A stretch of 64,000 bases of DNA from Spirochaetia bacterium (GTDB taxonomy: Bacteria > Spirochaetota > Spirochaetia > DSM-27196 > Salinispiraceae), in contig JBBRCZ010000003.1 of assembly GCA_038204425.1 (NCBI GenBank), positions 150,383 to 214,382 of the forward strand. The letters run 5' to 3'. This document shows positions 1-64,000 of the stretch, piece after piece. The translations under genes and the position numbers were made by a program. The notes beneath the pieces were generated by a model. That model was not told where the DNA came from, searched no databases, and saw nothing but the letters and a program-made list of their open reading frames with translations. The first letter of the stretch is position 1; each line of letters opens with the position of its first letter.

Positions 1-103
1 AAGCTAGTGCCTGGTCAAGGGCCTTGCGTGCTTTTTGCAGGTCGTGATCCTTAAGCGCGTCTAGAGAGAGGTTTAGATAGTGACTTGCAGACAATCGTTC
101 CAT
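1..103 (-). CDS. 5' part of a CDS running off the window edge (helical, possibly TPR-like)
   Basis: ATG at 103 opens MERLSASHYLNLSLDALKDHDLQKARKALDQALA with no stop before the edge; co-oriented just downstream of the photolyase. Confidence 0.45.
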   Translation of the reverse strand, partial: MERLSASHYLNLSLDALKDHDLQKARKALDQALA

Positions 104-139
104 AGTGTCGATTGAATTATACCTTTTGAAGTGGCAAAG

Positions 140-1642
140 TCAATCAAGCTGCTTTGATGCGTAAGTCTGCATGTCAAACTTCCGCTCAAGACCTTTATCA
201 TTCATATATCGAACAGTTCCAAAAATTGGCCTAGATGACCATGGGCGGTCGTGGACACCAAAACACCATGCGATGCCGGTATAACCGTTGGCGTCTCTGC
301 CATCAAGTTGATAGCGGTCGTTTAGATAAACTGCAATATCATAGGCCTCACGAGGACTAGAGCTCCACTCAATAATTTTCTTGCCCCAATACATACGCAT
401 ATAGCCGTGCATGCTTGCATGATCTAGTAATTGTTTCTGGGCAGCATTCCACCAGCGGTCATGCGTCTGGGCTTGTTCGAGTTGCTTGAGACTGTAAGTA
501 TAAGGACGCGGGTCAGCACCATGACTTAAGAGGCTTGCTTTGGCCCAAGGGCTTATACCTTCAAACGACTTGTAGTGTGGATTGTAGTTGACATAGTTAA
601 TGGCCAGTTCACGACGCACGACTAGCTGCTCAAAAAAAGCACTTGCTGCTAAGGTTAGGCGTTGATGATAGGGGTTGAGTATTTCCAAGGCTCTGAAGTA
701 CTTGGCTTCTTGATGCGGTCTATAGTCAAAAACAATGCCTTCCTGATTGAGAAAGTCTAACACTTGTGCCAAAATATCGGAAACCGCTACGTGGCCAAAA
801 TGGATCCAGGCCGACAATTGACTGGACGCATCCAAGGCTGGATCGTTATGTTTGAGATGGTAGTACTCTAACTTAAACTGTAAAAATCTATCAAGAGCTG
901 ACTGGGCTGCTTGTGCTCCTCCGTGGAGAAGCAAGGACTTTGCACCACTCACTTGTCCCAAATAGCGTTGTTCTACTAGCTGCCATTGGTCTAGGCTGCG
1001 CCAGACCTTAGCGCTGGCTTTGGTCTGCGCTTGAGACTGATGTCGCGGTACTGTATAAACCGTAGCCAATGAATCCGTCTTGACGCTATCGGTTTCCATT
1101 GCGACGGGGAAATGTTTCATTATAGCTGGCCTAAAGACAGCCGCTGACCAGGCTTGCTTTGGGTAAGCAAGCTTAGCGGCAACCATGCTATCTGCTTCAA
1201 TTTGGACACAGTCGCAGCCGCTTTGCTTGCTTGCGAGCGTCTCGATTAACACCGTGCGCCATTGTTTTTGCCAGTCAAGATAGCCAGTATCAAGTACAAT
1301 CAAGCTCGCTTGCACTTGATCAACTAGTTCAAATACGCGCTGAGCCGGGTTAGTGTATTCAGAAACAAGCACTACAAATTCCAGCCGGTCAGCTTCAAAA
1401 CGAGCACGCGTTTCTTGTATGCCTTCAAGTAGAAAACGATAGTGACTTGCATGTGCATTGGGTACATGTGGTGAAGTAACAAAAATCGTAACTAAGTCCC
1501 GACCTCTGCGGCCGGACTCCAAAAGTGCAAAATCCAAACAAAGATTATTATTTCTTCGTGCTGAGGCTTGCATCCAGTAGATGACGGGTCCCCGTTTATT
1601 TTCTTGAGCCTTGATATGCCACTGAACCCGGCTTGCTTCCAT
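140..1642 (-). CDS. phrB: Class II CPD deoxyribodipyrimidine photolyase
   Basis: VIYWMQ..R..NN N-terminus; SQLSAWIHFGHV, EQLVVRRELAIN, MHGYMRMYWGKKIIEW, DGRDANGYTGIAW and HDRPW..RPIFGTVRYMN class II motifs. Confidence 0.93.
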   Translation of the reverse strand: MEASRVQWHIKAQENKRGPVIYWMQASARRNNNLCLDFALLESGRRGRDLVTIFVTSPHVPNAHASHYRFLLEGIQETRARFEADRLEFVVLVSEYTNPAQRVFELVDQVQASLIVLDTGYLDWQKQWRTVLIETLASKQSGCDCVQIEADSMVAAKLAYPKQAWSAAVFRPAIMKHFPVAMETDSVKTDSLATVYTVPRHQSQAQTKASAKVWRSLDQWQLVEQRYLGQVSGAKSLLLHGGAQAAQSALDRFLQFKLEYYHLKHNDPALDASSQLSAWIHFGHVAVSDILAQVLDFLNQEGIVFDYRPHQEAKYFRALEILNPYHQRLTLAASAFFEQLVVRRELAINYVNYNPHYKSFEGISPWAKASLLSHGADPRPYTYSLKQLEQAQTHDRWWNAAQKQLLDHASMHGYMRMYWGKKIIEWSSSPREAYDIAVYLNDRYQLDGRDANGYTGIAWCFGVHDRPWSSRPIFGTVRYMNDKGLERKFDMQTYASKQLD

Positions 1643-1762
1643 AACTCAATGGTAAACACGTCTCTGGAAATATGTCAGCCATTTTTGGCACATTTTGAAA
1701 ACAAATTGCACTGGCGCAGGGGGTCTTCTTCTATTGATTTTGCTTGTGCTATAATTGCCTTT

Positions 1763-3265
1763 ATGGCCAGTTTGCCGGAAGAAACCTGTCGTGTGCTACT
1801 TGTCGACGATGAACCACTCTCAAGTCGCATCAACGCCTACATTGTCAAAGAGTCGGGCTTTGGAACTGCGCAACAATGTAACGATTCACGACAAGTGCTA
1901 AGTCTTTTGCGCGATGGAATTTACGATGTTATATTCTTGGATCTCAACATGCCTTACCTGACGGGTCAAGAACTGCTGGATCAGATTGGACCTGAGTTTC
2001 CTGACATTCCAGTAATTATCCTTACCAACGAAGACAAGGTCGAAACGGCCGTCGAGTGTATGAAGCGTGGCGCTTTTGACTTTATGACCAAGCCCATTGA
2101 TCGCAACCGCTTTTTGTCGGCTCTTAGACACGCTGTGACCATAAAACAGCTCAAGCAAGAAGTCAAACTGCTTTCGTCGCGTCGTGATGACCACGATTTG
2201 GTTCATCCTGAGCTTTTTTCTGCAATAATTACTCGTTCTCCTTTAATGAAGTCAGTTTTTCTTTATATGGAAGCTATATCAGCAAGTCCGCGCACGTTAC
2301 TAATTACTGGAGAAAGTGGTACCGGTAAGGAACGTATTGCAGAAATAGTGCACAAGCTTTCTGGTCGGACGGGTAACTTTGTACCGATCAACGTAGCTGG
2401 TCTGGATGAAACCGTTTTTTCTGATTCTTTATTTGGGCACTTGCGCGGCTCATATACCGGTGCCGAGGGGGCAAGAAAAGGTCTGGTGGAACAAGCTAAG
2501 CACGGCACGCTCTTTTTGGACGAAATAGGTGACCTCGACAGCGGCGCCCAGATTAAACTACTACGACTTCTGCAAGAAGGAGAATACTATCCGCTAGGTA
2601 GCGACACCGCCATGAAGTCACAAGCGCGTGTGGTAGCCGCTACCAATGCTAACCTGCACGAGAGCCAAGCCAATGGTTCTTTTAGAAAGGACCTCTATTA
2701 TCGCTTAATAGCGCATCAAATTGTACTTCCGCCCTTGCGCGAACGACTTGAAGACATTCCACTCTTGCTAGAGAGTTTTGTTGCTGAGGCTTCTGCTGCT
2801 CTGGCTAGACCTGCCCCGGCAATCGATGAATCGCTATGTTCAGCATTGCAAGAGCATAAGTTCCCAGGAAACATCAGAGAGCTGCAAGCTCAAGTTTTTG
2901 ATGCTGTAGGTAAAAGCAAAGGCTCAGTTTTGCGGCCGGAGCACTTCGGACTTAACAAACCAGTGCTGCTTGGTCAATCAATAGATGCCGCCATCAAAGA
3001 AACTTTGCAGCCAGAAAGTGATGATGCAATTATTAGCCAAGTCCACAATAGGGTTCTCACCGAAGACCCCGTAGCAAGCTTAGCCAAAATCAAAAAGATC
3101 CTCAGTGAAGATGGGCTACCCAGGTTAGATCAGTTAGAATCCATACTCTTTGAATTGGCCCTCAAAAAAAAGGCTGGTAATCAAAGCGCTGCTTCCCATA
3201 TAATTGGCGTATCACAGTCAACACTTTCTCGTTGGCTGCGCACCCAAGCTGAAGTAAAGGATTAA
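1763..3265 (+). CDS. NtrC-family sigma54-dependent response regulator (REC-AAA+-Fis HTH)
   Basis: LLVDDE/FLDLNMP/TKP receiver; GESGTGKE; GSYTGA loop; LFLDEIGD; FPGNIREL; C-terminal GNQSAASHIIGVSQSTL HTH. Start moved to ATG 1763 to avoid overlap with phrB. Confidence 0.92.
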   Translation: MASLPEETCRVLLVDDEPLSSRINAYIVKESGFGTAQQCNDSRQVLSLLRDGIYDVIFLDLNMPYLTGQELLDQIGPEFPDIPVIILTNEDKVETAVECMKRGAFDFMTKPIDRNRFLSALRHAVTIKQLKQEVKLLSSRRDDHDLVHPELFSAIITRSPLMKSVFLYMEAISASPRTLLITGESGTGKERIAEIVHKLSGRTGNFVPINVAGLDETVFSDSLFGHLRGSYTGAEGARKGLVEQAKHGTLFLDEIGDLDSGAQIKLLRLLQEGEYYPLGSDTAMKSQARVVAATNANLHESQANGSFRKDLYYRLIAHQIVLPPLRERLEDIPLLLESFVAEASAALARPAPAIDESLCSALQEHKFPGNIRELQAQVFDAVGKSKGSVLRPEHFGLNKPVLLGQSIDAAIKETLQPESDDAIISQVHNRVLTEDPVASLAKIKKILSEDGLPRLDQLESILFELALKKKAGNQSAASHIIGVSQSTLSRWLRTQAEVKD

Positions 3266-3268
3266 TTT

Positions 3269-4015
3269 GTGGATACCAATAGGCCTTTTGCCAAAAAGAT
3301 ATTCTTTCTCTATCCGCATAGTGTAGTCGAAGATCAAATGATTACCTTACTCATTCAGTCAGAATATGAAGTGGCCTTGATAAATGACTACAAAAAAGCG
3401 GGGCCGATACTCTACCGTTACCCTTCGTCGGTGATCTTTATCAATATTGAATCCGCACTCGATGAGTCCGGTTGGGAACAATTTATAAGTGAGTTGATGA
3501 GAACTCGAGAGAAACACGATGCTCGGATCGGTATAGTTGTTTACAATCCCAGACCAGACTTGGCACAAAAGTATCTAATGGAGATTGGCGTGCAATGTGG
3601 CTTTGTTGGCATCAAGCTGGGACTGGCAGATAGCGCCCGCATCATACTTAAGACCTTGGAAGTCAACGAAGCAAAGGGTGGACGGCGTTATGTTCGTGTA
3701 AAATGTCCGGCTGGTAAAGCAAGTTTTAACATTACTAGCGGCGGTAGAGTAATTAACGGAAGCGTCTCGGACATTAGTTCTGCTGGTCTGTCTTGTGTCT
3801 TTTCTGAGACAATGATACCACCTGTCGATTTTTCCGACATGCAACTGTCTTTATGGGGTATGTTGTTTAAACTACAAGGTCGCCAAGCTGGTGTGAGAAC
3901 TGGGGAAAAAGGCGAAAGTCTGTTTGTAGTGATTTTTGAAGAACTTGATCGCAATACCAAAGGCAAAATTTACACTTTTATTAGAAAAGCACTGCAGGCT
4001 GAGGTAGACCAGTAG
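3269..4015 (+). CDS. PilZ-domain protein (c-di-GMP receptor) with N-terminal REC-like domain
   Basis: RRYVR (RxxxR) and DISSAG (DxSxxG) motifs in the C-terminal domain. Confidence 0.8.
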   Translation: MDTNRPFAKKIFFLYPHSVVEDQMITLLIQSEYEVALINDYKKAGPILYRYPSSVIFINIESALDESGWEQFISELMRTREKHDARIGIVVYNPRPDLAQKYLMEIGVQCGFVGIKLGLADSARIILKTLEVNEAKGGRRYVRVKCPAGKASFNITSGGRVINGSVSDISSAGLSCVFSETMIPPVDFSDMQLSLWGMLFKLQGRQAGVRTGEKGESLFVVIFEELDRNTKGKIYTFIRKALQAEVDQ

Positions 4016-4087
4016 CTCTTTTGCGTGGAATTTGATCAATATGGTGATATATTTTGCATCTATGATGCAGCAGTGGAGGCTAAAACT

Positions 4088-4525
4088 ATGAGAAGCAAAG
4101 GTGATTTTCCCAATTTAAACGATCGTGAACCGGAAGGACTTAAACCAGAGGGGACCCCTTACCGAGTCTTGATTGTGGACGACTCACTTTTTATCGCCAA
4201 ACAACTTAGCCAGATTCTTAGTTCCGAAGGTTTTGAGATTGCAGGTATTGCAAGTGATGGCGAAGAAGGTGTTAACAAATACAAAGAACTTCATCCCAAC
4301 CTTGACCTAGTAACCATGGACATTACGATGCCCAAACTTGACGGAGTAAGTGCTTTGCAACAGATACTTGAGTTTGATAAAAACGCCCAAGTGATAATGA
4401 TCTCCGCGCTGGGTAAGAATGACTTAGTTAAGAATTCACTCATACTAGGCGCCAAGAATTTTATCGTAAAGCCGCTTGACCGGGCCAAAGTTCTTGAACG
4501 TGTTGTCTCAGTTCTCAAGAGATAA
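4088..4525 (+). CDS. cheY: Chemotaxis response regulator, spirochaetal CheY (Borrelia CheY3-like)
   Basis: VLIVDDS, VTMDITMPKLDG, ISALG, FIVKPLDRAKVLERV; spirochaete-type N-terminal extension; GGAGG SD before ATG 4088. Confidence 0.85.
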   Translation: MRSKGDFPNLNDREPEGLKPEGTPYRVLIVDDSLFIAKQLSQILSSEGFEIAGIASDGEEGVNKYKELHPNLDLVTMDITMPKLDGVSALQQILEFDKNAQVIMISALGKNDLVKNSLILGAKNFIVKPLDRAKVLERVVSVLKR

Positions 4526-5617
4526 ATCCGGGAAGTTTTGATAGAGCATCCGTATCCAATCTATTGGCTGACAATCCTCATTGTGGCAAGCGCCTTCTTG
4601 AAACTCCGATCTCAGATCGCCATCATGGATGAGTTGGTCATAGACCAGCTGCCATTTGTTGTTATGTAGATAGGCATCGATTACCGTGTGGCTTTTTTTA
4701 AGAGCTTGGCCCCACAAGTCTTGCAAAGACTCAGTCCGTACTTGGGTCTTGTAGCATGGATCGACCCACTCCTGTCGATTGCTATTACTTAAGAGCGACA
4801 AGATGGTTTGATTGCACGGTTCTATACCATTTACCACGCGTGGATGCAAAAGCGAAACGTAGTGTAAGATGTCTTCTTGCTCAGCCGTTTCAACGTACCC
4901 ATTGGAACGCGCATGCAGACAGGCTTGAGTTTTTTTGGCTAGGTCGCAATACTCAGTACTACTTAGCCCCATTGACCAATGATAAAATCCATTTGCATCA
5001 TTTTTTGCATTCTCAAATCGCTCTTGTAGCTGAGTGTCATTCAAACAGCGAGGGTAAACCTGCTTTAGTGAGTCCACTAAGCGGCTTGCAATCTCAGGGA
5101 CTAGATCAGTTGCGTAAAGCTTTGGAAACAGTGCGCTATTGAGATTTTTCATATTCTTCCAAGAGCAGCAGTAGTGGTCTATCAGGCGTTCACAGACAAC
5201 GTGTAAGTGCCGCCACGCGTCGGTATGACTCTGACTAGGTACTACCCAGCCTGAGCGAAAGTTTATCCAAGGATGCAAATTGCGGTCGAGTATGCCATGA
5301 CTGAGAAATGCAAGTGAAAAAACAGTGGGTAAGTCAAGTTTGCCGCTGGCTTTTGTAAGCAAGGACTTAGTAACTTGAGCAAAACCGCGTCGATGTAAAG
5401 CTACGCTGATGTACAGACCTGAGGGTTTGCTTCTGCGATTATGGTAAAACATGTCGGGCATCTGTGCTCCGTGGTTGAGCGCCACCAACGCTTGATGGTT
5501 AAACTCTGATAGAGGACTATCTGGATCTAGACTAAGATCACTTAAGAGCGGCGCAAGATCCAAAAAAGGTTTCAGACTTTCGAGCGCAAAAATCAAATGG
5601 GCAAGCTGAGACGGCAT
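4508..5617 (-). CDS. Zinc-dependent phospholipase C family protein
   Basis: MP..LAH N-terminus, GAQMPDMFYH, LSHGILDRNLHPWI and H..CE..ID metal-ligand pattern. Confidence 0.65.
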   Translation of the reverse strand: MPSQLAHLIFALESLKPFLDLAPLLSDLSLDPDSPLSEFNHQALVALNHGAQMPDMFYHNRRSKPSGLYISVALHRRGFAQVTKSLLTKASGKLDLPTVFSLAFLSHGILDRNLHPWINFRSGWVVPSQSHTDAWRHLHVVCERLIDHYCCSWKNMKNLNSALFPKLYATDLVPEIASRLVDSLKQVYPRCLNDTQLQERFENAKNDANGFYHWSMGLSSTEYCDLAKKTQACLHARSNGYVETAEQEDILHYVSLLHPRVVNGIEPCNQTILSLLSNSNRQEWVDPCYKTQVRTESLQDLWGQALKKSHTVIDAYLHNNKWQLVYDQLIHDGDLRSEFQEGACHNEDCQPIDWIRMLYQNFPDLSLEN

Positions 5618-5799
5618 CAGACTACTCTAATCAATTAGCCCAATAAGTGACAGGGGATTTTTGATGCAAGCAGCTAGTATCGCTATACAGAACAAGCCCC
5701 ATTGATTAGAATAACTTTATGTCAGCTCTGGCAAAATAATAACAAAAAGAGATTATCCACCCTGACACTTGGTGTCACTAAAGCGGATATCAGGAGGTC

Positions 5800-7026
5800 G
5801 TGGTGAATCAGGAGTCTCAATCTAAATTGATCTTGGTGGTCAATTGTGGCAGTTCCTCGCTAAAATATGAAGTCTTCTTTATGCCACTTGGTACCAGCCT
5901 CGGCAAGGGTATGGTAGAACGAATAGGCATGCCTATTGGTAATCTTGACCAAAGCTCACCAAAGGGCAACTACCATCGTGACGCAGTTATTGAAGACCAC
6001 ACCACCGCTATGGATTTGATGATACAAGCCTTGATAGACCCAGACATGGGGATTGTTTCTTCGCTAGAAAAAATAAGTGGCGTAGGTCACCGCGTAGTGC
6101 ATGGTGGCGAAAAGTACGCCACGTCAGTAGTGATTGATGAACAAGTAATTAATGCTATACAAGAATGTATAGAGCTCGCACCACTACATAATCCCGCTAA
6201 CCTAATTGGTATTCGGGAGTCGATCAGGCTTTTTCCTAAAGCAAGCCAGGTTGCGGTGTTTGATACATCGTTTCATCAGACTATCCCACCAGCGGCCTAT
6301 CTCTATGGATTGCCGCGAGAACTATACGAAAAGTATAGGATTAGAAAATATGGTTTCCATGGTACCAGTCACCGCTTCGTTTATAAAGAAGCCGTTTCGT
6401 ACATGAAACGCAGTGATGAAAATACCAATATTATTTCGTGTCACCTCGGAAATGGGGCAAGTTTGACTGCCATAGAAGCTGGCAAATCCATCGATACGTC
6501 GATGGGTTTTACCCCATTAGAAGGCTTAGTTATGGGTACGCGTTGTGGTGACATAGACCCTCAAATTGTTATTTTCCTGCTTGAACACGGCTATACCCAT
6601 GAACAATTGAACACTATGCTCAACAAAAAATCCGGCCTATTGGGCATGACCGGTATTTCCAGTGATATGCGTGATGTCTACAAAGCTTCAATAGAAGGAA
6701 ATCAAATTGCAAGTGATGCTCTGGATGTCTATGCTCGCCGGGTTAGGCGCTACATTGGGGCCTACATGGCAGAATTGGTAAAGGTCGACGCATTAGTTTT
6801 TACTGGTGGCATCGGGCAGTGGGCTTTTCACATGCGTGAACGAATTTGTAGTCGCCTTGAAAACTTAGGTATCTTTATGGACTACGAAAAAAATCGCAGC
6901 AACGGCCCCTCGATGGGGGTAGTGAGTACACCCTACTCGCCAGTTACTATTTTGGTAGTGCCTACCAATGAAGAACTGCAAATAGCGACTGACACGCAAA
7001 ACTTGCTCAATGATAAGGTGATCTAG
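5800..7026 (+). CDS. ackA: Acetate kinase
   Basis: VNCGSSSLKY, GHRVVHGG, LAPLHNPAN, FDTSFHQT, YGFHGTSH, HLGNGAS, TPLEGLVMGTRCGDIDP, PTNEE; AGGAGG SD. Confidence 0.96.
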   Translation: MVNQESQSKLILVVNCGSSSLKYEVFFMPLGTSLGKGMVERIGMPIGNLDQSSPKGNYHRDAVIEDHTTAMDLMIQALIDPDMGIVSSLEKISGVGHRVVHGGEKYATSVVIDEQVINAIQECIELAPLHNPANLIGIRESIRLFPKASQVAVFDTSFHQTIPPAAYLYGLPRELYEKYRIRKYGFHGTSHRFVYKEAVSYMKRSDENTNIISCHLGNGASLTAIEAGKSIDTSMGFTPLEGLVMGTRCGDIDPQIVIFLLEHGYTHEQLNTMLNKKSGLLGMTGISSDMRDVYKASIEGNQIASDALDVYARRVRRYIGAYMAELVKVDALVFTGGIGQWAFHMRERICSRLENLGIFMDYEKNRSNGPSMGVVSTPYSPVTILVVPTNEELQIATDTQNLLNDKVI

Positions 7027-7029
7027 TCT

Positions 7030-8733
7030 TTGATTCCACCCTTGGTCACTTTTAGCATTCTTTGGCAATCTCGGACCTGCCCATACTTGCTTAAGCAATA
7101 CCTGCGCTCGGGTGCGCCAAGTTCCAGCAAGTCTACAACACTTGGGAGCTTGGCAGGCATTTTTGAACAGGTTCGACTAAATTTACTCGGCGCAAGCAAT
7201 AGCCAATCAGCCGAGGAACTATTTGCCGAAGATCGATTTTTGAACTTTCAAAAAAGCCAAGTTATGGATCTTGCCAAGCAGTGTTTTTTGCAAGTAAGCA
7301 TCATAGAATCTCAAACGTTATTTGCGATGGAAGGTGAGACGCTGCGTGAACTGGGATGGCTTTCGGCTAAGACCGATGGAAAACTACGAACAAAGAAAGC
7401 CTTAGTTTTGCATAAAGACAATTGGCAGAGCGAACTAGAAGGCCTTCCTGGATTGGAATCAGCTACGTTTGTTTGGAAAAATCTATGCGCCCAGGTAGAC
7501 TTTCTCTTTGTCATGCCTGATGGAAAGTTTGTCGTGCTAATGGTGAGCGCGAGTCCAAGAATCAAAGAATCACTTATTCAAGAAGCAGATTTTGCCCGTT
7601 ATGTGCTCGAGAACTCTGGTATGGAAGTCGCACAGGTCTGGTTGCTTCATCCTAATGAATCCTACACTCGACCAAGCGGCCAAGGTCAGATTGACAATGG
7701 ACAGTTCTTTTCGCTAAGTCCGCTGGGGCAAAAGCTCAAACATTTGAGCACAAGCGTGAGTTCGCAGCTTCCAACAATCTTTGCCAAGGCACTTGAAGCA
7801 GAGCCTTGTGACAGTAAACAAGAATGCTTGTTTTGTACTTCGCAAGCCAAAGCCGTTAGCCCGGATAGTGTTCACACGCTACATAGGCCTGGCCAGCTGA
7901 TTGAACTATTGGAGCAAGAGGGTGTTCACACTTTGGCAGAAACACAAACGGCATCGCTAAAGACGCGTTCCCAACTAAAAGAACGCCACCTAATTCAAAT
8001 CCGAGCCCATCTGCAGCAAGAAGTTATTGTAGACAAAGTTGCACTTGCAGCATTCCTTGGCAGCCTTAGCAGCCCGTACTCGTTCTTGGATTTTGAAAGT
8101 ACCTGTGAAGCTGTTCCTCCATTAGATCTGGCCAGAGTCTGGGAGCACTTGCCGTTTTTATTCAGTACCCACCAACTTTTGGGGCACACCTTGCAAAGCA
8201 TTGCCTCCTGCACCAACGTCTTTGATCTAGACGATGATCTACTTCACCATAGCTATCTGATAGACCCCGGCGCAGATCGTCAACAGGGCGAACGGTGCTT
8301 GATAGAGGCTTTGCTAAAAGAGCTGCCAGCGCAAGGAAGCATTTTGGCCTACGGTGCGGCTTTTGAACGAAATGTTTTGCATCGACTTGCCCAGCGCCAT
8401 CCAGATTTAAAACACCAAATCACGCACGTTGCAGGGCGGATTGTAGACCTTCAAATTCCATTTGCCAATTTTTGGTTTTACCATCCTGGGCAAATGGGTA
8501 GGCTTAGTCTCAAAAAAATCTTACCCTTAATTGGTGGCCGTAATCACAGTGCACTAGCCATTAGATCTGGTGGCGATGCCAACCAGCGCTACTATGAACT
8601 GTGCCACCCGGCCTTGGGCGGCATTAAATCTCGCGCTGAACAAGACCAGATAAGCAGAGACTTAACCTTGTACTGCACCATGGACACCCAAGGTCTGGTG
8701 ACGGTCTTACATACCTTGATTAGCCAACTATAG
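7030..8733 (+). CDS. DUF2779-family protein (PD-(D/E)XK-like N-terminus plus RNase H-like C-terminal domain)
   Basis: FLDFES..EAVP, LPFLFSTH, AYGAAFE, IVDLQIPF, SLKKILP, GGDA, YCTMDT match the DUF2779 pattern. Confidence 0.7.
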   Translation: MIPPLVTFSILWQSRTCPYLLKQYLRSGAPSSSKSTTLGSLAGIFEQVRLNLLGASNSQSAEELFAEDRFLNFQKSQVMDLAKQCFLQVSIIESQTLFAMEGETLRELGWLSAKTDGKLRTKKALVLHKDNWQSELEGLPGLESATFVWKNLCAQVDFLFVMPDGKFVVLMVSASPRIKESLIQEADFARYVLENSGMEVAQVWLLHPNESYTRPSGQGQIDNGQFFSLSPLGQKLKHLSTSVSSQLPTIFAKALEAEPCDSKQECLFCTSQAKAVSPDSVHTLHRPGQLIELLEQEGVHTLAETQTASLKTRSQLKERHLIQIRAHLQQEVIVDKVALAAFLGSLSSPYSFLDFESTCEAVPPLDLARVWEHLPFLFSTHQLLGHTLQSIASCTNVFDLDDDLLHHSYLIDPGADRQQGERCLIEALLKELPAQGSILAYGAAFERNVLHRLAQRHPDLKHQITHVAGRIVDLQIPFANFWFYHPGQMGRLSLKKILPLIGGRNHSALAIRSGGDANQRYYELCHPALGGIKSRAEQDQISRDLTLYCTMDTQGLVTVLHTLISQL

Positions 8734-8809
8734 TGGGGCAAAAGTCCTCTATCTGTATTAGACTTGAGTAGAGCACAAAGACTCTAATGGAATGCTCAAG
8801 GAGAATTGC

Positions 8810-9052
8810 ATGTCCGAACAAAGCCTAGAAACTATCTATGAAGCCGACAGCCAGATAGAAGCATCGGTAATTGAAAACCTACTTAGTACTAATGGTATTG
8901 CTTGCACCATCCGCAATGTTGGATTGCCGGGAGTTTTTGGAAGCAGCGCTGGAAAAAATCCCCTAGCAGAGTTGTACCAAGTCTTGGTAAAATCGACACA
9001 ACTTGAACTAGCAGAACAGACCATTTTAGACTACCAATCGCCTGACGAGTAA
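8810..9052 (+). CDS. DUF2007-like small protein (putative signal transducing protein)
   Basis: IYEADSQIEASVIENLLSTNGIAC...VLV...LELAEQTI pattern; AAGGAG SD. Confidence 0.7.
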   Translation: MSEQSLETIYEADSQIEASVIENLLSTNGIACTIRNVGLPGVFGSSAGKNPLAELYQVLVKSTQLELAEQTILDYQSPDE

Positions 9053-9075
9053 CGACTAAAAGAACCAATACAAGA

Positions 9076-9113
9076 GCCGTGAAGAGCAAAAATCTCATCA
9101 CGGCCTTTTTTTT
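9076..9113 (+). terminator. Rho-independent terminator
   Basis: GCCGTGA...TCACGGC stem followed by a T8 tract, between convergent genes. Confidence 0.7.
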
Positions 9114-9116
9114 ACT

Positions 9117-12100
9117 TTATTCAGATAAGAAGTAATCCTTGTCGTAACCAAGGTCTCTTGAGTGTGGGTAGCGGCGCAGCAAAACACTAAAGTACTTACG
9201 AGCTTCATCGGGACGTTTGGTTTTCTTATAGTAATCACCCATTATTCGATAAGCATCGTAGGTTTGGCGGTTATCGTATTTTTCTAAATAGGCTTTGGTC
9301 GCATATGGTTTTACTAACTCCATCGCCTCAATCCAGCTACTTTGTTCAGGCATATTGTTGAGCAGCCTTGCTCGTTCTATATCAATGTACATCTTGCCGG
9401 GGCCTGTTAATGACATGGCCAAAAACGTCCCCGTCGCGATTACAAAAACCACAACTGCCACAATAAAGACGGGTCTAAAGTGTTTAAACTCCAAAGCCGC
9501 TATGCGCTTCCTAAAGATGATTACCGGTATCATTAGCAGTGTCAGAATCAGGCCAATATATTCATCAGCACTGCGTTGGTAAACCAATTCAACATCTGCC
9601 TGTTCTGGATAAATCAACATAAAACCTGGCGCCACTGGATAGAGCTTCTCGCCGTTTTTGGACTTCCAACTTGGCGCAAAAGAAATCTTGATAATATGAG
9701 GTTTGCCAACTTGCGTGGTTTTAAACGTCACCAAGTGATCGCCTACAGATTCGTTGCTAACTTGTGCCAGAGTATGTGTTTGAGCATAGGACCGCCATTC
9801 GTCGCTGCGGAAGAAGCGTTGATGAATATCATCGTAACTTCCAAAGTTGCTAGCTACTTTCTGTTTTAACAAGTCATCGCTAAAGGACTCGGGCACAAAA
9901 GGACGTGCCACTAGTTCATAGTCTCTATAGAAGCGGTAGAAATCAGTCTTAAATCCACCCGCAGAGTCTTTGACTATCGACAAAGCATCGCTGGGCAAAA
10001 TGTCTATATAGGAGCTCTTAAAGCCCTTAAATTCAAAGACATGAAACTTGCCCCATGCTCCAAACAGCTGAAAGTCGGGGTGATTGCGAAAGTGTTCAAG
10101 AATACCATCAGAGTAGGCAATTATAAAACGGGCATTGGCTTGCGTAAAGCGAAGTGGCCAGGTTGGCGGATCAACTTTTGAATAGAGTCGATGGGCCTCT
10201 GGGTCAACTGGACTTGGTGAGTAGGTGCTCTGTAGATAAGTTGTCTGACGTGACATAAAACTAGACCCATAATGTATGCCTTCCATAGAAGGTCGACCCG
10301 TAAAGTGGAAGAGGTTTTCAAAACCGCGCTCGGAACCAAAGTCGGCGTTATCGGCTTGTGGTTGTTTTTCCCACAAAATTCTTCCGTCATTAATGTTTCC
10401 TCGCACCGCATCTGACATTGCCGTGAGGTTGTTCCATTCTCGTTTGTCTTCGTAACCTGTATAGTTCCAGCGGAACCAGCCAGGGGCATTTACGCCAATT
10501 AAAGGTATAAGCACAAGTGCTATTATCAAAAATACTAGTACTGCTAGCGGACGTACCACGCCCTGCTTAAATTTTTTCATGGCCAAAAAGTTTGACTCCA
10601 TAAAAATCATGTAAGCAAAGATTGAGACAATCAGTGCAGCAGGTACAAAGCGAATGCCCGGAATCTCCAGTACCGTCGCTGCGAGAAACATAAAGGCGCA
10701 GGCCGCCATCGCATAAAGAATGTACGCCCCCTGATAAGCAAAGCGATTGGGACTTCCATCTGCAAGTAAAGCGTTTTTGCTGCGCCTGTTCTGAAATATT
10801 ATGGCAATTGCTGCTATGCTTGCCCCAACCCAAACGGGCATCAACATGGTGCCAGCGGCCTCGGCAAAGCTATTAAAGTGCCAAATCATAGAAATACTTT
10901 GGGCCCACTTCCGCGTCAGTACCATTGGCACAATCCAAAAACCCATCATAAGTACGCCAACCAGGTAAGTAAAGGGAATCTGTAGAACCAGTGCTTGGGG
11001 ACGGGCTTCTAGCAGTGCCAACGCCGGCAGCCTGGCCTTTTTTTCCTTAGCAAAAAAATGTCGTGATCTAAACGCAAAAAAGAATGGCAAAAAGAAGGCC
11101 ACCATCAAGACAAATATATGAGATAGGCCAATTATGCCCAGCAGCACGCCAGACTTTAGCGACCAGGTTCGGCTGTGGTGATCCTTCCAAACTGAAGCAA
11201 TAAAAAGTGGCAAGAAAGCAATGGCCCAAGAGTAACAGAACTCACCAGCGAAGGTCGACAAGAGATTGCCGCCAAACATGGTGTAGCTCTCGTTAAATAG
11301 GAACAGTAAGCTTAAACTGCTGCCAGCAAGTGCCGTCCAGTGATTCTTGCTCATCGACTTAACAGCAAAGAACGTTGTTAGGGGCAGGGCAAAGATCCCA
11401 AGAAAGGTGGCAATCTTGAGGGCCACAGTAAGCGGCATTACGTAGCCAAGTAAGGCGGGAAGCAAAAAAGGTAGAACGAAGTAATGCTGACCTTCGAGGT
11501 AGCCAAAAAAGTTTGAGTGGCTGTAGCCAAAAAGTCTTAGGTTGGGCAAAAACTCCTCTTTTAGTGCTTGGAGTGGTTGATACCAAGAGGCCGTGTCTCC
11601 ACCCGTAACTATAGTATCTGTAAAGAGAAGTGGGAGTTCAAAGCGAGACAACATAAAGAAATAGATCACAAAAAGGCCAACTAAGGAACTCAAGACAACA
11701 AAAGATTTTTTCTTTACCAAGCGATTAAGACTGAGTAACTTGTTGTGCCTTAGAAAAAGTTTGGTTTCTTTGCTTCGATTGACAACAATCAGGATTGCAA
11801 GTGGGTAGGCAATTGCCAGAGCCAATAAAAACGTTATGCCAAGGATTTTGATTAAGGCGTGAATAACTGCTATTGTTGCGACGGTAATAGCTTGTGAACT
11901 GTCTACCGCGCTAGCGCTCTTGTCAAAAAGCCCAACAATTGCCGAACTTGCCTCGCGGGTAAACTGGGCAAAGCCGCCACTTAGCATTTGCGAGATGGTA
12001 TCGTTAAAGCCATTTAGGTTGCTCACATACCAGGTAACAACGCCAAGCACCGCGACATGCATCATTAAGACAGCGCCCCATTGGGTAGTTGCAACGCCGA

Positions 12101-12368
12101 TTCGCTTAGATCGCAGCAAAAATAAGCCAGAAACCAGCAAATAAATTGGTACGAGCACCAATACCAAGGAAGAAACAGCAGTTTGCGTAGAAAAGATAAA
12201 GCTGTTGCTAGGAAGTGTCAAAAAACTTGGAATCAGTAGGCCAAGTCCGTATATCCCCGGTATTAGGCCTATCAAACCCACCAAAAGGTTGAAAAGGCCC
12301 AAACGGCTTAAGTGAGAAGGGACTTCAAAAGATCTATTGCTTAGCGTTGCTTCACTCGGGTTTGACAT
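9117..12368 (-). CDS. Large polytopic membrane protein, GT-C/'PTPS-related'/YfhO-like glycosyltransferase, with C-terminal TPR-like helices
   Basis: More than 13 hydrophobic segments; GGDTASWY after a TM helix, FGGNLLSTFAGEF, WFRWNYTGYE, LIKISF.P.W-like motifs; AAGGAG SD. Confidence 0.6.
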   Translation of the reverse strand: MSNPSEATLSNRSFEVPSHLSRLGLFNLLVGLIGLIPGIYGLGLLIPSFLTLPSNSFIFSTQTAVSSLVLVLVPIYLLVSGLFLLRSKRIGVATTQWGAVLMMHVAVLGVVTWYVSNLNGFNDTISQMLSGGFAQFTREASSAIVGLFDKSASAVDSSQAITVATIAVIHALIKILGITFLLALAIAYPLAILIVVNRSKETKLFLRHNKLLSLNRLVKKKSFVVLSSLVGLFVIYFFMLSRFELPLLFTDTIVTGGDTASWYQPLQALKEEFLPNLRLFGYSHSNFFGYLEGQHYFVLPFLLPALLGYVMPLTVALKIATFLGIFALPLTTFFAVKSMSKNHWTALAGSSLSLLFLFNESYTMFGGNLLSTFAGEFCYSWAIAFLPLFIASVWKDHHSRTWSLKSGVLLGIIGLSHIFVLMVAFFLPFFFAFRSRHFFAKEKKARLPALALLEARPQALVLQIPFTYLVGVLMMGFWIVPMVLTRKWAQSISMIWHFNSFAEAAGTMLMPVWVGASIAAIAIIFQNRRSKNALLADGSPNRFAYQGAYILYAMAACAFMFLAATVLEIPGIRFVPAALIVSIFAYMIFMESNFLAMKKFKQGVVRPLAVLVFLIIALVLIPLIGVNAPGWFRWNYTGYEDKREWNNLTAMSDAVRGNINDGRILWEKQPQADNADFGSERGFENLFHFTGRPSMEGIHYGSSFMSRQTTYLQSTYSPSPVDPEAHRLYSKVDPPTWPLRFTQANARFIIAYSDGILEHFRNHPDFQLFGAWGKFHVFEFKGFKSSYIDILPSDALSIVKDSAGGFKTDFYRFYRDYELVARPFVPESFSDDLLKQKVASNFGSYDDIHQRFFRSDEWRSYAQTHTLAQVSNESVGDHLVTFKTTQVGKPHIIKISFAPSWKSKNGEKLYPVAPGFMLIYPEQADVELVYQRSADEYIGLILTLLMIPVIIFRKRIAALEFKHFRPVFIVAVVVFVIATGTFLAMSLTGPGKMYIDIERARLLNNMPEQSSWIEAMELVKPYATKAYLEKYDNRQTYDAYRIMGDYYKKTKRPDEARKYFSVLLRRYPHSRDLGYDKDYFLSE

Positions 12369-12543
12369 ACAGCTGCTCCTTAATTATCTCTGGTTTAGCT
12401 TATAGCTCGTGATTAGGTTATAACACGGAATTTCTTCAAAGTCACCACGATATTCGAGCGTCTTGCTTTACAATTAGTCCTTGCTTGTCAACTTTCTTTT
12501 CTTATTCTGGCAGAACCAAAGTCGCTCAGACTATACTTATCTG

Positions 12544-13779
12544 GTGAGCAACTTTGACATGATTCATGAAGCCGCATTCTTGATGCCAGGTTTTGATTGT
12601 CTGCCGGTACCAATTGTGCTTCTTGACGACAACTTAATGGTGATTTACCACAACCCAGCCGCCCAACGAGCATTAGCACGACCTTTTAGACCAGGGCACG
12701 CACTTGGTGAGCGAATGCTAGAACAAGCTCTCGCGACTACGCTCTATCAAGCCTTATCTGGCCTGAGTGAGAACGATAGATTAGAAAAAGATCTTAAGTT
12801 TAAAAATGATGATGGACCGGCTGTCAGCGGTATAGTGGTTGCAAGTCGACTGGTTGCTCATTTGGGGGAGCACCGATCGAGCTTTCTTATCGTTTATACG
12901 GATATAACCAATCGATCTGCCATGGAAAATATCATGGAGTCTAGTTTTGACAACTTTATTCAAACGACCATAAATTTGGATGACGCACTTAAACGCATTA
13001 AGATGCAACGAACCGTTTTGTCGCGTTTTAAGCAAAGGATTACCAAAGAACTCGATGTAGCGAGAACGGTGCAAAAAAGTATCATCGCCAGTCATTTTCC
13101 CACTAGTTTGGCTTTTGAAAGCTTTGGAACCAATAGGCCGAGTGAAGAAATTGGCGGCGACTACCTCGATGTAATCCAACTCGATAGTCATCATATGGGA
13201 TTTATAGTTGCTGACGTCTCAGGCCATGGAGTTGCTCCGGCCTTGGTAACGACGATTCTTAGAGCTTGGGTGCATGATCTTTTTCCAAAGCACCAACATT
13301 TGGGCAGTTTTTTTTCCGTTCTCAACAAACTTGTCTATGATACCTTTAATACAACAGGGTTTTACTTGACCGCTTTTGGCATGATTTTGAACACCACCAG
13401 TGGCGAAATGGAGCTTTGTTCGGCAGGGCACGATGCAGTAATTCGGGTGCGAGAAATGGACTGCACCGACTTGGGAACCAAATCCGGTGGGCGAGTTATC
13501 GGTGCCCTTGAAGACAGTAGTTTTACTTCACAGATGGTGCAACTTGTTCCTGGGGATCTCATTGTTTGCCATACTGACGGTATTAGTGAGGCACGGACAA
13601 AAGATGGCGCGTTTTATGGGCGCGAACGTATGGCTGATTTTATTCGTTCCAAACGGACGCACACTTTAAAAGAAATTGTAACCGAATTATTGGCCGATGT
13701 AGATAGCTTTTCAATGGGTGAGAAGGCCCACGATGATCAGACGGTTCTTTTGATCCGGTGGAAAACCAGTCTCGATTAA
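12544..13779 (+). CDS. PAS-domain SpoIIE/RsbU-type PP2C serine phosphatase
   Basis: PIVLLD...YHNPAA PAS start; IGGDYLD, VADVSGHG, SAGH, HTDGISE, DDQT. Start uncertain (12481-12583). Confidence 0.85.
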   Translation: MSNFDMIHEAAFLMPGFDCLPVPIVLLDDNLMVIYHNPAAQRALARPFRPGHALGERMLEQALATTLYQALSGLSENDRLEKDLKFKNDDGPAVSGIVVASRLVAHLGEHRSSFLIVYTDITNRSAMENIMESSFDNFIQTTINLDDALKRIKMQRTVLSRFKQRITKELDVARTVQKSIIASHFPTSLAFESFGTNRPSEEIGGDYLDVIQLDSHHMGFIVADVSGHGVAPALVTTILRAWVHDLFPKHQHLGSFFSVLNKLVYDTFNTTGFYLTAFGMILNTTSGEMELCSAGHDAVIRVREMDCTDLGTKSGGRVIGALEDSSFTSQMVQLVPGDLIVCHTDGISEARTKDGAFYGRERMADFIRSKRTHTLKEIVTELLADVDSFSMGEKAHDDQTVLLIRWKTSLD

Positions 13780-13796
13780 ACTAATCTCGCGTTTTC

Positions 13797-14399
13797 TTAA
13801 ATGCTTAGACCTGACCAAAAAGGGTGCTGCCACAGCAATGACGAAAAAATAGAAATTGCTCCACGGGTAAAAAACATAGTAACTTGATGAATAAAGACCG
13901 ATAGTGGGCTGTTGACTGGTGTTCTTTGGTAGCCGCCGGTTACAAAGGCTACATGGTGGGGTAACAATGTTTTGAACATCTGCAGTCGGTTTTCTATAGT
14001 AAGGCTATCATCTTTATTATAGAGATCAAGCGGGGTAAACAAACCGGAGCTTACTATAGCGTAGTAGAATATGTTGCGGTACTCTGGAAATTCCTTGGGA
14101 AATTCCTCAAGCCATTCGGCGGAATCAGTAAGATCGCCTTGAGAACTGGTACCATAAACTGGCAAAAAGCCTTCTTTTTTAACATGTTTTTCCCAAAACT
14201 TATCGAGTTTGAGCCATTGTTCACGTTCTTCACCAATCAAAAAAGTCTTTCTTGCGGCTTCTCTCCAATCGTACATTGCCATTTGATGGTAGGTGGCCGA
14301 GATCATAATCATGCCTTTTAATATGCCGAGTATCAGATACGCCAAGACCACTATCTTCAATATTAAATGTAAGGCCTGCTTCATTTTCTCTGTTGGCAT
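13797..14399 (-). CDS. Hypothetical membrane-anchored protein
   Basis: ORF with N-terminal TM segment; AGAGG SD before ATG 14399. Confidence 0.55.
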   Translation of the reverse strand: MPTEKMKQALHLILKIVVLAYLILGILKGMIMISATYHQMAMYDWREAARKTFLIGEEREQWLKLDKFWEKHVKKEGFLPVYGTSSQGDLTDSAEWLEEFPKEFPEYRNIFYYAIVSSGLFTPLDLYNKDDSLTIENRLQMFKTLLPHHVAFVTGGYQRTPVNSPLSVFIHQVTMFFTRGAISIFSSLLWQHPFWSGLSI

Positions 14400-14640
14400 C
14401 AAAAAACCTCTTCGCTCAAACACTAATGGGAACTTTGGTAAAGTATCAAAGGCTTGCTTGGCGTGCAAGACTGTTAGCTCAAGCTCGATGCTATTATGCC
14501 TGTACTATCGCCCAAATGGCAACCATGCTGACTTGCTTGCCTTGTTATTGTCTCATGCAATAATAGCTTACAAAATTAGTAACAAAATAGTTTTGACATT
14601 GGGCAGGACTGGCTTTATGGTTAATTTATGGAGATTTAAG

Positions 14641-15330
14641 ATGAAAAAAATATCAAGCTTAGTTTGCTTCGCTTTGGTTTTGCTATCCTTGGCGCTACTG
14701 ATGTCACAAAGTCCTCAGAATAGTAGCCAACGAGCCGCCACAAGCACGAGCGTCAAGGCCGATTTTAGATTGATTTTGGTCTACGCGGACGATGAGGATC
14801 AACTCCAGGTTATCGACAAAAGTGGCAAGGCGAACAAAATCAGAATTGGTGAGGAACTTATGCAAGGTAGTACCATTGTGAGTCAAAAGACAGCAGCTGA
14901 ACTTGAGCTTAAGGCTACGGGAACCTTGCTTAGAATTAACGCTAATTCTCGCATGCGTTTTGACCAATTGCCAAAAAAATCAGGTGAACAAACGCTGATA
15001 GGACTGCTGGTCGGAAAAATTAGAATAGCCGCAGCCAAATCAACTAACAGCGATCCGTCACTCAAAATAGTGACACCGACCGCTGCAGCTGGTGTGCGAG
15101 GAACCGACTTTGTCATGATGGTCAATCCTGGCTTAAAGGATTGGATTTGTGTACAAGAAGGATTGGTACAGTTTACTAAGTTAGCAACTTCTAAGACAGT
15201 CGACGTTGGGCCAGGATTATTTGCAGAAACCTACGATGCAGTATTTGAAGCCAAACCAGCCGGTGCCGAACGTCTTGCCAAAATTTTTGGCGATGTAGTA
15301 TTTAGTTCTCGGAAAGCTATCATTCAGTAG
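14641..15330 (+). CDS. Exported FecR-domain protein
   Basis: Signal peptide; LLRINANSRM, LLVGKIR, IVTPTAAAGVRGTDF, VQEGLV FecR motifs; GGAG SD. Confidence 0.8.
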   Translation: MKKISSLVCFALVLLSLALLMSQSPQNSSQRAATSTSVKADFRLILVYADDEDQLQVIDKSGKANKIRIGEELMQGSTIVSQKTAAELELKATGTLLRINANSRMRFDQLPKKSGEQTLIGLLVGKIRIAAAKSTNSDPSLKIVTPTAAAGVRGTDFVMMVNPGLKDWICVQEGLVQFTKLATSKTVDVGPGLFAETYDAVFEAKPAGAERLAKIFGDVVFSSRKAIIQ

Positions 15331-15418
15331 GTTTAAGAGCTTGCTTGCGAAAGCAAGTTGCTTGTGAGATACTTTGCTTGCTCAGAAATCTTGACCTTAT
15401 TAGGAAATGTTAGACTAA

Positions 15419-16813
15419 ATGTCCAAGGCAATAGCAAAATCTTTAGGCGAATTTATTGACCAAGCAAGCTGTCCACAACAGGTAGTGCAGGCTCTAATTG
15501 ATCTAGGTCGACAAAGTGGTGCATTGGACCTGTCGCTGGATCAAGCTTGGCGTCTTAAGCCTGGCACTAGCTATATAGTGCCAATTTATGCTCGTTCTGC
15601 TTTGTACTTTAGCTTGCCAACCCTGCAGGATGCCTCGTTGCCTCTGTCATTTGCATGTGCTGCGGCCCATACCGACAGTCCTTGCTTTAGGCTCAAAACC
15701 AATGCCACTATCTACGACCAAGGCTTACTAATTACGGGGACAGAACCCTACGGCGGTGTCATAGTGGGCTCTTGGTTGGATAGGCCACTCAAAGTTGCTG
15801 GAACTGTCGTCTGGCGTGACCCGATTAGCAAGGCTCTCAAGGAAAGCTTGCTTGAGTTTCCTGATCTTATCTTGAGTATTCCGCAGCTGGCAATTCACTT
15901 TAATAGAGAAGTAAACAAGGGTTTTGAGTTTAACCCACAGACGCAGTTGCGGGCTTTTTGTCCTGTTGTGGATACCAATGGCCCTGCCAAGGCTTGGGAA
16001 CGGATAGCGGCGGCCAGACTCTTTGACTCTGGCTTGAGTGCGAGCATTCCTTCGACTGATGACATCTTGGCATTGGATCTTTTTCTGGCTGACCGACAGG
16101 GAGCATTGCTAGTAGATCACGACGGACAGCACCTCAGTGCGCCGCGGCTCGACAACTTGGCTGGGTGTCATGCTCTGTCGCAAGCTTTTTGGGCCACTAA
16201 GAACGCCAAGCATATCAACGTAGCATTTTTTTTTGACCACGAGGAAATTGGAAGCCAATCTCTTGCAGGGGCGGACTCCGTGTTAGCCTTGCGTCTACTC
16301 AGGCGACTATTTCGTTGTCTACTTGCTCACTATGTGGATGAAGATCAGCGGTTATGGGAAGAGCATTTTGATCAAGCCCTAGCACGCTCGCTCTTGATAA
16401 GTGTCGACGCTGCTCACGCCCAGCATCCAAATTTCCCCGATAAACATGATGCGGCCTATGCACCAAAGTTAAACCAAGGATTGGTTCTCAAGCATAACGT
16501 TGCCCACAAGTATGCAACTCAAGTCAGCTTAGCCGCTTGGATGCGCGATTTTTGCTCTAAACACGCGATAGATCTGCAAGACTACACTAATCGTGCCGAT
16601 ATGGGATGTGGTTCTACACTGGGACCTTTGTTGAGTTCTCAGTTGGGCATGCCGGCTTTAGATTGTGGCATTCCACTTTTGGCCATGCACGCCAGCCGGG
16701 AATGGGCTGGCAGTCGTGATCAAGAACACTGTATAAGATTTTTGAAAGCGTTCTATAAGGAGGGCACAAATGAAAAGAAACAAACTTTGCACCAATCGAA
16801 CAGGCCTAGTTAG
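15419..16813 (+). CDS. apeB: M18 family (aspartyl) aminopeptidase
   Basis: AAHTDSP, EPYGG..SWLDRPL, RLDNL, FDHEEIGS, SVDAAHAQHPN, CGSTLGP, LAMHASRE. Confidence 0.9.
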   Translation: MSKAIAKSLGEFIDQASCPQQVVQALIDLGRQSGALDLSLDQAWRLKPGTSYIVPIYARSALYFSLPTLQDASLPLSFACAAAHTDSPCFRLKTNATIYDQGLLITGTEPYGGVIVGSWLDRPLKVAGTVVWRDPISKALKESLLEFPDLILSIPQLAIHFNREVNKGFEFNPQTQLRAFCPVVDTNGPAKAWERIAAARLFDSGLSASIPSTDDILALDLFLADRQGALLVDHDGQHLSAPRLDNLAGCHALSQAFWATKNAKHINVAFFFDHEEIGSQSLAGADSVLALRLLRRLFRCLLAHYVDEDQRLWEEHFDQALARSLLISVDAAHAQHPNFPDKHDAAYAPKLNQGLVLKHNVAHKYATQVSLAAWMRDFCSKHAIDLQDYTNRADMGCGSTLGPLLSSQLGMPALDCGIPLLAMHASREWAGSRDQEHCIRFLKAFYKEGTNEKKQTLHQSNRPS

Positions 16814-17318
16814 CCTAGTGGGTCGTTTTGGCCTTATAGTTGGCCTGTTTTCTTTGACGAGTCTCCTAGTGGCACAAGAAAGCACCGCTACTAGCACAAC
16901 TACTCTGCAGTATATGCAAACTAGTACTACAAGTACGCTTGCTACTCAAGTTGCTGGGTTTAACATGTCGCCGAGCGCAGGATTGATAGGTGCTTGGCGC
17001 GCAGAAAAAGCAATTTTGGAACTGTTTGGCAACCTCAAAGAACTCAACGGAACAGAGCCATTGTATTTCTCAAGCATTAGGTTTGACAGTGCAACTGCAG
17101 GAGCATTTGTGATTCCAGGAAAAATTGGCGAACAGACTTTTGAATTTGACATTAGAGATGGTCAACTCACCATCGCTTACGGTTCACGTCTCAGACCACA
17201 GATTGACCTTTTTCGATTCTTGCCGCTTAGTGACGGCAGTCTCTATCTTCGTTCGACTCGTTTATCTGGCGCCTCCGGGGGAGTTACTTACATTCTACGG
17301 CGAACAAACACTCAATAA
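16770..17318 (+). CDS. Hypothetical exported protein (Thr-rich linker, lipocalin-like LIGAW start)
   Basis: Signal-like hydrophobic segment ending VAQ, Thr-rich tract; AAGGAGG SD. Confidence 0.6.
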   Translation: MKRNKLCTNRTGLVSLVGRFGLIVGLFSLTSLLVAQESTATSTTTLQYMQTSTTSTLATQVAGFNMSPSAGLIGAWRAEKAILELFGNLKELNGTEPLYFSSIRFDSATAGAFVIPGKIGEQTFEFDIRDGQLTIAYGSRLRPQIDLFRFLPLSDGSLYLRSTRLSGASGGVTYILRRTNTQ

Positions 17319-17555
17319 ATGTCAAACAAAAAATTATATATTGGCAATCTCAGCTATGTAGTACAAGGCGAAGATCTTCGTAAACTTTTTCAGAGTTACG
17401 GAGAAATAAACGATATCCAAGTAATCGAAGGCAAGGGTTACGGGTTTGTTGAGTTTGCCCTAGTAGATCAAGCCCGTGCGGCAAAGAAAGCCCTTGATGG
17501 TGCAATTTTTAAAAGCCGTGTCTTGCGGATAGATTTTTCCCAAGAACAAGCTTGA
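17319..17555 (+). CDS. RRM (RNP) RNA-binding protein
   Basis: RNP2 LYIGNL and RNP1 KGYGFVEF. Confidence 0.88.
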   Translation: MSNKKLYIGNLSYVVQGEDLRKLFQSYGEINDIQVIEGKGYGFVEFALVDQARAAKKALDGAIFKSRVLRIDFSQEQA

Positions 17556-17598
17556 TTGCTTTGCCGACAAGTTGCTAAGATACTAAGCGATTACCGCC

Positions 17599-17627
17599 TT
17601 GACCTGTCTACTCGGAAGGGATAGCTT
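17599..17627 (+). promoter_or_regulatory. Putative sigma70 promoter of smc
   Basis: TTGACC-N17-TAGCTT. Confidence 0.45.
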
Positions 17628-17657
17628 TAAACGGAAAAGTGCGCTTAGGGAGCTGCT

Positions 17658-20468
17658 GTGTTTCTCAAAAATCTAGAAATACTTGGATTCAAATCTTTTG
17701 CTGATAGGACACGTATCGAATTTGCCGATGGCATTTCTGCCTTGCTTGGACCCAACGGTTGTGGCAAGTCAAATGTTGTCGACGCTATAAAATGGGTTTT
17801 GGGCGAACAAGCCTCCAAGTCCCTGCGTGCCGAAGCGATGGAAGATGTGATCTTTAACGGCACCGAGACCCGCAAGGCACTCAACGTGGCCGAAGTAACC
17901 TTAACCCTAGGTAATGAAGATGGCATCTTGCCGCTGGACATGAGCGAAATAACCATACGACGAAGACTTTTTCGCAATGGTGATAGCGAATATTACATCA
18001 ACAACGCTCCAGTTAAGCTGCGAGAACTGCGTGAGTTATTCTATGACACCGGAGTTGGTAAGACCGCCTATTCGATTATGGAACAGGGCAAGATCGATCA
18101 GATTCTATCCAACAGGCCCGAAGAACGCCGTAATCTTTTTGAAGAAGCGGCGGGTATTACGCGCTTTAAGGTGCGCGGCCTTGAGGCAGAGCGCAAACTT
18201 GAGAAAACCGACGAAAATATTCGCCAGATCGAAAGTATCCTCAGTGAAGTTAAACGTAGCTATGACAGTCTTAAAAAACAGGCAGACAAGACTCACAGCT
18301 ATCGTGGTCTCAAGGACCAAGCTTTTGAACTTGACCTCAACATTCAACTGCTCAAATTAAAAGAAACCAAAGAGTCAAGCCAAAAGCAAAGCAAAGAACT
18401 AGAAAACCATCAGCGCGAACGAGATGAGCTCAAAAAAAACATCGACAACACTAATGAGACTTTAGAATCTAGCCTCGACGAAATGAATGCAATGGAAGCT
18501 CAGTTAATTGGCAATCAGAAAAAGCTCTATGGCATTGAACTAGAAAAGAACAATCACGACAACCAAATAAAGATGCTGGCCGAGCGAATTCGTGAAATTG
18601 AAGAAAAAATTGTCCAAGATGTGCAAAGGAGTCGTGCAGCCCAAGAAAAAGCCTTGGCGGTGCAAAATCAGTTAGCACAGCATGGAAAAAGTATCAGCGA
18701 ACTTGGTGAGCAACTAAAGAAGACTGATGAACATATCCAACAGTTTGCTTCTAATGTCGAAGCTGCACAGTCAAGGATCAAAACCAATAGTGACGAAAGC
18801 ACGGCCTTGGAGGAGTCAATTAAAGCCAACGACCTGCGGATGAGTTCAATTCAGGCCGACTTAACGGCCTTGACCGATCGCATCGTTAGTCAGTTGGATA
18901 GGGGCCTTGGTGATAGCGACTATGACGCCGGTTCTCGGCAAGAAATAGAAAACAAAGTTTTTGCTCTGCTTGACTCACTCACCATCAATCTGACTGGAAG
19001 GCGCGATATTCTTGCTGACCTTCAGAAAATTGACTCGGAAGATTCGTTGCGGCAAGGAATTGCCAAGGTCTGTGAGGGTTTTCCCGAAACGCTAAAACTG
19101 TTAGATGAACTTAGATTGGGCATGCAAGATTTTAGTACCTCAATGCCACTTTTTCTTGATGAATTTCTTGCACCGGAGGGCACCATCACCAAAAAGCGCG
19201 ATTTGGACTCGCTTTTGGAAAAAACCCATCAAGAAATTATAGCTGCACGAAAAAAAATATCCGATCTTGGGCGTGAAAACACCGGTTTGAGCCTAAAAAT
19301 TGGTGAGTATCGCGATACGCTTGAACAATTGAGACTTGGAAAAGAACGAAGTATCGGTCAAAAAAAATCACTTGAAGAGCAGGTTAAGCGCGACCAAGCG
19401 AGCTTGGCTGAGCTACGGAGCCAGATTGGTGAACTTGAGGCCCAAAGCGCTGAGGATCGCGGCAGGATTAATGGGATTAAGGAAAAAATAGAAGAAGTTA
19501 AGCAGCACTTGTCTGACTTAAGTGTCAAAGAAAAAGAACTGCAAAAGCAACTTGATGAGTTAGAAAAGGGCATTTCAACGCGCTCAAAGACTCTTCTAAA
19601 TAAAGAAAAACAGCTCAAATCTCAGATGCTGTCGTTGGCTGCATTTCAGGATAAGGTAGAGAAGTCCCAGATCACGGGAGCCGAACTTGCTTCAGAAATT
19701 AGGAATATTTGTGCCAATTTTCGTGAAAAATACTCACGTGACCTGCTTGAGTTTGAATCGCGACAACTTGAGCAGCTAGCTGAGGCTCGCGAGCTTCGTG
19801 AGCAGGCTTCAGATATTAAAGAACAACTTAGGGCACTCGGCAGCGTTAACTTGATGGCCGTCGAAGAGTTTGCCGAAGTCAAAGAACGTTACGACTTCCT
19901 AAGTGGTCAGCTTGAGGACTTAAGAAAAGCTAAGGACGATCTGGTCAAGGTTACCGATGAGATCCGCCAAGAGAGCGCTCATTTGTTCTCAGAAACCTAC
20001 GAAAAAATTAGACGGCATTTTCATGTCTTGTTTAGGCGACTTTTTGGCGGTGGGCGAGCCGAGATCAAACTGACCAGTCCAGAAGCAGTTTTACAGTCGG
20101 GCATAGAAATCTACGCCCAGCCACCAGGAAAGAAGCTGGAAAACATAGCCCTTCTGTCGGGTGGTGAACGTTCGTTGACGGCCGTTGCGCTCTTGTTTGC
20201 AACCTACATCGTTAAACCTTCGCCCTTTTGTTTGCTCGACGAGATAGATGCGGCGTTGGACGAAAGTAACGTCAATCGCTTTGTTTCGATGCTGATGGAA
20301 TTTGGTGAAACAAGCCAGTTTATCATTATCACGCATAACAAAAAGACCGTTACTGGCGCCAAGACACTACTCGGGGTTACTATGGAAGAGTCGGGGGTGT
20401 CAAAAATTATCGCAATTCGATTGTCACATGACGCATCGAGTAGAGAGATAGTTGAAAACAATGGCTAA
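17658..20468 (+). CDS. smc: Chromosome segregation protein SMC (short spirochaetal form)
   Basis: GFKSFAD, GPNGCGKSN, Q-loop IMEQG, LSGGE, LLDEIDAALD, IITH; long coiled coils. Confidence 0.92.
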   Translation: MFLKNLEILGFKSFADRTRIEFADGISALLGPNGCGKSNVVDAIKWVLGEQASKSLRAEAMEDVIFNGTETRKALNVAEVTLTLGNEDGILPLDMSEITIRRRLFRNGDSEYYINNAPVKLRELRELFYDTGVGKTAYSIMEQGKIDQILSNRPEERRNLFEEAAGITRFKVRGLEAERKLEKTDENIRQIESILSEVKRSYDSLKKQADKTHSYRGLKDQAFELDLNIQLLKLKETKESSQKQSKELENHQRERDELKKNIDNTNETLESSLDEMNAMEAQLIGNQKKLYGIELEKNNHDNQIKMLAERIREIEEKIVQDVQRSRAAQEKALAVQNQLAQHGKSISELGEQLKKTDEHIQQFASNVEAAQSRIKTNSDESTALEESIKANDLRMSSIQADLTALTDRIVSQLDRGLGDSDYDAGSRQEIENKVFALLDSLTINLTGRRDILADLQKIDSEDSLRQGIAKVCEGFPETLKLLDELRLGMQDFSTSMPLFLDEFLAPEGTITKKRDLDSLLEKTHQEIIAARKKISDLGRENTGLSLKIGEYRDTLEQLRLGKERSIGQKKSLEEQVKRDQASLAELRSQIGELEAQSAEDRGRINGIKEKIEEVKQHLSDLSVKEKELQKQLDELEKGISTRSKTLLNKEKQLKSQMLSLAAFQDKVEKSQITGAELASEIRNICANFREKYSRDLLEFESRQLEQLAEARELREQASDIKEQLRALGSVNLMAVEEFAEVKERYDFLSGQLEDLRKAKDDLVKVTDEIRQESAHLFSETYEKIRRHFHVLFRRLFGGGRAEIKLTSPEAVLQSGIEIYAQPPGKKLENIALLSGGERSLTAVALLFATYIVKPSPFCLLDEIDAALDESNVNRFVSMLMEFGETSQFIIITHNKKTVTGAKTLLGVTMEESGVSKIIAIRLSHDASSREIVENNG

Positions 20469-20973
20469 AATAAATTTGAGCTTCCTGACGGTGATTGTTG
20501 ACGCATTGAGGTCGTTTGCCGAAAATCTAAGCGATAAGCTGTCGTTAGCAAAAGAATCGCTAGGTCCAAAACTCAAATTAGCACTTTTGGCGGCTTTAAT
20601 TTTGACTATGGTGCTACTAATTTTGCTTGTACTTTTGTCAATGCCAAGTGCTCCTGTCGCTGCAAAAAGCTCGACTACACTTGAAATTGCTCAGCAGGCA
20701 AGCATCTACGGCACAGATTTTTCTTTGGGACCTAGCACCCAAACCACCGTCGCTGCACAAGGAATCGACCCTTTTTTAAAGAAGCCTATTTTGCCGCCTG
20801 AGCCTCGGCTTTACCTTGGGGGCGAGATAGAACTGAGCCGACCGCCACAATCATATTGGTCAATTGAAGACCTTGAGCCTTTTTGGCCAAGCTTAAAACA
20901 AGACTTGCAACGGGTTTTAAGAGAACAAAATCAAAAGGATTTTTTGCGTTTGCTTAAGCACGGTAGTAATTAG
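20461..20973 (+). CDS. Hypothetical single-TM protein coupled to smc
   Basis: Overlaps the smc stop; one long hydrophobic segment. Confidence 0.6.
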   Translation: MAKINLSFLTVIVDALRSFAENLSDKLSLAKESLGPKLKLALLAALILTMVLLILLVLLSMPSAPVAAKSSTTLEIAQQASIYGTDFSLGPSTQTTVAAQGIDPFLKKPILPPEPRLYLGGEIELSRPPQSYWSIEDLEPFWPSLKQDLQRVLREQNQKDFLRLLKHGSN

Positions 20974-21043
20974 ACCACTGCCATAATTAGTCAACTCAGC
21001 AGATATTCTTTCCGATAGTATAAAAGTTCCGGGGGGGGGTACT

Positions 21044-22594
21044 ATGCAACTGAAGACTCGTTTGATAGCAATCAACAAAAAGCTGCTCGTTTTGGGGATA
21101 CTATTGTCTTATTTGGGCAGTATATCGGCCCAAGAATTACAAGGGCCAGAATCGGATGCTTTGCTTGCTCCAAAGATTGAGTACTCTGATAAGTTGCTAC
21201 CTGCAATTGAGCTGATAATTCCGAGGCTTAAACTCAAATCCGCAAGCCGAAGTCCACTAGTAAACCTAAGTCCCAATCAGGCGAATGACGCCCGGACATT
21301 GGCAACAATCAATAAAGATGCGCAAAAATTGATTCACGCTTCGGCGATTGCAGTTGCGTCGACCAATCTGGGATTGGAAGTCGTCGCCCTGTCGGCTCAG
21401 AACGCTAACCAACTTGTCAGCAAGCAGCTAGAACTTGCGCCAATCAAGCAGCTTATTGTTCCCGTTGATAGCGAAGTTGTGGTTCAAGCTCTTGTGCGAC
21501 CAAAAACTACTACAACTACCATTGCTAGGCCTGCCTTGACGGTTGCGCGCTTATCGAGTACTAGCACTACTGTCAGGCCGGTAGCGCGAGCTGCTTCTAC
21601 GAGCACAACTACGGTCCTTCGGAGCGCTTACGTTAAGGATCCGGTTCCAAGTCCAGCTGCCATTAGGGCCAAAGCGCTGGAGGCCATCAATTATGCCCAG
21701 GCCCAGAGTTCTACGCTGGTTGATGCGCCTTTGGTCCAACAAATCCAGTCTCCGACCACGTCATTACCAAGTCTTAGTCAAACAGTGTTTGGGCAGCTCG
21801 GGATCCCCGTAGAAATTGGTCTCAAGGGACGCGGATGGCTCTATCTTGGCTCGGTTGGACAGCCAAACGCCGTGGCGTTCTTGGAAAAAACAGCAGGTTT
21901 TGACGCTGAAAAGTTTAGATTCAGAAATGAAAAAACCGGTATGGTAAGCCTGCAGTTCCAGCGACAGGACCTGCAAAGCGGTTTGACCGAGAAGGCAGTT
22001 GTGGTACTCACTATCAGTCCTCGTAGCAACTCAGCTGTTCTCCCAATCAATAGTAGCATTCAAAATCCAACAACTGGAATGCAACAGCAACAAAACTCTC
22101 CTGCCACAAGCGCTACCGGAAGTTTTGAACCAGAGTATCCCTTGGTTTCAGCAGCTGCTGGCAATTCTCAAAATCGAGCTGGTTCAAACTGGAATCAAAC
22201 AGGGCCGCGCAGTGAGCTAGGCGCCAACAGCCCAGAAACAAGTGCGGCCCAAGCAAATTTGAGTGTAGAAAGTACCAGTGCCTTAGACGCTATGAAGGTT
22301 ACTGGTGATGCTGAAAGTATGTTTTCTATGGCAGCGTCGTGGGAAAAAGGTAAAAATGCAGTCCCCGCACGAGATCTGTACAAAAGAATCCTCAAAGAAC
22401 AAACAGCCTATGAAAAAACGGACCAAGTAATGTTTGCTTTAGCAAAACTACTAGAAAATGATGCGGTCGTGCGGGATTTACAAGCTTCGCGTGACCTTTA
22501 CGTGCAGCTACAAAATTTGTACCCTTACAGTAGCTTAGTAGAGCCAGCGCGGGAGCGGATGCGCTACTTGCAGCGTACCTTCTTTAGGCAGTAA
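21044..22594 (+). CDS. Exported protein with S/T-rich linkers and C-terminal TPR-like (BamD/YfiO-like) domain
   Basis: Signal peptide; GWLYLG domain; C-terminal A..LY..L...YPYS...EPARER TPR pattern. Confidence 0.65.
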   Translation: MQLKTRLIAINKKLLVLGILLSYLGSISAQELQGPESDALLAPKIEYSDKLLPAIELIIPRLKLKSASRSPLVNLSPNQANDARTLATINKDAQKLIHASAIAVASTNLGLEVVALSAQNANQLVSKQLELAPIKQLIVPVDSEVVVQALVRPKTTTTTIARPALTVARLSSTSTTVRPVARAASTSTTTVLRSAYVKDPVPSPAAIRAKALEAINYAQAQSSTLVDAPLVQQIQSPTTSLPSLSQTVFGQLGIPVEIGLKGRGWLYLGSVGQPNAVAFLEKTAGFDAEKFRFRNEKTGMVSLQFQRQDLQSGLTEKAVVVLTISPRSNSAVLPINSSIQNPTTGMQQQQNSPATSATGSFEPEYPLVSAAAGNSQNRAGSNWNQTGPRSELGANSPETSAAQANLSVESTSALDAMKVTGDAESMFSMAASWEKGKNAVPARDLYKRILKEQTAYEKTDQVMFALAKLLENDAVVRDLQASRDLYVQLQNLYPYSSLVEPARERMRYLQRTFFRQ

Positions 22595-22663
22595 GACAAA
22601 GCAATTTCGCAAATATATGGGTGCTATAGCTCCAAAGACTTCCAACTCAGCCAACAAGTCAAA

Positions 22664-22692
22664 TTGACATCATCCATAGCTGGCGATAGAAT
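22664..22692 (+). promoter_or_regulatory. Near-consensus sigma70 promoter of the E1-lipoyl-FabH fusion gene
   Basis: TTGACA-N17-TAGAAT, followed by GAGGAG SD and GTG 22741. Confidence 0.7.
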
Positions 22693-22740
22693 GCCAGCAG
22701 ATAAAATTGGATTTGTTGTTTTGGCCTCGAGGAGTTTATA

Positions 22741-25700
22741 GTGAGTAAGAATGCCCTCCAGCTTGAGTTGTTTCTATCAGTGTTTCGCAACATGGTGGCG
22801 TCACGAGAGATAGACATACTGGAACAGGACTATACCCAGCGCGGTGAAGCGTTTTTTCATGTTTCTGGCACTGGTCATGAGAACATTGCCTTCCTCAATA
22901 CACATTTGATTCCAGCTGACTATCTCCATTGTCATTATCGTGACAAATCCTTGATGTTGGCACGGGGCTTGAGTATAGAACAGTTTTTCTTAAGTCTTTT
23001 TTGTAAAGACAATAGTCACAGTCGTGGTAGGCAAATGTCTGCTCATTTGTCGGATCCGGACCTTCACATAATGAGTTTAGTCGGACCGGTTGGAAACAAT
23101 GCCCTTCAAGCGGTGGGAGCAGCTTCGGCTATAAAAAACCAAAGTCAGAACCCAATTGTACTATGTGGTCTAGGCGATGGAACATCGCAACAAGGTGAAG
23201 TGCTAGAGGCGATTGCTCATGCAGTTCGCCAGACACTGCCTGTCTTGTTTGTGATCCAAGACAATACCTGGGCAATTTCAACCAAAACCGAAGGGCAGAC
23301 TTTTTATAATACACCTGATGGCGATGCTGAGCAGTATTACGGCATTCCTATTGTGCGTGTCGATGGCAAAGATGCGCATAGTTGTCACGACGTATTTGGC
23401 GAGGTAGTAGCGTCTATGCGCAAAACTCGTAAGCCGGCCATAATTATTTTTAAAGTTGCTCGTATTAACAGTCATACCAACGCTGACGACCACCGTATGT
23501 ATCGCAGTGCCGAAGAAATAGAGGCCACGCGAGCCAGTGGTGACCCCCTAGTCCCCCTAGAGGCATGGTTCCAGACCCAAGGTATTGCCAGCCAAGACTT
23601 AAGTGCTATCCGTCAAGAGATTAAAGAAACGGTCCGCAAGGCAGCCGAGGCAGCTCAATACAGCCCAGAACCCAAGGCCATCTACGACGCCAAAGCGGTA
23701 TTACCAGCAAGTTTATTTGACTTAGCCAGAGAAAATAGAGGTGATGAGGCCCAGGGACAGGTGGTTATGCTTGAGGCCCTTAGAGTGACTCTCAAGAACC
23801 ACTTGGAGTCTGATGCAGACGTCTGTTTGTTTGGAGAAGATATTGAGGACCCCAAGGGTGATGTTTTTGGCGTCACCCGAGGCCTTAGTCAGGCTTTCCC
23901 TGATAGAGTTGTCAATTCGCCCTTGGCAGAGGCTACCATTGTGGGTGTAGCAGTAGGGCAGGCCCTTGCTGGCAAAAAACCTGTGGCTTTTTTGCAATTT
24001 GCCGATTTTTTCCCTATCGCCTTCAATCAGATATTTGCTGAACTGGGCTCGATGCACTGGAGAACTGACGGTGCTTGGAAATGCCCGGTAATATTAATGG
24101 TCACCTGCGGTGGCTACAAGCCGGGCTTGGGTCCATTTCATGCTTCGAGTATGGAGTCGATTGCCGTTCACACTCCAGGTGTGGACGTTTTTATGCCTTC
24201 TTCGGCGGCAGATGCGGCGGGTCTTTTAAATGCGGCCTTTGAGTCAAAACGACCCACGGTCTTCTTTTATCCCAAGAGTTGTCTCAATGATCGCAGTCAA
24301 GCGACATCCACCGATATACACAAACGATTTGTTCCGATTGGAAAAGCACGCTTGGTGCGATCGGGTAGTGACTTTACCTTTGTTGGCTGGGGCAATACCG
24401 TGGCTTTGTGTCGTCAAGCCGCAGACGAACTAAGTAAAGTGGGGATTAACAGCGATGTAATTGACCTGAGATCGCTCTTTCCATGGGATCAAGAAACTGT
24501 TTTAAGTTCCGTAAAACGAAGTCGTCGTATGATTATTGCTCAAGAAGATAGTCATAGCGCCAGTTTGGCAAGTGAAATAAGTGCCACTATCTCTGAACTG
24601 ATAGTTGGCGAAATTGTAGTCAAAAGAGTCTCGCGACCTGACACGTACGTGCCTTGTAATTTTGGCAACCAATTGGAAGTTTTGCCATCCTACCAAAAAA
24701 TTCTAGAAACCGCCGTTGAGATTTTAGGTGCAAGTATTAGTTGGCAAAAAGACCAGGTTGCCGAAGACGGATACGCCTTTATTGAGGCAGCCGGATCTAG
24801 CCCTTCAGATGAGTCAGTCACCGTTATCCAATGGCGAGTAAAACCTGGTGATGTGCTCAAACCAGGCATGCCGCTAGCTGAGATGGAAGCAGATAAGGCT
24901 GCTTTTGAGCTTTCTTGCCCAATCGGCGGCACGCTGACTCAAGTCTTGGTTCCAGTGGGCATGATGGTAAAGGTTGGTACACCTTTACTGGTGGTTGCTA
25001 TAGAGGGGCGTAAACCAGTAATTAAACCACTTACAAGAGAAAACCCAGGTATACCAACTATCGTTTTACCTGAAATCCAAAAATCAAAAAGCATAGTCAG
25101 TGACCACCACGAGCTACATGAGTCTGGCCGCTACAATCGGCCCAAGTTTTCACGGGCTATGCCGGTTGCTGGTATTGCTGGGATAGTGGCAGTTCCTGGC
25201 TCTATTGCAGTATCCAACACACAGATAGCCTCCAAAAGTAGTGACTGGGATGCTCAGGATATTTTCAAGCGGATCGGTATCGAGAGTCGTTACTGGGTGG
25301 CTGAGAGTGAAACCACAACCTCATTAGCTATTAAGGCAGCACAAAAATTGCTCAAGGCGCATAAACTAAAGGCGTCTGATTTGAGCGCGGTCATCTGTAC
25401 AACCGGGACTCCCGATATAATGACGCCTAGCCTTGCTTGTTTGGTGCTTGATGCTTTGTCCAAAGATCTCAAAGAGTCGCCCTTGATTCCGGCTTGGGAT
25501 ATTAATGCTGCATGCTCAGGCTATTTATATGGCCTTCAGGCTGCCTGGGATCACTTGTTGCACGAGCCTAGTGGCAAAGTTTTGTTGGTAAGCAGTGAGG
25601 TGCTTTCTAGAAAAACTGACCCCGTTGACTCAAGTACCGCACCGATCTTTGGCGACGCGGCAACGGCAACGCTGATACTTGGCTGGGACAACTTTAAACA

Positions 25701-26163
25701 GTTTAAGTGGTTGATAGAACGACCCGTTTTGGCTGCCAAGGCCGAAAGTGGCAAAGCCTTGAGTGTGCCGCTCAAGACTGGCGAATATGTCCACATGGAT
25801 GGACCCAAGGTTTTTCAAGAAGCGGTGCGCCATATGGTGCTACTTCTAGAAAAAGCCTGCGCACAAAGTGGTATCAAGGTTAGTGACCTAGATTTAGTTG
25901 TACCACATCAGGCCAACCAAAGAATCATAAATGCTGTCAGACAAAAAGCAAAACTCGACGAAGATCAGGTTTATAGTAATATCCGACACTACGGAAATAC
26001 TTCATCATCATCGATTCCGATTGCCTTGGCCAAAATTTTGGACGAAGGCCACCAAGCCAAGTCGATAGGTCTATGCGCCTTTGGTGGAGGCTTTACGTTT
26101 GCAGGAGGCATTCTTCGTGTGCCCGATCAACAAAACGCAAACTTTGCCAGTCAGGAAGAATGA
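22741..26163 (+). CDS. Fusion: 2-oxoacid dehydrogenase E1alpha + E1beta + lipoyl domain + beta-ketoacyl-ACP synthase III (FabH)
   Basis: ThDP motif GDG(145-147)...QDN; E1beta FGEDI..KGDVFGVT, AEATIVG, QFADF, GPFH; lipoyl EMEADKA (K719); FabH triad AACSG (C925), PHQAN (H1056), GNTSSS (N1086), FGGGFT. Confidence 0.9.
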   Translation: MSKNALQLELFLSVFRNMVASREIDILEQDYTQRGEAFFHVSGTGHENIAFLNTHLIPADYLHCHYRDKSLMLARGLSIEQFFLSLFCKDNSHSRGRQMSAHLSDPDLHIMSLVGPVGNNALQAVGAASAIKNQSQNPIVLCGLGDGTSQQGEVLEAIAHAVRQTLPVLFVIQDNTWAISTKTEGQTFYNTPDGDAEQYYGIPIVRVDGKDAHSCHDVFGEVVASMRKTRKPAIIIFKVARINSHTNADDHRMYRSAEEIEATRASGDPLVPLEAWFQTQGIASQDLSAIRQEIKETVRKAAEAAQYSPEPKAIYDAKAVLPASLFDLARENRGDEAQGQVVMLEALRVTLKNHLESDADVCLFGEDIEDPKGDVFGVTRGLSQAFPDRVVNSPLAEATIVGVAVGQALAGKKPVAFLQFADFFPIAFNQIFAELGSMHWRTDGAWKCPVILMVTCGGYKPGLGPFHASSMESIAVHTPGVDVFMPSSAADAAGLLNAAFESKRPTVFFYPKSCLNDRSQATSTDIHKRFVPIGKARLVRSGSDFTFVGWGNTVALCRQAADELSKVGINSDVIDLRSLFPWDQETVLSSVKRSRRMIIAQEDSHSASLASEISATISELIVGEIVVKRVSRPDTYVPCNFGNQLEVLPSYQKILETAVEILGASISWQKDQVAEDGYAFIEAAGSSPSDESVTVIQWRVKPGDVLKPGMPLAEMEADKAAFELSCPIGGTLTQVLVPVGMMVKVGTPLLVVAIEGRKPVIKPLTRENPGIPTIVLPEIQKSKSIVSDHHELHESGRYNRPKFSRAMPVAGIAGIVAVPGSIAVSNTQIASKSSDWDAQDIFKRIGIESRYWVAESETTTSLAIKAAQKLLKAHKLKASDLSAVICTTGTPDIMTPSLACLVLDALSKDLKESPLIPAWDINAACSGYLYGLQAAWDHLLHEPSGKVLLVSSEVLSRKTDPVDSSTAPIFGDAATATLILGWDNFKQFKWLIERPVLAAKAESGKALSVPLKTGEYVHMDGPKVFQEAVRHMVLLLEKACAQSGIKVSDLDLVVPHQANQRIINAVRQKAKLDEDQVYSNIRHYGNTSSSSIPIALAKILDEGHQAKSIGLCAFGGGFTFAGGILRVPDQQNANFASQEE

Positions 26164-26192
26164 ATTAAAATGAACAAGGTTTGGTAGATTAG

Positions 26193-27530
26193 ATGCTAGA
26201 AAAAGTAAGTTTGGCCTTTAGTGATATTATTAGAACAGTTGCTGGCAAGGCGAGTGTAACAGAAAAAAATGTAGAAGAGGCTGTTGAACAGATAAAGCTT
26301 GCACTGCTTGATGCTGACGTTAGTGTCCGAGTGGTCAGGCGATTTGTCAATCAGACCTTGCAAGAGGCAAATGGCGAAAAGGTACTGCGCTCGGTTAATC
26401 CCGGGCAACAGTTTATAAAAATTGTTCATGACAAAATGGTTGCCCTCTTGGGGGATACCAAGCAAGACCTTCAGCTAAGAGGACCAGACACTGCCAGTGT
26501 TATTCTATTGTATGGCTTGCAAGGCTCAGGAAAAACTACAAGTGCCGGTAAGTTGGGCTTACGATTAAAGAAGCAAGGCCGCAAAGTACTCTTGGTTGCG
26601 GCTGACTTGGTGCGGCCCGCTGCGATCGAACAGTTGGCAATCTTAGGGCAGCAGCTTGAGATCGACGTTTACCGCGAAGATGGAGCTACAGATCCGGTCA
26701 AAGTTGCCAAAAACGGCGTTAACTTTGGCAAAAAAAACCTCTTTGACACGATAATTATTGACACGTCGGGTCGCATGCAAGTTGATGAACCTTTGATGAA
26801 AGAATTGCAGCGACTCAGAGACAGCGTCTCACCGCTTGAATCCTTGCTAGTTGTAGATGCAATGACCGGTCAGCACGCGGTAGAGATCGCGACAGCCTTT
26901 GACCAGAACCTCAGTCTGACTGGTCTAATTTTGACCAAGTTTGACTCTGATACCCGTGGTGGGGCCGCTCTCTCATTGAGATCGGTAACGGGCAAACCAA
27001 TCAAGTTCATTGGTACTGGTGAAAAATCGACTGACTTGGAAGTTTTTCATCCAGAAAGGATTGCTGGCCGTATTCTTGGCATGGGTGACGTTGTCAGTTT
27101 GGTTGAAAAAGCTCAAGAGGTCTTTGATCAAGACCAAGCGATTAAATTGCAACAAAAGATGGCGACTGGCAACTTTACCTTAGAAGACTATCTCGACCAG
27201 TTTAGACAAGTTCGCAAAATGGGTAGTCTGGAAAAGTTAGCAGAGATGATTCCGGGCATGAAAAACGCTGTTGAAAGTGAGCAGATCAATGAAAAGGGTA
27301 TCAAGACTGAAGAAGCCATTATTCTGTCTATGACCAAGAACGAACGAGGTAACCATCTGATTATTGGCCCTTCAAGACGCAAACGAATAGCGCATGGATC
27401 GGGGACTTCGGTGCATGCAGTCAATCAGTTGCTCAAAAAGTTCGAAAAAACGCGCGATTCTATGCGAAAAATGACCAAAAACAAGAAGTATCAGGCTCAG
27501 GTATTGCAACAGATGGGCATGCCTGGTTAA
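26193..27530 (+). CDS. ffh: Signal recognition particle protein
   Basis: GLQGSGKTT, DTSGR, TKFDSDTRGGAALS, RILGMGD, M-domain SRRKRIAHGSG. Confidence 0.97.
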   Translation: MLEKVSLAFSDIIRTVAGKASVTEKNVEEAVEQIKLALLDADVSVRVVRRFVNQTLQEANGEKVLRSVNPGQQFIKIVHDKMVALLGDTKQDLQLRGPDTASVILLYGLQGSGKTTSAGKLGLRLKKQGRKVLLVAADLVRPAAIEQLAILGQQLEIDVYREDGATDPVKVAKNGVNFGKKNLFDTIIIDTSGRMQVDEPLMKELQRLRDSVSPLESLLVVDAMTGQHAVEIATAFDQNLSLTGLILTKFDSDTRGGAALSLRSVTGKPIKFIGTGEKSTDLEVFHPERIAGRILGMGDVVSLVEKAQEVFDQDQAIKLQQKMATGNFTLEDYLDQFRQVRKMGSLEKLAEMIPGMKNAVESEQINEKGIKTEEAIILSMTKNERGNHLIIGPSRRKRIAHGSGTSVHAVNQLLKKFEKTRDSMRKMTKNKKYQAQVLQQMGMPG

Positions 27531-27619
27531 TATCCTGTCCCGACCCATTGAGCCAACATTGGGTTTATTAAATTTTGACCTACAGAGCCTCAAAAGACGC
27601 TCATAATAAGGAGAGAAAC

Positions 27620-27865
27620 ATGGTTGTTATCAGAATGAAGCGAATCGGTACCAAGAAACGTCCGTACTACCGAGTGGTTGTATCCGATTCCCGCAAGCCG
27701 CGTGATGGTCAGGCCATCGAAGAACTTGGCTACTATCGTCCAGTGGAAGCTGGTCCAAATCAGTTTGTTGTTAAGGAAGATCGTATCAGAGAATGGGTTT
27801 CCAAGGGTGCTCAACCTAGTGACACTGTTCGTCGATTGCTCAACAACAACAAAATCTATTTCTAA
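27620..27865 (+). CDS. rpsP: 30S ribosomal protein S16
   Basis: [34 protein letters not shown]. Confidence 0.97.
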
Positions 27866-27902
27866 TTCATTCGCTAAGAGAAACTAGGCGAAAGGAGCCG
27901 AG

Positions 27903-28136
27903 ATGGAAAAAGAACTCATTGAATACGTTGCCAAATCATTGGTTGATGAGCCAGAGAAGGTAGAGGTTCATACAATTGAGGGCGAAAAATCAACTATTGT
28001 AGAACTTCGAGTTTCGCAGGACGATATAGGTAAGATTATTGGTAAGCACGGTCGAATTGCTCGAGCCTTAAGGACGATTTTGTCGGCAGCCTCAACGCGA
28101 TCTGGCAAGAGAGTCGTGCTAGAAATACTTGACTGA
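27903..28136 (+). CDS. khpA: KH-domain RNA-binding protein KhpA
   Basis: DIGKIIGKHGRIARALRT; position between rpsP and rimM. Confidence 0.92.
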   Translation: MEKELIEYVAKSLVDEPEKVEVHTIEGEKSTIVELRVSQDDIGKIIGKHGRIARALRTILSAASTRSGKRVVLEILD

Positions 28137-28143
28137 GTGAGTT

Positions 28144-28659
28144 TTGGTGTTAAAAAAAGATTTTTCTGTTGCAGTGATCAAGGCGCCTTATGGCCTCAAG
28201 GGAGAAAACAAGCTGCATAGTCTATCCGGTGAGTGGGAACATTTGTTTGCGCTGGCCGGACAAGAAGTAGAGCTTGTCAACAAGGGCTCTAGGTCAAGAC
28301 GTTTTGTTGAGACAGTACGTGAAGTGATTCCTCACGTCTTGATTCAATTTAAGGGCGTTGACAGCCCCGAGTCGGCCCGCAGTTTAGTTGGCAATGAGAT
28401 TGTCCTAGATCGTTCTAAGGCAGCTCCCCTGGCAGCCGGCGAATACTATCAAGCTGATTTGATCGGTTTTTCTTTGGTTTTTGAAGGTAAAGTTCTTGGC
28501 ACTGTTGAATCGTTTTGGGATAGCGGAGCCCATGACTTAATCGTGGTGACTCGTGCCGATCAATCGAAAGTCAATGTGCCTTTTTTAAAGCAGTTTATCG
28601 GCGAAGTAAGCATCGAAAAAGCAAGCATAGAGCTTTTGACCGCATGGATTCTTGCGTGA
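28144..28659 (+). CDS. rimM: Ribosome maturation factor RimM
   Basis: PYGLKGE, EYYQADLIG, GAHDLIVV, VPF; operon context. Confidence 0.92.
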   Translation: MVLKKDFSVAVIKAPYGLKGENKLHSLSGEWEHLFALAGQEVELVNKGSRSRRFVETVREVIPHVLIQFKGVDSPESARSLVGNEIVLDRSKAAPLAAGEYYQADLIGFSLVFEGKVLGTVESFWDSGAHDLIVVTRADQSKVNVPFLKQFIGEVSIEKASIELLTAWILA

Positions 28660-29408
28660 CATTTACTGTTTTGTCTTTGTTTCCTGAGATTTTGAATGGA
28701 TTTTTTGGCAGTTCTATTATGGCCAAAAGCATTGAGAAGGGCTTGATCGAGTACAAGCCGATTCAAATCCGTGATTTTTCCAGTGACAAGCACAAAAACT
28801 GTGATGATTCACCTTATGGTGGTGGCGCGGGTATGGTCCTTAAAGTTGAGCCAGTGGCTGCTGCGCTAGACGCTGTGCGTGCAAAGAGCAAGCGAGTCCT
28901 TTACATGAGTCCTTCTGGTAGAAGCTTTAATCAAGCTTACGCACAGGGGCTGGCAAAAGAAAGCGAACTTGTGATAATATGCGGTCGCTACGAGGGATTG
29001 GATCAACGACTTATTGATGAGTACGTTGACGACGAGATTTCTGTTGGTGATTACGTTCTGTCGTCAGGTGAGACGGCGGCCTTGGTGGTTATCGATGCTA
29101 TCTATCGTTTGCTGGATGGTGTTATAAATGGAGCGTCACTTATAGAAGAAAGCCACAGTGGTGGACTTCTTGAGTATCCGCACTACACGCGACCCGAAGT
29201 TTTTCGGGGAAGAGCGGTGCCTAAGGTGCTTTTATCGGGTCATCACAAAATGATCTCGAGATGGCGTCTTAAGCAGAGTCTCATCAAGACACTTAAATTT
29301 CGTCCTGATTTATGTCAGGACAAAACTTTGAGCAAAGAGTTGAGACAAATAAAGAATGAAATTTTTTCAAGGTTGGAAAACCAGGGAGAAGATGATGGAC
29401 TTAATTAG
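28656..29408 (+). CDS. trmD: tRNA (guanine-N1)-methyltransferase
   Basis: [46 protein letters not shown] overlap with the rimM stop. Confidence 0.96.
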
Positions 29409-29778
29409 ATCGATTAACCAAGCTCAGTTGAAGGAGATTACTCCCTTCAATATTGGCGATACCGTAAAAATCAATTTTACGATTATCGAAGGAAAGACTG
29501 AGCGTATTCAGGCATATGAAGGCATTGTGATTGCACGCAACAACTACGGAATCGCCGAAACCATCACGGTTCGCAAGATTTCGTACGGCGTTGGTGTTGA
29601 GCGTGTTTTTCCTTTGCACTCACCACGCATAGCCGGTTTGGAGGTTATTCGACATGGTCGAGTACGTCGAGCCAAGTTGTATTACTTGCGCGGTCGCGTA
29701 GGCAAGAAGGCTAAGGTCAAGGATCTGATTCGCAGGAAGACTGTGGTCAGCGCTGAACCAACAAGCAACGACAATTAA
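29395..29778 (+). CDS. rplS: 50S ribosomal protein L19
   Basis: [40 protein letters not shown]. Confidence 0.97.
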
Positions 29779-29799
29779 TCATTTGGGCTTTGTTTTAGC

Positions 29800-30696
29800 G
29801 TGAAAAACGTAACAGACAAGCAAAATGAATCAAAAGTTTTGCCGTCAAGTCAAAAACATCCTGTTCAAAAGCAGGATGTTTTTGTTTCTGCGAAGGCCAA
29901 AGATGCTGCATTAAAGCAAGGCACATTGCCGCTACTTGCAGTGACTCAATCGGCCCGCAGTATGCTGGCGTTCTACAGTTTAAACGGCAAGAGTATAATG
30001 GTGCCCACACTGGCCGAAAAATCACTTGAAGCTTTGTTCAGTAAACTTGGAAACCTCGCTACACCATTGATTCGCCAAAGAGCCACCGCACTATTTTTTC
30101 AAGTTTGGCAAGGTGAGACTCTCACGGCGACCATATATCAACAACTATTAAGTCTTGTCAAAAGCTGGAAAAGTCTGGCTAAGTTTGATCCCTTTCAAAA
30201 GTCAAAGTCGCAGCTCAACACAGAAGACACAAAAGACAAGAATGAAACCGAGCAGGTGAGTGAAGCGTTGCAGCCAATAGAACTTGACCTGACACAAGCA
30301 TGGCGCAGCTTAGAACAAGAGAGCCAGCATGCTAACAAAGATTGGAAGTGGAAGAACTATGTCCTTACTGTTGAAAGCAGTCAAATGGGTGGGTTTCAGG
30401 GCAATTTGAGATTTGCTCATTCCAGTAGGGCAACGAGCAGCCTAAGAATTGGGGTCGATTTTTTTACCGCAGACTGGTTTGTGTCTTTTTTTTGGGAAGA
30501 CAAAAAACAGGCGGTTTTGCGCTATCGAGCCTATCCTGAGCACCTGTGGTCACAAGAAGACTTAGCAAAGCTCAAGAACTACCTACCGCGAGATAGTTTT
30601 GCGAAATTTGAGGCAATGAATTCACAGGATTGGTACGACGGCTTTGATTTTTTTCCAAATAGCCATATAATCCATAACGTGGACGTGTTACAGTAA
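29800..30696 (+). CDS. Hypothetical protein (possibly FliK C-terminal-like partner of the FlhB-like gene)
   Basis: 298-aa ORF ending NVDVLQ directly before a FlhB C-terminal-like gene; function inferred from context only. Confidence 0.5.
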   Translation: MKNVTDKQNESKVLPSSQKHPVQKQDVFVSAKAKDAALKQGTLPLLAVTQSARSMLAFYSLNGKSIMVPTLAEKSLEALFSKLGNLATPLIRQRATALFFQVWQGETLTATIYQQLLSLVKSWKSLAKFDPFQKSKSQLNTEDTKDKNETEQVSEALQPIELDLTQAWRSLEQESQHANKDWKWKNYVLTVESSQMGGFQGNLRFAHSSRATSSLRIGVDFFTADWFVSFFWEDKKQAVLRYRAYPEHLWSQEDLAKLKNYLPRDSFAKFEAMNSQDWYDGFDFFPNSHIIHNVDVLQ

Positions 30697-30699
30697 TAT

Positions 30700-30975
30700 A
30701 TGCAAAACGCCGATGGTCATAAGAGGGCTTTGGCTCTTTGGTATACAAAAGACGTTCCAGCACCTTTGCTTGTAGCAAAAGGGCAGGGGCAGCTCGCGGA
30801 GAGAATTGTAGAAGTGGCCAAACGAAACGGGATTCCGGTTCAACAAGACCTGGCTTTAAGTTCAGAATTGATGGACTTGCGCATAGGTCAAGAGATTCCT
30901 GAACGCTGTTTTGAAGTTATTGCGGCTCTTTATCGTTTTGTATACGAACAAAGAGGCAAGTTTACGGGGAACTAG
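30700..30975 (+). CDS. FlhB C-terminal-like (EscU/YscU/HrcU family) small protein
   Basis: ALALWY...PAPLLVAKGQGQLAERIVEVAKRNGIPV, IGQEIPERCFEVIA. Confidence 0.88.
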   Translation: MQNADGHKRALALWYTKDVPAPLLVAKGQGQLAERIVEVAKRNGIPVQQDLALSSELMDLRIGQEIPERCFEVIAALYRFVYEQRGKFTGN

Positions 30976-32130
30976 ATGAAAACGATCAAAGTTAGTGACT
31001 TAAAAGAGGGAATGAAATTTAGCGATGATGTCTATGTTGACGGCAACAATTTGCTAGTGCCAAAAGACATTCCCCTCAAAGAAAAAGACCTTGCCCGACT
31101 TGTGAAGTGGAACATTCAAGACGTAATGACTGATGGCAGCATTGTTTCCGACGCACCAGCAATTGCTACAGGCGCAAAAAAAGAAGGCATGGCTCGTATG
31201 GCCTTTACCGGCAATTCTCAACGAGAGATGGCCGATACGTATTTAGAATTTCAGTCAGCACTCGAAGTCTTTTACGATCATATTCGCAATAACGAAGCTG
31301 TTGAGTCACAGGATATAAACCAATTAGTTGACAATATTCTCAAGATTTTGGTTGATCGTCGCAACGATTTTATTCAGTACATATTGTTTGGACTGCAAGG
31401 TGAGAGCGGCTACGTCGAAAACGCTATCAACTGTGCGGTCTTGAGTACCTTGGTGGCTCAAAACATGAACCTCCCGCGCCACAAAATTGTCCTCTTAGCT
31501 GCCGGAGCATTGTTGCACGATGTTGGTATGCTACGTGTTCCAAAAGAAATAGTGCAAAAGACGGAATCTCTGACAGGATCAGAGTTACAACAAATCAAGA
31601 CTCACCCAGTTCATTCTTATAGGGTTATTAGCAAAGAAATAAGAATGCCAGAAGAAGTTGGCCAAACAGCTTTGCAACACCAAGAACGCTGGGATGGTCT
31701 GGGTTACCCCAAAGGACTTAAAGGCAAAGAAATCACCGTCTTCGCGCGTATAGTCGCTGTAGCTGATGCTTTTGAAGCCATGGTAAGTGAACGCCCTTAT
31801 CGCGACAGCATGAATGGTTATGCCGCCATGCGCGCCATCATGAGTGACAACGGTAGGCGGTTTGACCCAGAGATTCTTAAAGTGTTTATTAAGGCTCTTG
31901 GTATTTATCCAATAGGTTCGATAGTCTTGCTTTCGGACGCGAGTATAGGTCGGGTTGTCGAGAACCACGGCGATGCTCCTTTGCGTCCGAGGATCAAAAT
32001 TATGATAGACTCACTTGGAAAAACACATTTCCAAGATGAAGGGCAAGTTATAGACCTAATGGAAGACCGATCTATTTTTATTGCTAGAGCAGTCAATACC
32101 AAAGAACTTAATGCATCGGTTGGGGCTTAA
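30976..32130 (+). CDS. HD-GYP domain c-di-GMP phosphodiesterase
   Basis: LLHDVG, HQERWDGLGYP, VADAFEAMVSERPYR, GIYPIGSIV. Confidence 0.9.
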   Translation: MKTIKVSDLKEGMKFSDDVYVDGNNLLVPKDIPLKEKDLARLVKWNIQDVMTDGSIVSDAPAIATGAKKEGMARMAFTGNSQREMADTYLEFQSALEVFYDHIRNNEAVESQDINQLVDNILKILVDRRNDFIQYILFGLQGESGYVENAINCAVLSTLVAQNMNLPRHKIVLLAAGALLHDVGMLRVPKEIVQKTESLTGSELQQIKTHPVHSYRVISKEIRMPEEVGQTALQHQERWDGLGYPKGLKGKEITVFARIVAVADAFEAMVSERPYRDSMNGYAAMRAIMSDNGRRFDPEILKVFIKALGIYPIGSIVLLSDASIGRVVENHGDAPLRPRIKIMIDSLGKTHFQDEGQVIDLMEDRSIFIARAVNTKELNASVGA

Positions 32131-32509
32131 AAAAACGATACGCTCAGACCAGGGCCGCCGAGACAGAGGCGCGCACGGGGAAGCCTTAGCAGCAAAGTTT
32201 CTTGAAGAACAGGGGATGCAAATTCTGCAAAGGAACTTCAGAAATAGGTATGGAGAGGTCGATATTATAGTCAGGGATGGTTCAAGCGTTGGCTTTGTAG
32301 AAGTTAAGACTTGGAAACCAGAAAATTTGAGCCAGCTTTCAAAAACACTTGGGAAAACCAAATGTGCAAGGATGCGTGTTCTGGCTCAAGATTGGTTGCA
32401 AACTTGTGTGGGTTTGGTCGGCGTAGATAGTTTGCGACTCGACTTGTGCTTGGTAGACTTGATTTCGGGAAGTGTTGAGTATTTTCCATCAGCGCTTGAC
32501 TATCGTTAA
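32111..32509 (+). CDS. yraN: YraN family (UPF0102) nuclease-like protein
   Basis: GAHGEALAAKFL, RNFRNRYGEVDII, FVEVK, RLD. Confidence 0.85.
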   Translation: MHRLGLKKTIRSDQGRRDRGAHGEALAAKFLEEQGMQILQRNFRNRYGEVDIIVRDGSSVGFVEVKTWKPENLSQLSKTLGKTKCARMRVLAQDWLQTCVGLVGVDSLRLDLCLVDLISGSVEYFPSALDYR

Positions 32510-32528
32510 AAAGAGGGTAGGAACTTAC

Positions 32529-32711
32529 ATGCATTTTTTTGAACATGAACATAGGCAAGAAAATGATAGCAGCCAACTCTCGTCTAGTCAAATTGAAGAC
32601 ATTAGAAAGAAGCTGGAAAGCAATCCCTATATGCTTGATGCCGTCCAGAGCTTGGCAAGCGAACTTAGCATAGAGTTAATGGAAAATCAGTACGGTATTT
32701 CTTTTCATTGA
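32529..32711 (+). CDS. Small hypothetical protein, FlgM C-terminal-like
   Basis: 60 aa with purine-rich SD; IEDIRKKLESNPYMLDAVQSLASEL. Confidence 0.5.
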   Translation: MHFFEHEHRQENDSSQLSSSQIEDIRKKLESNPYMLDAVQSLASELSIELMENQYGISFH

Positions 32712-33412
32712 GACAGTGGCGGCAAGCCGGAAATGCTCCTTATCAAATTCATAGCTCGATCACGGGTCTGTTTTAGATAAGAATAATTCTGCGACAGCCT
32801 AAATAGTGATTCAAACAATTCATCAGATGCAATTTTTTTTCCTCGTTGGTAGTACTTCTCAATAACCAAGCAAATGTTGTTCATTAGGTCATTGTGAGGT
32901 CCATGGGGAAAGTTGTCGGATAGATGCCGAGTCAAGTGCAGAGTGGTTTCTTGCTTTGGTTCAGCTTCTAGCAAAGCCCAGCTTCGCCAAGCTTCACCAA
33001 GAACTGTGGCGTCCTTTTCCAATGCAATAATCTGCGCCAACAAGTCGATTGCTGCTTCACCTCCACACAAAACCAATAGGCTAAGAGCCTGAAGTCTCAC
33101 CTCCACCTGTCTGTTTATTGATTTGCTTTCTGGTAGCACTGTAGTGGTCCACATGCCAATTGACACAACTTTGAGTAAATTAAATAAATTTGGATCGTTT
33201 GCACCGGTCTGGCCAAGCTTAATTGCTTCCTCTAGTTGGCCAAGTGCAAGATACTGTAGGTCTTTGTTCTTGTGTGAAAGCAGACCCAAAGACAGCTCAT
33301 ATTGGCCTTGGTCCAGATGGGGCCTTGAGACGGCAACCCAAGTTGATTCTTGGGCTGCAAGACTGGGCAAGAGTACAAAAACTAGGCAGTACAAGGCAAG
33401 AAAGCGCCACAT
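32705..33412 (-). CDS. Exported HEAT-repeat-like protein
   Basis: Signal peptide; EVRLQALSLLVLCGG and EKDATVLGEA helical repeats. Confidence 0.6.
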   Translation of the reverse strand: MWRFLALYCLVFVLLPSLAAQESTWVAVSRPHLDQGQYELSLGLLSHKNKDLQYLALGQLEEAIKLGQTGANDPNLFNLLKVVSIGMWTTTVLPESKSINRQVEVRLQALSLLVLCGGEAAIDLLAQIIALEKDATVLGEAWRSWALLEAEPKQETTLHLTRHLSDNFPHGPHNDLMNNICLVIEKYYQRGKKIASDELFESLFRLSQNYSYLKQTRDRAMNLIRSISGLPPLSQ

Positions 33413-33431
33413 GAGATCAGTCTAACACGAC

Positions 33432-33460
33432 TTGACCGCAATTAGATAGGCAGTTACTAT
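33432..33460 (+). promoter_or_regulatory. sigma70 promoter of coaD (probably leaderless)
   Basis: TTGACC-N17-TACTAT, 5 nt before the ATG; no SD. Confidence 0.55.
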
Positions 33461-33465
33461 CGCCT

Positions 33466-33945
33466 ATGCTTACCGTTCTGTTTCCAGGTTCATTTGATCC
33501 TCCAACCAATGGGCACTTAAATTTGATCCATAGATCAGCGACTATCTATGACCATGTACATGTAGTCGTGGCCGTAAACAACCAAAAGTCGTATACTTTT
33601 AGTGCCGAAGAGCGACTAGAAATGATGCAGAAAATTTGCGCGCGGTTTAGCAATGTAAGTGTTCACCTCTGGGACAAACTGGTGGTTGAATTTGCGCGTC
33701 AAGTTAAGGCTCGCGTCATGGTAAGAGGAGTAAGGGCCTTGGCAGACTTCAATTACGAGTTTGAGTTATCTATCCTAAACAAAGGACTTGATCCAGATAT
33801 CGAAACAGTCTTTATGCCAACTGATCCCCAATATTTTGTGCTACGTTCGTCCGCAATCAAAGAACTTGCTCGCCTTGGTGGTGATATTTCCAAGATGGTT
33901 CCTCAAGAAATAGTGAAAGACGTTATCGCCAGAATGCGAAAATAA
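33466..33945 (+). CDS. coaD: Pantetheine-phosphate adenylyltransferase
   Basis: FPGSFDPPTNGH, VRGVR..DFNYE, SSAIKELA. Confidence 0.96.
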   Translation: MLTVLFPGSFDPPTNGHLNLIHRSATIYDHVHVVVAVNNQKSYTFSAEERLEMMQKICARFSNVSVHLWDKLVVEFARQVKARVMVRGVRALADFNYEFELSILNKGLDPDIETVFMPTDPQYFVLRSSAIKELARLGGDISKMVPQEIVKDVIARMRK

Positions 33946-33991
33946 GTTGACCTGCATAAGCCGATGATAGCATTTTTGATTTAGGCGACTA

Positions 33992-34020
33992 TTGACATCT
34001 ATGTTGCTATCCGGTAAGGT
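33992..34020 (+). promoter_or_regulatory. sigma70 promoter of rpmF-acpP-rnc
   Basis: TTGACA-N17-TAAGGT. Confidence 0.5.
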
Positions 34021-34058
34021 GCTAAACAATTATTGTTAATAAGTGAGGAAGAGTTAAC

Positions 34059-34247
34059 ATGGCAGTACCAAAGCATCGTACCTCTAAAGCGAGGACACGA
34101 CGCCGAGCCTCCATAAACTCCAAGCTTGTAGTTTCAAGCTTGTCGGAATGCCCTAACTGCGGTGGTATGAAAATGCCACACAGAGTGTGTCCCAAGTGTG
34201 GTTTTTATAGAGGAAAGCAAGTAATCAATCCTGAAAATCTGGCATAA
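34059..34247 (+). CDS. rpmF: 50S ribosomal protein L32
   Basis: MAVPKHRTSK, CxxC...PHRVCxxCG. Confidence 0.96.
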   Translation: MAVPKHRTSKARTRRRASINSKLVVSSLSECPNCGGMKMPHRVCPKCGFYRGKQVINPENLA

Positions 34248-34289
34248 TACCGGAATGTACATGTCCGGATACAACAATTGGAGGAAGCA

Positions 34290-34529
34290 ATGGCTGATGA
34301 ATTGTTCGAGAAGTTAAAGAAGTTGATCGCTGACAAATTGGAAGTCGAGGAGTCTAAAATTACTCCCGAAGCATCTTTTCGCCAAGATCTTGGTGCAGAC
34401 AGCCTTGACACGTATGAATTGGTGTACGCGATAGAAGAAGAGCTTGGAATTCAAATTCCAGACGAAAAAGCAAACGAGTTCGAAACCGTCAAGGACGCTC
34501 TGGAATTTATTCGTTCTGCTCAGAAGTAA
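34290..34529 (+). CDS. acpP: Acyl carrier protein
   Basis: DLGADSLD phosphopantetheine site; GGAGG SD. Confidence 0.96.
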   Translation: MADELFEKLKKLIADKLEVEESKITPEASFRQDLGADSLDTYELVYAIEEELGIQIPDEKANEFETVKDALEFIRSAQK

Positions 34530-34556
34530 GCTTTTGTAACTGCTGATTGTAAAAGA

Positions 34557-35282
34557 ATGAGCGTAAAGCCAGCCTTTGACGATGAGCGAAAACGTTTATT
34601 ACTATCGTTTCAAAAAAAATGTAAACTTAGGTTCAAGAGCTTAGAGCTTTTGAACCTTTCTTTTTGTCATCGATCTTGGTCAAATGAAAAATCTGACAAT
34701 CCCCATAACAATGAGCGGCTAGAATTTTTGGGTGACTCGGTTCTGGGCATGGTTGTCGCTGGCTATCTTTTTGAAAACTATCCGCACTATTCCGAGGGAG
34801 AACTCGCCAAAATTAAGGCTTTTGTAGTGTCAGAAGAGAGTCTGGCATCAATCGCGCTTAGCTTGCACCTGCCTGACTTTTTGCTTTTGGGCAAGGGTGA
34901 AGAGATGTCCGGCGGCAGAAATCGCAAGGCAATTCTCGCCGACGCTTTGGAAGCCGTCATCGGGGCCATCTACTCAGATTCTGGCATAAAGAATGTTCAA
35001 GACTTTATATTGGCCGTACTGATTCCGGAAATTGAGAATGTAGTTAACGACAAACACAAAAAAGACTATAAAACACTATTGCAAGAAGCCGTTCAAAAAA
35101 ACTACAAAATGTTTCCACGCTATGTTTTGACCAGCAAGTCTGGTCCAGATCACGATAAGATCTTCTGGATGGAAGTCCATATTGCTCAAGAAAGTTTTGG
35201 TCCGGCAAGTGGTAGCAATAAAAAAATGGCCGAACAAGCTTGTGCTCAAATCGCGTGGCAGGCACTTTTCTCTTTAACCTAG
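34557..35282 (+). CDS. rnc: Ribonuclease III
   Basis: NERLEFLGDSVLG, ADALEAVIGAIY, dsRBD DYKTLLQE...GPDH. Confidence 0.96.
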   Translation: MSVKPAFDDERKRLLLSFQKKCKLRFKSLELLNLSFCHRSWSNEKSDNPHNNERLEFLGDSVLGMVVAGYLFENYPHYSEGELAKIKAFVVSEESLASIALSLHLPDFLLLGKGEEMSGGRNRKAILADALEAVIGAIYSDSGIKNVQDFILAVLIPEIENVVNDKHKKDYKTLLQEAVQKNYKMFPRYVLTSKSGPDHDKIFWMEVHIAQESFGPASGSNKKMAEQACAQIAWQALFSLT

Positions 35283-36575
35283 TCCTTGATAGTAGAGCAT
35301 TGCTTGTGCACAAAGATACTCACGTCGATTTTTTTTTGGATCAGCAATAACCTCTGCAAGTAAGGACTGCAGAATCACACCCAATCTTTTGTCCTTTACT
35401 ATACCAAGAGCCAAGAGATCTACCCCAGTGACACTCAATTGTCCAAGGGAAAGCGGTGGGTCTTGCTCGAGCAGCAGCTGACAGCGATTTAGGGCCTTGG
35501 CAGAGTTAGGGCGATTGCCTTTGAAGGCAGCATAGGTCTCATGGAGATTGATGAGCGATAGAGCGACTTCTCGGCCCGCATCGGCCATAAAAAGGCGCAA
35601 TCGGGCATCGGACCACGTTTCCTGATAGAGATCAAGAGATAGCTCCGTTGATTTGAGAACAAAGCGCAGTTCTTGCTTACTTAGCTTCAACGACCGCAGG
35701 GTCTGCTCCAATGCTGCGAGATCAGTGCTGCCAATAAACAGACCAGCTAAGCTCAGCAAATAGTCATCGTGGATGGTAGCTAGGCAGTTGAGGCGTAGCA
35801 AAAATTCATCCTCATTGAGCAACATAAAACTTGGCATAAAGGTAGTAAGAATGTGGAGTTGGTTCAACATCTTTAGGCCGGCACTTGCTTGCTTTGAGGT
35901 CAAAATCTTAAACAGTTCGTCCCTAAAGCGCTCCACCGAAACGCCACTTAGGCCCTGAGCAGACTTCTTCATTCCGGCGAGTGTCTCTGGGCTAATAGTA
36001 AAGTTGAGCTGGCATGCAAAGCGAATACCTCTTACAATGCGTAGCGCATCCTCATTAAAACGATCAAGTGCCTTGCCGACGGTCCTAATCAGGCCTGCCT
36101 TGAGGTCATCTTGCCCTCCGTGAGGGTCTATTAAGATTGATCGATCTAAATCAATCGCCATAGCGTTTACCGTGAAGTCACGACGTTTAAGGTCCTGATA
36201 AAGATCTTGTGTAAAGTGAACCTGATCTGGACGCCTAGCGTCACTGTAGTCGCCATCTATCCTAAAGGTGGTTAGTTCAAAGTGAATGCCTGATTCTACA
36301 ATGGTGACTGTTCCGTGTTGTATGCCAGTTGGAATGACCGTGCGAAAAAGTGGAATAATTTCATGCGGAAGTGCATTTCCTGCCAGATCGAGGTCCTTTG
36401 GTTTGTAGCCCAAAACCAAATTTCTGACTGCTCCGCCTACCAAAATTGTTCTAAAACCAGCCTTTGAGAGACGTGTCCTAACCCTTCCAAGTGCAGTCCA
36501 TTCATGGCCGAGTACTGATTGGGCGAGCTTGATGAGTTGGTCTGCTGAGGACTCAATGCTAATTTGATTTGGCAC
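35274..36575 (-). CDS. cca: CCA tRNA nucleotidyltransferase
   Basis: VGGAVR..DLD, GIQHGTV, DLKRRDFTVNAMA, RFNEDALRIVR, SVERFRDE. Confidence 0.88.
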   Translation of the reverse strand: MPNQISIESSADQLIKLAQSVLGHEWTALGRVRTRLSKAGFRTILVGGAVRNLVLGYKPKDLDLAGNALPHEIIPLFRTVIPTGIQHGTVTIVESGIHFELTTFRIDGDYSDARRPDQVHFTQDLYQDLKRRDFTVNAMAIDLDRSILIDPHGGQDDLKAGLIRTVGKALDRFNEDALRIVRGIRFACQLNFTISPETLAGMKKSAQGLSGVSVERFRDELFKILTSKQASAGLKMLNQLHILTTFMPSFMLLNEDEFLLRLNCLATIHDDYLLSLAGLFIGSTDLAALEQTLRSLKLSKQELRFVLKSTELSLDLYQETWSDARLRLFMADAGREVALSLINLHETYAAFKGNRPNSAKALNRCQLLLEQDPPLSLGQLSVTGVDLLALGIVKDKRLGVILQSLLAEVIADPKKNRREYLCAQAMLYYQGLG

Positions 36576-36611
36576 AAGATACTATTTCATGCAGATTGTT
36601 AGACTGTCAAT

Positions 36612-36641
36612 AAAAAAACCGCCCCTTTGTGGAGCGGTTTC
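36612..36641 (-). terminator. Rho-independent terminator of flaB
   Basis: Minus strand AAACCGCTCC-ACAAA-GGGGCGGTTT plus T tract. Confidence 0.8.
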
Positions 36642-36671
36642 TTGCGAACCCAAAAGACTTTGGCTTTTGGA

Positions 36672-37544
36672 CTACTGAAGAAGCTGCAGAACCTGTTGGT
36701 TCTTTTGGTTGGCTTGTGCAAGCATTGCATTGGCGCTCTGAGTAAGGATCTGGTTTTTGGTAAACTCGACAGTTTCCTTAGCCATGTCCACATCACGAAT
36801 GCGGCTTTCGCTAGCCTGCAAGTTTTCTGCACCAATACTCAAACCAGCACGAGCGAGCTCGAGTCGGTTCTGGTAGGCGCCGAGGTCAGCACGTTGCTTA
36901 GATACAGCCTTGAGGGCCTTATCCAAGACACCAATTACTGTGTTTGCTTTGTCTGGAGTTGACAGGCTGATAAAGCTGGCGGTGTGTGGCAAGCCTGATG
37001 TACTCTGGAGACCCAAACCTTGGGCAGTCATGGTACCGATGTAAACACGTTCGCGTTGGTCCATGTTGGCACCAATGTGGAACCACATAGAAGCGGTAAC
37101 AGTGTTAGTACCGGTGTCTGCAGCGAACCTACCGGTCAACAAGTTCATGCCGTTAAACTGGGCATGGCTGGCTACGCGATTGATTTCGTCTACGAGCTGA
37201 CTAACTTCAACCTGGATCTGCATTCTGTCTTCTGACGAATAAATACCGTTTGAAGACTGAACAGCGAGTTCACGAATACGTTGCAAAACATCTTGTGATT
37301 CTTGCAAATAACCTTCGGCAGTCTGGATTAGAGAAATACCATCGGCAGCGTTCCGTTCGGCTTGGTTCAAACCGCGGATTTGTGAACGCATCTTTTCTGA
37401 CACTGCCAGACCAGACGCATCGTCACCGGCACGGTTGATTCTCAGGCCAGAACTCAGTTTTTCGATGTTCTTTTCTAGTCCAATATCATTGAACTTGTTC
37501 TGGCGCTGAGCGAACATAGCACTCAGGTTGTGATTGATTATCAT
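36672..37544 (-). CDS. flaB: Periplasmic flagellar filament core protein FlaB
   Basis: [64 protein letters not shown]. Confidence 0.96.
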
Positions 37545-37670
37545 ACAATCCTCCTTGACATTGGTCCACGTAAACTTCCTTGTCTACGTCGTCACAAAAA
37601 ACTACGTTTTTTGCAAACGCTCAGTCTCATTTTCGGCAACGCCGGTGTGACTGGGGCACTCCTGTATTTA

Positions 37671-37698
37671 CTCTCGGCAAACAACCAAGCAAGCTTGA
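37671..37698 (-). promoter_or_regulatory. sigma28 (FliA)-type promoter of flaB
   Basis: Minus strand TCAA-N16-GCCGAGAG versus consensus TAAA-N15-GCCGATAA. Confidence 0.55.
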
Positions 37699-37739
37699 GA
37701 GATCTTGCTCAAATTTGTAAAAGTATGCAGACTGCTTTA

Positions 37740-38408
37740 ATGCAAAGAAAGAAGTGGGGTGTACTCTTTATAGGCGGGGAGGGCCCTTCTGAGCAGAGGG
37801 TAGCTCAAATCTGCCAAGATGCAGACCTTATCGCGGCGGCTGATGGTGGCTTACAAAAGGCTTTAGATTCGGGCGTTGTTCCTGCAGCAGTTATTGGTGA
37901 TATGGACAGTTTTACCTCTGCTATACCGGACGGAATTGAACTCGAGCACCATCCAATAGATAAGGACTACTCTGACACCGAACTGGGTATTGCTTGGCTA
38001 CGAAGAAAAGGCATGCAAAACATAGTTTTAATTGGTGGTGGTGGTGGACGAATGGATCATCTTTTTGCAATTATGACACTGTTTTGGTTGCCGAATCCAC
38101 CTTGTCGTTGGTATACGGCTCAGGATGAGTTAATCTTTGTCCGAGAATCAATGAGTATTGTCGCGCCATTGGAACAAATTGTGAGTATCTTTGCGATACC
38201 GGGCAAGCCCGTTAGTGCAAAGTCTCAGGGACTGTTTTGGCCACTGGACAATCTGGTCTTAGATACCAGTCATCTGAGTCTTTCAAATAGGGTAATTGCC
38301 AAGCAAGTGCAGCTGAGTGTTTTGTCGGGCGCTCTTTTGTTTTTGAGAAATCTATCAGATGATTCTAAGATCATTTCATTTAAGGCCAAGGTAGATGCTG
38401 ATAGCTAA
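37740..38408 (+). CDS. thiN: Thiamine diphosphokinase
   Basis: IAAADGG, IGDMDS, DKDYSDTE, GGRMDH, GLFWPL, LSN. Confidence 0.92.
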   Translation: MQRKKWGVLFIGGEGPSEQRVAQICQDADLIAAADGGLQKALDSGVVPAAVIGDMDSFTSAIPDGIELEHHPIDKDYSDTELGIAWLRRKGMQNIVLIGGGGGRMDHLFAIMTLFWLPNPPCRWYTAQDELIFVRESMSIVAPLEQIVSIFAIPGKPVSAKSQGLFWPLDNLVLDTSHLSLSNRVIAKQVQLSVLSGALLFLRNLSDDSKIISFKAKVDADS

Positions 38409-40340
38409 TTGGCAGCAAAGGAGCTCGCGGTGCCACCGAGAACAGTCAGTCAGTTAGTACAAGCTCTCACGGACAACGAGCGTCGTGAATTGTCTGAGCG
38501 AATCCAACGTAGTTTGTCGCTTGTTAAAAAAGATCAAGCTCCTATTTACCATGGTACGATTAACGCCGACTATCGTGCGCAAATGGTCAGTCAAGGTTTA
38601 CATGACCTTACGCTGGTCCAACGACTCAAGCTATGGATAAGAAAAGTCTTGAGTGGTCGTAGCAATGAAGAGCTTTTTGTGGAACTCAAATTAGCCGACA
38701 TGGGGCGCGAGCTGGGCAACGCAAACCTTGCAGACACTGCCTCTAAGACGGTGATGCCACGTTTTGCTGAAATGTGTCTCAAACTCTATCGTCGTGTACT
38801 GGTGCTCAAGCCATTCTTTGTGTTTCTGTGGGGCTCTGACGACAATATGCGCGAGGCGATCCAGGGATTGCTGCAAGCTAAAATACCAAATGCCAAAAAC
38901 GGTCTCAATGATTTTCTGACCCAGGACGAAATGGAGCAGCTTTTTGAAGAATCAGAAACTAAGGCTGCCTTGAGACAGGAACTCTTGAATCGACTTAATA
39001 GCTATCTCGACAATATTGCTCCTGATGTGTTTGCAAACATCGAAGAAGGCTTGCTACCTTTATATTATTTCAAAGAGCTTTGCTTTTACAACTTCCCTGG
39101 ACTACTGTCATTTTTTTTGGGTGGCGGCAAACTGCTCAAGGAGATCCCCAACCCTGACTTTAGGTCTTCCAGTATTGAGAAAGTACTTGACGAGCTAGAA
39201 CACTTGTACTTTGCGATGCATACGGCGACCAAAGGTGGAGATGGCGATCGTTTACATGCTGAGATCTATGAACATTATCAAGACAAACAGAAAGAGCTCG
39301 AAAAAAAGAAACTAACAGAAAGCATAGGCGCGCCGCAGAACTTCTTCGATCCAGTGGATAGAGAAATTTCCCCTCCCCAGCAAGAAACACTAGAGGCCTT
39401 AGATGAAGAGTTTGACCTAGCCAACGCCACTAGTGAACAAGATCTTATCACTAAAGTGGTAAAAAATGAAAAAGAGGATCTAATCAAAAACTTTAGGCGC
39501 ATGATCCGTGACACTGTCAAAGACGTCAGTTTGGTGCTTGAGAATGGCAAACTTGCCGATCTGATTCGATTCTTTCGCAATGATCCTTACTACAAGTTTC
39601 TTGCATATGTACCAAGTCTAAATCTGCGAGATTTTTATTACGCGTCAACTCGTATGCATGTCTTGGAAGAGCTTGACCAAAGTTACTCGTCATTGCGTGA
39701 GTTAGTGATAAAGCGTTTGATAAGAGGTGTCTTTAAGTTTGGTTTCAAGGAATTTGAGAACTATCGGCGCTTCCCAATGGGCATCAACAGAAGTTCGTTG
39801 CCTCCATTTAGGTATGTTGATTCTTTGTGTATTCTCCACAACTACCTTGGTTCCATTTTTGCAGCCTACGTGCGTGACTTGATGCGTATTTTAATGAAGG
39901 CCTTGCCGTCACGAAGCAAAGACAATCAAGGAGAGTTTACCTTTCATATCAACGGTCTTGAGAACATCTTTGAAAGTTTAAAGATTCTAGAGAATAGTTT
40001 TGCTATTGAAAACGCCGAGGGAAAAAATCTAAGTCGGCTAAGGTCCAACATGGAGAAGGATATTGGCCAAGAACGTATGTATCGCATCTATGTCATTCAA
40101 AAGGATAAGGAACTAAGGCCTTTGTTAGAAGAAGGGCTCGAGCACCTGCGAGCCTTAATTGACTTGTTGGAAGACGTGCTCAAGATGCCTGTGGACGTGA
40201 TTAATGAACGATTCCAAGCCGCTAGCGGCATGACTATCGCTGGTGGCTACTTCCAACGATTTAAAGATATTCAAAAAGAAATGAAGATGGCGGCCAAAGC
40301 AGTCCGCTACCAAAAACTATTGGAAGAAGAGAAAGTCTAG
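38409..40340 (+). CDS. Spirochaete-type conserved hypothetical protein (DUF5312-like)
   Basis: 643-aa helical ORF starting with LVQALTDNERRELSERI; abuts thiN. Confidence 0.55.
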   Translation: MAAKELAVPPRTVSQLVQALTDNERRELSERIQRSLSLVKKDQAPIYHGTINADYRAQMVSQGLHDLTLVQRLKLWIRKVLSGRSNEELFVELKLADMGRELGNANLADTASKTVMPRFAEMCLKLYRRVLVLKPFFVFLWGSDDNMREAIQGLLQAKIPNAKNGLNDFLTQDEMEQLFEESETKAALRQELLNRLNSYLDNIAPDVFANIEEGLLPLYYFKELCFYNFPGLLSFFLGGGKLLKEIPNPDFRSSSIEKVLDELEHLYFAMHTATKGGDGDRLHAEIYEHYQDKQKELEKKKLTESIGAPQNFFDPVDREISPPQQETLEALDEEFDLANATSEQDLITKVVKNEKEDLIKNFRRMIRDTVKDVSLVLENGKLADLIRFFRNDPYYKFLAYVPSLNLRDFYYASTRMHVLEELDQSYSSLRELVIKRLIRGVFKFGFKEFENYRRFPMGINRSSLPPFRYVDSLCILHNYLGSIFAAYVRDLMRILMKALPSRSKDNQGEFTFHINGLENIFESLKILENSFAIENAEGKNLSRLRSNMEKDIGQERMYRIYVIQKDKELRPLLEEGLEHLRALIDLLEDVLKMPVDVINERFQAASGMTIAGGYFQRFKDIQKEMKMAAKAVRYQKLLEEEKV

Positions 40341-40426
40341 GATGAGATAGTTTTGGACATTTTTCACGGTATCGCGTCGAATTGCCGTACAATGAACGCA
40401 ATCGACGTGGGGAAGGGTGCAAGTTA

Positions 40427-40801
40427 ATGTTAACAAGCAATCGCAGTGACCTAAAAATTGAAGTCGATTACTATTTACAGCGTTCGTTACATCTTTTGGA
40501 AACTGCTTCAACCATCGGCTTTTTTTTGATGCTTTTGTCGGCACTTATTTTTGCTATAGGCAATTTCCAAGGTTTTGTGTCTAAGAGCCAAGAACAACTT
40601 TTGACAATTATGCGCGTTATGGGAATTGCATTTGTTGGCATTAATACTTGGGCGCTGCTTTTTATTGTGCTTAGAAGTTTTCGACTCAAAAAGCTATTGG
40701 TTAAGAAGCTAGCTATGTCTCTATCTAGTTTGATCTTGGGCTTGCTGTTGGTATTGGTAGCAGGCTTTGTCTTGACGCTAATCGACGGCCAGGCGGCCTA
40801 A
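40427..40801 (+). CDS. Hypothetical membrane protein (3 TM)
   Basis: Three hydrophobic segments, GNFQGF loop. Confidence 0.6.
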   Translation: MLTSNRSDLKIEVDYYLQRSLHLLETASTIGFFLMLLSALIFAIGNFQGFVSKSQEQLLTIMRVMGIAFVGINTWALLFIVLRSFRLKKLLVKKLAMSLSSLILGLLLVLVAGFVLTLIDGQAA

Positions 40802-40803
40802 GC

Positions 40804-41592
40804 GTGGCTCTTCCCTACAAGACACCAATGCAGCTCCAACATATGAATACTGCCGGTCTCTTGATTCACCAACTATTTAGGATTTTGTCTAAAAAGATTC
40901 GGCCTGGCTTGCTGGGCAAGGACTTGGAGATTTTTTGCAATGATTACTTTAAGACAAACAAGTTGGAGCCCCTGCTTCTAGGGTATCAAGGCTTTCCTGC
41001 CAGTATCTGCCTCAATATCAATCAAACAGCCGCCCACGGCGTTCCCGCTTTTCAGGAAATTCAAGCCGGAGACCTTGTTACGGTAGATACAGCGGTTCGT
41101 TACAAAGGTTTTTGTGCCGATGCGGCCTGGACTTATTTGCTTCCGCCTTATACAGGTGCCGCTCAGAAAGCCGTTTTTAGTGCTTGGCAAGTGTCGGCAG
41201 TGGCAAGCAAAGCTCTACTGAGAGGAAAGGGTTTGTCAGGTCTGATCTACGACAGCGCAACACTTGCTAGGCAGCTTGGAGTACAAATTCTTTCACAATT
41301 TGGTGGACATGGAATTGGAAGGTCGATGCATGAAAAGCCGCGCTATTCTTGCCAAGCCGGCTTAACATTTTCGGATATCCCTGGCCCTGGACTTGTCTTG
41401 AGTGTCGAACCGATAGTGAGCCTAGGAAGTGATGCGGTCTTGCAAAAAGATGATGGCAGTTGGCAAACGCAAGATGGTGCACTGTGTGCGCAGTTTGAAC
41501 ACAATATTTACCTTGCTCACGGCGATACTATTGGTCAATGTCTGACGCTGCCTGAGCTGTTCTTGCTTGACGCCCAACAAGCACCATTCTAA
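40804..41592 (+). CDS. map: Type I methionine aminopeptidase
   Basis: GFPASIC..N..AHGVP, VTVD, DAAWT, GHGIGRSMHE, SVEP, AQFEH. Confidence 0.9.
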   Translation: MALPYKTPMQLQHMNTAGLLIHQLFRILSKKIRPGLLGKDLEIFCNDYFKTNKLEPLLLGYQGFPASICLNINQTAAHGVPAFQEIQAGDLVTVDTAVRYKGFCADAAWTYLLPPYTGAAQKAVFSAWQVSAVASKALLRGKGLSGLIYDSATLARQLGVQILSQFGGHGIGRSMHEKPRYSCQAGLTFSDIPGPGLVLSVEPIVSLGSDAVLQKDDGSWQTQDGALCAQFEHNIYLAHGDTIGQCLTLPELFLLDAQQAPF

Positions 41593-42689
41593 GCAATTGT
41601 CAGGTAGGCTTGTTTTCCCGACAAAGGAACCGCGTCGAGGCACTGCTTTAGTGCCACAATAAAGCGGGCGTTATGTTTGGCCAAACCGGTGCTAACTCGA
41701 ATACAATCTTCAAGTCCAAAACTCTCTAGCGGTCTAATGGTGATACCAAGCTCGGAAATGGCAGTATACATTTGCTTTGAGTTTCGCCTAGTGTCAATAC
41801 ACACAAAGTTGGCCTGAGACTCAACAAAAGCGAGGCCTAGCTGCTTGAGTTCGGTTTCAAAAAAGCGCAAACCGTCTAGATTGAGCTTGTAGGTCTGTGC
41901 AAAAAAACCTTTGTCGTTAAGTGCTGCTTGAGCAGCATTTAATGCGGGTCCACTTACATTAAAGGGGCCCTTTACCCGTAGTATTTTGGCTATAGTATCG
42001 CAATGAGCAATGCCGTAGCCGATTCTTAAGGCTGCAAGGCCATAAATCTTGGAAAAGGTGCGCGTCAGAATTAGGTTGGGGTAGCGAGAAACTTGATCTC
42101 TTAGGTCGGCGTAGTCTGGATTAGTGATATATTCCGCATAGGCTTGGTCCATGACAACGATAGTCTGTGATGGAACCTTGGCCATAAAGTGCTCAAACTC
42201 ATGGTTGAGAATTATGCTTCCAGTCGGATTGTTGGGCGAACATAGAAAAATAAATTTGGTTCTGGGGCCAATGGCCTCAACAAAGCGACCAAGTACAAAA
42301 TATCCCCTGTCTAGGGGCACTTTTTTTAACTGCCCGTCAAATAGTATGCTAGCAAACCGGTACTCCGAGAATGTATGGTCTGCGATCAAAACCTCGTCAC
42401 CAGGATTGAGAAAACTGGCCACCAGCATGGTAAGCACCTCGTCGCTGCCATTGCCAACAATAAAATTGCCGCTCGCAAGTTGATGAAAGTGAGCCAGGCC
42501 TTCTCGCAACGCGCAAGCTCCACCGTCAGGATACAACTGCAGGCTGGCAGCCGAAGCACTAAAGGCTAAGGCGGCGAGTGGAGAAGGGCCAAGTGGATTT
42601 TCGTTTGAGGCCATTTTTGTTTTGCCTGGAATTAGGGCACCTGGAACGTACGGTTTGAGTACTTCTAAACAAGAGCGAAGTTGAGGCAT
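41589..42689 (-). CDS. hisC: Histidinol-phosphate aminotransferase
   Basis: ASNENPLG, GNGSDE, SPNNPTG, DQAYAEY, RTFSKIYGLAALRIGY. Confidence 0.92.
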   Translation of the reverse strand: MPQLRSCLEVLKPYVPGALIPGKTKMASNENPLGPSPLAALAFSASAASLQLYPDGGACALREGLAHFHQLASGNFIVGNGSDEVLTMLVASFLNPGDEVLIADHTFSEYRFASILFDGQLKKVPLDRGYFVLGRFVEAIGPRTKFIFLCSPNNPTGSIILNHEFEHFMAKVPSQTIVVMDQAYAEYITNPDYADLRDQVSRYPNLILTRTFSKIYGLAALRIGYGIAHCDTIAKILRVKGPFNVSGPALNAAQAALNDKGFFAQTYKLNLDGLRFFETELKQLGLAFVESQANFVCIDTRRNSKQMYTAISELGITIRPLESFGLEDCIRVSTGLAKHNARFIVALKQCLDAVPLSGKQAYLTIA

Positions 42690-42764
42690 AGCTAACCTTT
42701 CCTATTCATATTAAGCAAGCCATAGTATCATGTACTTATTGCGCTAAGAAAGGGAGTTTTTTGC

Positions 42765-43499
42765 ATGTGGATCGAGATTTTGGGATATTTAGCTTCGGCT
42801 CTCATTGCTGTTTCAATGATTATGGTTTCAGTAGTAAGGCTTAGAATCATAAATCTTTTGGGTTCTACCTTATTTATAGTATATGCTTTGCTTCTGCCTT
42901 CAGTACCCGTTTTAATTGCTAATTTGTTTATAGTTGCCGTTAACATTTGGCATCTCAACAAATCATTTCGCAATGGACGCGCATACTGTGACTATATCGC
43001 GGTAGGATCGGAACGTCACGACCAGATTATGGAGTACTATGATGTGCATGCGGCGAGGATTGCTTCCTTCTATCCACATTTTGAGAAACGATTTATAGAT
43101 TTAGCTTGGCAGTTTGGTGGCCAAGTGTTCATTGCCTTTCATCAATCTAAAATCCGTGGTTTTGCGGTTTACATTCCTTTGTCCCAGCTCAAGAACATTG
43201 ACTTGGGAAACTACGCTGGTCTGAAGAAGTGTGTTGAATCTGCAGAAGAAATAAGCAAAATTGGTGATGCTGTGTTTTTGCTGCTAGATTATATAGATTC
43301 AAAGTATCGAGATCTTGGCCTTTACACAAAACTGTACAAACAGCTCAACTATCTTGGTTCGCGCGAGTTTGAGTCTATTTTTACCGTTTGCAACCACGAA
43401 ATAGGTCGCAGCAGAGCTTATTTTAAAACAAGAGGATTTAAACTCAAAGCGTCATCGTCTGGACTTGAGCTTTATCAGCTTGAGTTTCCGTTCTTTTAA
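42765..43499 (+). CDS. YgjV-like membrane protein with C-terminal GNAT-like domain
   Basis: LGYLASALIAVS..RLRIINLLGS N-terminal TMs; LDYIDSKYRDLGL...YFKTRGF. Confidence 0.6.
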   Translation: MWIEILGYLASALIAVSMIMVSVVRLRIINLLGSTLFIVYALLLPSVPVLIANLFIVAVNIWHLNKSFRNGRAYCDYIAVGSERHDQIMEYYDVHAARIASFYPHFEKRFIDLAWQFGGQVFIAFHQSKIRGFAVYIPLSQLKNIDLGNYAGLKKCVESAEEISKIGDAVFLLLDYIDSKYRDLGLYTKLYKQLNYLGSREFESIFTVCNHEIGRSRAYFKTRGFKLKASSSGLELYQLEFPFF

Positions 43500-43507
43500 G
43501 AAAGGTT

Positions 43508-43816
43508 TTAGATTTTTGGTGGATTCTTTTTTAAATAAGCATGATCGCCAGACATATCCACAATAAGGTCAGCAAGTACTGAGCGCAGACTGCTTGGTGT
43601 GGTTTTGGCAAAAATGAGCTCGGAAGACTCAATGCTAAGCTTAGGTGCTTCACCATTGACGCCGGGCTTGCATAGGCCCTTAACAGCGCGCATTATGGCT
43701 ACAATTTCATCGTTATCAAAACCATTTAGAACAACAACCCTGTTCCTAAGAGCAGGGTTGTCTAAAGATGCGCTGGAACTGTCCAAAGCATCAGATTTTT
43801 TGCCGTCCGTGACCAT
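43508..43816 (-). CDS. DUF3783-like protein
   Basis: VVVLNGF...IMRAVK...FAKTTPSSL...DLI....DH. Confidence 0.6.
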   Translation of the reverse strand: MVTDGKKSDALDSSSASLDNPALRNRVVVLNGFDNDEIVAIMRAVKGLCKPGVNGEAPKLSIESSELIFAKTTPSSLRSVLADLIVDMSGDHAYLKKNPPKI

Positions 43817-43822
43817 TTCTTA

Positions 43823-44200
43823 TCAACGCCGCCTTTTTATAGCATTGTTGATGATTTTCCTGATCTTCGCAAGGCTTTCTTTGTCTATCAAAACCAAGCG
43901 CGGATCGATGCGTTGGCCAATATTCTCTCGAGCACATATGAACTGAATCCATCGTGTGGTCCGATCAAGTAGTAGAGCAACGCTAGCCGTAGATTCATAA
44001 CCCTTGAGTGCAGGATGTTTCCTGCGCTCTGGGGACCTGAGATCGTTACACTTGAGAAAGTATTCTTTCTCTAGTTCGTCAAATACGATACGAGATGTAC
44101 CGTTGACAATGTAACCAATTTTGAACCGAGATATCCTATCGTAAACAGTACGGACCGGTATACCTAGTTCTTTTACAAGTTTATTAACTCCAAAGAACAC
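43823..44200 (-). CDS. Tandem helix-turn-helix DNA-binding protein
   Basis: Two MerR/Xis-like HTH repeats; AAGGAG SD before GTG. Confidence 0.55.
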   Translation of the reverse strand: MFFGVNKLVKELGIPVRTVYDRISRFKIGYIVNGTSRIVFDELEKEYFLKCNDLRSPERRKHPALKGYESTASVALLLDRTTRWIQFICARENIGQRIDPRLVLIDKESLAKIRKIINNAIKRRR

Positions 44201-44425
44201 AAAATGCTCCTTATATCAATAATATCCTAACACGAATGTTTTTTTTTGGCCACCCTGTTTTGTGGTAGTATGCCAAAATTCATTCACTTGCACTTTTTTG
44301 AACCTATATTCCATGACTGGCTCGGATTGACTTGTCAGCTTTGAGGGTGCTATGGTGCAATCCTCCATATATTTCAACTATAAGATTTGACGGCAAAAGT
44401 CGTCAGGAGGAAGGACAATTAAGCG

Positions 44426-44704
44426 ATGGGTTTGCGAGGCGAAGTCTACTCGACAAGAGTAAATGGAGAAAAAAGAACCTTCTTTTTCAATGTAAAAGAA
44501 AACAGAACTGGTGATTATTTCCTTACCATAGTGGAAAGTAAGAAGGAAGAGTCTGGTGACTTTGATCGTCATCAGGTTATGGTATATGAAGAAGAAATAG
44601 AGGCCTTTGCGCGTGAGTTTGGCAAGGCTGCTGCTATTATTCAGAAGAAACGTGATCTGGCGGCTCAAGCCAAGAGAGACGATGAATCGGACAGGGGCCG
44701 TTGA
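44426..44704 (+). CDS. bpuR: PUR-alpha-like ssDNA/RNA-binding protein (Bpur/DUF3276)
   Basis: RGEVYST...[23 protein letters not shown]...[10 protein letters not shown]. Confidence 0.85.
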
Positions 44705-45275
44705 TCCCAATCGCAGCTTTATGAGCAGCTGTTGCGTAGCCCATGTGTTTTTCAAAGCCGTAACGGGAATCTTTTTTAGCATATGCACACATATATCGGT
44801 CGCGGAACACTTTTGCAAGAATACTGGCGGCGGATATACATTGTATCAACGAGTCGCCATGGACAATTGGAGTAACGCGACCCAGGAAACCCTCTTGCTC
44901 CAGCTTGGGGCAGAACTTACCATCGACTAGTGCTGTTTGGACCTTAGCGATAGCGTCCGGAAAACTTACCTTTGCTTGTGCAAAAGCCATCTGCATGGCG
45001 AGCAGGCTTGCAAAGTGAATATTCAATAATTCAATTTGATCTGGCCAAACAAAGGCGTGTCCCCAAGCAAGTGCCTTGGCACTAATCAGCTCAAAAAGCT
45101 GCTCTCTTTTGTTGGCACTTAGCTTTTTGGAATCAGCAAGTCCTTCTATCGGTAAGTCTGGGTTAAGAACCACACAGGCGGCACTGACAGGTCCCGCCAA
45201 CGGCCCTCTGCCAGCTTCATCAAGTCCACAAATTTTGCTTTGATCTAAAAAGTCTTTAGTAAGGTCAAATGCCAT
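44637..45275 (-). CDS. rnhB: Ribonuclease HII
   Basis: [47 protein letters not shown]. Confidence 0.95.
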
Positions 45276-45472
45276 AGTAGCTGCTGAATTTCCTTTTTTT
45301 GGTGCTCGTATGATGAGCTTCTGATCCGGCTCATTTTAGCATTAACTCAATGCAACTGCCAACTCAAGTATCTTGACCGCAAATCTAATCCATAGTACTT
45401 TGGCATAATTACTTGTACCAAATAGAAATTCTTTTAAGCACCATATTTTCTCCTAGGAGTATATAAAAAATC

Positions 45473-47107
45473 ATGTTAACCGTTACTAATCTGTCGCTTA
45501 CTTTTGGCACTCGCTATTTGTTTAAAGAAGTCTCCCTCAAGTTCACTCCCGGAAACTGTTACGGCATCATTGGCGCTAATGGTTCGGGCAAGTCTACCTT
45601 TCTAAAGTGTTTGTCCAAAGAAATTGACTTTTACTCTGGCGAGATTAGTTTGGAAAATGGCCGCCGACTTTCGGTTCTTAAGCAAGATCAGTTTGCATTT
45701 GATGCCTTTACAGTGCTCAATACGGTTGTCATGGGCAACGAAGTTTTGTACAAGGTCTTTATTGAACGAGACCAACTGTATTCTAAGCCCGAAATGACGG
45801 ACGAAGAGGGCATGCGTGTTGCCCATCTTGAGGCCGAGTTTGGAGAAATGGGGGGGTATGAGTCAGAAAGCGAGGCTGGCATCCTTTTGGCAGGCCTAGG
45901 TGTTGAACAAAGTGATCACGCCAAACTAATGAGCGAGCTTGACCCCAGTCAAAAAGTGCGTGTCCTTTTGGCACAGGCGCTTTTTGGTAACCCTGATGTG
46001 CTCTTGCTTGACGAGCCAACCAACAACTTGGATCTTGAGAGCATAACCTGGCTTGAGGACTTTTTGTCCAAATTTGAGAATACGGTAATTGTTGTCAGCC
46101 ATGATCGTCACTTTCTCAACCAAGTTTGTACCCATACTTGTGACATCGACTTTACCAAGATTCAAATGTACGTAGGAAATTATGACTTCTGGTATATGGC
46201 TAGTCAGTTGTCTGCCAAGCAACGAAAAGATGACAAGAGAAAACGAGAAGACAAAGCAAGTGAGCTCAAAGAATTTATCCAGAGATTTTCTTCAAACGCT
46301 TCCAAAGCAAAACAAGCTACTAGTCGAAAGAAACTCTTAGAAAAACTAACTATTGATGAAATGCCAAGTACTACTAGACGTTTCCCTTACTGTGGCTTTA
46401 AGGCCGAGCGCGATTGTGGCAAAATTGTACTCAATGTTCACGAACTGAGCAAAAAAATCGAAGGTCAGCAGCTTTTTGAACGGTTTAATCTAACCGTTGA
46501 AGCTGGCCAAAAAATCGCCTTTGTCGGGCCGATGAACTTAGCCAAAACAGCGTTCTTTGACATCATCTGTGGTGAGCTTATTGCTGATAAAGGTGAGTTT
46601 GAATGGGGCGTAACCATTAAGCAAGGATATTTTCCTAAGGACAATACCACTATTTTTGCTAATGACATCTCTATTACAGATTGGTTGCGCCAGTATAGTC
46701 CTGTGCAAGATGAGGCCTATGTGCGTGGATTTTTGGGACGTATGTTGTTTTCTGGTGAAGAGGCGCTCAAACCAGTAAAAGTATTGTCAGGCGGGGAGAA
46801 GGTACGTTGCTTGTTGTCAAAACTGATGTTAACGAGTCCCAACGTTTTGGTGCTTGATGAGCCAACCAACCATTTGGATTTGGAGTCAATTACAGCCTTA
46901 AACGATGGACTGGTTGAATTTGATCAAGTGGTACTTTTTAACAGTCATGACCACCAGTTTATTTCAACCATAGCCAATCGCATCATAGAGTTTTGCCCAG
47001 GTGGAACTATCGACCGGCTGATGCCTTTTGATGAATATCTCAACAATCTGGACGTCAAGACTCTTCGTGACCAATACTGGCAGGGCCATATGCGGGCTCA
47101 GATCTGA
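45473..47107 (+). CDS. ABC-F family ATPase (YbiT/YkpA-like)
   Basis: Two NBDs without TMs; GANGSGKST, LLLDEPTNNLD, VSHDRHFLN, LSGGE, LDEPTNHLD. Confidence 0.92.
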   Translation: MLTVTNLSLTFGTRYLFKEVSLKFTPGNCYGIIGANGSGKSTFLKCLSKEIDFYSGEISLENGRRLSVLKQDQFAFDAFTVLNTVVMGNEVLYKVFIERDQLYSKPEMTDEEGMRVAHLEAEFGEMGGYESESEAGILLAGLGVEQSDHAKLMSELDPSQKVRVLLAQALFGNPDVLLLDEPTNNLDLESITWLEDFLSKFENTVIVVSHDRHFLNQVCTHTCDIDFTKIQMYVGNYDFWYMASQLSAKQRKDDKRKREDKASELKEFIQRFSSNASKAKQATSRKKLLEKLTIDEMPSTTRRFPYCGFKAERDCGKIVLNVHELSKKIEGQQLFERFNLTVEAGQKIAFVGPMNLAKTAFFDIICGELIADKGEFEWGVTIKQGYFPKDNTTIFANDISITDWLRQYSPVQDEAYVRGFLGRMLFSGEEALKPVKVLSGGEKVRCLLSKLMLTSPNVLVLDEPTNHLDLESITALNDGLVEFDQVVLFNSHDHQFISTIANRIIEFCPGGTIDRLMPFDEYLNNLDVKTLRDQYWQGHMRAQI

Positions 47108-47150
47108 TAGTTTTGGCAAACAAAAAGAACAAGGCAGTATAGGCTTTTAT

Positions 47151-48467
47151 ATGGAACTTTCGGCATTTGCGCACAAGTTTAGCTCACAGTCAGGCATCTT
47201 GGCCCTGATGGATGATATGGCCAAAGCAATAGCTGAAGCCGGTTCAAGTGAGCAAGCAGTGCTTATGCTTGGCGGTGGCAATCCTGACCATATCCCTGCT
47301 GTCAATAAAGTTTGGCGGCAACGTATGCAGCAAATTCTTGACAACGGCAATGAGTTTGAACGTATGCTTACAAACTATGACACACCGCGCGGTAGGCAGG
47401 AGTTTTTAACCGCTATCGCTGAGGCATTGCGTCAACGTTATGGCTGGAACATAGACGAGCGAAATATTGCCGTTACCAACGGCAGTCAAAGCGCCTTCTT
47501 TTATCTTTTTAACATCTTTGCCGGCCGCTATCGTGACGGCACTGTCCGCCATGTACTCTTTCCGCTCATGCCCGAGTATATAGGTTACGCCGACCAAAGT
47601 AGATTTGAGCATGACTTGTTGGGTCTGCCTGCTAAGATACAAGAACTTCCCAACAGGCGCTTTAAGTATCAAGTGGATTTTTTGGCACTGCAACAGCACT
47701 TTGTTGAGCAATCCAAGCGCAAGCCAGTTGCGGCATTGTGTGTTTCTCGCCCAACCAACCCAAGTGGCAATGTTTTGACAGACACTGAAATGAGTCAGCT
47801 TGCTAGCATAGCCAAGACGAATGAAATTCCACTATTTGTTGATAATGCTTATGGCTTGCCATTTCCAGGGATCGTCTTTTGCGAAGCTAAACCCTATTGG
47901 GATCAACATGTTGTTTTAAGCATGAGCTTGTCCAAACTCGGCTTGCCATCAACGCGGACGGGCATCATTGTGGCTAGGCCAGAATTGATTCAACTGATTT
48001 CCAACATCAATGCAGTTGTATCGTTGTCCTGCGGTAGTATTGGTCAGGCCTTGACCTTGCCTATGATTCGCGACGGAAGTATTTTTTCTTTAGCCAAAAA
48101 TACGATTGCGCCCTACTATCAAAAGAAAAGCCAGCTAATGCAGGCTTTTTTGGATAGAGAATTAAACGCCCACCGTATCGACTATCGTTTGCATCTCAGC
48201 GAAGGCGCCTTCTTTCTTTGGATTTTCTTGCCGGGATTTCCGGTCGATGCTCACCAAATTTACCAACGGCTAAAGTCCTTGGGCATGATTGTTGTCCCTG
48301 GTTCATACTTCTTTTACGGACTTGAAGGCCAAAATAAATCTTGGCTCAGGGAGCACGGCAGTCGCTGCTTAAGGTTGAGTTTTGCGCGAGGCACCGAAGA
48401 GCTCCAGGAAGCTGCTCACCTGCTTGCAAGTACTTTATCGACCATACTTGTGGAACAACAATCGTGA
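47151..48467 (+). CDS. avtA: Valine--pyruvate aminotransferase
   Basis: SGILALMDD, MLGGGNP, TNGSQSAFFYLFN, PEYIGYAD, SRPTNPSGNV, DNAYGLPFP, SLSKLGLP. Confidence 0.9.
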   Translation: MELSAFAHKFSSQSGILALMDDMAKAIAEAGSSEQAVLMLGGGNPDHIPAVNKVWRQRMQQILDNGNEFERMLTNYDTPRGRQEFLTAIAEALRQRYGWNIDERNIAVTNGSQSAFFYLFNIFAGRYRDGTVRHVLFPLMPEYIGYADQSRFEHDLLGLPAKIQELPNRRFKYQVDFLALQQHFVEQSKRKPVAALCVSRPTNPSGNVLTDTEMSQLASIAKTNEIPLFVDNAYGLPFPGIVFCEAKPYWDQHVVLSMSLSKLGLPSTRTGIIVARPELIQLISNINAVVSLSCGSIGQALTLPMIRDGSIFSLAKNTIAPYYQKKSQLMQAFLDRELNAHRIDYRLHLSEGAFFLWIFLPGFPVDAHQIYQRLKSLGMIVVPGSYFFYGLEGQNKSWLREHGSRCLRLSFARGTEELQEAAHLLASTLSTILVEQQS

Positions 48468-48868
48468 GCGGGCAACATCCAAAGTCTGAAGCTTGGGACC
48501 GAGCACTTCAGACCGCAGTGGAAGCAGTCGATAGAGAAATGGAAAGGCGACACGGGCAGCGCTTTAAGTTGGGCTGGAATCGCGCGGCTTCAGGAACGAC
48601 CGCCAATCCCCAAATGGATGGGATCTTCAATATTGGCGTCAAGTTTACCCTTGGATATGGCTCCCTCTATGGTCGCGGATATCTTTTGGACGTTCAACTT
48701 TCTACCAGTGAGCTGCCATCGCCCGCACTTAGAGCTCAATGGGAAAAGGAAGCTGCCGAACTAATGCAGCATCAACTTGCCCAAATTTTCCCCGAACGTA
48801 ATCTCAAGCTTGAGCGGGACGGAAGGAACTACAAGATTACCGGCGACTTTAGTCTGGGCGAGGTTTAG
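48464..48868 (+). CDS. Conserved hypothetical protein coupled to avtA
   Basis: GTGA overlap with the avtA stop; DGIFNIGVKFTLGYGSLYGRGY. Confidence 0.6.
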   Translation: MSGQHPKSEAWDRALQTAVEAVDREMERRHGQRFKLGWNRAASGTTANPQMDGIFNIGVKFTLGYGSLYGRGYLLDVQLSTSELPSPALRAQWEKEAAELMQHQLAQIFPERNLKLERDGRNYKITGDFSLGEV

Positions 48869-48881
48869 ATTCTATAGAATT

Positions 48882-49274
48882 TTAGAGAAGCTTTTGGTAA
48901 TCAGCTGGACTCAAGAGGCTGTCAAAGTCGGCTTTTGAATCCGTTTCAATGCTTACTATCCAGCCTTCGGTGTAAGGAAACCGATTGGCTAGCGAAGGAT
49001 CGTCTATCAAGTTGGTGTTAACGGCAATGACTGTTCCTGATACCGGAGAATAAAGATCGCTTGCTGCCTTTACAGATTCAATCACGCCAAAAACCTGACC
49101 TTTTTTTACTATGCTTCCAACTTTGGGCAACTCAACATAGACCACGTCACCAAGTGCATTCTCGGCATGGCGCGAAATACCAATCGTATATAAACCAGGC
49201 CCTGCTGGCCTGGCCCACTCATGGGTATCAAGGTAACGGGCTTGTTGATCAACTTCAATGTCCTGACTATTCAT
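48882..49274 (-). CDS. gcvH: Glycine cleavage system H (lipoyl carrier) protein
   Basis: HEWA, LGDVVYVELP, ESVKAASD lipoyl Lys, PY..GWI. Confidence 0.93.
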   Translation of the reverse strand: MNSQDIEVDQQARYLDTHEWARPAGPGLYTIGISRHAENALGDVVYVELPKVGSIVKKGQVFGVIESVKAASDLYSPVSGTVIAVNTNLIDDPSLANRFPYTEGWIVSIETDSKADFDSLLSPADYQKLL

Positions 49275-49295
49275 TTCTGCGCTCCCAGGCAGAGA

Positions 49296-51125
49296 CTAAT
49301 CTACTGTTACACTTTTGGCAAGATTACGTGGTCTATCTACGTCGCGGCCAAGCACTTTGGCCGTTTCGTAGGCAAATAGTTGCAGCGCTGGCAACATCAC
49401 AAGCCCAGTCAAGTAGTCAGGTACTTCCGGCAAAGAAATAGTATGGTCGGCTATCGCTGCGATCCGTGGATCACTTGAGGTAGTTAAGGCAATCACGATG
49501 CCGGATCGGGCCTTAATTTCCTGTATGTTGGCCAAGTCGCGGTCAAGAGTTGCTCCACCGGGTACAAGCACGATACTGGGAACCTTAGCTTCTACCAAGG
49601 CAAGTGGGCCATGTTTTAGGCCGCCGGTAGGGTAGGCTTCGGCTGGCATATAGGCCAATTCTTTTAGCTTGAGTGCGCCTTCACGAGCATAGGGCAAAAG
49701 ACTATTGCGACCTAAGAATAGGTAGTGCTTGGAATCACTTAGCGTATGAGCAAGTTGACCCATTGCTTGTGCCTTTACCAAAGCCACCTTCATATACTCG
49801 GGTAAGTTTTGAAGGTGAGCTACAATTTCCTGCCCTTTGCTTGGGCCAATGTTTCTTTGTCTACCTAAGAGCAAAGCAAGTAACAATCCAACCAGACTCT
49901 GACAAGCAAAGGCCTTACTGGTTGCAACTGAATACTCTGGACCAGCATGCAGGTAAACACCTGAGTTACAAAGTCGAGCAAGACTTGAGCCTACCGCGTT
50001 GATTATGCCATGTACCTTAAAACCTCTGTTTTGAAGTTCTTGGACTGCTACTATGGTGTCGGTGGTTTCGCCAGATTGGCTCAGTGCAAGATATAATGTG
50101 TCAGACTCAAAAATTGGTTGGGAACTACGTAGTTCTGAGGCATCTAGGGTTCGAGCAGGCAAGAGTGCCATGGACTCAATTAATTCAGCGGCGGCTTGAG
50201 CAGCAAAAAGTGCAGAGCCCATGCCGATTAAGGCAACTCGTTTGATGGACGCAAGTTCAGAGGCGCTCATATTGAGGCCACCTAGCTTAACCGTGCCAAA
50301 GCCCGGAATTAGCCTGCCACCGCCACCGAGACAGTTTCTGATACTCTCGGGTTGTTCCATAAGTTCTTTGAGAAAATAGTGGGGATGGTCGCCAAGTTCA
50401 CTTGCATCAGCATGATATTCGAGCATGCTTGACTCTTTTGGATTTGGTTTGTTTTCAAAAGTCCTGACTTCCCACTCGGTTTCTCTAATTAAAGCAAGGT
50501 CACCGTCGTCAAGCCAAACAACTTCTCGGGTGTGGCCCAAAAAAGCTTGCGGGTCTGATGCCAAAAACAGCTCTTTTTCCCCGATTCCGATTACCAACGG
50601 ACTGCCTTTTCTGGCGCCGATCAACAGACCGGGATGTTCAGAAAACATGAAAACGAGACCGTAAGTTCCTTTTAGTTTGGAAAGAGTTTTGATAACGGCC
50701 TCGACAGGGTCCTTGTCCAAGTAGCGACTTGCTAAATGAGCTACAACCTCGCTGTCAGTCTCACTTACAAATACTACGCCATCGGCCATAAGTTCTTGCT
50801 TGAGTGCGGTGTAATTGTCAATTATGCCATTGTGGACAATAGCTATGCGCCCATCTGGACTGAGGTGAGGGTGGGCGTTGGCTTCGGTTACGGCACCATG
50901 TGTTGCCCATCTCGTGTGACCAATTCCAGATTTTACATCGAGATCAATCGCTAGATCGGCTTCCAAACTTGCTACTTTGCCTATCCTCTTAACCGCATGG
51001 AGTTTTCCACGTTTGGAATAAGCCAGACCTGCCGAGTCATATCCGCGGTACTCAAGTCGTTTGAGGCCTTGTACCAATAAAGGCAAGGCTTTTTTTGAAC
51101 CAACATATCCCACAATTCCGCACAT
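49296..51125 (-). CDS. glmS: Glutamine--fructose-6-phosphate aminotransferase
   Basis: MCGIVG, LEYRGYDSAG, GHTRWATHG, SQSGET, EGALKLKE, PRNLAKSVTV. Confidence 0.96.
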   Translation of the reverse strand: MCGIVGYVGSKKALPLLVQGLKRLEYRGYDSAGLAYSKRGKLHAVKRIGKVASLEADLAIDLDVKSGIGHTRWATHGAVTEANAHPHLSPDGRIAIVHNGIIDNYTALKQELMADGVVFVSETDSEVVAHLASRYLDKDPVEAVIKTLSKLKGTYGLVFMFSEHPGLLIGARKGSPLVIGIGEKELFLASDPQAFLGHTREVVWLDDGDLALIRETEWEVRTFENKPNPKESSMLEYHADASELGDHPHYFLKELMEQPESIRNCLGGGGRLIPGFGTVKLGGLNMSASELASIKRVALIGMGSALFAAQAAAELIESMALLPARTLDASELRSSQPIFESDTLYLALSQSGETTDTIVAVQELQNRGFKVHGIINAVGSSLARLCNSGVYLHAGPEYSVATSKAFACQSLVGLLLALLLGRQRNIGPSKGQEIVAHLQNLPEYMKVALVKAQAMGQLAHTLSDSKHYLFLGRNSLLPYAREGALKLKELAYMPAEAYPTGGLKHGPLALVEAKVPSIVLVPGGATLDRDLANIQEIKARSGIVIALTTSSDPRIAAIADHTISLPEVPDYLTGLVMLPALQLFAYETAKVLGRDVDRPRNLAKSVTVD

Positions 51126-51140
51126 AAATAAGTCCTCATT

Positions 51141-51416
51141 TTATCCGTAGATTAGTCGCCTAATTTGACGTTCGCTTAGATTTTCTTCCGAAAATCTTCG
51201 TTTACTTAATTCTGTTTTTATCTGGCTATAGATTTCACTATTTCGCCAGCCATCGGTTTGCAACTGCAAGTGGCGATTTGCCACCCAAGACTCTAGGTCT
51301 TGTGACCAAAACGACAAAAACTCTTCGGTCATTCGCTGCGCTTGATCTCTATTTAGTTCAAAGCTGGAACACAAATGTTCCAAAAATTGTTCTTGGCTTA
51401 GCAAAGACGTGCCCAT
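51141..51416 (-). CDS. Small conserved hypothetical protein directly upstream of glmS
   Basis: 91 aa; RH..LQ..G..N..IY..I..EL..RRF....LSERQIRRLIYG; 15 nt from the glmS start. Confidence 0.7.
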   Translation of the reverse strand: MGTSLLSQEQFLEHLCSSFELNRDQAQRMTEEFLSFWSQDLESWVANRHLQLQTDGWRNSEIYSQIKTELSKRRFSEENLSERQIRRLIYG

Positions 51417-51570
51417 ACACAGTATTGTCGCACAATTGACGAGTTTTCGCCAGATATATGCCCGAAATCGGGCAAAAAATAGCCAGAACACAAGAAAAAG
51501 TTCCAAGAATGAATCAGTTTGTTTCTTTGTTCTCAAGATATTTCCTTGCCAGTGAGTCATAATTGAACTT

Positions 51571-54213
51571 ATGAAGCTTGCACTTGGTTTACTTCCTTTG
51601 ATTCTAACAATGGTCAGTCTGAGTTGTACCAACTTTGAGACACAATTAAGTTCTCAAATGAATCTTGTCGATGCCAACCAGTGGTCATGTGAAATCGAGG
51701 CAGCGCTGGGCCTAACCAAGGCTCCAATCTATAGCAAAGCTGGTATGGTCGATTTTTCTGCTTTGATTGCAACTGTGCCTGCGCCCATTGAGTCCTTAGT
51801 GGCACGAACTCGCGTTCTGAGCGCAAAATCCGAATATTCTCTTAGCTTCACTGCCAAAGGTCAGTTTGAATTGTGGTTAGATGACCGCATGATTTTTCAA
51901 AACTACCAGCCATTTGCAATCCCCTTGCAAAAAGAAGAGCTCTGGTTGTCACTTTCCGCAGGATTTCATCAGCTGGTGCTAAGATCCAAACATCCCTCAC
52001 CCAAGTTTAGTTTTCAAGCAATACTTCGGCCATTGGATCCGCAAAGACTAGGCAAGCAGACCTCTAGCTATCGCGTCTTAAATCTGGGATTTCCCGGCAC
52101 CGGTGCCGTTTCTGCCAAGGATAGGCTTACTTTTAGGGCTACAACAAATCCTGTTAGCGATATTGTGCTGCCCATAGTTTGGTACCTAAAGGACTCCAAG
52201 GGCAATATTCTTGACCAAGGCAAGACAATCTCTGGCGTCTGGAGCTCGATTGCGCTTCCAAGCGGCGCCGATCGATTCTTAAGACTACATGCAGAAATCG
52301 ATCAATCAGCACAAACCATAACTAAGCCTGAACATGTCAGGCTGCGGAATCTTGATGTTTGGCGTTTGTTTTGTCAGGGTGATTTTGATAAAGTTGGTGC
52401 TCAGACTTCTAGCCGGGCAAGGCTTGTTTCTTCCGGTTTGGCTGATTCAAACAAACAGGACTGGAAGCCAAGCTTGGCTTTTTTGGCCGACCGCATAGAT
52501 GCAAGGCTAAGCTCGAGCTTGTTGTCTGCTGAACTTATAGAACTGGCAGTAGCATTTGTGGAGGACATACTTGAGGCCATAGAAAATCCGCGTTCCGCTG
52601 ACAGTTTAGTCTTGACCGGCTATCGCCAGATGGCCTGGTTCTCAGCCATTGATGATTCGGTTCAGCCCTATTCCATCTATCTGCCACTAAACTACAGCCC
52701 CGAGAAAAACTACAAACTCTTGTTTTTTTTACACGGCTTTGGTTCAAATGATTTCGTAGCAGTTAGATCACTCGTTGAGGCCAAACCGGACGATTTTATT
52801 GTTGTCTCGCCTTATTCTCGTGGAGACATGTACTACAAGTTGATGGCGGAGCAAGAAGTCTTGGATCTGTTGGCTCACGTATTAAAAAGGTACCCGATCG
52901 ATCAAAACCGTCTTTATCTAGCCGGAGAATCGATGGGCGGTTTTGGCGCCTGGCAGATTGGGCAGAATTTTGCTGACAAGTTTGCGGCCATTGTTCCCAT
53001 TATGGGCGGAGGCAATACTTTAATGAGTGAAAACCTAAAAAACTTGCCGGTGTTTGCCATACACGGCAATTCTGACGATATCGTTGACGTTTCTTTTAGT
53101 CGGAACATAGTCCGAGACTTGCAAAACAGAGGTTTTTTGGTGCGTTACGATGAGCTTGCCAATGTAGGTCATCATGCTCTTGGATCCTGGTTAGATGAAC
53201 ACGGACCGCAGCAATTTTTTTCTTACCTAAGGCAGTTCAAGTATCCCGAGCTTGTTGAGAATTTTTCCGTACGTATGGCAAGCGCACGATACGGTAGACA
53301 CCATTGGTTGACAGTTGAAGAAATTGACCACAAACAAGATGAGTCTGAGCTCGCCCTTGTGGAAGGAAGTCGGCTTTCGGATGATCATCTTAGTCTCAAA
53401 ACCAATAAAGTAAGGGCTTTTAAGCTCAATTTGACCAAGGCCCAAGTGTCCAAGAGCAAGAATCTGAGTTTAACAGTAGATGGCACCACACTTGAAGTAA
53501 TGCCGGAAGCGCTCAAAAGTGATTTTGTTCATCTCTATCGAGCCGGAGATAAGCAGCAATGGCAACTTGAGTTACCGTCGGATCTTTTAGTACTTAGACA
53601 TGACGAAACCGGTTTCGCAAGTTTATTTCGCAAGAATTTAATTGTAGTCTACGGTACCAAAAGCGGCGTGGGCGATAGATTAAAGATTGATGCATTGCTT
53701 CTAGCCGATTGGGGGCCAGGAATGCTGTACGATGGACTTGGCGTAAAAACAGCAAAAATTCGGGTCATGAGCGATGCCGAGTTTTCCCCCAACTTGTTGG
53801 AATCCAATAGTGTACTTTTGCTAGGCGATGAAACGCTAAATTCGGTCACAAAAACAGTAAGCGAGCATGCTATGTCCTTGTGGAGGGACATTTATAAAGA
53901 AGGGGTGTTTAGTTTTGGTGGTGTAAGTCTTGAAAAGGCAGATCTGGCCTTGGTGCAACCCAACCCCTACAATCGGTCCAGAATCATCGCTTTGTTCCAT
54001 GTCTCAGAAGACTTTTTTTCTAGTAGTGACCAGCAGCTAGCTTGGCATCGAGACTTTAAGTACTGGCTATGTGGCTATAAGACTGGTCAATCAAGACGCA
54101 GCCTTACGCTCAATCCAGCCATACCAGACATTATGCTTCTTGGTCGTCAAGCAGATAGGCCAACCTGGAAGGGTTGGTATGATAGAAACTGGCAAAATTT
54201 AGATGGTAAGTAA
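51571..54213 (+). CDS. Lipoprotein with alpha/beta-hydrolase (esterase/S9 peptidase-like) domain
   Basis: Lipobox-like SLSC; FFLHG, nucleophile GESMGG, HGNSDDIV, GHH. Confidence 0.75.
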   Translation: MKLALGLLPLILTMVSLSCTNFETQLSSQMNLVDANQWSCEIEAALGLTKAPIYSKAGMVDFSALIATVPAPIESLVARTRVLSAKSEYSLSFTAKGQFELWLDDRMIFQNYQPFAIPLQKEELWLSLSAGFHQLVLRSKHPSPKFSFQAILRPLDPQRLGKQTSSYRVLNLGFPGTGAVSAKDRLTFRATTNPVSDIVLPIVWYLKDSKGNILDQGKTISGVWSSIALPSGADRFLRLHAEIDQSAQTITKPEHVRLRNLDVWRLFCQGDFDKVGAQTSSRARLVSSGLADSNKQDWKPSLAFLADRIDARLSSSLLSAELIELAVAFVEDILEAIENPRSADSLVLTGYRQMAWFSAIDDSVQPYSIYLPLNYSPEKNYKLLFFLHGFGSNDFVAVRSLVEAKPDDFIVVSPYSRGDMYYKLMAEQEVLDLLAHVLKRYPIDQNRLYLAGESMGGFGAWQIGQNFADKFAAIVPIMGGGNTLMSENLKNLPVFAIHGNSDDIVDVSFSRNIVRDLQNRGFLVRYDELANVGHHALGSWLDEHGPQQFFSYLRQFKYPELVENFSVRMASARYGRHHWLTVEEIDHKQDESELALVEGSRLSDDHLSLKTNKVRAFKLNLTKAQVSKSKNLSLTVDGTTLEVMPEALKSDFVHLYRAGDKQQWQLELPSDLLVLRHDETGFASLFRKNLIVVYGTKSGVGDRLKIDALLLADWGPGMLYDGLGVKTAKIRVMSDAEFSPNLLESNSVLLLGDETLNSVTKTVSEHAMSLWRDIYKEGVFSFGGVSLEKADLALVQPNPYNRSRIIALFHVSEDFFSSSDQQLAWHRDFKYWLCGYKTGQSRRSLTLNPAIPDIMLLGRQADRPTWKGWYDRNWQNLDGK

Positions 54214-54220
54214 CGTTAAG

Positions 54221-54249
54221 AAAGCCAGAGATTGTTACGTCTCTGGCTC
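54221..54249. terminator. Hairpin terminator between convergent genes
   Basis: AGCCAGAGA-N8-TCTCTGGCT. Confidence 0.6.
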
Positions 54250-54261
54250 ACAAGTCGCGCT

Positions 54262-54723
54262 CTACTTCAAATAGTTGTAAAGTTCGGCTTTTTTGTCGTA
54301 TACCGTCGTATACGAATCAACTGCCCAGAAATCCATGGTAGCTCCAAAAAGTACTTTATCGTAGCTATCAGCGATCATACACTCGGCAACTAAGTCGTTA
54401 TCGGAATCGACATAGTATCTGCAGAGTGAGGCGTTGAGATTGAGCGTGTTAATTTCTTCAAGCAGGCCAGCTCGATCACCGTGAGCTTCATCGAGTGTAA
54501 AATAAGCCATCATAATGATGTTCTTCTTGTATAGTCTAAAGGTGATAGTGGCTGCATTTGCTTTTTTAGCAGAAAAACTAGCGTCCTTCTTTTCTATCTT
54601 GTAACCTAAAAATTCTAGATGCTTGATAATATCATTACTCGCTTGAGGCAGTTCCGCATAGGCGGCACCTGCAACAAATATCATAAGAACTATGGCTGCT
54701 ACCAACACAACTATTTTTTTCAT
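54262..54723 (-). CDS. Exported YbjN-like domain protein
   Basis: Signal peptide ending AYA; LLEEINTLN....CRYYVDSDNDL; AAGGA SD. Confidence 0.55.
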   Translation of the reverse strand: MKKIVVLVAAIVLMIFVAGAAYAELPQASNDIIKHLEFLGYKIEKKDASFSAKKANAATITFRLYKKNIIMMAYFTLDEAHGDRAGLLEEINTLNLNASLCRYYVDSDNDLVAECMIADSYDKVLFGATMDFWAVDSYTTVYDKKAELYNYLK

Positions 54724-54847
54724 TTTGGACGATCCTTCCTTTGTGGCGTTTTTCCTAATCATTTAGGATTCTTTTGCGCCTGTGTTAAAGTCTAAGGACA
54801 AAACAAGTATTGTCAATACGAGCAAGCAAAGAACTCAGGTTTTTTGC

Positions 54848-54876
54848 TTGACCCAACAATCGGCTGTCATTAAAAT
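54848..54876 (+). promoter_or_regulatory. sigma70 promoter of ttcA
   Basis: TTGACC-N17-TAAAAT, 8 nt before the ATG. Confidence 0.55.
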
Positions 54877-54884
54877 GGCCGCAC

Positions 54885-55754
54885 ATGTCAGAAAACTATA
54901 GCCCATTAAAATTTACATCGCTTGCCGAACGTCAACGGCCGGTTACTAAAAAACAAGTCAAGCTAAAATATGAAAGTGACAAACTAATAAAGCGACTGCG
55001 CCACTACACCGGCAAGGCGATTGCAGATTTTGATATGATCCAAGACGGCGATGTGGTTATGGTTTGCCTTTCCGGCGGCAAAGACAGCTATTGTCTCTTG
55101 GATTTGCTACTCGCGTTACAAAAAAGTGCGCCTATTAAGTTCAAAATAATCGCCGTCAATGTGGACCAAAAACAGCCAGGTTATCCTGAACATATACTGC
55201 CAAACTATTTGCAAAGCTTAGGTCTTGAGTATCGCATTGTCGAACAGGACACCTACAGTATCGTCAAGAGACTTGTACCAGAAGGCAAGACTACTTGTAG
55301 TCTGTGTTCTCGATTAAGACGCGGCATTCTCTATAAGACCGCTAAAGAACTTGGTGCAAACAAAGTTGCCTTGGGTCATCACCGCGATGACATTGTAGAA
55401 ACCCTAATGCTCAATATGTTTTTTGGTGGAAAACTCAAGGCCATGCCGCCAAAACTTGTTTCCGACGATGGTGCACATGTTGTCATCCGGCCCTTGGCGT
55501 ACTGCAAGGAATCAGACCTAATCGAATTTGCACAGTCGCGTGAGTTTCCGATAATCCCATGCAATTTGTGTGGCAGCCAACCAAATCTCAAACGAAAAAA
55601 GCTTAAAGAAATGATTGAACAGTGGGACCGGCTCTTCCCTGGTGCCAGCGATAATATGATGGAAGCCATCAAACACGTAATTCCTTCTCATTTAGCTGAT
55701 ACCAAGCTCTTCGACTTTAAAAACCTAGTTCCTAGTTTGGGTTCAGATAGTTGA
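54885..55754 (+). CDS. ttcA: tRNA 2-thiocytidine(32) synthetase
   Basis: SGGKDS PP-loop, [27 protein letters not shown]. Confidence 0.95.
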
Positions 55755-55784
55755 CCTCAGCATCATATCCAGTCAGAATATGGT

Positions 55785-56576
55785 ATGCGCATTAAGAAAG
55801 ATTTAGAACGGATTCGCCAGAAAGAGGCCTTCATCGTTGACATGGATGGAGTTATTTACCACGGAAACCGGCTCTTGCCCGGTGCGGCTGAACTGGTGGC
55901 TTGGTTCAAAGCAAACAATAAAAAATTCCTTTTCTTGACCAATTCAAGTGAGCGTTCACCTGCTGAATTGTCCCAGAAGTTGGCTCGGCTGGGTATTGAG
56001 GTGGCGAGTGAACACTTTTACACCAGTGCATTGGCTACGGCCACTTTTTTGGCAAGCCAAAGACCTGGCGGAAGCGCTTATGTTATCGGCGAACCCGGCT
56101 TGATCAGTGCATTGTACGATGCAGGTTACACAATGAATAATATAAACCCCGACTACGTTGTTGTAGGCGAAGCTCGCTCGTACAATTTGGAGACCTTGCA
56201 GACAGCGGTACATTTAGTAAATCAAGGGGCGCGATTGATCGGGACCAACCCCGACATGACTGGACCAACCGAAAAGGGTTTGGTGCCTGCAACCGGCGCG
56301 TTAATTGCTCCAATAGAATTGTCAACTGGGTGCAAGGCTTATTTTGTGGGTAAGCCTAATCCTTTGATGATGCGCCATGCACTTAAGAAACTCGCAGCCA
56401 CGAGAGAAATTACTGCCCTGATTGGCGATAGAATGGACACTGACATGATTGCCGGCATTGAAACTGAAATAGAGACAGTACTAGTACTGTCAGGTGTGAG
56501 CAAAGAAGAAGACATCAAACGTTTTGCTTATTCGCCCATGCACGTTTTGGAAGGTGTATTCGAAATACCTAATTAA
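55785..56576 (+). CDS. HAD-IIA (NagD-like) phosphatase
   Basis: DMDGV, LTNSS, TNPD, GKPN, GDRMDTD. Confidence 0.9.
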   Translation: MRIKKDLERIRQKEAFIVDMDGVIYHGNRLLPGAAELVAWFKANNKKFLFLTNSSERSPAELSQKLARLGIEVASEHFYTSALATATFLASQRPGGSAYVIGEPGLISALYDAGYTMNNINPDYVVVGEARSYNLETLQTAVHLVNQGARLIGTNPDMTGPTEKGLVPATGALIAPIELSTGCKAYFVGKPNPLMMRHALKKLAATREITALIGDRMDTDMIAGIETEIETVLVLSGVSKEEDIKRFAYSPMHVLEGVFEIPN

Positions 56577-56596
56577 TGGTTTTACTGATTCACTAG

Positions 56597-56630
56597 AAAT
56601 CCCTTTCTATCAACAAATAGAAAGGGATTT
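56597..56630. terminator. Bidirectional hairpin terminator
   Basis: Perfect 14-bp inverted repeat AAATCCCTTTCTAT-N6-ATAGAAAGGGATTT between convergent genes. Confidence 0.7.
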
Positions 56631-56642
56631 GCAAGAACTTTT

Positions 56643-57353
56643 TTAGTTAAGATCAGGAGCCAAGGCTTGATCCTCAGCTGGGCTATCCTCTGAGCTAATT
56701 AGTTCAACTTCAAAAACCAATAGCTGATTTGGGCCAATCTTACCACCAGGGGCTTGATCGCCGTAGGCTAGCTTAGATGGAACATAGAAAAAATATTTGG
56801 ATCCAATTTGCATAAGCGCAATACCTTCGGACAAGCCTGGAATTACGCCATCCAACGGAAACGATGCGGGCGAATCCCGTTCGACGGAACTATCAAAGAC
56901 CGTGCCATCTATCAGCGAACCGACATAATGCACGGTGACGGTGTCATTTGCTTTAGGTTTTTCACCGTCGCCATGTTTGATAATTTGGTATTGCAATCCA
57001 CTCCCAGTACTCACCACGCCAGTCTTTTTGGCATTGGTTTCCAAAAAGGCTTGTTCTTCTTTGGCGTTCTTAGACGAGACAAGGGCTTTTGCACTTTCGA
57101 GGCCGGCTTGTACAATCTCCTGAGCCTTTTCTGTTGTCACCAATAGGTTTTTTTTATTTAGAACATCATTGACTGCGGCAATAAAGTCATTGGAGTCAAT
57201 TGAGAGGTGTGTTTCGGCCAAGCTGGTGCCAACCAACACACCAAATGCGTAACTGAGACTTGCACTGTCAGAATTAGTCGTACCAACGTTGGTGCTGGTA
57301 CATGAGGCCAAGTACATACAGCCAATTGTCAAGAAAACCATGGCGAATTTCAT
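56643..57353 (-). CDS. FKBP-type peptidyl-prolyl isomerase lipoprotein (FkpA/Mip-like)
   Basis: Lipobox LASC; SYAFG, SGLQY, HYVGSL.DG..FDSS, VIPG..E, LAYG, LVFEVEL. Confidence 0.92.
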   Translation of the reverse strand: MKFAMVFLTIGCMYLASCTSTNVGTTNSDSASLSYAFGVLVGTSLAETHLSIDSNDFIAAVNDVLNKKNLLVTTEKAQEIVQAGLESAKALVSSKNAKEEQAFLETNAKKTGVVSTGSGLQYQIIKHGDGEKPKANDTVTVHYVGSLIDGTVFDSSVERDSPASFPLDGVIPGLSEGIALMQIGSKYFFYVPSKLAYGDQAPGGKIGPNQLLVFEVELISSEDSPAEDQALAPDLN

Positions 57354-57373
57354 AGAAGAACTCCTTTTGTAGA

Positions 57374-58135
57374 CTATTTTAGACGGAGGTCAGGTGCTTG
57401 GCCGCCTGCTGCCGGTGGTGCGATTGAAATCAGATCAATGTCAAAAATCAATGGACTATTTGGCGGTATCGCTTGACCACCACCACGTTCACCATAGGCA
57501 AGCTGGGAAGGAATATAGAACTTAAACTTGCTGCCAACTTGCATAAGTTGTAGTGCCTCGGTAAATCCAGGTATGACCCTGTCCAAAGAAAGTGTAGCCG
57601 GTGTGCCATTTTTGACAGAACTGTCAAATTCTTTTCCGTCAATCAAAGTACCAACGTAGTTGATAGTAACCGTGTCAGTTGCCATAGGCTTGCTGCCACT
57701 ACCTTGTTGAATGACTTCATATTGAAGACCACTGCTTGTCTGAACTATGCCAGTTCGTTTTGCATTGCTTTCCAAAAATTCTTTTTCTTTTACCAAATTG
57801 GTGCCAGCAATTTTTTTGTTGTCTTCTTCAAGTTTGACCTTAGCTGCGTCAATTGATTTTTGAATGTATTCCTCTGCTTTGCTTCGATCAAAGCGGGCAG
57901 TTTTTCCATCCAAGATGTCTCTTATACCATCGGCCAAAGTGCCAACATCCAGTGACACACCAGTACCTTTGAGACTTTCTCCAATTGATATGCCAAAAGC
58001 GTAGCTGGCATCTGCCTTAGAAACCTCAGCAGCAACAGGTGCTTGACCTTCGATGGTTGTCGTAGTGCTCGTATTCCCGGTACAGCCCATTAAAAAAAGG
58101 CTTAGAGCGAGAAGTGAAGTCAGAATAATTCGCAT
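57374..58135 (-). CDS. FKBP-type peptidyl-prolyl isomerase lipoprotein (FkpA/Mip-like), tandem paralogue
   Basis: Lipobox LMGC; ASYAFG, SGLQY, YVGTLIDGKEFDSS, VIPGFTEALQLM, IPPNSPLIF. Confidence 0.92.
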   Translation of the reverse strand: MRIILTSLLALSLFLMGCTGNTSTTTTIEGQAPVAAEVSKADASYAFGISIGESLKGTGVSLDVGTLADGIRDILDGKTARFDRSKAEEYIQKSIDAAKVKLEEDNKKIAGTNLVKEKEFLESNAKRTGIVQTSSGLQYEVIQQGSGSKPMATDTVTINYVGTLIDGKEFDSSVKNGTPATLSLDRVIPGFTEALQLMQVGSKFKFYIPSQLAYGERGGGQAIPPNSPLIFDIDLISIAPPAAGGQAPDLRLK

Positions 58136-58351
58136 AATAAATCCACCAATAAAAAAATTTTCAAGTATCAAATACTTGAAGCACTATCAAAAATGCTTGG
58201 TCAAGAATAGATTTAAATGATTCAAAAAACAAGGCCCTATTAAAACCGGTTTTTTTACTTCGGGCGGTCAGATAAATTGGTTTGTATTATTACTTGGCCT
58301 AGTTTAGAGTTATAGTTTGAGAATGTTGACCGTAGGAAGAAGGGTTGGATT

Positions 58352-59299
58352 ATGTACCAAATTGGTTTGTATCGACGATTGTTTGCTTGTCTCATGATTG
58401 TATCTTTTCCTTTGTTGCATTTGAGCGCGCAAGAGAGCGGGACTTCCCAAGAAGACGGGATTGTCCATGAGAACAAAGTTGAAGTTTTTGCAACAACTTC
58501 GCCGGAGGCTCTTGTCTCGTATACACATACAATTACCATTCCGGCCATACAAGGCGAAGATTTTTTGACCAAAGACAACAAGCTCAAATTGGAGTTTGGA
58601 ATCAGCGCGACACCCATTTCTCTTGGTGCATCATTTAACGCTATTCTAAGTCCACTAGCTTTTCTGGAGTTTAACCTAGGTGGACAACTAGGTAGCGGCT
58701 GGGACATCGGCTTTGTTAATGGCTTGGGAATCAACACCAAAATAGACTTAAATACGATATCAGTTACAAAAGATCCCTTTGCCGCCGCCGTCTGGAAGCT
58801 TAAGGGTGGTGCTGCATTTCAGTTTGATCTTGCAGCTCTGATTCAAGGCGATTGGAATCACCTTGTATTTAGAACCTATCACGAGGGATTTTACAGGGCC
58901 ATGACGGGTGTCGGTAGTGACGTATCGTGGACCTTTGAAGCAGAAGACCCCGAGAATCGCAATGGTTGGAACTACTATGGAAATTACGTCTTGGGTTACC
59001 AAATGCCTATTGCCTTGGATTTGATCGCCTTGGTCGCTGAATCGGAGCTATTTCTCTATGATACCCTAGGAAGAGAAGTCTGGGGCGACGACCTATTTCG
59101 ATGGAAATTTGGTGCATTGGTACAGTTCAACTTGGGAAGCGGTGTTTCACTCGCAGTGGTTGGTCAGCTAAAACTTTGGCGAAACTTTACCGACAGCACA
59201 GCCAATTATGCCTTCTACCAAGATCGGGTGATAGACCAGAACGAGCCGTTTCGCTTGGAATTCTATAGAATAGCAGTCGCTTTTGGGATAAAGTGGTAA
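58352..59299 (+). CDS. Putative outer-membrane beta-barrel protein
   Basis: Signal peptide, alternating hydrophobic beta-strands, terminal IAVAFGIKW. Confidence 0.55.
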   Translation: MYQIGLYRRLFACLMIVSFPLLHLSAQESGTSQEDGIVHENKVEVFATTSPEALVSYTHTITIPAIQGEDFLTKDNKLKLEFGISATPISLGASFNAILSPLAFLEFNLGGQLGSGWDIGFVNGLGINTKIDLNTISVTKDPFAAAVWKLKGGAAFQFDLAALIQGDWNHLVFRTYHEGFYRAMTGVGSDVSWTFEAEDPENRNGWNYYGNYVLGYQMPIALDLIALVAESELFLYDTLGREVWGDDLFRWKFGALVQFNLGSGVSLAVVGQLKLWRNFTDSTANYAFYQDRVIDQNEPFRLEFYRIAVAFGIKW

Positions 59300-59338
59300 A
59301 TAGTTACCAGATATAGGTTAAGATCGAGAAAAAACTGA

Positions 59339-60076
59339 CTATTGATCACTCTTCGCTGCATCGAGTAGCGCATTGATGCGTTGGGCAGCTTGCGTGACTT
59401 GATCCCTCATCTTTTGGCTATAGGGATTGTGATTTTGCAAATCCACAAACAGTTGCCATGGATCGTTGCAGGTTTGTTCCATTACTTCTAGAAGCTTCTT
59501 ATATCCAAGTGTAGCAATAGGGCTTTGTTTTAGTTCAAGTTCAGAAAAAAGCCTGCCAAAATAGTGGGTTACGCCTTGCGTAATTGCCGCTTGAGCGTCG
59601 TGTTCTTCAGCACTCATAGTGTTAACACTTAAGCCAAGTCGCTTGAAATAAGTCTGCCATTCTTGGAATTGTTCATTGCTTTCTCTAAATGAGCACAGCG
59701 CAATCGGCAAACCGTTTACACCGTTGCGTCCGGAATCTGGCCCAAACATAGGGTGGGTTCCTATAATGCTCGTACTCTTGGGCAGGTGCCGTGCCATTTG
59801 TTGCAGAGGCCAGACCTTTACCGAGCACGTGTCCAGTAAGACAGTATTTGGATTTAACAGTGGTGCAAGTTCTTTGCATGCATCAGGAATAGATGAAATA
59901 GTACAACACAAAAAGATCGAATCGCAGCGAGCTAACTCAGCAATACCAACTAACTTGATTCCTGCAATTGTTTCGCGTGGACTACGATTGTAGGCACATA
60001 CCTCGCCAAATGACGCAGCTAGGATTTGGGCCCAAAAGGTTCCAAATCGTCCTAATCCAAATACTCCAGTTCGCAT
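59339..60076 (-). CDS. tyrA: Prephenate/arogenate dehydrogenase
   Basis: GLGRFG, DTCSVK, GTHPMFGP, EEHD..AA.TQGVTH. Confidence 0.88.
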   Translation of the reverse strand: MRTGVFGLGRFGTFWAQILAASFGEVCAYNRSPRETIAGIKLVGIAELARCDSIFLCCTISSIPDACKELAPLLNPNTVLLDTCSVKVWPLQQMARHLPKSTSIIGTHPMFGPDSGRNGVNGLPIALCSFRESNEQFQEWQTYFKRLGLSVNTMSAEEHDAQAAITQGVTHYFGRLFSELELKQSPIATLGYKKLLEVMEQTCNDPWQLFVDLQNHNPYSQKMRDQVTQAAQRINALLDAAKSDQ

Positions 60077-60197
60077 TGCATGAGTATATTCCCAAAGTCA
60101 GATTTTTCTCAAGGTGCTTAAGCATTGTTGTGATTACCATGCTGCTATACAATAACAAGCAAGTCATATCTTTAAGCTAGGGGATAGGGAAGCCAAA

Positions 60198-61271
60198 TTG
60201 AGTATAAAGCCACATCTGTTGAGCCGATCAAAGCAAGCTGCAGGGCAAACGGGATTCGCCAAGCGCCATTTTTTTGGTGCATTATTTCTTGTTGTAGCGT
60301 TTCTTGTACTTAGTCTTAGCTGTGTAAATGCAGCAGGAGACAGGCAATCAGCTGCAATCGCCGCTGATTATATCAAATTTGCAGATCTTGCCTCTAAGCA
60401 GGGGGATACCAAAACTGCAATAGACTACTATCTAAAGGCAATCGAATTTGACCCCCAGTCTAGACAACTTCGCTTCAATCTGGTGCTTGCCTATATTGCT
60501 GCAATGCGCTTTGAGGAAGGTAATATCTTAAATGAACAACTATTGCTCGAAGATCCAGGTAACGTTGTAGTTCTGGAGAATAGGGCCTATTTTTTGGCCG
60601 TGGCCAAGAAGGCTGATGCTGCGTTTCAAATACTGAGCCAACTCTATGTCGATGGAAATCGCCGAGATTCAATACTTTATAATCTGATCTTGTTATCCGA
60701 AGAGTTGGCAAGATTTGAGGACGCTTGGAACTATGGCTCGCTCTTGTTGGAGTTTAGCCCAAAAGCAAGTGAATATCGTTTGCGCGTCGCCGTTTCCGGC
60801 CTAAAGGCAGGGAAAGAAAAGGAAGCCCAGCCGCTGCTTGAGGAATATCGCGACTCCGTTGGCACCGACGCCAAGAAACTTTTAGCTCTCGCTGAGGTAT
60901 ATGCTAAAAACAAATTTTATGGACAAGCGTTGCAAATTATTAATCCCTTGCTTGAGTCAGGAAACAATCCTGATGCACTTTTTTTGCGAGCTACCGTTAG
61001 GCAAGATTCCGGCCAAGATAGTGATGAAGTAATCGCAGATCTGCTCTTGGCGATAAAGAGTCAAGCAACTATGCGCGAGAAGATACTCGCTTGGACCAAG
61101 TCATTGCCTGCTGCCAAGCAAGAAAAGTTCCTTGCTGAGCTTATCAAGCAGGATGAGGCCGAGGCATTCGAGAAGAAGAACTTAGAAGCAGCCAAATTGG
61201 CTACTTCTACAACGACGTTAACCATAACAAATCCATCCACAACTACGACTTTACTACCCAGTCTAAATTGA
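60198..61271 (+). CDS. TPR-repeat lipoprotein
   Basis: Lipobox-like LSC; AIDYYLKAIEFDP and further TPR repeats; Thr-rich tail. Confidence 0.7.
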   Translation: MSIKPHLLSRSKQAAGQTGFAKRHFFGALFLVVAFLVLSLSCVNAAGDRQSAAIAADYIKFADLASKQGDTKTAIDYYLKAIEFDPQSRQLRFNLVLAYIAAMRFEEGNILNEQLLLEDPGNVVVLENRAYFLAVAKKADAAFQILSQLYVDGNRRDSILYNLILLSEELARFEDAWNYGSLLLEFSPKASEYRLRVAVSGLKAGKEKEAQPLLEEYRDSVGTDAKKLLALAEVYAKNKFYGQALQIINPLLESGNNPDALFLRATVRQDSGQDSDEVIADLLLAIKSQATMREKILAWTKSLPAAKQEKFLAELIKQDEAEAFEKKNLEAAKLATSTTTLTITNPSTTTTLLPSLN

Positions 61272-61892
61272 CAAAGATTTTTTGAGGTCTTGGTATACTT
61301 GGTCGGGAGCAGGGCTTGAGTCCAAGTCTACCAATAGTCCTAAATTTCGATAGTAGCTCTCAAGGGGTGCTGTTTGGTCATGGTAAACGGCAAGACGGGT
61401 TAGAATTGAGTCTTCTTGATCATCAGGGCGCTGCCACAGCTCTTCGCCTGTAAGGTCGTCCTTGTCGACAGCTTTTGGTGGGCTAAACAGAACATGGTAG
61501 GTTCTGCCCGATGCCTTATGAACCCGGCGGCCCGAAAGCCTTTTAACAACTTCTGTTTCTTTAAGCTCAAAGTTGACAGCGCAATCTATAGAGCATAGTT
61601 TGGCAAGGGCATCGGCTTGGACTAAAGTCCGCGGAAAACCATCCAGTATAAAACCATTTACAGTGTCATCGTTCTCAAGCCGTTCTTTGACTAACGCGAT
61701 TGTCAAGTCATCCGATACAAGTTTGCCAGCCTCAACTATTTGTTCGACTTGCTTACCAAGTGCTGTTTCGTTGCGAATGGCAGCTCTAATAATGTCTCCT
61801 GTTGAAATGTGTGGAATATTCAATTCGTTCGACAGGCGAACTGCCATGGTGCCTTTGCCGGCGCCCGGAGGGCCCAAAAAAATAAGATTCAT
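61263..61892 (-). CDS. adk: Adenylate kinase
   Basis: GPPGAGKGT, HISTGD, GFILDGFPR, LID RRVHKASGRTYH. Confidence 0.96.
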   Translation of the reverse strand: MNLIFLGPPGAGKGTMAVRLSNELNIPHISTGDIIRAAIRNETALGKQVEQIVEAGKLVSDDLTIALVKERLENDDTVNGFILDGFPRTLVQADALAKLCSIDCAVNFELKETEVVKRLSGRRVHKASGRTYHVLFSPPKAVDKDDLTGEELWQRPDDQEDSILTRLAVYHDQTAPLESYYRNLGLLVDLDSSPAPDQVYQDLKKSLSI

Positions 61893-61984
61893 AAATGCTC
61901 CCGACGATAAGGTTTGTAAACTTTTCCTATACTATGGTTCTAAGGCCTTCGCGTCAAGAAAATGTAAAATAGTTTAAATCCATA

Positions 61985-62130
61985 TTGACAGTCAGGGATG
62001 GTATTTGTTACAAATCACGCCGTGTCAGAGTAGAGATTTTCGTCGCTACTTTGACGCAAAACAAGTACTAAAATAATAGTCACTTGGCGCACAATTAGTA
62101 CTTGACCGAAAGTGCTCGCTGTGATATTGT
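61985..62130 (+). promoter_or_regulatory. Tandem rrn promoters (P1/P2)
   Basis: TTGACA(61985)-N18-TACAAA and TTGACC(62102)-N17-TATTGT, both with an extended-10 TG. Confidence 0.55.
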
Positions 62131-62135
62131 GCGAC

Positions 62136-62176
62136 TCCGCTGTGAACGGTGATGTTCCTGCAGTGGATCTTTAACA
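62136..62176 (+). promoter_or_regulatory. rrn antitermination leader (boxB-like hairpin plus boxA)
   Basis: TCCGCTGTGAAC...GTTCCTGCAGTGGA hairpin, then GATCTTTAACA (boxA-like). Confidence 0.55.
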
Positions 62177-62352
62177 GTTAATAGAGAAGGGGAAGGAAGC
62201 AAGCATTAGAACTTGGAAGAGTTTTGGTGCGGGTACCTTAAGTAGGCTACTAAGTTTAGGCTTGGTAGCAAACGTCAATGTTTGATTGATTAGCTTAGGT
62301 GATAAATAATTTATGATTAAATAATAGCGTTTCCGCAAGGAGACGTGAATAT

Positions 62353-63894
<1,542 letters not shown>

Positions 63895-64000
63895 TGAGAA
63901 AGAAAAAGTCCTAGGTAATTTGTACAAGAACCAAGGCAATAAAATCCTGCACTAAGAAACTTCTAAACCCAATGCTTGTGGGGTAAGCGACGCGAGATTT

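Follow-up and report, generated by a model that had tools for sequence, protein, structure and literature searches.

A single-chain E1alpha-E1beta-lipoyl-KAS III protein from a spirochaete, a candidate CoA-independent primer synthase for branched fatty acids

Gene and domain organization

The window analyzed here is a stretch of 64,000 nucleotides from a Spirochaetia bacterium. It encodes an intact single chain in which E1alpha, E1beta, lipoyl and KAS III (FabH-type) domains follow one another:

22664..22692, + strand: sigma70-type promoter-like site, TTGACA-17-TAGAAT (11/12 bases match; consensus match only)
22730..22734, + strand: Shine-Dalgarno-like AGGAG, 6 nt upstream of GTG (sequence)
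22741..26163, + strand: whole ORF, E1alpha-E1beta-lipoyl-linker-KAS III, 1140 aa (translation, Pfam, homologs, AF2 model with pLDDT 94.0)
22789..23679, + strand: E1alpha, aa 17-313 (Pfam E1_dh, 4e-48)
23767..24678, + strand: E1beta, aa 343-646, with E397, QFADF419-423 and H467 (Pfam; Foldseek)
24772..24999, + strand: lipoyl domain, aa 678-753 (Pfam Biotin_lipoyl; strands in the AF2 model)
24895-24897, + strand: codon of lipoyl-Lys719, in EADKA (conserved Lys)
25078..25155, + strand: flexible linker, aa 780-805 (pLDDT < 50)
25165..26121, + strand: KAS III/FabH domain, aa 809-1127 (triad C925, H1056, N1086)

As the initial annotation had it, the ORF is uninterrupted: it starts with GTG, has no internal stop and encodes six Pfam domains in order, E1_dh (17-313), Transket_pyr (343-515), Transketolase_C (534-646), Biotin_lipoyl (692-751), ACP_syn_III (920-979) and ACP_syn_III_C (1040-1126). 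The E1 motifs GDG145, QDN173, SHTNADD244, FGEDI364, KGDVFG372, QFADF419 and GPFH464 were found where claimed, as were K719, C925, H1056 and N1086. In E1alpha, the ThDP/Mg motif GDG145..N175 and loop His245 are accompanied by pocket residues F39, Y66, R67, M99 and H102. Pfam gave no match to the 2-oxoacid_dh E2 core (PF00198) in the 1140-aa protein, which agrees with the earlier statement that it has no E2 catalytic domain, and no E3-binding domain was matched in it. The claimed near-consensus sigma70 promoter does match at 11 of 12 bases; however, we treat it as a consensus match only, because the pattern scan found 3 sites versus 1.2 +/- 1.3 in shuffles.

E1beta matched 1um9_B in Foldseek (TM by target 0.93), and the KAS III domain had the fold of FabH structures (E. 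coli 1HN9 and Aquifex 2EBD; TM by target 0.91-0.93). The linker was the sole long low-confidence stretch of the AF2 model. Residues 676-1131 (lipoyl-KAS III), when folded separately, gave pLDDT 91.9 and pTM 0.81, which are overall scores rather than a reading of domain docking.

Authenticity and distribution

Contigs from three DNA runs in two studies bridged every domain junction with no differences and no gaps; none covers the whole gene, and two of the three runs may be the source of the present assembly. These contigs and the homologs with the same architecture rule out an assembly artefact, a check that had been named beforehand. As to the architecture comparison proposed at the same time, the six Pfam domains are shared by the other homologs among the matches listed (119/120; 52-68% identity). 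Relatives come from at least seven phyla. In one genome of the same family the gene lies in three pieces with breaks inside domains; these look like frameshifts rather than fission, and we rejected a natural split form. Nor did a true stand-alone lipoyl-FabH emerge from the short matches inspected (10 of 120), which look like fragments, since most of them begin in the tail of E1beta or in the lipoyl domain. Open-access searches found no paper describing the fusion protein, and a cluster look-up of 10 representatives returned only two MAG proteins as named members. If the route proposed below is real, hundreds of database entries that carry the names “transketolase” or “beta-ketoacyl-ACP synthase 3” would be corrected.

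Genomic context

The statement that the window holds no E2, E3 or separate fabH was borne out by its ORF list and by genome-wide matches, all of which lie elsewhere. The genome contains PDH, three E2 genes in operons other than that of the fusion, two E3 genes, LipA and LplA-type genes, and IlvD/Edd-family and aminotransferase IV genes; the fusion is the sole Bkd-like E1 found. A stand-alone FabH is encoded there as well, next to fabG/fabF, so that the absence of fabH, used earlier as an argument, does not hold. Nor do carriers in general lack one: a stand-alone KAS III was found in 24 of 25 carrier genomes, while G293, a 99% complete carrier, gave no other KAS III match. The fusion thus supplements another initiator, and the idea that it replaces fabH as the only one was discarded. 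Carriers do not lack E2 either (E2 elsewhere in 20/20), and gene content therefore allows an external-E2 route. E3 scored above the cut-off in 19 of 20 carriers.

The position before ffh had been taken as a housekeeping sign, but it is not conserved in the other seven spirochaete carriers, and a conserved fusion-ffh link was dropped. Within 80 loci, no neighbor family was common across phyla (the largest, aconitase-like, had 13 members in spirochaetes), no E2 gene lay beside the fusion, and no ACP neighbor was found with this genome's own ACP as query; an E3 gene was directly downstream in one locus and an SDR gene nearby in five. These data bear on a role in secondary metabolism. Carbazole and acyloin pathways combine ThDP carboligation with KAS III condensation, and a similar enzyme making an acyloin or polyketide starter would fit the SDR genes, a relative extended to FabH-KR-ACP and another whose head is part of a PKS/NRPS. 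Such a role appears very improbable to us, considering the lack of a cross-phyla neighbor family or ACP neighbor in these loci and the near-invariant lipoyl-Lys, for which carboligation has no need. The lipid-related, primary-metabolism role suggested earlier gained support from the same absence of a shared neighbor family and from the location of the gene in Rhizobium, where it adjoins olsE.

Among 121 Rhizobium genomes, the fusion was present in 32/32 tropici/rhizogenes-like genomes and in 1/89 others, the latter with a 60% identical copy. This clade was drawn by one marker, PlsX identity to R. tropici, and the 32 genomes with PlsX at least 93% identical were exactly those with an 88-100% fusion. 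The gene was directly 3' of olsE in all 10 clade loci examined, and 8 of these also have olsC nearby. Inside the clade, 5 of 10 genomes gave a match to proteobacterial Bkd E1alpha, versus 9 of 12 outside. Iso-C15:0 3-OH is not known outside the tropici/rhizogenes clade; against a clade-specific trait, branched 3-OH-15:0 occurs in the lipid A of R. leguminosarum/etli. The genus description of the clade lists iso-C15:0 3-OH (PMC13077888), which is not among the major acids listed outside the clade in one paper (PMC5998023). Its presence in the genus description points to branched primers, and the match between gene and fatty acid, being within one clade, counts as one event. The copy in R. tropici, a symbiont that can be cultured and is amenable to genetics, opens the proposal to testing with a lipid read-out.

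E1 head, lipoyl arm and predicted substrate

The head is an E1 of the alpha2beta2 type, with GDG..N, the alpha-loop His and the beta Glu and His in place and Pfam scores above cut-off. F39, Y66, R67, G145, N175 and H245 of E1alpha and E397, F420, D422, F423 and H467 of E1beta were invariant in 150 sequences. An equivalent of Lys719 was present in 463 of 464 rows, identifying a lipoyl domain by sequence; lipoylation itself is predicted.

The earlier suggestion of a probably branched substrate was strengthened by the best PDB matches of E1alpha, which were the branched-chain E1s of Thermus (122 bits) and human (110 bits), versus 84-87 bits for PDH, as well as by the Rhizobium clade with iso-C15:0 3-OH. 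The GRQMxxH loop and F39/Y66/M99/H102 also align with branched-chain E1. Judged from these matches, a branched 2-oxoacid is probably the substrate. However, M99 and H102 vary among distant members (26/34 and 19/34) and the P. putida branched-chain E1alpha scored only 64 bits, below PDH, so that sequence does not fix the substrate. Pyruvate or 2-oxobutyrate might instead enter the same CoA-free relay (see below) and yield straight even- or odd-chain primers. In favor of this are the low P. putida score, the best NCBIfam E1 scores, which are sub-threshold PDH models, residues G115/V117, which we take to resemble PDH, and G293 with no other KAS III match. Yet the loop and pocket residues align otherwise, this genome already has PDH and FabH, and the Rhizobium match points to an iso acid; we regard straight-chain priming as improbable. 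Fusion substrates may differ between lineages. Carriers also include Cysteiniphilum, Fangia and Facilibium, presumably with branched fatty-acid profiles, although “anteiso” was not found in the open-access papers listed for these genera. Some Devosia carry the fusion, and the major fatty acids given for Devosiaceae are straight-chain (PMC7179689), a point against branched and for straight-chain substrates.

Loss of the CoA-adenine clamp in the KAS III domain

In E. coli FabH, the adenine of CoA is stacked between Trp32 and Arg151 (PMC4606726). Both residues were kept in all five PDB FabH alignments shown. In the fused domain studied here, D840 and S964 occupy these positions, whereas R844, N1059 and R1061 are retained; it has the thiolase fold and Cys-His-Asn triad of KAS III but not its clamp. 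We found the clamp Trp in 2 and the clamp Arg in 1 (Lys in 9) of 234 fused domains, counted with redundancy. In contrast, the carriers' stand-alone KAS IIIs had Trp in 24/28 and Arg in 25/28, with Lys in the remaining three. The triad is essentially complete in the 234 fused domains (Cys 234, His 233, Asn274-equivalent 234), and pantetheine-side residues are mostly retained (Asn247- and Arg249-equivalents 228 each, Arg36-equivalent 162). Lys214 was rejected as a marker of fused domains because stand-alone spirochaete FabHs lack it too.

This pattern supports the earlier proposal that the CoA route is bypassed, which we consider probable on these residue changes. A tethered but CoA-dependent enzyme, in which an external E2 makes acyl-CoA for the fused KAS III and the fusion merely co-locates the two, would be compatible with the E2 core in 20/20 carriers and with the retained pantetheine side. 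In addition, most fused members have Trp, Arg, Met, Tyr, Phe or His at the Thr28 position, and Phe, Pro or Tyr occur at the Arg151 position; these residues may rebuild the clamp and stack adenine in a new way. Nevertheless, we judge CoA dependence unlikely: the clamp is lost in nearly all fused domains but kept in stand-alone enzymes of the same genomes, none of the 80 loci has an adjacent E2 gene, and a private lipoyl domain with neither E2 core nor binding domain would be of little use. Mean-field coevolution (464 rows, effective 293) placed lipoyl-FabH pairs at 7 of the top 100, though they make up 34% of all pairs; the best z was 5.6, and A720-I1063 had z 5.5.

Sister proteins and phylogeny

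Among 30 selected representatives, 13 carried an E2 core behind the E1ab-lipoyl head, one had a thioesterase tail and one continued into FabH-KR-ACP; other forms include E2-ACP and E2-ACP-PKS/NRPS, and one head is fused into a PKS/NRPS. The all-in-one E1alpha-E1beta-lipoyl-E2 proteins (P0275, P0301, P0302 and others) share the head at 33-52% identity, have their domains in the same order as far as the lipoyl domain, and have an E2 core where the fusion has KAS III, in accord with the initial view that KAS III takes the place of E2. In the E1 tree (FastTree only, rooted with a single long-branch outgroup), E2-tailed chains were mostly outside the FabH-tailed group, with three inside. In the KAS III tree, one branch (97) split 46 fused from 31 stand-alone domains. 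Two members have retained Trp32, and on both trees they are the deepest-branching of the fused set.

The shared slot, including the E2-ACP and E2-ACP-PKS/NRPS forms, raises the question of whether KAS III could be an E2 surrogate, a transacylase only, which would take the acyl group off lipoamide and load it onto holo-ACP or CoA with no condensation step, as in QncL. FabH has transacylase side activity, which reportedly, in work by Davies in 2000, requires only the Cys. However, the triad His and Asn, which stabilize the malonyl enolate in FabH (PMC10054515), are kept here (His1056 in 462 and Asn1086 in 461 of 464 rows), and a transacylase without condensation is, in our estimate, improbable. 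Conservation of His/Asn and of the Arg249-equivalent is consistent with malonyl-ACP condensation by this domain.

Proposed mechanism and implications

Taken as a whole, sequence features make it reasonably probable that the fusion supplies primers for type II fatty-acid synthesis from within one chain, using branched 2-oxoacids from amino-acid degradation in a CoA-free relay that would lead to branched membrane fatty acids. By homology and with its residues intact, the E1 head would decarboxylate the 2-oxoacid on ThDP and reductively acylate lipoamide on Lys719, for which Lys, LipA and LplA are present. The lipoyl arm would then swing and pass the acyl group to Cys925 with neither CoA nor E2, as architecture and clamp loss suggest, and His1056/Asn1086 would decarboxylate malonyl-ACP, condensation giving a branched 3-oxoacyl-ACP for FabG/FabZ/FabF. 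E3 from another complex would re-oxidize the arm in trans. E1 and FabH both act as two-fold dimers, and a homodimer of the fusion would therefore suffice. Ordinary FabH would still supply straight-chain primers from acetyl-CoA, so that the fusion would be a portable accessory, needing just one gene, for making iso/anteiso fatty acids.

We give about an even chance to a broader proposal taken jointly: that the fusion is a mobile one-gene module over many phyla and a new route whose FabH primer donor is a lipoamide thioester instead of acyl-CoA; that gaining one gene is enough for a bacterium with straight-chain lipids to make branched fatty acids; that it would be the source of the diagnostic iso-C15:0 3-OH in the Rhizobium clade; and that the E1ab-lipoyl head is a general 2-oxoacid loader with E2, KAS III, thioesterase or PKS/NRPS as acceptors. 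Known bacterial fatty-acid synthesis starts from acyl-CoA and FabH or from decarboxylated malonyl-ACP (PMC10869286). If the proposal is true, a lipoyl-arm-fed KAS III would be a further start route, and a single polypeptide would unite the chemistry of 2-oxoacid dehydrogenase with that of fatty-acid synthase. Branched lipids in groups that have no free Bkd complex would then also be accounted for, and one gene would serve as a tool for producing branched-chain lipids or fuels while sparing the CoA pool.

Comparison with known systems

The canonical iso/anteiso route consists of branched-chain 2-oxoacid dehydrogenase and FabH (bioRxiv 10.1101/2025.09.03.673897). The fusion shares with this complex (E1alpha2beta2/E2/E3) and FabH the E1 fold, catalytic residues, lipoyl arm and Cys-His-Asn triad, and the net outcome is probably the same; it differs in being one chain, with no E2 core (DHRxxDG) in chain or operon and no acyl-CoA step expected. 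Compared with FabH/KAS III (E. coli 1HN9, Aquifex 2EBD, TIGR00747), it has the same fold, triad, Asn247 and Arg249, and AFGGG1113-1117 corresponds to the GFGG-type oxyanion loop. However, the domain scores below NCBIfam cut-offs (247.5 vs 249; 214.5 vs 292.1) and, unlike stand-alone FabH, is clamp-less, placed behind a lipoyl domain and on its own branch.

In QncN/QncL/QncM and SclQ1-4, a ThDP enzyme, a lipoyl domain and a downstream acyl acceptor likewise feed an ACP system, QncL joining E1beta, lipoyl and acyltransferase domains (PMC6335953). There, an E2-type acyltransferase loads a dedicated ACP, encoded in the cluster, with glycolyl from ketose phosphate. In contrast, the fusion has a putatively condensing KAS III as acceptor and a fused E1alpha, with no PF00198 match and no ACP neighbor or shared cluster in 80 loci. 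The malonyl-ACP decarboxylases MadA/MadB and P. putida FabB are also alternatives to acyl-CoA and FabH (PMC10869286), but they start from malonyl-ACP to give acetyl primers and use neither 2-oxoacid nor lipoamide.

Integrity and structure of the fusion gene

The initial annotation described a 1140-aa ORF (22741–26163, + strand) that joins E1alpha, E1beta, a lipoyl domain and KAS III but has no E2 core. This was borne out by the reading frame and Pfam domains, and K719, C925, H1056 and N1086 were present as claimed. Two sequence matches precede the gene:
5' of the fusion GTG start, + strand: TTGACA-17-TAGAAT, promoter-like site
5' of the fusion GTG start, + strand: AGGAG
An assembly artefact, considered there as a possible refutation, was not found: contigs from three DNA runs, two of which may be the source of the assembly, spanned all fusion junctions with 0 differences. 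The AlphaFold2 model (150-sequence alignment; pLDDT 94.0, pTM 0.74) contained a sole disordered linker, residues 780–805, N-terminal to KAS III. In Foldseek, the E1beta part resembled Thermus branched-chain E1, and the tail matched FabH; no PDB chain spanning both parts was among the matches listed. Elsewhere in the window, a 1083-aa ORF (9117–12368, − strand) had no Pfam match.

Distribution

The source genome is spirochaetal, as its closest named relatives indicate. The fusion is real and widespread. The homolog search gave at least 1822 matches (8000 candidates scored), and all 120 homologs listed shared the architecture; a second query returned 989 proteins at E ≤ 1e-250. The best 80 of at least 544 confirmed genome loci came from Spirochaetota, Planctomycetota, Verrucomicrobiota, Armatimonadota, one cyanobacterium, Syntrophobacteraceae and alpha-, beta- and gammaproteobacteria. 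Named carriers include the R. tropici group, Devosia, Oceanispirochaeta, Cysteiniphilum, Fangia, Facilibium and Caedibacter. Occurrence was patchy in its own phylum (8/301 genomes, one copy broken) and in a Rhizobiaceae sample (1/161), and no neighbour genes common across phyla were found around the loci compared. In a same-family genome (L050, G280:C1, 5823–9315) the gene is split into three ORFs with 4-base overlaps, the frameshift-like breaks falling inside the E1alpha and lipoyl domains. In a Syntrophobacteraceae MAG (L110, 6001–10763) an E3 gene begins directly 3' of the fusion.

Loss of the CoA clamp and exchange of the E2 slot

In E. coli FabH, Trp32 and Arg151 sandwich the CoA adenine (PMC4606726). 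The fusion has D840 and S964 at these positions, and among fused domains (155 proteins plus 79 loci, duplicates included) Trp was found in 2/234 and Arg in 1/234. In contrast, stand-alone KAS IIIs of carriers mostly kept both: Trp 9/9 and Arg 9/9 in a first set (13 loci, 4 without match dropped), and Trp 15/19 and Arg 16/19 in a second, from which 11 further loci were left out as fusions. By alignment, the fused domain has lost the CoA adenine clamp. The Cys-His-Asn triad and the Asn247 and Arg249 equivalents are kept, as is K719 in 463/464 rows. The fused KAS III should still condense, because the retained His and Asn act in malonyl decarboxylation (PMC10054515); their retention also argues against pure transacylation by this domain, which we consider improbable.

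Tails were scanned in 30 of 150 representatives, picked for odd length or partial match. In 13, an E2 core came after the E1ab-lipoyl head; one of these also had ACP and another ran into PKS/NRPS. A thioesterase, an unknown tail and FabH-KR-ACP were each seen once. KAS III occupies the E2 slot. When 84 heads were placed on a FastTree with a single distant E1 as root, E2-tailed chains fell outside a 54-member group (support 100). That group held 48 FabH-tailed and three E2-tailed chains, together with the thioesterase chain, the one whose tail is unknown and a row with no tail. One branch (97) of the KAS III tree split fused from stand-alone domains. P0287 and P0290, the only members with Trp32, were deepest-branching on both trees. 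These trees would fit an E2-tailed ancestor, FabH replacement, then clamp loss, with later tail swaps. Some head relatives may be loading modules fed by 2-oxoacids in secondary metabolism: P0306 (E2-ACP-KS-MT-ACP-C-A, 2895 aa), P0317 (E2-ACP), P0247 (FabH-KR-ACP), P0269 (thioesterase) and P0264 (a 240-aa tail without Pfam match).

Helper and competing genes

The initial annotation had argued from the absence of a separate fabH, which fails: the source genome (95.6% complete) has a stand-alone FabH adjoining fabG and fabF on contig C4, while the window groups coaD, acpP and rnc (33466–35282) without fab genes. Each of the three E2 genes in this genome sits with a different partner: sucA, pdhAB-lpd-lplA or a sugar-type fused E1. 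Two E3s over the cut-off, LipA and an LplA-type ligase are encoded as well. Another KAS III was found in 24/25 carriers, E2 in 20/20 and E3 in 19/20. On gene content, the fusion is evidently an additional initiator, with the means at hand to lipoylate its arm and to re-oxidise it. No free Bkd E1beta was apparent among six Transket_pyr matches in the source genome, where a proteobacterial Bkd E1alpha fragment matched the fusion only.

The E2 present in 20/20 carriers is also compatible with a detour in which the fused KAS III is fed via CoA. The Thr28 position carries aromatic or Arg residues (W836 in the fusion) and the Arg151 position Phe, Tyr or Pro; these could create a new place for adenine to stack, or a surface on which the lipoyl domain docks. 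With the clamp lost specifically in fused domains, we regard the detour as unlikely. We favor, as reasonably likely, a CoA-free branched-primer synthase. The order of the domains, their intact residues, the lost clamp, the exchanged slot and the helper genes are observed, and each catalytic step is inferred; foremost, the lipoyl arm would hand the acyl group to Cys925.

Several other loci were noted. In G293 (C5:1872575–1875931; 2.2-Mb genome, 99% complete) the fusion was the only KAS III match and may be the main initiator. The source genome encodes a fused 818-aa E1, an E3 and an E2 without DHR motif beside sugar-metabolism genes (C7:127263–132565), and an operon (C18:27394–36124) in which genes for sucB, sucA, succinyl-CoA synthetase and succinate dehydrogenase were recognised by eye, unusual for a spirochaete. 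In the window, a glycine cleavage H-protein (PF01597; 48882–49274, − strand) adjoins glmS and may act as a lipoyl relay; neither P nor T protein was evident within the window.

Substrate and the Rhizobium lead

Fusion residues F39, Y66, M99 and H102 align with Thermus branched-chain E1 residues that we take to be its substrate pocket. The E1alpha scored 122 bits against Thermus and 110 against human branched-chain E1, 84–87 against PDH and only 64 against P. putida Bkd. The last value, below PDH, would favor a CoA-free relay with a straight-chain substrate, as would the straight-chain major acids of Devosiaceae (PMC7179689), a family in which some Devosia carry the fusion; we find this about as improbable as pure transacylation.

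Rhizobium offers a stronger lead than E1alpha similarity. Among 121 genomes of the genus, PlsX at ≥93% identity to that of the R. tropici record (two partial) occurred in 32, exactly the close-fusion carriers, three of them named (tropici, rhizogenes, leucaenae); of the remaining 89, only G471 had a copy (60%). This match represents one clade, hence one event. Free proteobacterial Bkd does not track the clade (5/10 in-clade versus 9/12 out-of-clade), and none was found in four in-clade genomes rechecked, the rhizogenes record included. Synthesis of iso-C15 requires an isovaleryl primer; therefore 2-oxoisocaproate is the predicted substrate in this clade. Branched 3-OH-15:0 also occurs in lipid A of other rhizobia, a limit on this lead. 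A 2026 description of the clade as Martinezella gives iso-C15:0 3-OH among major acids (PMC13077888); for R. tumorigenes, from another clade, the available text does not list it among them (PMC5998023).

The fusion lay directly after olsE in 10/10 clade loci, with olsC near in 8, which is a membrane-lipid setting; that the fusion is a secondary-metabolite enzyme we hold to be very improbable. One R. tropici-group locus (L140, 4184–14085) reads AAC(6')-family acetyltransferase, olsE, fusion, an insert (PspA-like/flotillin-like by eye), olsC and ClC channel.

Relation to known systems

Carbazole and acyloin systems form a background for comparison, as do the studies of Davies 2000 and Peng 2012. 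The fusion is apparently uncharacterised: no description was found in the open-access full texts searched. The available parts of two papers on Ols enzymes do not mention the neighbour (PMC12971839, PMC3972451), and 'fabH', 'branched' and '2-oxoisovalerate' are absent from those of the CIAT 899 genome paper (PMC3557214). The canonical BKD-CoA-FabH route is described in bioRxiv 10.1101/2025.09.03.673897, whose supplement may list such genes; PMC10869286 covers established fatty-acid initiation routes, and the QncN/L/M system is a precedent (PMC6335953). Unlike Bkd, the fusion has no E2, and unlike canonical FabH, it has no clamp; it probably does the work of both, and we see in it a variation on known systems with an acyl relay that would be new.
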